From the NCBI GenBank assembly GCA_003614675.1, contig ML002301.1, forward strand, positions 1-45,644: 45,644 bases of DNA, given 5' to 3'. The DNA is from Dimargaris cristalligena (Eukaryota). How positions within the stretch are numbered: position 1 is the first letter of the stretch; each line of letters begins with the position of its first letter. The notes beneath the pieces are model-generated. The model was given only the letters and a program-made list of their open reading frames with translations, was not told where the DNA came from and did not search any database. This document shows, in pieces, positions 1 to 45,644 of the stretch. The position numbers and the translations under genes were made by a program.

Positions 1-1368
1 GCACATCAACAGCCAAGGGAAAATATAATGGTAGGTAGAGCGAGGATGTGTGGGATGTCCCTAATTCACCGACAAGGTCGCACAACCCCCAACAATAACA
101 CCGCTCCTCACTGCACCTCGGAGCTTCTATAGTTCTTTTCCATTTTTGCCATTATTTTGGGGGAAGGCTGTGGGGAGGGGAAATGAAACGTGTGACCCCT
201 TCTTTCTCCTTCTCTTGTTATAAGGAAATGTGTCGCATGTTTAGAACTGAGTCGACTGGGAAAGGGGGGACCTGGCAGCCAGCTGTGTCCCCCTCCCCGC
301 TGAACAATGGTCAGTGGCGTGTACTTGGGAGTATGCCTGATCCACAGTCCATCTGTAATGGTCCAAGTTACCGGGTTGTAAAATTTAAGAATACCCCGGG
401 GGCTTGGACCTTGGTGGAATAAAGTTAAATATTACCCGGAGGCTTAAAACACGTTGTAATCTTTAAGAATAAAAGACGTGTGTGTATATATCATCTTATA
501 TTGTGTTGGTGATACATTATTACCATCAGGCAGTCTTATTTGGCGTCGAGAACTGTAGGACCAAATGATCCACTATTTGCTTCGTAATTAAACGACCCAC
601 TCTTCTCCATTTGGATATATCTCTCTAACGCGTATTCTATTAGGGGTTACCACGTCGCATGGTATAGCCGGGTTATCAGAGAAATTTCCTATCAAGAGGA
701 ATAAAGTTGGAGAGGATGGTGTGGGCTATTTGCCCGTAAAGCCAAGAAGTGTATTCCCTCTTCGGTGGTGAGGGAGTATCACCCGCCTGCAAGTAGCAGC
801 CAGGCTAGCTATTATATTTCTGAATCTGCCAATATCGACAATACGGCCGTGGTGAAGGAGGAGAAAAAAGAGATTATTAAACTATTTAGAGTGAGTGTCT
901 CTACAGGCTGGAACTGGGTAAGCTAAGGAAGCTTCCCAGCGTACTATACCCCTCCCTTCTATTCTGCTATAGGCGCAATCCTTGAACCTCTCCAGTGGTG
1001 TTTGACCTTCACTTAGTCTCTGTCTGTATCTATTATTCCCCACATTCTTCACATTGTGCATTCCCTTAGGAAACTCCACGGCGCTCCATATACCACAACG
1101 CCTACCACTTTACCCTCTCAGCCCTCTTGTTTGACCTCTTTCCACGGTACGTAGTTGTTAGCTACTCTACACCACATTTCCCCTGTTTCTCATCTTATCC
1201 ATCTCCGCATTCCCCTGGGTTTTATCTCCACTTAAATATCCCGCATTCTTCCCATCTATCACTCACCCTTACCGTTCCTACTCAGCTTGTACACCCTCTT
1301 AACCGAGTCCCTCTCCTCTCACCACAACACACCCTTCGTCAATCTCCACACCCCCAGATTCTTCAGCC

Positions 1369-2732
1369 ATGACCTACCAGCAAGGTCCCGCCCATTCCGT
1401 ATTATTTGACGCCTCACAGGCCTCCTACGATGCCGACGGCTACGATGCGTCCGGTCACCACCACCACACGGCGGGATACGCGGATGGAGGAGGCGAATAC
1501 GATGACGCCCATCACCAGGCCTACGCCGGCAGTTACTACGATCAGCAGCAGTACCAGCAGGACCACCATCCCCACCATGCCGGTGCCCCGGGCGGTGGTA
1601 ATGTCCACGGCTCGGTGGCCCCGGGTGGTGGAAGTGGTGGCCCCGGGATCGGCGGAGCTGGAATAGGAGGAGGAGGAGGAGGTGGAGACTCGCATGGCGT
1701 ACCCGGCGGGGCCGATCTTAATAACCCGTACGGGGGTGGATTACAATTCTACAATTCCCAATACGACGCTTCATTCACCCAAGGTGGTCATGGGGCTGGC
1801 GGCAGTGGCGGTTACTACGGGGCCAGTGGCTATGGCGATCCCTCCGCCGGCGCGGGGGGCCTCGACGGCACCGGCGGAGCTCCGGCGTTTGAACCTTTCC
1901 CCGTTGAAGTATCGATCCTGGCGGCGTTCGGGTCCGGTGGGTTACCGGGGGAACCCCCGCTAATGGAGGAATTGGGCATCAACTTCGGTCACATTGCCAC
2001 CAAAAGCCTGACGGTCCTCAATCCCGCGCGGGCGGTGCCCAAGGATTTAATGGACGACGCCGACATGTCCGGGCCGCTCATTTTCTGCCTGCTTTTCGGT
2101 ACCTTTTTGCTCTTTTCGGGCAAGGTCCACTTTGGCTATATTTACGGCGTGGGCTTGCTCGGCTGCTTGTCCGTCTATTTCCTGCTCAATCTGATGAGTG
2201 AGACGGGCCTTGATGGTTATCGCACCACGAGTGTGTTGGGGTATAGTCTGTTACCCATGGTGCTCCTCAGTAGCATCAGTCTTTTGCTTAAACTTAGGTA
2301 AGTTCGTTTAAAACAGGACCTGTGGAATTTAGATTAGTGAGGCGGGCTCGGATGGTCGCGTATATCACCACCCCCTTGCTTAAAGCAGATGGAACCTCAA
2401 CGGCGTCGGACGCTTCTCCCACTTTGCGTATCAACGACCTCTTTAAACCAAATGTCCGGGATATTTATTGACTCCTCCCCCTTACTCTGTACATTCGTCC
2501 AATATTAATCACTCACCCACCCCTGTGCTTGCCTCATATATCCACCGCCCTTCCACCCAAATCAAATAGCTCCAGCATCGGCTACATATTCTCCTGTTTA
2601 GCCGTCCTTTGGTGTACCTACTCCGCGTCCACCGTGTTCGTTACTGTTCTGTCCATGAGTAACCAACGGCTGCTCGTCGCCTACCCGGTGGGCCTGTTCT
2701 ACACCTGTTTCGCCCTCATGACCGTTTTCTAA
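1369..2732 (+). CDS. YIP1: Yip1-domain Golgi/ER membrane protein (YIPF5/Yip1). Exons 1369-2297 and 2570-2732, about 363 aa
   Basis: Motifs EPPLMEELGINFGHI, DADMSGPLIFCLLFG, GKVHFGYIYG, SVLGYSLLPMV, WCTYSAS and QRLLVAYPVGLFY. GTAAGT donor at 2298 and TAG acceptor at 2569 join in frame (phase 2). Confidence 0.95.
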
Positions 2733-4347
2733 GTGCAAAAGGCAGTCTGCCACCCTCCCCCCCGCCCTACGCTGTGCTTCCGTGTCTGGGATTTCACCAT
2801 CCCCCCCCCCTCTCTCTCTCTTCGTTAGTTGGCTCGTGTCCATTACTACTAGCATCGTCCTTACGTTATCTTCCTTCCCTCTGATGAGTTATTCATTATT
2901 TTATATTTTCAATCGCTTGACATGGATGCGCGCGCGGTGGGGAGAGTGGTTGGCTACCCTCGCCTTCTCCCTTGCTCTCCTCACCACTACCCATTCCTCC
3001 TCTCCATCTCTGTCTATACATCGCTCTGCCCCCACCTCGTTCCTATTTCTTCTGATCTTCTGTCTCCGTTTTCACACACCTCCACCCTCCCCCCTTCGTA
3101 CATTAAAGTAACAAAAGTACAGTCTAATTGAATTGTATAGCTTAATCACCTACTACTACCCCATGATTGGACATTGTTTTACCGTGGCCCCCGCGTCCCA
3201 GCTAACACCATCTCTCCCTCTATAAAGTAACCCCCACCCCACATGCCGTTTATAGCCATCGAAAAGGCTATTGCCAGAGGGCCCGCTTAAACTAATACTA
3301 TTCCTGATTAGTATAAATTAAAGAAGGGCGGGCTGATGAGACGCGGTACCCGTATTCAATGCGAGTCGATTAACAGTATAGATGAAGGCACGCCAATGAA
3401 ACATCCGCATACCAGTCATTAGATTCAAAATTATACTCAAATAGCCGGATAATAAGTAGACCACTTTCTTTGGGCGTTCGAGAATGGGCAGAAGTCACAT
3501 CTATCTCCGCCCTATATCCCCACCCCCCTTCTCCTCCCAACTATAGCAATACATGTATTGCTAATTGCCAGATCCAAAACCATCGACTATCTATTACAAC
3601 TTATATAAAACTATACTCCCCACTACTGCTGATATTATACATGATAATACCCCCCGAAGACAAAATGATTCGATAGCCATTCCTGGAGTGGCTTCGTTGG
3701 TCAGGTGCACGACAACCTAATATAATGCTTATTTTCCCACCTCTTTCTTTCTTTTGGTTTTTGATGGGTATATATTAAATTCAATAAGGGGAGGGGGAAA
3801 GAGAGACAAGGTTGATGACACAACTTTTGGTTTGTGAGCACACAATTGATTAAAGTCGCGGTATCAACATAATGGCAGGAACCACGCCATTTACTAGTTA
3901 GAACAACAGATAATTACGCAACCGGAATAGAATTGGTAATGCATATATATATGTATATATATATAAAGATAAAAGGGTAGGTATATGAAACAAGGTGAAA
4001 ACGATGAATCACTACCACCAAACAACTGGTAGTCGAGCCACATGATCCGAAGTAAAAAATAGCGGGACTGCATCAGGAATGGGGACATCCAAGAAACAAG
4101 AGGGGGAAAAGTGGCTCCTCCCTCTCTCTTCCTTGCCTGACAATTACTGAGCCACTAAGTCACCAAACAAAATTAAACATCGACTGGGTGGAATCGCGGG
4201 CAGTTGCGAAATAAAACTAAATAGAAGAGCGAGATGGGTGACTGGCAGGTAGCCGCTATAAAATTACTCAAGGGTCAATCTTATGATACATGGGGCATAG
4301 TCCTTCTGCCGATACACGCATTCGAAAGTATCCCTTCTGGGGCTCGC

Positions 4348-6810
4348 TTAATAATAGCTCGAGCCATGGAAACTAGTAAAGTTAATGAGACTGTGGGTGT
4401 GGGTATTTCCCAGCAGAGGTGCGCCATTCTGGGGGTTGTTGGCGGCCATAAACCCGCCATTATTAACCTGGGGCTGTTGACCAGCGGGTCCACCCGAACC
4501 AGGGTTACCGTTGGCGGTCTGGGCGGCACCAGGAGCAGAAGACGCCCCGAAACCATTGGTTGAGGCAGTGGAATCGTTGATCATACCAGAGCTCGACATG
4601 GTCCCATTCGCAGGTCGGATATTGGTGTTGTTAAACATCATCGACGGTCCCGATGGAGTAGTTCCGGTGGGGCTGTGCAAGGGCCGGTTGTTGGGGTGCA
4701 GTCCATTACCGTTCATGGTGCCATGTCCCAAGTGGTTCCCAACTCCATTAAGGCCAGACACTGACGAAACGGCGTAGGCATTGTCAGAGTGGTGGAAATG
4801 GCCATTGGTCAGCATGTTCGTGGGATGCAGCGAAGTAGCAACGATGGGCGCGTTGGGCAGGTTATAGATGCTGGGTCCTGTACCATTTTCCCTGGTGGCT
4901 TGCCCTGGGGTCGCGGTGCCGCTGGTTGGGGTAATGGGGTGTCCCGGTTGGGGCCCGGTCTCCATAGAAGCGGGTGGGGCTGAAACTACCACATGTCCTC
5001 CGGCAGGACGGGTGAGAACAGTACGCTTGCCATTCGCTTTACCGTCACCCCCACCGGACTTGCGGGATCGGGCCTGCCCCGACGCGGGGTCGAACCGTTG
5101 GCGTTTGCGAATAACGTCCGTCTTCAGTGAGACGGGCCGTTTCGACTGATGTAATTTGAAATACAGTCCGCATGCATTACACAAGGTAGCACCCTCCTCG
5201 TCCCGGCGCCAGAGTGGGGTGGTCGTGGTCGAGCAGTTACTGCATACGGGTAGATTAGCCAGGTCATCGGGGCGGGCATCCTTGCGGACTGAATGGGGAC
5301 GCATGGTCTTGGGCCGATCGGTATTGTGCAGCTTATAGTACAGACCACAGGCATTACAGAGAAGTTTATCATTGGCCGATCTGCGCCAAAGAGGGGTCGA
5401 GGTAACCCCACAGTTGGCACAGGTCTGCGCAGACCCACCGGTACTGTTCTTCGCGGAACTACCGCCGGAGGTTCGGGCTTTCTTGGGAGGACTGGGTTCG
5501 CTGGGATCGCGAGGGCTGCAGCACTCGGGGCTCTCCGATCCGTGAATATCCGTGTCGCATTCGGGGCTCGCCGAATTGCCGGCCGTACTGGGCGGAGACA
5601 TGGACACCGAACTGGCAGTGAAGTAGCAGTGGGCATGGTTATGGGCCGAATGATCCGGGTGGGGAGTGGTCTGGGGGGATTCGGACAAGGTGGGGTGCTG
5701 CGCCTTCGGAGTAGACTGATTAGAGAGCGCCGGGGAAGGTGACGAGTGACCTTGGAAGGCCACTGCATTACCACCAGACGAACCATTCATGACAGCAGCA
5801 ATGGCTGCCCGGGGGTCGACTACAGAGCCACCCATGGACCCAGCCAAAGGTCGAAACGAGACTGGGGTAATGCCAGGTCCGGAACCTGATGTTGGTAGCG
5901 CCCAGGGGTTTGGCATCATCGGGTTCATGGCCAAGCCGGAGTGGTAGCCATTCGAAGTATTATTCAGGGAGGCGTTCTGAATATTGACCATTTGGGCCGC
6001 CGGTGGTATCATGGCCAAATTGGAGTTGGAAAATTGGGCGGCACCGCCTAGATTATTCCAGCCGTTCATACCTAGGATATCATCAATAGATATTTCGATA
6101 TGGGGAGGCTGGTCCGCATTGCCCAGAAAAGCGGTGGCACCGAAACTGTTGAGAATATCATCAATTCCGGTGTCGCCTAACTGGCCGAGGTTGAAGCCTC
6201 CGGTGAGATCCTCGTCGTTCTGAGACACAAAAATAGCATTGTGGCCCGACCGATTCGCGGGGGCGATACCATAATATCCCGACTGGGCCAATCCGGTGGT
6301 GGAAGCGGCAACGGCGGTCGAAGTTTCCTGGGTAGCGGGAACCACGGGTTCCACAAGAGGTAACGGGCTAACAGGCTGGGATTGGGGATGGGGGCGAATC
6401 TCGGCCACGGAGGCACGGGGTGTAGGTTCGGACGACACCGGGGCGGGTGTGGCCATCGCTTTGGAGCTCATTTGCTCGACGGGGGAGGTGGGCTTAGAGC
6501 GCTTCTTACGAGCCCGGCCCGCCAGACCGATTCCGCGGGGGCGGTTGGGTAGGGATTTCTTGTTGGACTCGAGTTCAGCGGTGGTCTTGGCAGATAGCTT
6601 GCGGAACGGCTGCATATCACAGCCATCCAAGACCAGACCGTGCAGGTGCCACAGGCGCCAGGAAAGGTTTTCCAGGCGGGAACCGTCCTCAAGGGAGTCC
6701 TTGACCTTGGTAATGACTCGCCAGGTCTTGCTGAGTTCCTCGACACTTCCAACGTCATTGAACTGGCTAAACAGTTTGTTGCCTTTGATCTTAAGGATTA
6801 GAGGCGCCAT
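4348..6810 (-). CDS. GATA transcription factor with an N-terminal DUF1752-type domain and two C-x2-C-x17-C-x2-C zinc fingers (AreA/Gat1-related), 820 aa, intronless
   Basis: N-terminal [11 protein letters not shown] motif. Fingers [25 protein letters not shown] and [25 protein letters not shown], followed by the basic tail [15 protein letters not shown]. Confidence 0.93.
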
Positions 6811-7209
6811 GATTCCGGATTAATGGAATCCGGGTGAAATATTAAAGGGGGGTAACTATCGCCGGAGGGGGTTGATTATTCGGGATGGATCAGATCAGGT
6901 AAAGATCCGAGAGGTGGGGAACAATTAATAGTAATATAGGAAGTAAAGTGAAGAATCGCCACGGGCGCGGGGATATTGATGATATCACTTAAATAGGGCC
7001 AAGGAAGTTCGAGAAACGGGCAACCTTGATGAAAGTGGTAGTAGAAACTAAGGCGATAAAGTCGAAATTAATGGACCTTATCAAGGTCAAATTGTGGGTT
7101 TTGAGAGTATAAGCGAAGGAGTAGAAATGCGGCCAGGTCGGGTGTGTGGAGAGGCAACTTGGGGAGGAGTATAGTAGCGAATTTAAATTTTGAAAGCTGG
7201 GGAAGAGCT

Positions 7210-7226
7210 AGATAACGTAATTATCT
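7210..7226. promoter_or_regulatory. Inverted pair of GATA motifs (AGATAA-N5-TTATCT), about 400 bp upstream of the GATA factor start codon
   Basis: Sequence agataacgtaattatct read directly; matches the HGATAR consensus on both strands. Function is inferred. Confidence 0.45.
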
Positions 7227-10200
7227 CAGTCAAAAAAAAAGATGAGGGAATCGGAATGGCAAGAACCAATAAAAAATAGATTAGAGGATGCCCAGGAATA
7301 GCAGCAGCTCGGCTTTGAGAAGAAATGTAAGAAACGTGGACCTATAAATGCGGCGAAAGGGATAAACTGACCAATGAACAAGATGAGGAAGGGCAGGCCA
7401 ATGCGGACTGCCCAACGGAACTAGTAAACTACCCACGATCGAGGGGGGAGGATAGTGCCCGGCTAAAAATTGTACAGAGCGGATTCGTTGTATGCGTAGA
7501 CACGCCGAGCGTGCCGGGGACTCGGGTCGGTAAGTCGAATCGATTTACCGATACGCCAACAATAAAATAAGAGGGGAATCGGGGATGACTAGTTGACCAG
7601 CCAATAGTGGGGGAAATAGAGTAAAGAAGAACAAAAAAAGGGGGGAACCGAAGGGAAGGGAGAAGAGGTGTGGGATAGTTGGGTGGTTCGACTAAGAGAA
7701 GGCGAAAGAGTACGCGAAGAACCAGTTGAAGGACGGACGGTGACAGTTAAAAGATATAATAGAAGTGGACATATGTACTCGAGGGGCCAAACGAGGGCGC
7801 TTAAGAATTAAAAATACGAAGCAATGTCAACCGGCGGAATCGCGGAATGGTGGGCAATGAAACCCAAAGAACAAATAAGGGGGTAAAGAATGGTGAGGGG
7901 GTCAAGTCTTCGCCGTTCGTTTGGAAAGAGCACGGAGCTAAACCAAAAAACGACCGAGGAAATTGGGGTTGGAGGGAGGGGAAAAGCTCGGACTCACGAC
8001 GAAACCATGAAAACGAGTCGAAGTGGGCCGCGCAGCGACGGAGCAGTCAACAACTAACAAGTTAGACTGGAGAGGGAGAGGCGGCTGGGGCTAGTGAGCT
8101 GGATAGAGCAAAGCGGAGTAGAGGAAGGATATGTGCAAGTAAAGTGGGGAAGGATAGGTTAGGCTATGTTAGGTTAAGAGCGCAGGATAGGCTGTTTCGA
8201 GAAGGAAAAAGACTGCTCTCTATACCCAGGCTGGACTCTTTAACAGGGAAGTATTGGGGCGCTTGCTAAAGATACCGGGAAAGTCGGATTAGTAGAGGGA
8301 GGGCTATGGAATTGGCGGGAATAGTAAGGGGGTCGGAGACAGGGCTAGGAGGAACTAAGGGAACGAAAGGGATTTATAGGGGCCACGAGGAGACGACAAA
8401 CTAAACTACCTGGGTAAAAGGCCTGGTAGCGCGATAAGCTTACGTACAGTGGTGTTAAAAGGCGGGAGGGGTTAGCAGGTGCCTAGTACACACACAATAG
8501 ATATACTAATAGGGAGAGGAACGGAGCAGCGGGTCGGGAAGGGCCAATGGGCACAGCACGGGCAAGAGAGGAGGACGGGAAGTGTTAGGTAAGCTCGGAT
8601 AAAGGGCCACCAAAACGAGTAAGGGCTAGAAGAGAGAGTGTATGTGTTGATAAATAGGAACAAGTGATTGAGGCAAATGTAAAGGAAAGAGACTATGCGG
8701 GGACGGGGAGTATAACGCGCGACCAAGCAAGAGCTACGGTTAGAGAGAGAGAGAGAGAGGGAGGGAGGGTTTGGGGGAGTTTGGTGAATTGTATGTGGTA
8801 GAGCGGAATGCGGGTGGGTGGAGCGGAAGGGAAAGAAGCCAGAACTAAAGTAGTATAAAAGACGAAAAAGAGACGGGAGGGGAGGCGGGCACGATGGGGA
8901 TTTTATATTAGTGGTGGGGCGGAGGAAGGGTATATGCGCATTCAGCCAATGCGATGGCGATGGGAAGACGACGTGGGGGGAGGGGAAGAGGGTTAGTGAG
9001 GGTGAGAAGTCGGGAGGGTATTACAAACCATATAGACTGGGGAAAAGGCGGGATGGCCGATTGGCTGGTAGGGAACTGAGGAAAAGGAGGGGAAAGAGAG
9101 GGGTGCTGTGAGAGGTGCAGTTGGGCAACGAGAGGGGAAAGGAGGCTCTATAGTAGGAATAGAGAGGAATGTAAGTAAATAGTGGCAGTGTGGAAAACAG
9201 GGTGTGGGGTTATAATAATCATAAGCAGTCTTTTTCCCCGCTACTACATAGTATAAATCCCTACCTCTTTCTCCCTTTTTTTGCCCAGCCAGTCCATGCA
9301 ATACTGCAGTGGTGTGGAGAGAGAGAGAGAGCAAGGCGACTTACAAGTACTGATCATCAGTATTGTAATCTTATTCCTTCACTTCTCACCTGTTTTTCTA
9401 TAGCTAAGCTGCTCCAGCAGCAGGGCTTAGTTGAACAAAGAGTAGTTGGTGGTGGGGGGTATATAAGAGCTGTGAGTAAAGAAGGGAGTGGGGTCACACA
9501 CCAATCACCAAGCCAAGGTGTGCCCTGAAACGCCAAACTAAATAAATAGACCGACGGGCGGGCCACATAAAACAGCTCTAACCCATGCTATTTAGGACAG
9601 CGGCAGGTGTGTTGCTGTGCCAAGAGTAGTGTAGCAATTACTACAGTTTAGTCTTGCTGTAGAGCAACCGAGGGCAGCATTTGCTTACCGGAGCCAGTTG
9701 CTCACATTACTACCAGTAGACCAGCGGACACTTGGTAGTGAACTGAATTCAGAGAATGGGCGAGACAGCAGTGGAAGGGCACTTACTCGTTGGCCGCTTT
9801 TGGTTAGTCCGGAAGGGGCTGGGACTACGCACCGAAGCATGTCGGAAGAGGGTTCTTCTACGACCAACGAATTGCACAGAAAACCGAAAGATTCCTGCAC
9901 CAGTCCAGTGGACCCTCTTGTTCACCATTGACCACACGAGCAGGAAGGTCCTCGGGACTTCAGTATAGAAGCTGTGTATATTTCGTTGGGATGGTTAAGG
10001 TGGGAAAGGAGGGTGCTGTCATCCCGCCCAACTCCTGCTTAATCGTGCCGCTAGTACAGGACAGGGTCGGTTGTGTTTCGTAGGCCAATGAAATGACACT
10101 CTGGGCTCGCTCCCAGCCTCCGAAGGGCGGAGGTGACACGACACCACCCCTCCTATGTTTACCCTCCTGGCCCTGTCTGCACTGTCGATTCAGCTGTGGG

Positions 10201-10832
10201 CATGGGTAGTCTCATTAGAGAGGGGGGAGGCTTGGTTGCTGCAGGCCCAAGTAGGTAATATCGCCGATTCAATCAATGGATTGATTAAAAAGCCGGGACA
10301 TGCATTATTTCGGACCAAGCCAAGCGTCGCTTACTGCCACCATTAGAACTCAGGAAACAATCAACGAACGAGAACATATTTACCCCTTTTTTTATCTGTA
10401 TTTGGGCAATTCCTTATCTTTAGGCCGAGATCTGCCGAATTCTACAAGGACTATAATATTATCGGATGCCGTATATGGTAACTTTAGGTGTTTCTAGCTA
10501 TACGATATACATACCCATCACCCTGTCTTGATGTGGGCAGACTGGGCAACATAACGATCCACGGTTAGTTGCTCCAGTGTCACCCCCGCGTTTAAACAAT
10601 GGTGAATGGTGTGCGCTTCTTTGGTCTATTCCACGCCCCCCACATTGGGCAACCACCACTTCTCACTGGTTGCCTAATTTCCCAGTGACGAATTCTTCGG
10701 GAGTGGCGAATATGGGAAAAGTGGAAGGATGTGTGGCAATCAACCGAGATACTTTTCGCCGGCCCTCCCTCGGCACCGCCCACTGTATAACCACTAACTA
10801 AGAACTACTAGATACTTTATCCGCCGAAGAGG

Positions 10833-10857
10833 GTGTGTGTGTGTGTGTGTGTGTGTG
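10833..10857. repeat. (GT)n microsatellite
   Basis: About 12 GT units read directly. Confidence 0.9.
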
Positions 10858-12365
10858 GGTAGTAGGGCAATCCATCCCGCTGCTCTTCATGCTACCATAC
10901 CCCCTTTCTCTCTCTCTTGTCGCCTATTGTTTCTGCTTTCTATGGATGGGCCTCATTCATTACGACATCAGCGTCCACATCCGGATCCCTAATTGGCAAT
11001 GGTCATTATAACCAAGGCCAGACCAGGGTACTAACCCCGGTGGTGTGGTTTAATACCGAGTTCGTTACCCACCCAAATAGCTCAAAACAGCAGCCTATAT
11101 ACGCCGGGCCAAATCATTTATCCGGGACATTATTAGTTTTACACATGTTTACTAGCCCAATTAAAAAAAGCCCTTGGACAGTAGTTTTGAAGGCAATGTC
11201 GGCTATTTTATTTCTGTAGTTTTGCCAAGCATATTACGGGGGCAATGTGACTGGCTGGAGGCCCTCGCCTAGTGAAATATGCGATGATCATATCAGACCC
11301 ATCCAATGGTATCTGTTTACACACGCTTGCTTATAATGGTATATAATCCCTCTCTCGGCGGGGGTGAGGGAGGGGGAAAATCGACAGGGATACCCTCCCC
11401 CCTTTTCAGCCACCATCAATGGGGGTAATTGTCACGTTCACTATTGGTCCATTATGTGTCCCACTGATTGGGCGCACGGGTGTTGGGTCATCACGTGGTC
11501 TACATATCCAATGCCTTCTTCGGCAGGCGGTTCGATTACCAATGATAGAGCAGTCGTCGTCGCCCTTGCTTCCGAATTACCCCGACAATAATACACCTCC
11601 TAACTTATACATAGGTAGTGGTGGTCCTTGGTCGAGTTGTCCCGAAACTCACCACCACTACTCTTATGTCCTTTGTTAATAAAAGAGTACTACATTTTCT
11701 TCGCCCATACTGCTGGGACCACTGCGTTTAATTGGGAACCGGGTCATAAAGGATGAGTGACAGGCCTTTTGAAGTAAGAAAACGATGCAACTATGCCCTG
11801 CAGCAGCAGCAGTATATAGTATAGGTCAAACAAGTTTTCTTTTGCAGCAGTGGTGGAATGCCTATTTTACCTCGTGTACTACACAGCACATCCCCCCACC
11901 CACTGCAACACTGGATTGATTGTGCTTGGCCACTGAAACACCAGCCAATTACTGCCAGTTAGGGAGGATGAAGGTCTTATCAGTACATATTTATCACATC
12001 GCTACGTAGCCCCAATTCTAGAATAAACTAAACTAGCACTCTCGGTGGGCGAATTAGCTAACCTATTCTATCTACCGAGCCACTGTCTAGCCAATCCCAA
12101 CAGGTCCATTATTAGAGTATAATAGGGCGTTGCTCTATGTATGGGGTGGTGGATTGAGTGGGGAGAAATGCGGTTTATCACCTGATGGCTGGCTTGTTTA
12201 CCCGCGGCTTAATCGTATTTTTTTTCACAAGCAGTTAATTGGGTGCCTGGTTGAGGAGCTCTCGGTTAGTCTAGCAACAACCAATCTCGGGGGCTTATTT
12301 ATTATCATTATTGAAGAATCCACTATCTTAAACATCTATTCGCTGGTCCCTTAACCAACATTAGT

Positions 12366-12392
12366 ATTATTATTATTATTATTATTATTATT
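12366..12392. repeat. (ATT)n microsatellite
   Basis: About 9 ATT units read directly. Confidence 0.85.
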
Positions 12393-14068
12393 TGAAAAGA
12401 GCCACCCACCCCACTAATAACCCTAAACATACACCAACTCAGAGCCGAGGAGAGCAGTGTGCTGAGCTAGACAGGCCAATTCGGGACTTCATCGTGTAGC
12501 ACATTTCAGGGTGGTGGTGGGGTTGTACAGTCAACGGACCCTGAAGGGTTTAATAAAAGAGCACCACCACCTGGCTTCATGGGAGGGTTTTCCCAGTGTG
12601 CCAAATACACACTGCCACTTACTAATATGGTAGTGGTGACCACGGCTGCTAATACTGTTAATTAAAACCCTATTAACAACCTCCTCCCGAAAAGAAGCGC
12701 AACGATCCATTCTGGGACACGGGAGGCCGCCTCGCCACCCACTGATGAGATGGAGATAAGGGAGATAAGGGTTTTAATCCCTTTCATTAGGCTATTCTGG
12801 GACAGCGCAGGGAAGGGTCGCCACCCGGCTCCCAGCAATTTTTGGACTGATTGGCACAGGCCGAGAAACAACCCCCCTGACACGTCTCCTCTGCTAATTT
12901 ATCGCGTCGACCACACCGCCGAAGAAGGCTGTTGAATGGGTATTCCAATGGGACAGGTATTAAGTATTCCCTTCCCCCGTTACAGTATCCCCGAGTAAAT
13001 AGACCCCGCGTCCTTCTCCGCGGTATTTCGGACTGGCTGTTGACTGGGGGAGAGAGAGCTCCTCCGCCCACATCGACAACCCTTGTATCATAGGCACAGC
13101 CTGCGCACGTTCACGTGACACCCCTCTCTTGTTTAATCCACGCTCCCCCAATTCTCCCCATTCTTGCGTTGGATGGATCCCATAACCCTGGTCCGAATCC
13201 TGGAGCTGGCCAACTCTTAATGAGAAGGCCCTGTTCTCTCCTCAGCTAAACAAAATCTATGGCTTGATTAATCAATCTGAGTGTTGCGCGTATCTGGGGC
13301 ACTTGTGCTTAGGATCTTTCAATAATGAGGTCGTCCTTTGGGTTTCATTATCAAGCTAAAGTAAACTACCCGTCCTTGAATATCCGGTCGGCCACAATGA
13401 GGGGTTTATCCCTTTATCTTAGAGTGGTCGTCCCAACCCTTGGGTGGGTGACACTCCTCGGAAAAGCTCCTCAATGGTGTTGGTATAATGTGATAGAAGT
13501 GGCTTATCCTCCGGGCTTGTTGATAAACCCAGCCAATTCAATTCTCTTCACTTCACTTCACTTCAATCCAAAGCAAAGCAAATTAATCTCCAGTTCTTTG
13601 ACTGCCCTGGACACAGCTAGGTCTAGAGGGGTTTGGCACAACCCCTACCATTATATAAAGGATTAGTGGTAGTAATAGTCAGTCTTGCACCGACTAGTCT
13701 TGGTATTGTACTACTACCATACTACCCTTTACAACTGTGATAAATCGCCATCCATAGAAGAAAAAAACTAGCTCATTAGCACTATTCCCTCCCCCAAGCC
13801 ATGTCCACCTCATTCGTAAAAAGAGGATCAACCTTTACGCATTATTATAAAACCTCTTCATTTACCCTTCCCCCGGTATCCCCAATTGAGCCCGGCATTC
13901 GTTAACTTATGATTCTTGTTCCTTGATATACTTGTAATTCCTGTCGTTTGATTCCTCTACTAACTCCAGCCCCAGTCGCTTTGCCTTGACCCGTTGTCGT
14001 TCAAGCTCTTCTCCACCCCCACCTATTCTCCCATTCCCCCGGTTTAAGCATTCATAAGTCCCGTAGCC

Positions 14069-14989
14069 ATGTTTTGCGATCTTAGCATTGCGTACCCGGA
14101 GAAGGAAAAGACCGGTCCGCTGGGAAGTGCCGCCATGGACTCAGTAGTCTCCACCGTTCAAATGGCCTACGACCGTAAGTATAACCCTTAGTCACGGAGC
14201 CCTGTCGACGGGGCGCCGAGTTATGGGTGGGTCACCCGTTCTATAACTATAACTATATCAATATTGACTATTCGTTCGCTTTTCTTTATTTTGGCCACCC
14301 CAACTCACTATTGGACCCAATTTGTGTACTTTGCTACATTATATATTTGTATATCCTAGTCGGTTACCAAATCGTTGCCCTTGATCAAACTATTCAGGCC
14401 AGGGCCATAACGTCTCCGGTAGGTTGGTCCATCTTCTAACGCCTTCGCTTTAGTCCCCCTTTGCCATGTTTAATTAATGCCCACGCCAACTTGGCTGTGA
14501 CCACGAATTTCATCCATTGCCGCACACCTTATGTCTTCTTCAGAAATCCAACTCATTACGGGAACCTACCCTTTGCTCTATCCTTTTATTTGGGTTTGAC
14601 AGCTCAACCCCATCGACCTTATAGAGCTACCCAACTATCCCCGGCAGTTCGCCCCTATGGCCGACCCGGATCGGGAGGAACAGGGCTCCGTTACCCTCGG
14701 CCGGGCCTTTGGTAACAAAAAGACCGATACTGGTTCCCTTTACCAGCTTAGACGCCTGACTATCGTTTTATTCAATGAAGGACCAGGTCTATTCAATTCG
14801 GTAGGTTTTCAACGAGCCCCCTATTTTTATGCATCAGTATAAATCTAAATGAAAAAAATAATAATCGAATAGCCAAACAAACTAACACATACACGCTACT
14901 ATTCAGGATAGGTTTTCCGTTAGTTTATATCCCAGCTATCTCTTACTAATCGGATTTGATCTCATTTTCCCCCTTTTCTTCTCTATAAC

Positions 14990-15033
<44 letters not shown>

Positions 15034-15608
15034 CTGCGAAGGCCAATATGGACCGGTACGATATTCTCGCTGTCCAGCCCATGTCCCAAGATGCCCTCCA
15101 ACTCGCTTGTGAATCGCTCGAGGTGGACATTATCCGTCTTGGTGACAGCGACAACGTGCGCTGGGTGCGGACCGCCAGCGCCCGCCTGGCGATCAGCCGG
15201 GGGGTCCATTTCGAACTCCACTACAGCCAGAGTCTCAGTGACCAAGTATCCCGCCGCCGATTCATTTCCATGGCACTCAGTATCCAGGAGAATTCCAAGG
15301 GCCAAAACATTATTCTGACTAGCGGGGCCCAACGCGCCTTTAATATGCGGGGTCCTTACGACGTTATGAACATGGGCCATTTGTTCGGCCTGAACCGCGC
15401 CTGGGCTAAGACCGCCCTGACCACTTCTCCCCGTGCCGTTTTGTTCCACGCCGAAACTCGTCGGAGTACTTGTAAATCCACCGTCATGGTCAAACCCATG
15501 CCCACCACGGACGCCCTGTCCACGAAGCGAGAGGCGGAAGAAAATGCCATGGAGGTTGATGCGCAGACCAAGAAATCGAAAACGGCGGCCCAATTTTTCT
15601 GGGCTTAA
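14069..15608 (+). CDS. RPP1: RNase P/MRP subunit p30. Exons 14069-14174, 14360-14418, 14603-14800 and 15030-15608, about 313 aa
   Basis: MFCDLSI start, LGYQIVALDQ, LYQLRRLTIV, YDILAVQP, AISRGVHFELHYS, NIILTSGA and MRGPYDVMNMGHLFGL are typical of Rpp30. All three introns are GT-AG and in phase. The exon 3 acceptor is less certain. Confidence 0.9.
14996..15028. repeat. (TA)n microsatellite at the 3' end of RPP1 intron 3
   Basis: About 16 AT units ending in the acceptor AG at 15028-15029. Confidence 0.9.
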
Positions 15609-16062
15609 TGTGTGTGGGGAGGAGAAGGAGCACACCCCATCGGATGATAATGGTGTTCCGCCTCTACACTGCCCTTCAATTTTATTATCCCGATAATTGC
15701 TTTTTTCGTGTTACATCTTTTGGTGGAAAATTTATATAAATACTAGTGTGGCCGCCACAGTGTGCAGATTAGGTCAATTGGCCTTGGATGTGTCAAGTAG
15801 CTGGTTTACAGATAGAGGTTACATTTATTATTGGGATTTTTAGAGGGTGGGGTAGTATTGGGGATTCAGTACGGAAGTAGTTGATGATTATAAAATATCC
15901 GAAGGTGACTTATAATAAGTAACACCTGCCTGGGAGAGATATCCCCCGTCATTAAATTTCAAGCGGGTCTGCTCCAATGGTGGATAGTTGAAGCGACAGT
16001 TACTGTGGCAGAGTTTTCTTGTGCCAATTGGCAAGACATTCCAATTTGGTTGAATCCACACT

Positions 16063-18383
16063 TTAGCCCATGGCTACCTTGACAAATTCGTTCTATAGCT
16101 CACAAGGAATGGATTGAAATGCCCGATAACATAGCAAATATACAATACGGAATGAGTACGGGGATCATCAGTAAACATAATCGTATTCACTGAACAGTCG
16201 GATGCTTATATATATCCTATCCCATTGCTCTATTTAAGCATCAGTGCATTGGACTCCCGCATTGGTTTATTTTTGGGGCATCAAGGACCGAGTACCCGGT
16301 AACTTACCTTCAGAACCGGAATGTGATTGACGGCGTTTAAGCCCAACGACCGCACGGCCGCGAGAGGACCACAGGACGTCGAGAACAATTTCTGCAGTTT
16401 ATCTACGGCCCCAATCATGACCAAATTAGCGAAATACCGGTCGGACGAGTAACCCAGCAGCGAATTATAGTCCCCGAGGTCCTGGCCATTCAGGGCCGCG
16501 CTTTCCAGGGCCCGGGTTATACTGGCCACATCCAGGAGGCCGAGATTCAACCCCTGCCCCGCCAGGGGATGGATGGTATGCGCGGCATCACCCACTAGAG
16601 CGATCCGTTGCCCAATGTACCGGTCGGCGTGTTGGAGCTTAAAGGGGAAGGAGGCCCGACTGTCGGGTTCCACCTGGGCTACCCACGGGGGTTGGTGATG
16701 GTGGTGGTAGGCCTGGGTGGAGCCAGTATCCCCCCCGGCCCCGTGGGCGGCGGTCAGTTCCGCGGTGGCCGCCAGGCGCACACCAAATTCAGTGACCATG
16801 GAGAATGAAGGGGTGGGTGATTGAATGTGTCGGAGGAGGTAGTCCAGGTCTTCGAAGGGAAGACGAAGGGCGACATTAAGGGCCTGAACGAACTCCGCTT
16901 CGGGGAGCTTTTTAAGGTGGGGCACAAAATCCTTTTCCATGGACCAGACTAATGCAACATGGTTGTGGGGCATCTGCGGGCGATGTGCAGGAATATCGGA
17001 GCCCCCCGAATGTTGAAGTACATAAACATGATATATATCAATAGCATGATTTAATCGATATGCCATTCTGACCTACTTTGAATCGATCCACCAGCCCCTA
17101 CCGCACCGCTCTAAATAATCATAATACATAGTAAACGTGTGCACGTATTTATCTATCGAGTAGTAACTTACCGGTAAAAGAGCAATGGGACCAGTAGGTA
17201 AAAAGCGTTGCCAAGCGGTAGTATTGACGCAGTCCGAGTCAGCCAGCTTCAGCATGGCCACAATGCCGTGCTGGGTGTAATTCCACCCCGCCGAGCCAAT
17301 ATTCGAAAACCGTCTCACGGGCGAATTGGCCCCGTCGGCCCCGATGAGTAGGCGGGTCTGCAGGGTCCGACCCGACGAAAGGCGCAGTACCGGCCAGTCC
17401 AATTCCGAGCCTGCTCCACCTTGACCCGGCGAGGTTGTCGGAGTAGTATTTGGGGATGCAGTGGACCGGGGCTGGGCCAGGCTAATATGGTCCACTTTGG
17501 TTTGATCCATAATTTCCACCCGGTCCCGTACTTCATCCACGGCCCGGAGGGCCGCCCGGTGGAGATTTAGGTTTTCCAGGATCCAGGCCATGGGCTGCTG
17601 TTGATTCAATCGATTTCCCGCGCGCGACAGCTCGGGCAGGTCGCGGGCCGAGAAATGGACCCGACCGTCAGAGACACCGTCCCACACTTTCATGTCGGTG
17701 TAGGGCTGGATGCGGGTGGCATCGAGATGGGGCCAGATGCCGCTGGCGACCAGGGTACTCTGAGACGCGGGGGTGATTGATACCGTTCGGTTGGAGTAGG
17801 CCAGGCTCGGCGAAGTATCCCATTGGCGTACTTTGTTAAGATCGGAGGATTCAATGAGCGCAACTCGACGGTTGGCTAGTGCGGGGTTGGAACCTGTAAT
17901 GATGGGACATACCCCTCCGGAAAAATTGGATCACAGGAAGTGGGGTAAGTGGCTTGAATGGGGTTTAAATACTAGGTGATCAAGCCTTCAATCGGGGGAT
18001 CCTGAACTAATAGACATTTAAATTCGTCCCTATATTGTCCTCGGAATACTACCGCTTGCACCCTTAATTGGAATACCGATACACAAACACATACACACAC
18101 ACACGCATATATATATATTGGGGATGTACGTCGTTTAGTAACTAGGTGGTATATACGCAAAATGATAGCCATAATAAAGTTGTTCTCTCGTACCTATTCC
18201 ACGGGCTAAGGTGGCCCCGGCGATACCCCCACCGACAATCACGACATCGAACAAGTCGGGCTTTTCAATGTGACCGGACGTGGGCGTGGAGAACCTACGG
18301 CGCTGGCTAGACCGGATCAGCCCCAGGCGACTGACTGGCGCACGGACGAATGAGCCGAGCAGTGACTGGCGAAGGAGGGCCAT
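16063..18383 (-). CDS. COQ6: Ubiquinone biosynthesis FAD monooxygenase Coq6, mitochondrial. Exons 18383-18194, 17893-17172, 16973-16308 and 16092-16063, about 535 aa
   Basis: Arg/Ser-rich presequence, then DVVIVGGGIAG, MKVWDGVS, LLIGADGANSPVR, TAWQRFLPTGPIALLP and ALVGDAAHTIHPLAGQGLNLG. GT-AG introns are in phase; the last exon reads NEFVKVAMG*. Confidence 0.95.
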
Positions 18384-19163
18384 GATTAGCAAACAGAATA
18401 TGACGAATTGAACTAAAAAGGTAAGTAAGCGGTATGAAGGTGAGGGGGTTGTCGGCAATATGAAATAATGAATGCGGAAGAATGTAACCCTACAAAAGAA
18501 CGACTTGGAGGCCCCGGAATCCCGCAGTTGGACCATGAGTCGGATTAGTCTGGGGGGTCCCCAAGGCTTGTCCAGCTGTTGGGAAATAAAGGGAGGGGCT
18601 GGGGGGAAACCACGCAGAATCATAGGTCTCCTGCGAAACGGAGCACTGAAGAGCCGGCTGGCTGGTATTCTTTCGGCAGCCTGAAATGGGGAGGCATATC
18701 CCCCCTCTCCATTCCATTGCGGCATGCTTGAATAGGCCCACTAATATATATATATATAAATCAGGTGTTTGGCATTTCAAGGCTGTTTGCTTAAAGTATC
18801 GGAAGAGAAATTGGGAGGTCAGGTCCGATTATCCCTGTTTGCCGTTTGTGTGGCTAATGAGGTAGCAGCAGTTTACTTAGCCTTGCGCCCCTATACCATT
18901 CGGTCCCATATATTCGTCATCCCCATTTTGAACATTGAGCATAATTTTAATTAAGCAGCCACTGTCGGAAGCGTAAAATAAAGTAAACCCCCCTAAGTTG
19001 ATAATATGTCGGTCGACCTATGAACTGATATCTCTAAGCAATCCTTTTGAAGCAAGTAATGAACAGTTGGGGATCATGAGAAATGGTTGCTTTTTAGAGT
19101 TGAATCATCGACTATGGTATGGCATACTGGACTATACTGTGCTCGATTCGATTCGATGATAAG

Positions 19164-21524
19164 TTATGAAGCGCTAGATCGTGGCGACATGGGGTGGCGA
19201 GTACGGAAGCGGTTCAAATGGGCGTCAAGTTGCTGGTCTTGGTAGTCCAGCGTTTCAACAAGAGATTTCCGGAGGCTTTGGAGATTATACTCAATGATGG
19301 GGAACCGAGTCATGGAAGTGCTGGAGAATACGTTGAAGATGCCGATCAACGGGCTGACCGCTATGTAGGACAGAACTAGGCCATCGTCCATTTCAACTAG
19401 TCCGGTGCTGGACGAGGCTCCGGGACTTCCCCGGATATCACGCCTGGCGATGGACAGGTGGGGCAAAGGGGGATATAACGATGGGGCGAGCAGTGGGAAA
19501 GAATAAGTAGTTAGCACAGCCCGACACCATGTTTAAGACTCAAACATTAACGACTATTTATACTAAATAGTGTTAGAGTTATCTAATACTAATTATCACC
19601 TTCCGGAATGTGGCTATTGGTCCAACTCACCTTTGTTGTTTCATAATCTCTTCCATTAAGTCATTGTAGTGGATAACCAATTCATAGAAATCGGGATCCA
19701 GGGCCACGTTATCTTTGGCGAAATACAGCCGTGAAGTGAGGTCAACCAGATAAACTTGGTGTGATTCGGATTTCTAATCCATATTACCCAAAAAAAATTC
19801 GCAAATAGATATGAGCAAAAATTAGTGAATCACAGTAGATGGGGGTATAGGTCATAAGTAGTAGGAAAAGTATGTGGTAAATCCCGACCTTTACGGATAT
19901 CACTTATCCCAGTTGCATACTACGCATTATCTAAGTAGGTCATGGAAATGAAGGACTAGAATAGGTTTAAAATACCGATTACTTACCGCAAGGAAGCTAC
20001 TGAGCAGACTCTCAAAGGTTGCCGCCTGGGGTACGAGTTTTTGGATAATTTTGCTTAGCGCAATGTGAATGGAGCAGTTGAAGATGGATGTGACATGGTA
20101 GCTAACGTGGGTGTCACTGAGGTTGGATTCGTAGTCCTCATCCTGAACGTACATTTCAAACATGCGTTGGATTTCTGATAATGATAACCGGTGGATTATA
20201 GAAAGCAGTAAAAGGCGAGGTTGTGAGTTAAAAAAGGCGACGGTATAAGTATCTTATATTCATTTTTAGGAAAACAAACCTATGTTGCATGGTACCAGGG
20301 GGTGTTTTATGAACAGGCTGATTGGAACTGCCAAACTACTTACGGGTTTTGAATTGAATCGTCTGACTATCCAGCTTGTGGATCAAGACTTCGATACCGA
20401 TGGCGGAATTGATGTCGAGGGCCTTTTTGGCAATGGTACACAAGCGAAATATGCTATGAGAGCGTATCCGCTAAGTTAAGTATATTATGGCGTGTTGGGT
20501 AGAGAGACATGATAGTTGAAAGAAGAAATACATGCGGCTAGTTAGATTAGAAAAAATAGTCTGTGGGCGTGCCGGGGAAGCAGCGAACCGATGCTGGGTA
20601 GTCAAAGAGGTGACGGAAGGAATACTTCCGATGAAGTACACGAACCACGCCGAGGCAATATGATTAACATATGCCCTTAACCACCAGCTGGTATTGACTA
20701 AAAACTTACGTCGTTGGCCATCGCGTCAATCACGAACACAATTGTGACATTTCCGCTAAATATAAGGGTATTTTCCGATTCCGAAAGCTCGTCCAGATCC
20801 AACGAGCCCGGAACGTCGATTAAGGCAATACTGGGGATCGATTGCAAGTAGTGGCGTTCGACTCGCGCACTGCCGTCTAAATACAACGATTCGTTGGGAC
20901 TATGTTGGCGAAAAACCGTGTTCAGGATACTCGTCTTACCGCTCCTAAAATAATAATAATAGTAATAATAAAAAAATGAAAGTAATGTTGGGATGCCCCG
21001 GGGGTCTAAGTTTAGTCCAAATAATCAAGTGGGTCAGTACAATATACAGCAGTGATACCATATATCTGGTAAGAAAACGGTTGAAAGTAAATAACTGGGG
21101 CTGTCAGCCCGTTTAAATAGCCAATCCGGCGAGGGTTATTTTGTTAAATTGAGAGAACCTCTTTTGATTAGCTTACCGCTTTAATCCGACCATTAGTACC
21201 CGTGGTGCATTGTCCGATACCATGTATTGGATATCCTGGGAGTTGGGCATGACGGAGCTGTTTAGTATAGAGCCAGGACATATAAGAACGCTTAGTGTGA
21301 GTACCGCTAGGGAAGACTGGGTTCAAAAGTAGCATTTGCCTATTCGCCGGGCGTTTACTTGAGCTCAATGAGAGAGGGGTACAGTGTTGGGGATTTATAT
21401 AGTAGGCATAAGCCCGTGAGCAATGTACCAGATGGGGGCAATGCCAAGGTGGGTGCTAGACGAGGAGGACGTACTTGTAACCAAACGCCGTTTGGGACAT
21501 GGGCGGTTCTACGGGGTATTGCAT
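19164..21524 (-). CDS. GTR2: Divergent Rag GTPase of the RagC/D (Gtr2) type. Exons 21524-21475, 21257-21177, 20944-20710, 20470-20344, 20174-19987, 19773-19631 and 19443-19164, about 367 aa
   Basis: Spliced product contains PRVLMVGLKRSGKTSI (P-loop), DVPGS (G3), IVFVIDA, IEVLIHKLD (G4), SYHVTSIFNCSIHIALSKIIQKLVPQ (G5 region) and a roadblock-like C-terminus (YLVDLTSRLYFAKD...IIEYN). All six introns are GT-AG and in phase. Exon 1 is the least certain. Confidence 0.88.
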
Positions 21525-23401
21525 GGCTGCGAGAGATGTGAATGGTAGGGGGGTAGAGAGTCCCAGCGATAAAAGGTACGCGTTTTGGAATAAAAATATA
21601 GTCAATGAAAACGAATGAGTCACTCAGCCGCCCGGTGCCTCCAATTCAACCTTAGGCTGGTAGTGAGCAAGGTTATAAATGTTAGATAGCGAGAAAAAAA
21701 GGTAAGGGTATAAGAAGACAGGCGATTGTGGGTACAAATGTGACGGTAAAAAATAACGGAAAGCAGGAAGAGAAAAAGGAATGGCTACTGGGAAGGGACG
21801 GGTTTGGGGGAATGGGCAAGTAGGCGTGCCCACAACACCTTAGTTGTCCAAGGTATGGCTTACATCATTAAGGAACCCTTAGCAATAGGGCCCAAAAAGC
21901 CGAGCCACCCACCGCCCCTCTGACGCACCCTCATGCATACCCTGGGACTGGGCCCTATTATTGAATCTGCCCAAGCTATATCGCCTAGTTGCATCATGGG
22001 AGTGACGGACGAGCTAGTTAAGCCGCTCTAATGGAAACATAGATTCTAGAATATAGTCAGTATTACATCCGGGCAGAATGTACTTGCTCCTCAACTGGCT
22101 AGATACTTGCAGTTTGGGACAGCGATAATAATTGCATTACATTTTACGTCTGGTGAAACGCATTGATCTTTCCGACTCCCATTTTCTCCTTGGACGTTTT
22201 ATTGCTGTCCGAGATATGCATTGCCAACTAAAATTAAACATGGGCCCAAACTGGTCGATACTAGCCTGTGCCTGTTTATTCGCATCCCATTTCATTGAAG
22301 AGCCCCGGCTGTTCCGTCCGTTTGACGATTCCTAATGCAGCGGTAATTCGTAACCGAATCCGCTATACCTGACCTTCGGTCTCTGCTGCCAATTCTACAT
22401 GATTTGCCATTATACTCGCACACGCTGTCGCAATATATTAACCATCAACTTTACAGATCTATGAATAAAGGCAGACGGCCATATATCGACGTCTCTAAGA
22501 AATTAAGTTCCTATACCATGTGTCCTTTAATGTTTTAGTGGTACCCCCAAGTATTACTTAATGTTAATCGAGTATTCGTTTGTGTCTTCCTGAAGCTATT
22601 GGTGGTAGGAAACCCTTCCGCCCTCAATTCCCTGTTCCTCTCGAGCCCCCCACAATAGCCCCGTATTCCTACGGCCCAAAAGGCTCGATACGTCTCGTCT
22701 GGATAAACAAACCACCCGTGCGGCCTCCGGTGGGTTTGGGCACCTCTGTCCTACTTTGCTGTTGTAAAAGCCACTGCCACCATAAAAATACCGACGTCGA
22801 CGGCCCACCTAAATAAACGCTTAGTCAGCCGTTGAACAGCTTCCCCCCTCCTTCTAATTTAGTGCACCTGCCATTATTCAGCAAGAACGCAGTTCTCTAG
22901 TAAAAAAGCCCACCCGTATCTCCTAAAGCAGCAAAGTCGACGGGAAATTCCCTCGGCATAAAAGCCAAATGCCAGTCCTACAACCGGACTCTGCATCACT
23001 GTTGCATTGCTTAATAATGCTTCCCTGATAATCCGTCCACTCTAGGCCAAGGTCCGTTAATCAAGGTGCCGAATCCTGGGGCCATATACAAATATGGCAG
23101 GCACCTAACCCCAATTCTGGAAATTGAACCATTCGATTTATCATCACCAGCGGGGTATCGTTTTCACGGATGCGCTTCGCTTCATTATATGACTAAACCA
23201 GTGAAAACATGCTAGAGTCAGTCGCCCGCTCTTTACAGTCTAAACAATACAGTGGAATGTCCGCCCATTGGTGGAGTCTCCTCTCGGATACCAACGCCGC
23301 AGTGATAAATTATGCTAGGCTGTTCATAGATTTAGACTGGGCGTATCCAATTCCCTGTGTTTCCCCTATGAACTAAGGCCTCAAGTAAAGAGCTGGTCGG
23401 T

Positions 23402-23410
23402 CTATAAATA
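23402..23410 (+). promoter_or_regulatory. Candidate TATA box upstream of the quinone oxidoreductase gene
   Basis: ctataaata lies about 170 nt before the ATG at 23576 and is followed by a pyrimidine-rich leader. Confidence 0.45.
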
Positions 23411-23575
23411 CCGTCCGTTGTTCCCTCTGGTGTTCAATAAACCATCACCTTGCCACCATCAGTAGCCGCCTACCTCCGCTTCCGCCTTCTTTATCCGCAG
23501 TCCAACCATCTAGTCCCCCTAGTTCAACTCAGCTCCCTGTCCTTCCCTACCTCCTCCGTTCAGCTCAACCCCAAC

Positions 23576-24550
23576 ATGCAGGCCATCGAATTCACCCAGC
23601 CCGGCGGCCCCGACGTTGTCGTTTACAAATCCGTACCCAAGCCCGACTTTGATCCCGCCGCTAACCGCGGCCAGATCCTGGTGAAGAACCGCGTCGCCGG
23701 AGTCAACTTCGCCGACGTTAAGGTCCGGGAGGGCGAATATCCCTCCTCGGTACCTAATCGCCTCGGTCTGGAAAGCAGCGGTGTTGTCGAAGCCGTCGGT
23801 GCCGATGTGAACGATATTCGTGTGGGTGACCGCGTGGTGGGTATGGGGGGCGGTCTGTTCGCCGAATATGGTATCGTTCCCCGAGCCTACGCTGCAGTAC
23901 TCCCCGACGAGATTTCTTTCCAAACCGGCGCGGCCTCGTACGTCGTGGGTCTGACCGCCCTGGCTTTAATTCGCCGTGCCTATCCAGTCAAGGCCGGCGA
24001 TTGGGTCCTCGTCCAAGCCGGGGCCGGAGGGGTCGGCAGTGCGTTGGTTCAACTGTGCCACCATTTGGGAGCCCGCGTGATTACCACTACGTCGACCCCG
24101 GCCAAAGCCAAGCTTGCCACGGCCAATGGTGCCGACCATGTCATTCTGTACACCGAGTCGGATTGGGTTGCCGAGGTGAAGCGCATCACGGAAAACCGGG
24201 GCGTTGATGTGGTCTACGATGCCGTTGGCCAAACGACTTTCCGGAAGGGTTTGGAGGCCTTGAAGATGACCGGTACTATGGTCACCTACGGCGATGCCTC
24301 GGGCCCAGTGGAACCGTTTGGAGTGCATGACCTTATCACCAAAAATTTGACTTTGGTAGCCATCAGTCTTTATAAGTACATTTCACCCGAACAACCTATT
24401 ACCGAGCTGGTCAATGAACTGTTTTCGTTCATTCACCAGGGTGTCCTCAGTATCCCCATTGGTAAAACTTACCCACTTAGCGAAGTAAAGCAGGCTCTGA
24501 TTGATATCGCCACCCGCCAATCATCTGGAAAGCTCCTTGTTGATATTTAA
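23576..24550 (+). CDS. NADPH:quinone oxidoreductase, zeta-crystallin/Zta1/Qor-like MDR family, 324 aa, intronless
   Basis: GGPDVVVY, AGVNFAD, LGLESSGVVEAVG, VLVQAGAGGVGS (NADPH-binding), GVDVVYDAVG and GKLLV. No zinc-ADH Cys/His ligands. The first ATG is at 23576; the ORF-track start at 23450 is a TTG. Confidence 0.92.
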   Translation: MQAIEFTQPGGPDVVVYKSVPKPDFDPAANRGQILVKNRVAGVNFADVKVREGEYPSSVPNRLGLESSGVVEAVGADVNDIRVGDRVVGMGGGLFAEYGIVPRAYAAVLPDEISFQTGAASYVVGLTALALIRRAYPVKAGDWVLVQAGAGGVGSALVQLCHHLGARVITTTSTPAKAKLATANGADHVILYTESDWVAEVKRITENRGVDVVYDAVGQTTFRKGLEALKMTGTMVTYGDASGPVEPFGVHDLITKNLTLVAISLYKYISPEQPITELVNELFSFIHQGVLSIPIGKTYPLSEVKQALIDIATRQSSGKLLVDI

Positions 24551-24974
24551 TTCTCTGTCCCCTATTTAAAGCCGACATGCAACAATTTCCCTTGTTCTAG
24601 CTACGTTTCAATCAAATAGTATGTCCTACCAATACACAAATAAACTGTTGTTGGGTAATCCCGCTGATATTTATCTACGAGAATGGTACTGGATGGCTAA
24701 TGGGGTCCCCGAACTCGAGGGTTCGGTATGGTTGTTTAGATTGCACTCGGGTAATATGCATTTGGCCTGAGTTGAACATGATGTTATTATAGGAATCTTG
24801 GGAGGTTCGAGGGCGGTTGGATATTGTATCATCCCCTAAATACCCATGACTAGCTATTGGACCCAGCCTCTTGGTATTTTTTATTAGACTACCTATAAAC
24901 ATCCAGTCCTACTTACTATTATCCTGGAAGTTCTTGCTACCCACACTAAAAGCCCTGGCTGGAGATACCTCGGT

Positions 24975-25262
24975 AAAATTCAGTTCAGCTATATAAGGTG
25001 CCAAATGATATGTGTACCAGAATAGGCAGGAGCTTCATTTTTAACCAGTAATGTTTGTTTCATTCAGCGGATATTTCGTTATACAGTCGAGTTGAACGTC
25101 TCTCATAAATATATATGGAAGAAATTCAAACCAGCTGTATAAGGTTTTACATAATACGTGTATGGACGAATCCATGTGAGAATATCTTTTAACCAGTAAT
25201 ATTGGCCTCATCCAATGGATTTTTCGTTATACAGCCTGAATGAACTTCTCCCATATATAACA
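24975..25262. repeat. Diverged tandem duplication, two units of about 146-148 bp
   Basis: cagct(a/g)tataaggt at 24986 and 25132; ttttaaccagtaat at 25039 and 25187; tttcgttatacag in both copies. About 57/73 ungapped identities over the best block (hand count). Confidence 0.85.
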
Positions 25263-25355
25263 CGTATATTCGGATAAAATTTATTACGAAGAAATCATAC
25301 TGAAACAAATGACTGAACCACGGGGTAGGATATTTTTGCTGCTAAACTAAGCGAA

Positions 25356-26087
25356 TTAAAAACGCTCCTTCATCCGGGCCGATAGCGTACGAAGGTGACT
25401 GTACACTTTACCGGGTGGGCTACCCAAAATCAAGTTAACAACGGCATCCCGGGCGGTTTTAATATTCTGGAAAGAACCCATAATATGGATTTTCGTATCG
25501 GCCAGGACAATCCGAGTCTTGGTGCAGTTCTCGATGGTGAACTTCGTCTTACCGCCCGAACCGGAGATACGGCCAATGGCACGGGACAGGTTATCACCCC
25601 GCAAAGTTTTCACGTCCTTAATTTCGAAGGAATCAATGTATAGGTCGTCCATACGCAACAGCGCCACACAGTCGTCGACCTTGAACCCCAGCGTAAACGC
25701 CCGCAGGAAATCGGCGGCCTTCTGAATCGCCCCGCTGTCTTCGGTTTGGTCATTGGTACGGATTTCCACGGCCTTTTGGCGAATGTCCATACGAATGTCC
25801 AATTTCAGGTGAGTGACAATCGGGGTGTAGATTTTCATCCACTCTTTGCGTAGGGGGGCCATGCGGTGAGGGGGAATCAGGATTTTGCGCTGCTGGGGCT
25901 CGGCCCCGTTGAGGTCAAAATAGGAGAGGGGCTTGAATTTGGGCTTGCCCCTGGTGCTGAGGGGCTCGTCGATGATCATATTCAGTTCGACGGGCTCGGC
26001 CTCGGGCAGTGAATCAGGGTCGATTAGGACCATGTCGCCCGAGGCTTCGAGTAGGTCAGTGGGTTTGGTTTGGGATTGGGCAGCCAT
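25356..26087 (-). CDS. PNO1: Pre-rRNA processing KH-domain protein Pno1/Dim2, 243 aa, intronless
   Basis: IPPHRMAPLRKEWMKIYTPIV, AIQKAADF, ALLRMDDLYIDSFEIKDVKTL, LSRAIGRISG and LILGSPPGKVY...RMKERF. Confidence 0.97.
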   Translation of the reverse strand: MAAQSQTKPTDLLEASGDMVLIDPDSLPEAEPVELNMIIDEPLSTRGKPKFKPLSYFDLNGAEPQQRKILIPPHRMAPLRKEWMKIYTPIVTHLKLDIRMDIRQKAVEIRTNDQTEDSGAIQKAADFLRAFTLGFKVDDCVALLRMDDLYIDSFEIKDVKTLRGDNLSRAIGRISGSGGKTKFTIENCTKTRIVLADTKIHIMGSFQNIKTARDAVVNLILGSPPGKVYSHLRTLSARMKERF

Positions 26088-29000
26088 GGCTCGGTGGGGA
26101 CAAGTATGAATCGGAGGTAGATATGCAAATTTTAAATATATATATATATAAAAACGAAGCGGGGCGTGGAATGCGGGAAAGTACAGAAATGTTAGTGGGC
26201 CAACAATGAGAGCAATTCAACCAAAGTCTCTGGGGGAGGGGCTCCGTACGGGTTTTTTGAGGCGCTCGGCTTAGGGAAGTGTCGAGTCGTGTAGACTGAT
26301 AGCCTCAGCCAAACTTTTTTTTTGGCCCACTGGCTGTGGTGAAGGAAATTATCGAGTGGAGGGTTAATCTTATTTGCAATAATCCTTAATTGCACCTTTA
26401 TTTTTTTTCGTTTGGGATATCCACACCTAACAAGGTCGATACAATGAGTCACGTGGTATACCTCTCGTTGGCTTTTTGGATAATTCTGCCTATAAACCCT
26501 GATTATAAGACTTGGAATATTGATTGAAACATAGATCGTTAGCCACGGGTACCATACGGACAGTCTAAAGGGTTCAGTAAATACCACGATGATGTATTCA
26601 TAATATAAATTTCGAGGCTTATGAGGCGGCGGAATAGTTGGATGATTGCCAAGGTGTATAGTCTCAAATTGTGGTGTCTATTTCTTATGTCTTAATAATC
26701 AACCGAAAATGGAATGGTTATTTACGGCCAGCAGAATGTAACTAAAGTGATGTAGGTTTACCACCACGAATTGCTTCGGCCGCGTACCGGCAACCTCATA
26801 TCTAGTTTACATTTTGATTAAAGTTTTAGCAACACCTGGCCCTACTACGGCTATTCTCTATAATTATCGATGAGGCCATTGAAAAACTTGACTAGGAGGC
26901 TAAGTCCACATATCACTTTACGATAAAATTCAGCTATTCAATTTGTTGATAGTAGTTGACTAGAGGTAGTTTAATAACTTAATGTGCCACCTAATAAGGA
27001 GCGCGAATATGCTTCAGCCAGATGGGCGAGTACAGTGGCAGTTTTTTAAACAGACTACGTTTTTCCAAATACATACTAAGCCACCTGATTGCTGTTGAAA
27101 CCAAATGGACTTCTATTCCGGTTGCCCAGGGTGCCTTTTGAGTTCACGAGCGCCAAAGGAAAGCAGGGGTCTGTCCCCACTTCCACGTGTTAATTAAATT
27201 CTTTGCAGCCTGTAATAAACCTGTTATTATTGGCTTAAATTATTGTCGCGGTTAACTAAAGGAGTAAAAATCGAGTATAATTAGAATCGCCAATTTGGTG
27301 CGGCTGGATATTAGGATTCAAAAAAAACCCTGAATATGTGAATGGGGTCGGGCTGGTATTCGAGGTCTCAGATCCGGTTTTACATCACATAGGGATGAAT
27401 CAGCTTCGCTTAAAGACCCTCGTGGCCAACAGGCGGATACAATCTGCCTGGATTTAGAGATATATTATGCGACCCCTTGTAATACCTGCTTGGAAAGTCC
27501 ACCAGCCATGCAAAATTAATTTATAGTGTCCCGTGTACCCCCGAAGGTCATTATGGCTTTCTCACTGCCAAAGATGGTACGCTTATATTCAGTACAGCCT
27601 AGTATTGCACAATCCTTGCCGCAATTCTTATCGTTGGCAGTTGTCAGACGCTAAACTGCTGTATTCATGTTCCTTGCGCAATTATCCACAAGTAGTTATA
27701 TAGAGCCTACTTCAGTATACATGGGGACAGGTCATTAAGCTGTTCTAGAAACGGTCTGTAAGCACCCCCGTTCGAACGTGCATCTCTACCTTCACATTAT
27801 TGTCACCCAGACGCACCGGGACACAGCCCCAAAATGATGGCCCATGGCCAATTTATCATTTAAGATTGGGAGGACGTTAACAGTGACTACATAGAATCAG
27901 GAGAGTGAGGGTGGCGGGGGGGGGTTGGCTGATATTCGATTTATCAATACATAATGCTGTGACGGCCATTCTTTTATCCAGAAATACCATTGTCGGGGTT
28001 TCCACTCATCCAACCCAGTCCACCTTATACCTCTCCTTTTACTATATTGTGCGGCAAATTGCATTCTTCTGGGACGATTCGTCCATATATGGGGTTCCGG
28101 TTGTGTGACAATTGCAGAGGGGGTCACTCAATTCTTCATTCAAAGTTTATTTCGTCAGGAGAGGGGATGTACAGAACCCATTTTAGATCAACTGGCCGAG
28201 CCTTTTTGTGTAACAACTGGTCAGTGGAATTGGAGTTGGAAACAAACTGTTAACTGGGCTGTTTCTGGAGGAAAAGGGGGAAGGGAGGATACACCAATGG
28301 CGTCAGAATGGGAATGCATGGTGTAAATAATGACGGTTCGGTTCAGCGGTTTGAATGGGTTTGCCCATCCCCTTCCCCGATAAGTCTAGGGTGAGTTGGG
28401 CCATTTGTATATTATTATGTGCTATATTTGGAATATATTGTAGCAGTGTTGGTAGAGTGAGAGTCATGGCACAGCCAGTTGTGCCTATTAGGGTAAAAAG
28501 ACTGGTTAGGGTATGATTATGATTGCCCAGTGTATGTATGGGGGGAAGTTTAGATGATAGGGGGAAGGGGCGGGGTTTCTCGCGTGGCGGATCGTGCATC
28601 TTTGACAGAACGTGGCCACTGGATGGCCGGGGAGTGACGTGGGCCGAACGAACTGGTTTAGGTAGAATAAAACTGTACATCCTCCAATACATACAGTTCA
28701 ACTCCCATTACTGCAGCACCACGCGCGGCACACTGCCCATCCCAGTCACCGATGGATAAATTAGAGGAGAGGGAGGAGGAGGAGGAGGGAGGTTCAGTCT
28801 GGGCTGGCAAGCCTTCGCCGAGACTCCCCCCTTCACCCTTGGCTAAGTAATGCTCGGCTCGAGGCAAGGGGAGTGGGGTGGTGTGTACGGGTGGATGAGG
28901 TCATTTTAATGGGAAAGGGGTGTTCGGACAACGGGTGTTAAAAATAGCCCATATGGGCCCAGGAGTCGGCGATTCATGCAGCTGCGCTATAGCCCTTGTC

Positions 29001-29652
29001 GAGGAGGATTGGGTAACGCAGCATTCGGGATACAATCACTTCAGTGGTTGGTGAAGGAGGGGGTTTCAGCCCCAATGACTGGCCCGACCCGAGAGAAGCT
29101 GTAAAAACACTGTTGGAATTTATATTGCTGAAACTGGGTTCTGAAAACGGCTTCCTTCGCAATAGATTGAATATGGAGCATTCGGGGAGACTTTGAACAC
29201 CCCTCGGGAAGGGAGAAAAAAAGGGGGAGGATAAGTCCACTATCGGGAAATGCAGCGGTGTAATTAAAGTAGTAGCAATGATAGTAATGATATAAATAGT
29301 ATTAGCAATAATAAAAGTAGTAATAGTGGTAGTTGTTGATGGACTGAAGGGATGTGGATGCGGAAGGTATTTCATGCGAAGTATTGTCCACCTTAAGCTG
29401 CGTGGTTGGGGAGGGGGGTACAGTGGAGGGAGTGTGGAGCGGGTGGGAAGAACCAATCTCGTGCCCAGCGCATGGCATCCCCGGCTGCTCTATTTGGGTC
29501 CCATGGCAATAGGCATGGCTGGCCACGCGATGCCCACCACACCCACATAGATCGCACTGCTATAGAGATTGAGCCAATCGCATCAGTAGTGGCCGCTGCC
29601 CATCATTCATCACCCAACTACCACACGGGCCGCCGACTCCACGATGCCTACC

Positions 29653-29684
<32 letters not shown>

Positions 29685-29685
29685 T
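29653..29685. repeat. Interrupted (TA)n microsatellite
   Basis: Read directly; one TG interruption. Confidence 0.85.
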
Positions 29686-32449
29686 GATATGTATGTACCA
29701 CTCTCGCTGGCCTTACTCCTTAGGGGACTCAGCTGTAAGGAGTGGTTGGCCCGACGCATGCCTTCGAGGGGTGCTGATTAACGGCGTTTCTATGCAGAAA
29801 TGGTCACCACATGGCAAGCGGGCCCAGGCAACGAACGAGGTGACCTCTTCCCCAGTGCCATACCACATATCACTCTCCCCATCAATTAAATTAGCACCCC
29901 TCCTTCCTATTTTCCAGGGTTTTGGACCCGCACTACGGTTATCCTCCTCCCCACCCCTTCGAAACTCCACTGGAAAGTGGCCAAGCAATTCAAGGCATCG
30001 CCTGTGTTGCGGCAGGGGAAACGGGTGGGCTTACTGGGGCTGGGCCAGGCTAATGGTGAAGAAAAGCCCTCTTCGTAACACAGGTGTAACGGCTCTACCA
30101 ATACCGTTGGCAAGAGACGGAAAGGGTCATTAGTGGGGAGGGCCGTTGCGGGGCACTGTCAGTGGTAACGCGTGGCGGCAGTGGAAAACCCGCATATAGT
30201 CTCCATGCGTACCAGGTCGCACAGACCTGTCAATAATGGGGGAGAGGGGGGCAACCTACCCGCTGCCATCGCTCTTTGGTCCGCCGTTAACAATGTATGC
30301 TATATGCTGTTTGGAGGCGAGGGCTTTATAAAGTTGAAGCAGCGCGCTGACCCTCCCACTCTTCCTTCCTTCATTCTTGAATTACCAACCGTTTCTGTTT
30401 GTGTGCCTGTCTGTTCTAACCGCACAGTTTGCTAGTTATTACATGTGGGGTGGTTCGTTGCCCGTCGATCTTTTCCCTCTCACTCTTTCTATTATTCCCG
30501 TTCTCTTCAGACCGCAAGTCCCAGTGTCATTTCTGTTTGAGCAACCCGTCTTCCCAGGCTTAACCGTTATCCTCACCCCGGGTTCACTCATATTATATAA
30601 CCGTGTGGGGTTGTTTTGGGGGTCCATCATTATTCATCCGACGGCCGCACCATTCAGTCCGAGAGATATACCCGTCTTCCAACTACCGCTTCTCCTCACC
30701 ACGTTCCGTAGTGCTCCTGGCCTTGTTGACCACCTGCTGCAGTGGGGTTTACCTTCTTATTCTGGACTCTTCCTCAATTAGGGCCAAGATCTAAATGCCC
30801 ATCATCAGTTAATTTCATTTGCCTTTCCCACTCAACACAGTGCCTGAATCTCTCTGGCCGGGTTTTGCTAGCTTTCCCCCCTCCCAAACTCCACCCACAG
30901 TCGCTGTGGTTCACCACGCCCTTCTCGGCTTAAGCCACCTGCCTCCCCCACCGTCCTTCTCCAGTCGCGACTGTATGCATGTGTCCATGCGGAAGATGCG
31001 CCTGTCTTGCCATCTCGCATCTTGTATTCGCTGCTACCTCATTCCCAGCTCACTCCCGCATTGCCCCATCAGGCTTTCCTTACGTTCCTCTTCCGCCTTT
31101 TAATATTCCTTCCCAGGACAGTCGTCACGTTTCCTCCGGTCCTCTCACTCACTTCATTTCATTTTGCCCTCCTATCCAATAGTTTCTCCTTTCTTTATTA
31201 TCAATTAGTCTCAGTAGCGGTTAAGTTAAAGCCGATTGCCACACCTCACCGACTTCTGCTGTATCTCCCCACCCCACCCCGCTCCGCCTTACCGCACTGA
31301 ATAGGAGGGGCCCGAGCACTCGGTCCATTGATTGTGTTAACGACCTCTCTCCCTCTAACCTCCCTTTTCCTTTATTTACTCGCCGCTTTGCTCTCGCCTA
31401 GTGGTCAGCTTCTCTACCCCCCTCTGTCTCTCTCTTTCTGACACCCGTTCGACTTGTGCTGTCCCATCGCCTTGGCTGTGCTTTTGTCTTTTCCGCCGCC
31501 CCCCCCTCTCTTCCTCATTTACTCACTCACACCCCGTGCTGCTCGCTGCCTTCCTATATTTACTCCACGCCGGCCGCCCGCTGTGCTCCCTGATTCTATC
31601 ACCTTTCTTTCCCATCCCCGCTTTTTTCTGCCTTACCCGACTACGCGCTACTGTGGCTTGCCCCACGTTTGTGTTCATCCCATTCCTTTCCCGTCGTCTC
31701 ACTCCTTCCCCACCTCGGTCGACCGCGCCTCTTTTATCTATTCCTCTGCAGTGACAAACTCCACCCATTCGCTCCTGGTTCTCCACCACCCTCACTTTTC
31801 CCGGCCTTTTGCACTGGTCTATAGATTCGCTTGTCCCCAATTTTTTTGTCTTTATTCCCCCACCCGTAATATCCATTATACTGCGCCTTCGACCAATAGA
31901 CACCCCCGTTCATATATATATATATATACTACCAGCCGCCTGTCCCAGTCACTTTTTACTATTGACGTAGAAGCCTCCTCTCCTCTTCTCTCCACTACTT
32001 TTGCGCTCAGCCTTTTTGACGCTCTCTCCTTTTATTTAGTTTGTACGCTCTTACTCACTGTTAGATGGGCTGGTCCTTTTCTCCCTACATCCCAATTGGC
32101 TTCATTTTCTAGCTTCTTTCATTTATTAGTATCCCTTCGGCGTTTAAGACCCTATCGTGGCTTCTCCTTCCCTGTGCTGCACACCATTTTCGTCAGGTTG
32201 CCTTAGTTCAGTCCATGCCTCTCCTAACCTCATTTTCAATCACCCTGAGTTCCACGTTTATATCAAGACTCGCTGCTACCTTCCCTCCCCTAGTCACCTT
32301 GACTTCTTGACCCCCCATCCCCTTGCCACCCACAACCCTGACCAGCCATTTGGTATTACCGTATCTGTGCCCTTTCTTTTAGCCGTGGTATATTCCCTTA
32401 TCCGTTTCGTTATCGCTACAGCTCTCCTTCGACCCTTTTATTTAACCGT

Positions 32450-34771
32450 ATGCCGACCATAATAGCACCTCCTCCTCCTATTCCCTGCGTTCTCCCTATC
32501 GATACCCACGTTGGGCCTGTTTTTGACATGAACCCCTCCTCTTGCTCTATAATTATTGTGGACAGCGTCTATTTGGCTTCGTCCTATCACCTTTTAGACA
32601 GTCCTTCGTCTGACGACGAGACCACCACCGAATTTTCGAGTCGTCCGACCACTGCCCGCTCGTCCACTATTCCCTCCGCTCCTTTACCGCCGACCCCACT
32701 ATCACCCCCGTCGACCCCACCCAGTACCCCCTCAGCCGCCCAGTTCTCTCAGGTCTTTTCACGTCGTCACCCGAAAACTGGCCGGAGGTCAAGTGTCCGG
32801 CGACCATGTAAGCGGGAGTGCCACGGCGCCTCTCGGTTTATCCAAATGCTCCTAGATACTTACCATAAGGTCACGGCGGTGACCTCGGGGGATGCTGCCT
32901 TCGCCTGTATCCGGAACCGGAGCACCCGGCCCGATACGTCCGTACTGCTACTTATCGACCTGGACCATCCCGCCCCAGCTGTCGAGGAGCTCCCCAACGG
33001 CACCAGCCGAGTTGGCTATAATGAAGACACCGATCCCAACGAGTTGGGCAGCGATGTCGTATACGGCCTACAGCTGCTTAAGTTGGTTGGTGAGCAAATG
33101 GACGGAGGCAAGCTGTCCAACGTTGTGCCCGTAGTGATGTCTTGCCGGCGAGACCCGGAGCTGATGCGCCAGGCCCTCTTACTCGGTGCCCTGGATTATC
33201 TCATTAAACCAGTCTCGGCGGAATCCATCCGGAGCCTGTGGCTTAACTCTGTCCGGTCCGAATTTCTACGGCGTAAGGGCCAGGTTTCCCCCGTTGAGCA
33301 GTGGACCACGGATTCCCCTCTGACTCTACGTGGGAATGGCTCCGTCGATTTTGACGCTCCATTTGACCATACCTGGCTGGAAAACTCGGTTGTGGAATCA
33401 TTCACACCTAATATTCTTCGGCCCCTGCGCCACACCTTCCCCACCGTCACAGGCCCTACGGCCGAAAAACAAACGGCAGCCCTTAAGCGGCGACTTCTCG
33501 AATGGGCTGTCTTCCCCTACGATCTAACCGAGGATGACTTGCTCCGGTGCATATATATCATCATCAAGGATGCCCTGGCCTGCTCCCATCTCCACATGCC
33601 TGATAATATCGTCCAAAATTTCATTCTAACCATCCATAACAGCTATTACAACACCAATGCCTACCACAACTTTCACCACGCCGTGGATGTACTTCAGGCC
33701 GCCTACTATTTTATGAAGACTTCCCAGCTCATGGACATTGGTCGGGATGCCAGCGCTGCTACCAAGTCCTTGATCCACCGCTCATTCCATGTCCATGACA
33801 TACTGGCCCTTATTATTGCCGCCATTGGCCACGATATCGGTCACCCTGGGGTTAACAACGGATTCATGACCGCTTGCCGGTCCCCACTTGCCACCTTGTA
33901 CCAGGACAAGGCTGTGCTGGAGCACTTCCACGCGACCGCCCTATGCCAAATCATGAAACGTTGCGGATTCGATATTGCTCGTTACAACCCTGGCTTCAAC
34001 GAGGCTGAGTTCCGCTACGTAATGGTGGAGACCATCCTTGCCACTGACATGGCCGCCCATTTCGACTATATTGAAAAATTTCGACAGCTTAAGTCCCGCT
34101 GCACGGTCGAGGCTGCCGCTCTACGCCGCAATTCGGTGACCGTTAGCCAACAGAGTCGCCTGACCGACCGCGTTATCATTTGTTCCATGCTTATCAAGTG
34201 CGCCGACATTAGTAACGTCACTCGGCCGTTCCACGTAGCCGGTTCCTGGACCAATCTTCTCAACGAAGAGATGGGCAAGCAAAGTGACCTGGAACGTAAA
34301 TTGGGTTACCCAGTCTCGATGGTCATTTCTCCCGAGACATCGGCCCGCTCCCAAGTAGGCTTTTACCGCGGTATGGCTCTTCCTCTCTTTGAGGCCGCCG
34401 TGGACCTGTTCCCATCCCTTGATTTTACCAGGGAGAACCTGTTGGAAAACATTAAGACCTGGGAACAGATCCAAGAGGAACAGGACCGGCGCCTGGCCGC
34501 TCAAAACGAACAGCGGGAAAGCCAGCGGAAACGGTTCGGAACATCCTGGACCAAGTCCCGAGGTTCGATTCGTTCCAATGCTGGGTCCATTCGATCTAGC
34601 ACGAGTAGCGGAGACGGTGGTCGGCCCCCGCGTGACAATACCGTCTCTCAGTTGCATTCGACTTCCTTGCCTTCGTTAGTGGATCCTGATGGCTCCCATT
34701 CTGGCGCATCTCTTACGCGAGCCTCTTCATCTGCCTCACGGAACCAACAACGTGTCCAGCCAGCTTCATAG
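32450..34771 (+). CDS. Class I 3',5'-cyclic nucleotide phosphodiesterase with an N-terminal response-regulator receiver-like domain (Pde2/RegA-like), 773 aa, intronless
   Basis: Catalytic motifs YHNFHHAVDV, HDIGHPGVNN, LEHFH, ILATDM, KCADISN and SQVGF. Receiver elements IIIVD, LLLIDL, VVMS and GALDYLIKP. An alternative ATG lies at 32528. Confidence 0.93.
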   Translation: MPTIIAPPPPIPCVLPIDTHVGPVFDMNPSSCSIIIVDSVYLASSYHLLDSPSSDDETTTEFSSRPTTARSSTIPSAPLPPTPLSPPSTPPSTPSAAQFSQVFSRRHPKTGRRSSVRRPCKRECHGASRFIQMLLDTYHKVTAVTSGDAAFACIRNRSTRPDTSVLLLIDLDHPAPAVEELPNGTSRVGYNEDTDPNELGSDVVYGLQLLKLVGEQMDGGKLSNVVPVVMSCRRDPELMRQALLLGALDYLIKPVSAESIRSLWLNSVRSEFLRRKGQVSPVEQWTTDSPLTLRGNGSVDFDAPFDHTWLENSVVESFTPNILRPLRHTFPTVTGPTAEKQTAALKRRLLEWAVFPYDLTEDDLLRCIYIIIKDALACSHLHMPDNIVQNFILTIHNSYYNTNAYHNFHHAVDVLQAAYYFMKTSQLMDIGRDASAATKSLIHRSFHVHDILALIIAAIGHDIGHPGVNNGFMTACRSPLATLYQDKAVLEHFHATALCQIMKRCGFDIARYNPGFNEAEFRYVMVETILATDMAAHFDYIEKFRQLKSRCTVEAAALRRNSVTVSQQSRLTDRVIICSMLIKCADISNVTRPFHVAGSWTNLLNEEMGKQSDLERKLGYPVSMVISPETSARSQVGFYRGMALPLFEAAVDLFPSLDFTRENLLENIKTWEQIQEEQDRRLAAQNEQRESQRKRFGTSWTKSRGSIRSNAGSIRSSTSSGDGGRPPRDNTVSQLHSTSLPSLVDPDGSHSGASLTRASSSASRNQQRVQPAS

Positions 34772-35464
34772 TCTCTTGATAATGGAACATACTTTTGGGA
34801 CCCAAGGTCCCCCTCCCTCCGTTTTTACCCCTTCCATATTATTACCTAAAAGTCACCCCATTCCATCCCCTCCCCCTCCTTGTAAATTACTCTTCCCACT
34901 ATTCACCTCAGCCTCACATTTTAGACTATTGATCAGTAATTAATTAACTACATAGTTTCCGATAATCAAAGTACATAAATGCGCATCCATCATTTTATTT
35001 TTTTGAAATGAAAATTCCCTAAGGGGCGGCATTAGTCGGTTCTACTGTTATCCAATGTCAGTAATATGGCTTGGCTGTGGGGTTTATGTTAACAAGCGCT
35101 CTAATTCTTGAGAAAAATTGTTAAATCAGTAACTAATGCAATAGCAAATGAATTAAATGGAAGCGCATCCCATGATTCGGTTGGCGGGATATACACAAGC
35201 CATTCTATACAAATAATCGTGCATTAGCACAAATAAGTACAATTAAATTCTTTAATGAATACACACATATATTATATATATAGTTACAGAGGGAACCAAT
35301 CACATAGAAATAAATACCAATAATCATGCAGACAAGACAATATATACAGAGGGGGGTTGAAAACGTGGGAACGGGATGGTGGACGCCGACTAATAAACAG
35401 GCCAATCGGGTTTACGCAGTCTGGTTTTACGCTATAAAACAGTGGCGCCGATTTCCTGTCATCA

Positions 35465-38400
35465 TTAGGGTAAAGTATAGGCACTGGGGGCATTGGAGGG
35501 AGTCAGGCTGACCTCCGTAGAGTTAGGGTGTGTGAATAGATGGGTCCGGGAAAGAAATGTAGGGCTCGGCATGGAGGCCATTTCGTTTTGCAAAGTCGAC
35601 ATGGAAGGCCAGAGGTTGTCCCGGGAGGAAGTCGAACCATGCCCATTACTACCACCCGTGCTAGTACCAGTCTCAGTGCTGATGCTGGTGCTGGAGTGGG
35701 TGGGGGACGGAAAATTGGTGATGGTGGGCAAAGGTAGCGTATTGGTACTCTGGACTAATTCGGAAAACCGATCGTAATTAGGCTCAGTCATCATTTTCCC
35801 GTCCGGCGCGAAGCCGGGCGAGGAGTAGTCTCCGACCTCCACGGCCGTGTTCCCCCCTCCCACCCCGGCGCGGTCATTGGCGGAGGAGGATGCGGGATTG
35901 TTGGGGTCCACCTTACCGCCGGCGGGTTTACGCCGGTATCCGAACGGGGTGGAGTCGTGGATCCGGACGACCCAGAAAATCATGGCGACCAGGAGAAATA
36001 CGGTCGTGTTGTAGAGGACAGCCCGGAGGGTCATGATCCATGGTTCGGCGTGTAATATGGACTGGTTGAGGGTGCCGCAAATGGCGAAGATGATGAACCC
36101 CACGAAGGTGGCTAAACATAGGACCGTTAGCTAAGGTGGGTTGGCGAGGAGGATGGGGCGGGTCGGTGGGAGGAAGAGGGAGGGATGGTGGGCCAATGGA
36201 TTGCAGTGGTTAGTAAAGCGGATAAAGTGGTCACCAGAGTTGGTGGAAAGGGGAGAAAAGGAGTCCAAGGGAAAGGTAATATGAAGGGGATTGGCTAGGG
36301 TGACAAAGGGAATTCCGGGTTGATTCGGGCCCCTCGTATCATTGGCCTGGACAGTAGCGGCGGAAATACTATACAGCGCGCTGGAAAAGGGGAGTGAGTA
36401 GATATGGGGGAGGGGGGCATTGTCGGTCACCACTACCGACCACCCGCCACTTAGAGAGGTGAATGTAAGCCTCCTTACCTTTTTTAGGGCTAGGCGAATG
36501 TTAGCAAAAAGAACGCTGCCCTTAATGAACACCAGGAACCGCATGCCTGTAGTATTTTTTAAAAAACAGGTATAGTATGCAAGGCCAATTAGAAAATAGG
36601 TGAGATAACAGAAAAGGGCAGGAGGGGTGCTTTGACCGCAATTTGAACATTGCCATGCCAATCCAAGGATCGAAGAAAGCCAATTGATCACCGGTTTTAG
36701 TGCGTACCAAGCCCAAGGGATACAATAAACGGGGACATAGCGCCTGTGGGTTGAAGGTCCGCTCACTAACTTACCGTAGAAGAATAACAGCATCCCTTGA
36801 ATAAGCATCGCAGCGGGGAGGAAAATCAGCGAAAACCACTTCTTGAGGGCCATGCCCAGGTCGGTCGGATACACCGTCAATATCATATTGAGCAGTGCGT
36901 AAAAGAACATGGTCAGCAGACCCAGGTACGTGCCTGCCCAAACGGCCTTGAGGAATCGAGGGGACTGGGTTTTCTTGATGATACTAGCCCTGTAGTTGGG
37001 GTACCATTTTATATTTCCGGATTGCAATGTGGGAAATTCGTACAAATTGTTACAGATAGGCCATTAGTTGGAATACATAAATATCGGTTACTGAATACAC
37101 GCAATCTTCCGGAAATGATAGTAGTCCCTTGGCTAATACCCGCGGAAGATTGGTTGCATGACCCATAGGAGGCTGAAAAGGGAATTACACCCCCCGCTAG
37201 TATACATTGTAACACTAGCGTATTCCCACCACTCCGCCATCCTTCTCCGGTACATCTGGTATAAGGAAGAAACATGATAACCAGCCCAGCCCATCCTCCG
37301 CCCAACCACCCTAATGACCCTAATATTATAATAGCAACTTACCAACTCAGCAGAATCCAGCAGTAGCAAATGTAGCCAGCCATCCAAGCGATATACCGAC
37401 AGTGTACCTGGATCCGGTTTTGCGTCGTGCTAATGGGGGCGATTAATCCGCCGGCCAAGAATATCAATGCGCCACTAAAAATAAAGACCGGTACATTCAG
37501 CCACTGCCCCGTCCACCGAATGGTTTGGACCGTCAAATAAATCCCAATAACGAGCAAAGGGGTTAACGAACTCCAGGCCATGGCGGTCCGGAATTTATAC
37601 CAAGCGGACTTACGGTCCCTATTCCACATGCCCTCATCCTGGACTAACTGGATTATCGTAGGCTGGAGTTTCAGGGGGGCTGTTGTCGGTGACTCGCCAT
37701 CGGTGACGGAGGAGGTGCGGTTATTGGCGGTGGACTGAACGTAACTACGGTCAAAGAGCTCCCGGGCCGAGTCACGACCAATGAGCGCCAAGGACACGTG
37801 AGGGGGCTTAACGCTGGCGTAGTCGAAGAAGTACTCTTCATCGGAACTACCGAAATTTTGGTTGCTATTGCTGTTGGCGGCGAGGAGAGCGACTCGGACG
37901 GGTGGGTAGCCCAGTTTGGCCATTTTAGACGTTAGGGCGGGGAAGTCCTCCAAGGCCTACGACAGTGAGTGAATATGTAGAGTAGTTCAATGGGGGCCGT
38001 GCCAGGTTGATATTCAAATATATATGGTCACAATGTTGCAGGGTCGTTTAGTATGGGCTTCAAAGTGATATAAGTACTGTCAAGGTCAGGTAGAGTGGCC
38101 AGGTCCTGCTTATTTACAATTTAGATCAGCCAGGGGAAGTGGAATAGACGGTCTACCATATAATACCGACACGGCATTAATTCGGCTTCGAGTCTAGGTT
38201 CTCTCTCTCACTCGCTCCAGTAATTTCCACCTTTGCCAGTTGGCCAACATACCGATAAATGAAAATGGTAGAAATATCATAAATTCCGAGCCGCGTTTTA
38301 CCTGACCGTAAGTGACACACTGGTTCATCTCCATATCTTCCCGGAGAAAAAACACAAAACTACCGTCAATTTCCCGACCATCTGTCGGTGCCACCCACGG

Positions 38401-38628
38401 GTCCTTGGGCGGTTCCAGGGTACATCCGGCGTGGATGGGTATCGGAATTAGTGGTCCGGTATAGTTGTAGAAGGCGGACTCGTCGCCCTCGTAGTCATAG
38501 CAGGGAAAGGACCGGTCCTGGCTGGTGGACCGGGTGTGGTCGGTGCTGGTGCGGAGTAGGGCTTGGCAAGTGGTTAGTAGTATGCACCAAACCACCGGAG
38601 CCAACCACCATCTCAGGGGGCGGCGCAT
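35465..38628 (-). CDS. Uncharacterised membrane protein with signal peptide, PA-like ectodomain, seven predicted TM helices and a Ser/Thr-rich cytoplasmic tail. Exons 38628-38302, 37956-37343, 36989-36775, 36546-36479 and 36130-35465, about 629 aa
   Basis: Four GT-AG introns join four ORF-track fragments in frame (1890 nt in total). N-terminus MRRPLRWWLAPVVWCILLTTCQA is signal-like. Seven hydrophobic segments were counted by eye. Confidence 0.8.
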
Positions 38629-41169
38629 AGGTGGGATAGTGGGTTATATTAAGCTGGAAAGGGTTAGAGCAGTTCTCCGCAGCTGGACATGGGATGCGGT
38701 ATGCTGGGAAACACAACGTGGGCGAGTAGATGAATAACTAAAGAACGATTCAGGTAGAGGGGGATACTAGTAGACGTGTTGAATTTCTTATAAAAACAAT
38801 AATAATAATGAAAATAGTAGTAACAATTAGGTAGAACTAAAGGCCAGACAGGAGGCGTACGATGCAGGAGCGGATGCGAGAGCTGGAGAGGAAAAATACA
38901 TTAATGCGAGGAAGGGTCGCTCTCAAGGTTAAGTCCCGCTACATGAGTTACGGATAGCGCGGCTAAGTGATGTTAAAATATATAAAGGTGTATAAGCAGC
39001 GCCGGACGGATTGCCTGCGATGAATTTAAAATATTACAGAGCGCGATATTGTAAATGAAAAATAGATATATTATTGTCAGAGAATCAATTTACCATACAT
39101 AAAATGTGCATAAAAATGAGAGTTACGGAAGTGGGGAGGAGGGCAGGCGGGTGTAGATATAGTGGGCATAAAGGAGACGAGACCTAGAGGGCTAATGGAC
39201 TGGGTCTTTGACTACCATAAAGGCGCGTTGATTACTATAGGCATCGTGCATTAAATAACTGAGGACGCAACTGTACAGGTAGCAGGGGTTGCATTAGATA
39301 GATGGGAGCGAACGAAGTGCTAGAGTAAAACAGGGGTGTCTATAGACTTAACATGCGGGAGGAGGGGGGATGTATGAGATAAAAAGAGAGAATATATGTG
39401 TGAGGGCGTGCAAAGGAGATTCTATTAACAGTAGGTCCAGGAATCTTAGATTACATGTGTGTTACCAATGTGGTGGCGAAAAGATATCACTTATAATATC
39501 CGGCGTATTCAGGCTCCGAGTAGCAGTCTCCCCCCTCCCTTGTTCACCCTCTGGTCCCTGGACTTAATTGTCCCCATTAGCGAGCTTTATTCATGCGGCC
39601 TGCCACTATATTGTCCGTTTTGGCGGTTGCCAAGGCCCCGTTCAGCCGCGAATCCCTCCCCCCTCTCTCTCGCTCGCTCGCTCGGGGGCAACATCACTTT
39701 AACAGCAAGAGTATAGGTTTATAGGGGCACCCGTGCTACCCAGGCTGCTTGGGGCTCTTTAAATTAAGGCCTGCGGATAATGCGAACAGTGGTGGTGCAT
39801 TTGCCTATTGAGCAGGGTTTACATGGTCGTATTCCATATAAATCCGCCGCATTCCCGACTCCCCAAGTCGCATACAGGCCGAGGAGCGTGGGGGTAGCTG
39901 AGATTAAAGATACTCCCTTGGGCCAGCTATAGATGTCGAAGCTCTAACCGGCACACTGCGAATTGGCCTCAATGGTACAGACTATTGTAGTCGGACCAAC
40001 CGCAATCGAGGGACTCTGTATGGTTCCTTCCATTCGACCCTTTCGTAAATTATATGCCCAACAACGGCACAAGCCCACCAAGACTAAGTCGGCCGTTTTC
40101 TTCTTCTTCTTTGGTTGCACACCGCTCGTCCTAATCGGTAACTGGCCGAGACTCTATTCTATTTTTACTCTGGCTGCAGCTCAATCGATCTTTATCGGGC
40201 ACCCATTATCCCTCCCATCGTTCGGCCAATGATAATTAGGGTACACAGATTTTGGTCGGTTTCTTTGAACACCACCCAATCGAACCATCCACTCGTATTC
40301 GAACCGCGACTATTCCTTTAATAGAGTCCATCCGCTATTTTTTTATCCACGCCCTTACTCCTTCGAATAAAACAACCTCCCCTGCTCTTTCACGAATACC
40401 GAATTGACCAGGGGGAGGGGAAGGTTAGGGTCAATCGGCGCTGCTAAATATCTACACTCTTATTCAGCTAGCACTCCACCCATGCTTTAGAATATTCGCA
40501 TTAATGTCCGAGGGCCAGTGTAGGCGATCCTGGCCTAACCCAGGGGAGGTGTGGTAGGAGTGCGGGCGAGCCCTGTAATGAGGGGGGGGGGCATAGGTTG
40601 AGCCAGAAATAGCCTCCCCTCCCTATATTGTAAAAGAGGGATAGGCCGGCTCTAATCGCCATTGGTCAAACCTGGATAGACCAGGGATGTGGTTGTACTT
40701 TAAACAGCAAAGGCAAGGTGTGTAAACCCAATACCTAAAGCGAGCATTGTCTCCATGATCAATACAGCGGTTAGGTAGATTTTCCATGCGCCTAAAAGGC
40801 ACACTGAGCTTCCCGTATCAATTAATTTGTCACCATTTTCTTTGTAACTGGTTACGGTTGGTAGCCGAAAAAGATATTATATCATTAGATCTGGAGAACT
40901 AACCGGCGGGTATGATCGAAAACACAGCCATTGCAATATGGCCATACATGCCCCCCTCCCCTTCTCTCAGTAAGCCAAATTGATGGCATTAATTATGGTG
41001 ACTATGGTTTGCCAATATCCTACAGACTAGAGAACTTAAGCATTCCTATTGACTGTAATAACATAATTTTTGGTATATATTATAGATTTAATACAGTAAA
41101 GTGATGATATATTTAAATGTAAACCAATAATTTGACTATACTGGCATACCGACTGGTGGGCATCACCTA

Positions 41170-43030
41170 TTAAATGATAAACTTCGAAGCAGGGAGACTG
41201 GCTTTACACAGGCGGGCCATCAGCCCGGTCAACTGTACCAGTGTCTGCACTCCCTCCAGAATTTTCATGTGGGTCATTCCAATTTCCTTGATGAAATCGA
41301 GTTTCAGGCCCTCGGCCATCACCCCGTCCAATTTAACCACTCGGAAAAGGGTAGTAATAATGTCGAGGGCACTGTACCCCTGGCCCCAGAGGTCCCGCAG
41401 CAGTTGGCAGGCCGGTTCCACCTCCCCTTTAGCACAGTGCTCAAGCATGCTCTGTACAATGACGGGGTGGGGCTGGTCACATACTTTAAAGACATTTTCC
41501 GAGTTCACATGGCCGAACCCGCTGTTCGTTGCTTGTAGATTGTTGACGGCCTGGCGCATGTCGCCCTCGGCCGAGAAAACGATGGCGTCGAGCCCTTCCG
41601 GATCGTACGATACCTAAACCGAAAAGAAAAGAAAAGGCAGAGAACAAATATACATACGTTAGAAAGTGCACTCGCGGAGTTATTCGAGGATCACAGTAGT
41701 GGTCGGGCGGGTTATTAAAGTTGACGAAATATCGCCATGCAATACCGGAATGGGGAGCATACCGGATTGGTCTTGCTTTAGGTATGGTATTTCTTTTAAA
41801 AAAACCCCAAGCGAAAAACCTCAGGTTAAAATAATTTTTTACCTTTTCCATTTCACAGATTTCAAGTAGGCGTTTGGTCAACTGCTTATCGCCTAACTTG
41901 CCATACCGGAGAATGGCACATCGGCTCTGAATCGGTTCAATAATTTTGCTTGACATGTTGCAAGCCAAGGCAAACCGGGTAGTGTTGGAGTATATTTCCA
42001 TGGTTCGTCGCAATGCTTGCTGGGCACCTGGTGTCATGCTGTTATATTACGCCCATTACCGATATTTATATATACACAATGTTTGGTTTCAGCCATTCGA
42101 TCATGTCAATTTAGGCAATTATCCGGATAGGTTTGAGGTGTGATGGCCCTTGAATTACCGAGCACGTTGGGGTCGTTAATCGTTATTGGGATAGTATCCA
42201 GCAGCGTCAAATGCGAGTATTGTTAGTTATACACTAATGCTTACCTATCAGCTTCGTCCAAAATAATAATCTTATGACGGCCCGCAGGCAGCGTAACCTT
42301 TTTTTGGGCGAACATTTTAATTCGGTTACGCACGACGTCAATACCCCTATATTTTGTGCCGCGATTCGGAAAATAAGTCACATTTAGAAATGAGTAGGTA
42401 AATAATAGGTGCCATAGACTTAATAACCCAGTCTAAAAGAGCGAATGGGCCACACGTTAGGATCATGGGATACCCAGTGGTTTACGAAATCGGGTTGGTA
42501 CGGCATCACTTACCGATCGTCGGACGCGTTAAGTTCAAGCACCGCTTCCTTGTAGGCCGGTCCCAGTAACTCGTGGGCCAGACATAGGACACTCGTAGTT
42601 TTACCGATACCCGGAGCACCCTGCATTTTAATGAGTATAAAAAAAGGCACGATAAGGCAATTGGTCGAAATTTGGTGGGATTGTCAAGGGCGGGAAAACT
42701 CTATGGTTTGCGCTAAACAGTCCAAAATCGCGGGGCTCAAGGATAAAGGAAGTAGAGGGCATATGGGTAAATCGGGGCGCTCCACTAAGGCGACAAACCC
42801 CGCCGGTAGTAGCGAGTGCATTCGGGATAAGTAGTAACTGCGTTTAGACTTACCGTAATGATAAGGTTGGGCAGATTGCCTTCCTGGGAGATGACCTTCA
42901 ACCTCTCAACGGTCTCCTCATTGCCTACAATGTCATTGAGACGAATGGGGCGGTACTTCTCGACCCAGGGCAGGTTATCAGAATCGGACGAGCCCGTAGT
43001 TGACTTGGAAGGTGCGGCCATGGCTGCCAT
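41170..43030 (-). CDS. RFC4: Replication factor C small subunit (yeast Rfc4/human RFC2). Exons 43030-42854, 42620-42514, 42346-42245, 42038-41843 and 41613-41170, about 341 aa
   Basis: [66 protein letters not shown] motif (IQSRC), [11 protein letters not shown] and VCDQPHP. Confidence 0.96.
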
Positions 43031-43591
43031 TATGTTCACGTCGAGAGGAGTTAAGTAGTGGTTCTCGGTTAAAGAAACGGAGATTCAACAATTCAAAACA
43101 TATATATGTGTGTGTAAGTTACAGACAGTTAATGGAGCAACACACCGCCCTGTCGGTATAGGGCTAGGCCTGGCTTAAGGTGTGCATTTGGCTTGTTTGT
43201 GGCTCGATGGGAAACGGAGCTACAGATTGTTGTGTTGTTAAGCTGAGCGAGTTTCTGTTTACCGCAGTCTGGATCACGTGGATCAAACCCCGGTAAAGAC
43301 GTGGGTCAATTCTGTCCTCAAGCAAGTGGATGGGGGCAGAAAGTACAGTCCAGCAGATTGGTGGTAGCGGGTGTGGGTCATTTTAGGGGGGAAAATGTTA
43401 TTCGTCAGACCACTCGTCACCATCAGATAAGTAAGTGGTCCAGGTGAATTTTTAGTTCTTGGCAAGCTGGCCCACAATTAAATACAATACATGGGGTTAC
43501 TGGGTGTAAGCGCCTCAACCCATTTGCTACCGCAACCCGTTGCATTCTAACCTATTTATCCCCTTAACTTGTCCATTGACCCGATTTCCTC

Positions 43592-45283
43592 ATGTCAGCT
43601 CTTCGTCGTCTAGCAATTGTCGGCAGCGGTCCCGCCGGGTTCTACACGGCTGCCCGTGTGCTCGGCCGTTCCGCCGGCAACGTAGCCATTGATATGTTCG
43701 AGTCCCTCCCCATTCCCCATGGCTTGGTTCGTTATGGAGTGGCTCCTGACCATCCCGAAGTCAAAGTAAGTAGTCATATCTGGGAGCCAGCTAGGACACT
43801 GTTGGAAGTCCAGCGCCTGTCTCCATAGCCCATTTTCTTAAACATACTTAAAAGTATATTCTCAGCTGGCCCGAGTATCTTGTATCTAATATTCGTAGCA
43901 TAACTAACTAATATTCCCACCCATATGTTTTAATCCGGAATAATACCGGCTGCGTGACTCTGTATCAACTCTAATGACCAGATCGTTATCAATCGGTTTG
44001 ATGAAGTGGCCACCAACCCCCATTTTCGTTTCTTCGGCAATGTAACCATCGGCCAAGATGTAAGCGTCGCCGAACTAGCCCAACACTACGACGGTATTGT
44101 TTTGGCCTACGGGGCTAGTCAAGACAAGACCCTAGGCTTGGATCAGGAAACCACCACCAAGGGTGTACTCTCCGCCCGTTCGTTCGTGGGCTGGTACAAC
44201 GGTCACCCGGACTACCAGGATTTGGACTTGGACCTTACCAACACCGATACCGCTGTGGTAGTTGGGCATGGCAATGTGGCCCTGGATGTAGCCCGGGTCC
44301 TACTTTCCCCCATTGACCGACTGGCCACCACCGATATCACCGCCCAGGCCCTGGATACCCTTCGCACGAGCCGAATCCGGCATGTCCATCTCTTGGGCCG
44401 ACGGGGACCCCTTCAGGTACAGTTCACCACCAAAGAACTTCGTGAAATGTTTTCAATTGCGAATCTAGCTCTGCGCACCGATCTCCCTCTACTCACTCGT
44501 GAATTAGAACGCGGCAAGGCCCACATTGCTTCCCGCCGACCGCTCAAGCGTTTGTTGGACCTCTTGTACAAACAGGTCAGTCAGGCAGCCAGCTCCACCC
44601 ATCCTCCGGTTTTAGGGTCGGAACTACCCAAGACCTGGTCCCTGGACTTTCTGACCAGTCCACAGGCCCTTGTTACCGCCCCACCCCCCACCCTTTCCGA
44701 CCCGGCCCTTGAGCCATATACCGGAACATTAACCGGACTGACAGTATGCCATAATACCCTCGAAGGCCCCGTCGAGTCCCCCCGTGCCATTGCCACGGAC
44801 CAAACCCATACGATTGAAACTGGCCTTCTCCTACGCAGTATTGGGTATCGCAGCGAAGCTGTGGATCCCAGTGTGCCATTTGATACCCGCCACCATATCG
44901 TTCCCAACTCTCAGGGCCGAGTCGATCCGGCTCTCTTGGCGGCCCACCATTGTACATTACCGCTCGGTATGTATGTGTCGGGTTGGTTGAAGCGAGGCCC
45001 TAGTGGGGTGATCGTGTCGACTATGAGTGACGCTTTTGAAACGGCCGAAGCCATCTTGTCCGATATCGACCAGTCCCCGAGCTCGGACCTGGTCCCGAGT
45101 ACCCCGTCCTCGTCCATACTAGAACTCCTTCGGGCCCGCGGCAAAGTGCCCGTTACCTACGCTGACTGGAAACGAATTGAAAAATACGAGTTTGCCCAGG
45201 GACAGCTGCAGGGCAAGCCCCGCGAGAAACTAACCCGGGTTGAAGATATGCTCCAGACCCTCCAGTTGCCCAGCTCCCACTAA
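43592..45283 (+). CDS. ARH1: NADPH:adrenodoxin/ferredoxin oxidoreductase. Exons 43592-43765 and 43982-45283, about 491 aa
   Basis: AIVGSGPAGFY, GLVRYGVAPDHPEVK, SARSFVGWYNGHP, VGHGNVALDVAR, GRRGP, RSIGY, GWLKRGPSGVI and GKPREK. GTAAGT donor at 43766 and CAG acceptor at 43981 (phase 0). Confidence 0.96.
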
Positions 45284-45644
45284 TGAGTGATGGGGGGCCT
45301 TCCGGGAGTCGATGGTGTTTTAGACTATTTAGATACTATAGAAAACCAGACGTTTTCTTTGGGTTTTCCTTGGAATGTGGTTTTTGTATTGCATTGAATA
45401 TATAATGGGCATAATCCATACTTTGAATATATTACACATTGATTTGTAATTGCGTTGGGATGGCGGTCTGTTGGCCATAGTCAATTTAGATTTTGGAGCA
45501 ACGAATTTGACGGCGTACACCCTCGGACTACGCCTGGTGACCTCCCGTTAAGCCGTGACATACCGAAGGTAGGTTAAATGCCGATTCCTAATACCTCTCT
45601 AGTCGAATAGAAGAGCATACGACTGGCTTAACATACACCATTTA

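Follow-up and report, generated by a model that had tools for sequence, protein, structure and literature searches.

A minus-strand gene at 38628-35465 of the window, by which we mean the whole 45,644-nucleotide stretch of Dimargaris cristalligena contig ML002301.1, raises the question of what kind of membrane protein it encodes; the original prediction had read there a receptor with a signal peptide, a PA (protease-associated)-like ectodomain, and seven transmembrane (TM) segments, visible only after splicing. Five exons join in frame to give 629 amino acids (aa) and a stop codon, and every motif and hydrophobic segment quoted in that prediction is found in the spliced protein, here called P0001 (Table 1). 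The introns measure 345, 353, 228, and 348 nt, all four with GT..AG boundaries, and the coding sequence has a GC3 of 0.68, compared to 0.49 and 0.48 at codon positions 1 and 2.

Table 1. Features of the P0001 gene, in window coordinates (aa, P0001 residues)
Feature	Positions	Strand	Basis
Whole gene, P0001, 629 aa	35465..38628	-	5 exons; identical to public protein
Exon 1, aa 1-109: signal peptide, first half of PA domain, invariant Cys69/Cys104	38302..38628	-	
Exon 2, aa 110-314: remaining PA domain, acidic loop, GxWN hinge, TM1-TM3	37343..37956	-	
Exon 3, aa 314-386: ICL2, TM4, TM5	36775..36989	-	
Exon 4, aa 386-408: end of TM5, basic ICL3	36479..36546	-	
Exon 5, aa 409-629 and stop: TM6, TM7, tail	35465..36130	-	
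Probable cleavable signal peptide, aa 1-23	38560..38628	-	Hydropathy; family-average hydrophobic N-terminus ending in Ala/Gly
PA-fold ectodomain, aa ~39-214, split by intron 1	37642..38514	-	AlphaFold model of P0007; Foldseek, VIA
Acidic FG-x-E-x-Y loop, aa 136-160, candidate ligand-binding surface	37804..37878	-	Conservation
Family signature [DE]-x-G-P-W-N, aa 216-221, PA-to-TM1 linker	37621..37638	-	Family alignment
Seven-helix bundle: 227-258, 264-281, 290-321, 325-353, 357-395, 400-431, 438-468	35951..37605	-	
Ser/Thr-rich disordered cytoplasmic tail, aa 469-629, 29% S+T, poorly conserved	35468..35950	-	

The model equals, letter for letter, the D. cristalligena hypothetical protein deposited as RKP39070.1 and KAJ1980281.1; as the deposited protein is also a predicted one, support independent of it matters. 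The paralogues P0011 and P0012 have introns at the same positions and in the same phases in all four cases, the paralogue P0080 in three of the four, and the alignment of orthologues is gapless over every junction. The view that exons were misjoined, or that the PA and 7TM regions belong to two different genes, can point to the predicted status of the public record and to gene merges in this group, such as P0008, whose apparent 7TM-PA-RING fusion we rejected as a probable merge because a luminal PA domain cannot come after a cytoplasmic tail (contig C176 carries the RING half as a gene of its own). Such an artefact is refuted in practice and keeps next to no probability: besides the shared intron positions, a PA half and TM1 to TM3 lie in one frame of exon 2 alone, the complete PA and 7TM architecture is encoded by P0019 and P0042, two paralogues without introns, and Cys69, Cys104, Trp220, Trp314, and TM7 occur all together in 43 of 67 aligned family members. 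The spliced protein thus stands as originally read, the product of a real gene of a mould-parasitic fungus.

The N-terminus of P0001 is probably a cleavable signal peptide, judging from hydropathy and from the presumed -1 column, which holds Ala or Gly in 94% of 51 family rows. The ectodomain fold was judged on the AlphaFold model of an orthologue, P0007, 61% identical to P0001; PA-bearing proteins make up all 37 of the Foldseek matches listed and 46 of the 50 VIA matches listed, the latter at Z-scores of only 8 to 9.6. GRAIL is the best VIA match (Z 9.6, rmsd 3.7, 151 residues aligned), with cargo-bound VSR1 at Z 9.4 and ZNRF3 at Z 9.1, and stand-alone receptor PA domains align over 122 to 151 residues, compared to about 113 to 137 for those inserted in proteases. 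These matches bear out the PA-like character originally proposed, with a revision of its extent: the PA pattern stands, but the fold spans about residues 39 to 214 instead of the full ~230-aa ectodomain, and it contains a 23-residue insertion missing from all four orthologues in alignment A1. At the sequence level, PA similarity appears marginal, as P0001 and the family members lack a match to PF02225 over the cut-off of the Pfam profile search, and hhalign gives the ectodomain probabilities of 1.2 to 2.2% against the genome's own PA domains, compared to 93% for the positive control. Neither HMM (best E 0.44) nor hhalign detected an origin of the ectodomain in PA domains of the subtilase or RMR type from the same genome, and so no donor is claimed. 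Within the acidic loop, 80 of 100 positions are identical among orthologues, while family-wide Gly145 is present in 97% and net charge is negative in 48 of 60 members; the linker signature is conserved at Gly218 (95%), Trp220 (100% of 63 rows), and Asn221 (94%).

AlphaFold2, run on P0001 with a 67-sequence alignment, predicts exactly seven helices, with pLDDT mostly above 90 across residues 41 to 470. The 49 Foldseek matches listed for the bundle comprise 46 GPCRs and 3 microbial rhodopsins, and VIA gives Z of 14 to 16 at an rmsd of about 4, the best reaching 15.9 to 16.2 over 208 to 242 residues; these scores are tied over GPCR classes, microbial rhodopsins, and de novo designed bundles, and helical bundles get Z of about 13 from arrangement alone. 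The modelled bundle has GPCR/rhodopsin topology, a generic match without specificity for GPCRs. Class A GPCRs are marked by DRY and NPxxY motifs, neither of which occurs in residues 226 to 470 of P0001, and microbial rhodopsins by a retinal-binding Lys mid-TM7; TM7 of the P0001 sequence (441 to 464) contains no Lys. Lys plus Arg averages 2.9, 3.3, and 4.7 in the inner loops, where the outer ones average 1.6, 1.2, and 1.2, a positive-inside bias that agrees with the N-out/C-in orientation; both this orientation and the seven-segment, GPCR-like bundle had been anticipated. At its inner end, TM3 carries Trp314, invariant in the family; conservation among orthologues peaks in ICL2, with 50 of 56 positions (PA domain, 294 of 552; tail, 73 of 276). 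Hydrophobicity is unbroken over residues 365 to 428 of P0001, a stretch that could be misread as three helices, and the family average has a basic break at about 392 to 407.

The gene, which the original prediction took to stand alone, is part of an expanded family with 71 representatives at 50% clustering, and all 28 identifiable ones are from Zoopagomycota. At least 13 divergent family genes, a tandem pair included, lie in this 30.7-Mb genome, and both the PA and the 7TM part are retained at 13 of 13 loci. The data describe an apparently undescribed multi-gene PA-7TM family of this early-branching fungal phylum. The putative saprotrophs Coemansia and Ramicandelaber (5 named paralogues) also have the family, so it is not specific to the parasites' sensing of hosts, and a mycoparasite-only role is rejected. 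When the 67-sequence alignment served as query in a word-indexed homologue search, 8 close relatives came back and none further; the PDB, searched by sequence, had no meaningful match (best E 0.028 for alignment A1, 0.6 for A2).

None of the 67 members reaches the Pfam cut-off with any profile, so that Pfam-based GPCR counts overlook the family wholly. The claim that the protein fits no recognised fungal GPCR class is upheld by these searches: the pheromone, Git3, and PTH11 profiles are unmatched among the 67 members, as are the profiles of the fungal classes in the tables of PMC11943073 (Ste2, Ste3, Git3, PTH11, and others) and the class A profile 7tm_1, and no known non-receptor family is hit over the cut-off either. 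In structure, the bundle matches Ste2 at Z 14.2 to 15.3, inside the generic band, and one Fung_rhodopsin cluster at a TM score of 0.69, below the bar of the tool. Class C GPCRs, including those of anaerobic gut fungi, share with P0001 a signal peptide, a folded ectodomain, and an N-out 7TM bundle; the gut-fungal receptors have likewise undergone their own expansion within an early-diverging lineage of fungi (available text of PMC5168858), and the GABA-B and GPR156 bundles match at Z of about 15. In contrast to class C, the P0001 family has no match to 7tm_3 or any other GPCR Pfam profile, and where the gut-fungal ectodomains in that text are SBP, pectin-lyase, and EGF domains, P0001 has a PA fold of ~175 aa.

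PA domains are peptide and protein binders found on single-pass sorting receptors, ubiquitin ligases, and proteases. GRAIL/RNF128, ZNRF3/RNF43, VSR1, and RMR have the same luminal PA fold just before a membrane helix (Z 8.7 to 9.6), but they have one TM followed by a RING or a sorting tail, whereas P0001 has seven helices and no RING by Pfam in its tail, and so it falls outside the definition of PA-TM-RING E3 ligases and RMR proteins (a single TM and then RING-H2); its PA domain also differs from receptor-type ones in being PF02225-negative and in the additional segments it carries near Cys104 and the acidic loop. The joined architecture of a PA ectodomain and a GPCR-shaped seven-helix bundle is well supported, to near certainty; that it serves as a signalling receptor of some kind is probable, and G-protein coupling falls a little short of an even chance. 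The best explanation, which we advance tentatively and at slightly below even chances, is a Zoopagomycota receptor family whose PA domain binds a peptide or protein and which signals probably to a heterotrimeric G protein. The signal peptide would place the receptor-type PA domain in the extracellular or luminal space, as prediction and charge indicate, and this domain, braced by a putative Cys69-Cys104 disulphide, may bind its ligand via the family-specific acidic loop, by analogy with how other PA domains work (PMC4021871 and PMC8740768, in the parts available). The invariant GxWN hinge might then relay the change to the bundle, the conserved basic ICL2 and ICL3 might contact a partner in the cytoplasm, with a heterotrimeric G-alpha protein of the genome as the likeliest candidate, and the Ser/Thr-rich tail could serve phosphorylation and internalisation. 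Paralogues with diverged ectodomains may take different ligands, e.g., peptides freed from host or substrate by secreted subtilases; at least 13 divergent genes and a tandem pair fit a receptor repertoire better than a single housekeeping sorter. The nearest PA structures are sorting receptors and ubiquitin ligases, with no signalling receptors, which speaks against this reading. This genome has three G-alpha genes, and a predicted complex of the 7TM part (218 to 478) with one of them lacking its first exon scored 0.30 against a mark of 0.34, with no folded controls or alignments, and carries no weight here.

A GPCR-fold sensor that dispenses with G proteins, of the TM184/PRRT, GPR137/TOM1, or PalH/Rim21 type, would keep the PA domain as ligand binder, with arrestin-like adaptors, phosphorylation of the tail, endocytosis, or vacuolar signalling as its output; we consider it rather unlikely. 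By language-model features, the nearest named clusters to residues 225 to 470 are THH1/TOM1/TOM3 (PF06454), GPR137, and PRRT3 at 0.86, nine of the ten best named matches sharing a family or clan, but such Atlas scores below 0.9 are often reached by shuffled proteins, and PF06454 is unmatched among the 67 members, so that this kinship is only a lead (PF06454 found no candidate in this genome, an uninformative result, as the controls were not matched either). GPR137 has no domain beyond its 7TM region in the available text of PMC12716839, whereas the P0001 family always carries a PA ectodomain. Two of the 67 members have a sub-cut-off PalH/RIM21 match (best E 8.8e-5), long Ser/Thr-rich tails are found family-wide (median 117 aa, 21% S+T in 56 members), and the TM184 and PRRT families, with a GPCR fold, recruit arrestin and GRK and, when tested, not G proteins (PMC13581589); against this, the conserved basic ICL2 and ICL3 suit a G-alpha interface, though other partners would explain them too.

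Less probable still is a secretory-pathway cargo receptor or trafficking chaperone, in which, after the manner of plant VSR/RMR, sorting signals on soluble cargo (e.g., the numerous secreted proteases) are recognised by the luminal PA domain, and the bundle works like GOST-family proteins. Cargo-bound VSR1 is among the top PA matches, a single YxxF lies in the P0001 tail (527 to 530), and the UniRef automatic name of P0001, "Lung seven transmembrane receptor", leads to the GOST family (PF06814), which has in common with P0001 a signal peptide, a folded luminal domain, and a 7TM region. The ectodomain of GOST proteins is GOLD, in place of which P0001 has a PA fold. That name is unsupported: the GOST_TM profile is unmatched in P0001 and the 67 members, and a true GOST gene lies on another contig of this genome (E 9.7e-48), which the family 7TM profile does not recognise (E 18); two further paralogues bear different automatic names, suggesting that such names are guesses. 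GOST/TMEM87 structures are missing from the 50 VIA matches listed for the bundle, which leaves room for a match further down the ranking. Table 3 of PMC11943073 lists PF06814 as fungal class X, and the VSR1 PA domain binds C-terminal cargo peptides, its acidic residues favouring basic ones (PMC8740768, available text), but at least 13 diverged paralogues would be unusual in a core sorter. A small-molecule or lipid receptor that binds within the bundle, the PA domain being only a lid, dimerisation surface, or folding aid, seems quite improbable: ECL1, ECL3, and TM3/TM6/TM7 are better conserved in orthologues than the whole PA domain (67 to 79% versus 53%), but the acidic loop reaches 80%, its FG-x-E-x-Y pattern is family-wide, and PA and 7TM parts are retained together at all 13 loci of this genome.

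For the preferred peptide- or protein-binding receptor, an analogue in function only is Gpe1-Pit2 of Ustilago maydis, Gpe1 being a fungal 7TM receptor for a protease-released peptide at host entry (PMC13652807); the part of that paper available mentions no PA ectodomain, which the P0001 family has. A subtilase expansion is reported for D. cristalligena in the available text of PMC6784888; PF02225 has 27 matches in this genome, with subtilase motifs on most of 15 examined. Nothing beyond adjacency supports a functional tie to the neighbouring convergent response-regulator phosphodiesterase gene.

A literature search, with most subscription papers outside its reach, found no paper on a PA-7TM architecture. 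"PA domain" is absent from the main texts of PMC12716839, PMC3251606, and PMC3971589, and "protease-associated" from PMC9866270, PMC12716839, and PMC11943073. The supplementary 7TM catalogue of PMC13581589 may hold the family as unannotated hits.

Host and environment sensing is little known in Zoopagomycota, which comprise mycoparasites, animal parasites, gut dwellers, and saprotrophs, and the paralogues of this one genome would represent a sizeable hidden receptor repertoire. It is possible, though doubtful, that they belong to a phylum-wide unnamed class of fungal GPCRs whose PA ectodomains sense peptides or surface proteins and which activate G-alpha; if so, they would add to the fungal GPCR classes, provide the first PA-GPCR architecture, and offer a candidate host-sensing repertoire of obligate mycoparasites, with ligands that are possibly protease-released fragments of hosts or substrates. 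A PA domain on a GPCR-type bundle offers a direct, testable path from proteolysis or surface proteins to signalling, one that yeast reporter strains can address with no need to culture the parasite. If independent of G proteins, the family would still extend the "dark" 7TM proteins by a ligand-binding branch.

Look-alikes from Endomyxa in the Atlas are a tentative hint that the spread among eukaryotes may be wider; one look-alike cluster in the Atlas has PF02225 on 10% of its members.

The gene comprises five exons and four GT-AG introns, giving 629 codons and a stop, and lies in a window of fungal DNA. The spliced model is identical to P0001, recorded as a Dimargaris cristalligena hypothetical protein and automatically named 'Lung seven transmembrane receptor-domain-containing protein' in UniRef. 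Because the public record is itself a gene prediction, independent support for the model was sought. In the paralogues P0011 and P0012 each of the four introns recurs at the homologous position and in identical phase (0, 2, 1, 0), and a third paralogue, P0080, shares three of the four; the intronless paralogues P0019 and P0042 hold the same architecture within one frame. Several paralogues lack introns, whereas the number reaches seven in others. With 51-64% identity, the orthologues of Tieghemiomyces, Dimargaris and Dispira align continuously over the exon junctions. The original observation of a protein visible only after splicing was confirmed.

Features of the window, with the PA-7TM gene under study and its surroundings
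Feature	Position	Strand	Remark
PA-7TM gene, exons	38628-38302, 37956-37343, 36989-36775, 36546-36479, 36130-35465	minus	in-frame joining
Response-regulator/cAMP phosphodiesterase gene	32342-34771	plus	convergent with PA-7TM gene, ~700 bp away
Yip1, AreA-like GATA factor, RNase P p30, zinc-type dehydrogenase, PNO1	within 1303-26216 and 41131-45283
Pyridine nucleotide-disulphide oxidoreductase	within 1303-26216 and 41131-45283
COQ6-like monooxygenase, RFC subunit	within 1303-26216 and 41131-45283		ORF reading only

AlphaFold2, run with a 67-row alignment, modeled P0001 with an ectodomain of alpha/beta type, followed by seven membrane helices and a tail that is disordered; 378 residues had a pLDDT of at least 90, nearly all of 41-470 except a species-specific insertion near 182-205. 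In a Foldseek search of the PDB with the seven-helix region, 46 GPCRs and 3 microbial rhodopsins made up the 49 matches listed (best E 4.5e-4), while VIA (Z 14-16, ~4 Å) tied class A, C and D GPCRs with microbial rhodopsins and two designed bundles, a tie that points to a general GPCR/rhodopsin bundle in the model, with no GPCR class singled out. Ectodomain searches used the model of an orthologue fragment, P0007 (mean pLDDT 93.8). All 37 Foldseek matches listed were PA-bearing proteins (best E 5e-6), counting M28 peptidases and a glycanase that carry such a domain. A wide VIA search ranked GRAIL first (Z 9.6), and in a second, 46 of the 50 matches listed were PA-bearing, with GRAIL, VSR1 and ZNRF3 at the top. 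The Z values are moderate, but over the alpha/beta part the matches agree fully on a PA fold; at the sequence level the relationship is barely visible (hhalign probability 1-2%, where a control reached 93% and a reversed profile 0.1-0.2%). Mean Lys+Arg content, taken over 55-62 family members, was 2.9-4.7 in the loops after TM1, TM3 and TM5 versus 1.2-1.6 in the other three, which places the N-terminus outside. The PA-like ectodomain, the N-out/C-in orientation and the seven-helix GPCR-like bundle first proposed were thus recovered, the bundle being matched equally by rhodopsins and designed proteins.

A five-orthologue profile retrieved 71 representatives at E <= 0.001 (50% clusters, among 1.84 billion). 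All 28 that were assigned to organisms (4 named, 20 by record, 4 matched to the D. cristalligena genome) fall in Zoopagomycota, in the genera Dimargaris, Dispira, Tieghemiomyces, Ramicandelaber, Coemansia, Basidiobolus, Piptocephalis and Thamnocephalis, so placed in PMC9866270 and PMC6784888; based on 28 of the 71, this range is a minimum. The D. cristalligena genome holds at least 13 loci, the gene under study included, matching both ectodomain and 7TM profiles, a lower bound from a profile built partly from 10 of the 13. They include a tandem pair (contig C665, 3500-12500) that is 35% identical, one member intron-bearing and one intronless. A tree of 56 members, which left out 11 fragments shorter than 300 residues, contains many old paralogue lineages and unites P0001, P0011 and P0012 in a fully supported clade. 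Three unnamed ESM Atlas clusters, two dominated by Endomyxa and one by Zoopagomycota, reached a score of 0.93 with residues 40-470; the PA profile PF02225 was found on 10% of the members of one such look-alike cluster. The Endomyxa-dominated clusters possibly represent a PA-7TM family outside fungi.

Conserved positions of the family are Cys69, Cys104, Gly145, the [DE]xGPWN hinge and Trp314, with Trp220 of the hinge and Trp314 each present in 63/63 rows. Among orthologues, with region limits set by us on the model, the inner loop after TM3 (ICL2) is the most conserved segment (50/56 positions), followed by an acidic ectodomain loop at 136-160 (80/100); the tail is conserved at 73/276. The acidic loop is net negative in 48 of 60 members and, in the weak hhalign alignment, follows the strand after the PA cysteine helix. 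VSR1 uses acidic residues to bind cargo peptides (PMC8740768), and the acidic loop may, by this alignment, correspond to its cargo-peptide-binding region.

Prediction gives P0001 a signal peptide, a PA fold, an N-out seven-helix region and a long tail. Given that PA domains are protein-interaction modules (PMC4021871), the ectodomain would bind a peptide or protein; the [DE]xGPWN hinge would transmit binding to the bundle, and the conserved inner loops would contact a cytoplasmic partner. That partner is perhaps a G-alpha, an assignment we hold tentatively. The genome encodes three, two of them (L001, L002) 88% identical and each ending CGLL, the third more distant and ending SGIL. A sensory role would suit a family of many diversified genes. 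Signalling or trafficking independent of G proteins, the main competing account, seems less likely; it draws on the named 7TM families nearest by features (TOM1, GPR137 and PRRT3, score 0.86) and on PRRT/TM184 proteins, which recruit arrestin and not G proteins (PMC13581589). Still less probable is a role in cargo sorting, which the likeness of the PA domain to VSR1 favors. The receptor interpretation originally advanced is partly supported: PA fold, seven helices and orientation stand, and coupling to G proteins is putative. A link to proteolysis is speculative, suggested by analogy with Ustilago Gpe1 (PMC13652807) and by a PF02225 search of the genome, whose 27 matches lay mostly in 850-930-aa open frames, with subtilase motifs in most of the 15 examined, in agreement with the reported subtilase expansion. 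Putative saprotrophs also carry the family, which speaks against a function confined to parasites.

Profile tests ruled out a GOST/Lung-7TM identity despite the UniRef name, and class A GPCR, microbial rhodopsin and PA-TM-RING ligase identities were also rejected. No family member searched exceeded any Pfam cut-off, consistent with the earlier view that the protein does not match the fungal classes Ste2, Ste3, Gpr1/Git3 and PTH11; Pfam-based counting, as applied to Conidiobolus GPCRs in PMC12387763, would miss the family. In its working it would be closest to GPCRs that bear an ectodomain, for example the class C receptors expanded in gut fungi, whose N-terminal domains are unusual (PMC5168858), and its place among GPCRs proper hangs on G-protein activation. 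The PA-7TM architecture was not found in full-text searches of openly available literature, nor by term checks in the main texts of the GPCR surveys PMC12716839, PMC3251606 and PMC3971589 and the fungal GPCR review PMC11943073. Both folds are known, but neither the combination of the two nor the family seems to have been described.

The Dimargaris verticillata record P0008 fuses the orthologue's 7TM half to a PA-TM-RING protein, probably two adjacent genes merged, as the RING portion has a gene of its own on D. cristalligena contig C176. A TM-RING-H2 gene (L089 1733-3343, contig C65) also lies ~5 kb upstream of P0012, with one opposite-strand gene between; this second instance of the two gene types in proximity is possibly due to chance. 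On the 33-kb contig C203, P0080 (~4485-6868) and a G-alpha gene (17965-18873) are 11 kb apart, with genes between.

Within the window, the convergent neighbor encodes a cAMP phosphodiesterase of the high-affinity type (PDEase_I, E 2.3e-66); it also matches a response-regulator receiver weakly, under the cut-off (E 0.018), an architecture known from Dictyostelium RegA. The other neighbor is replication-factor-C-like by ORF reading only, and a Pfam search of one piece of it gave no match. The remaining genes look ordinary.
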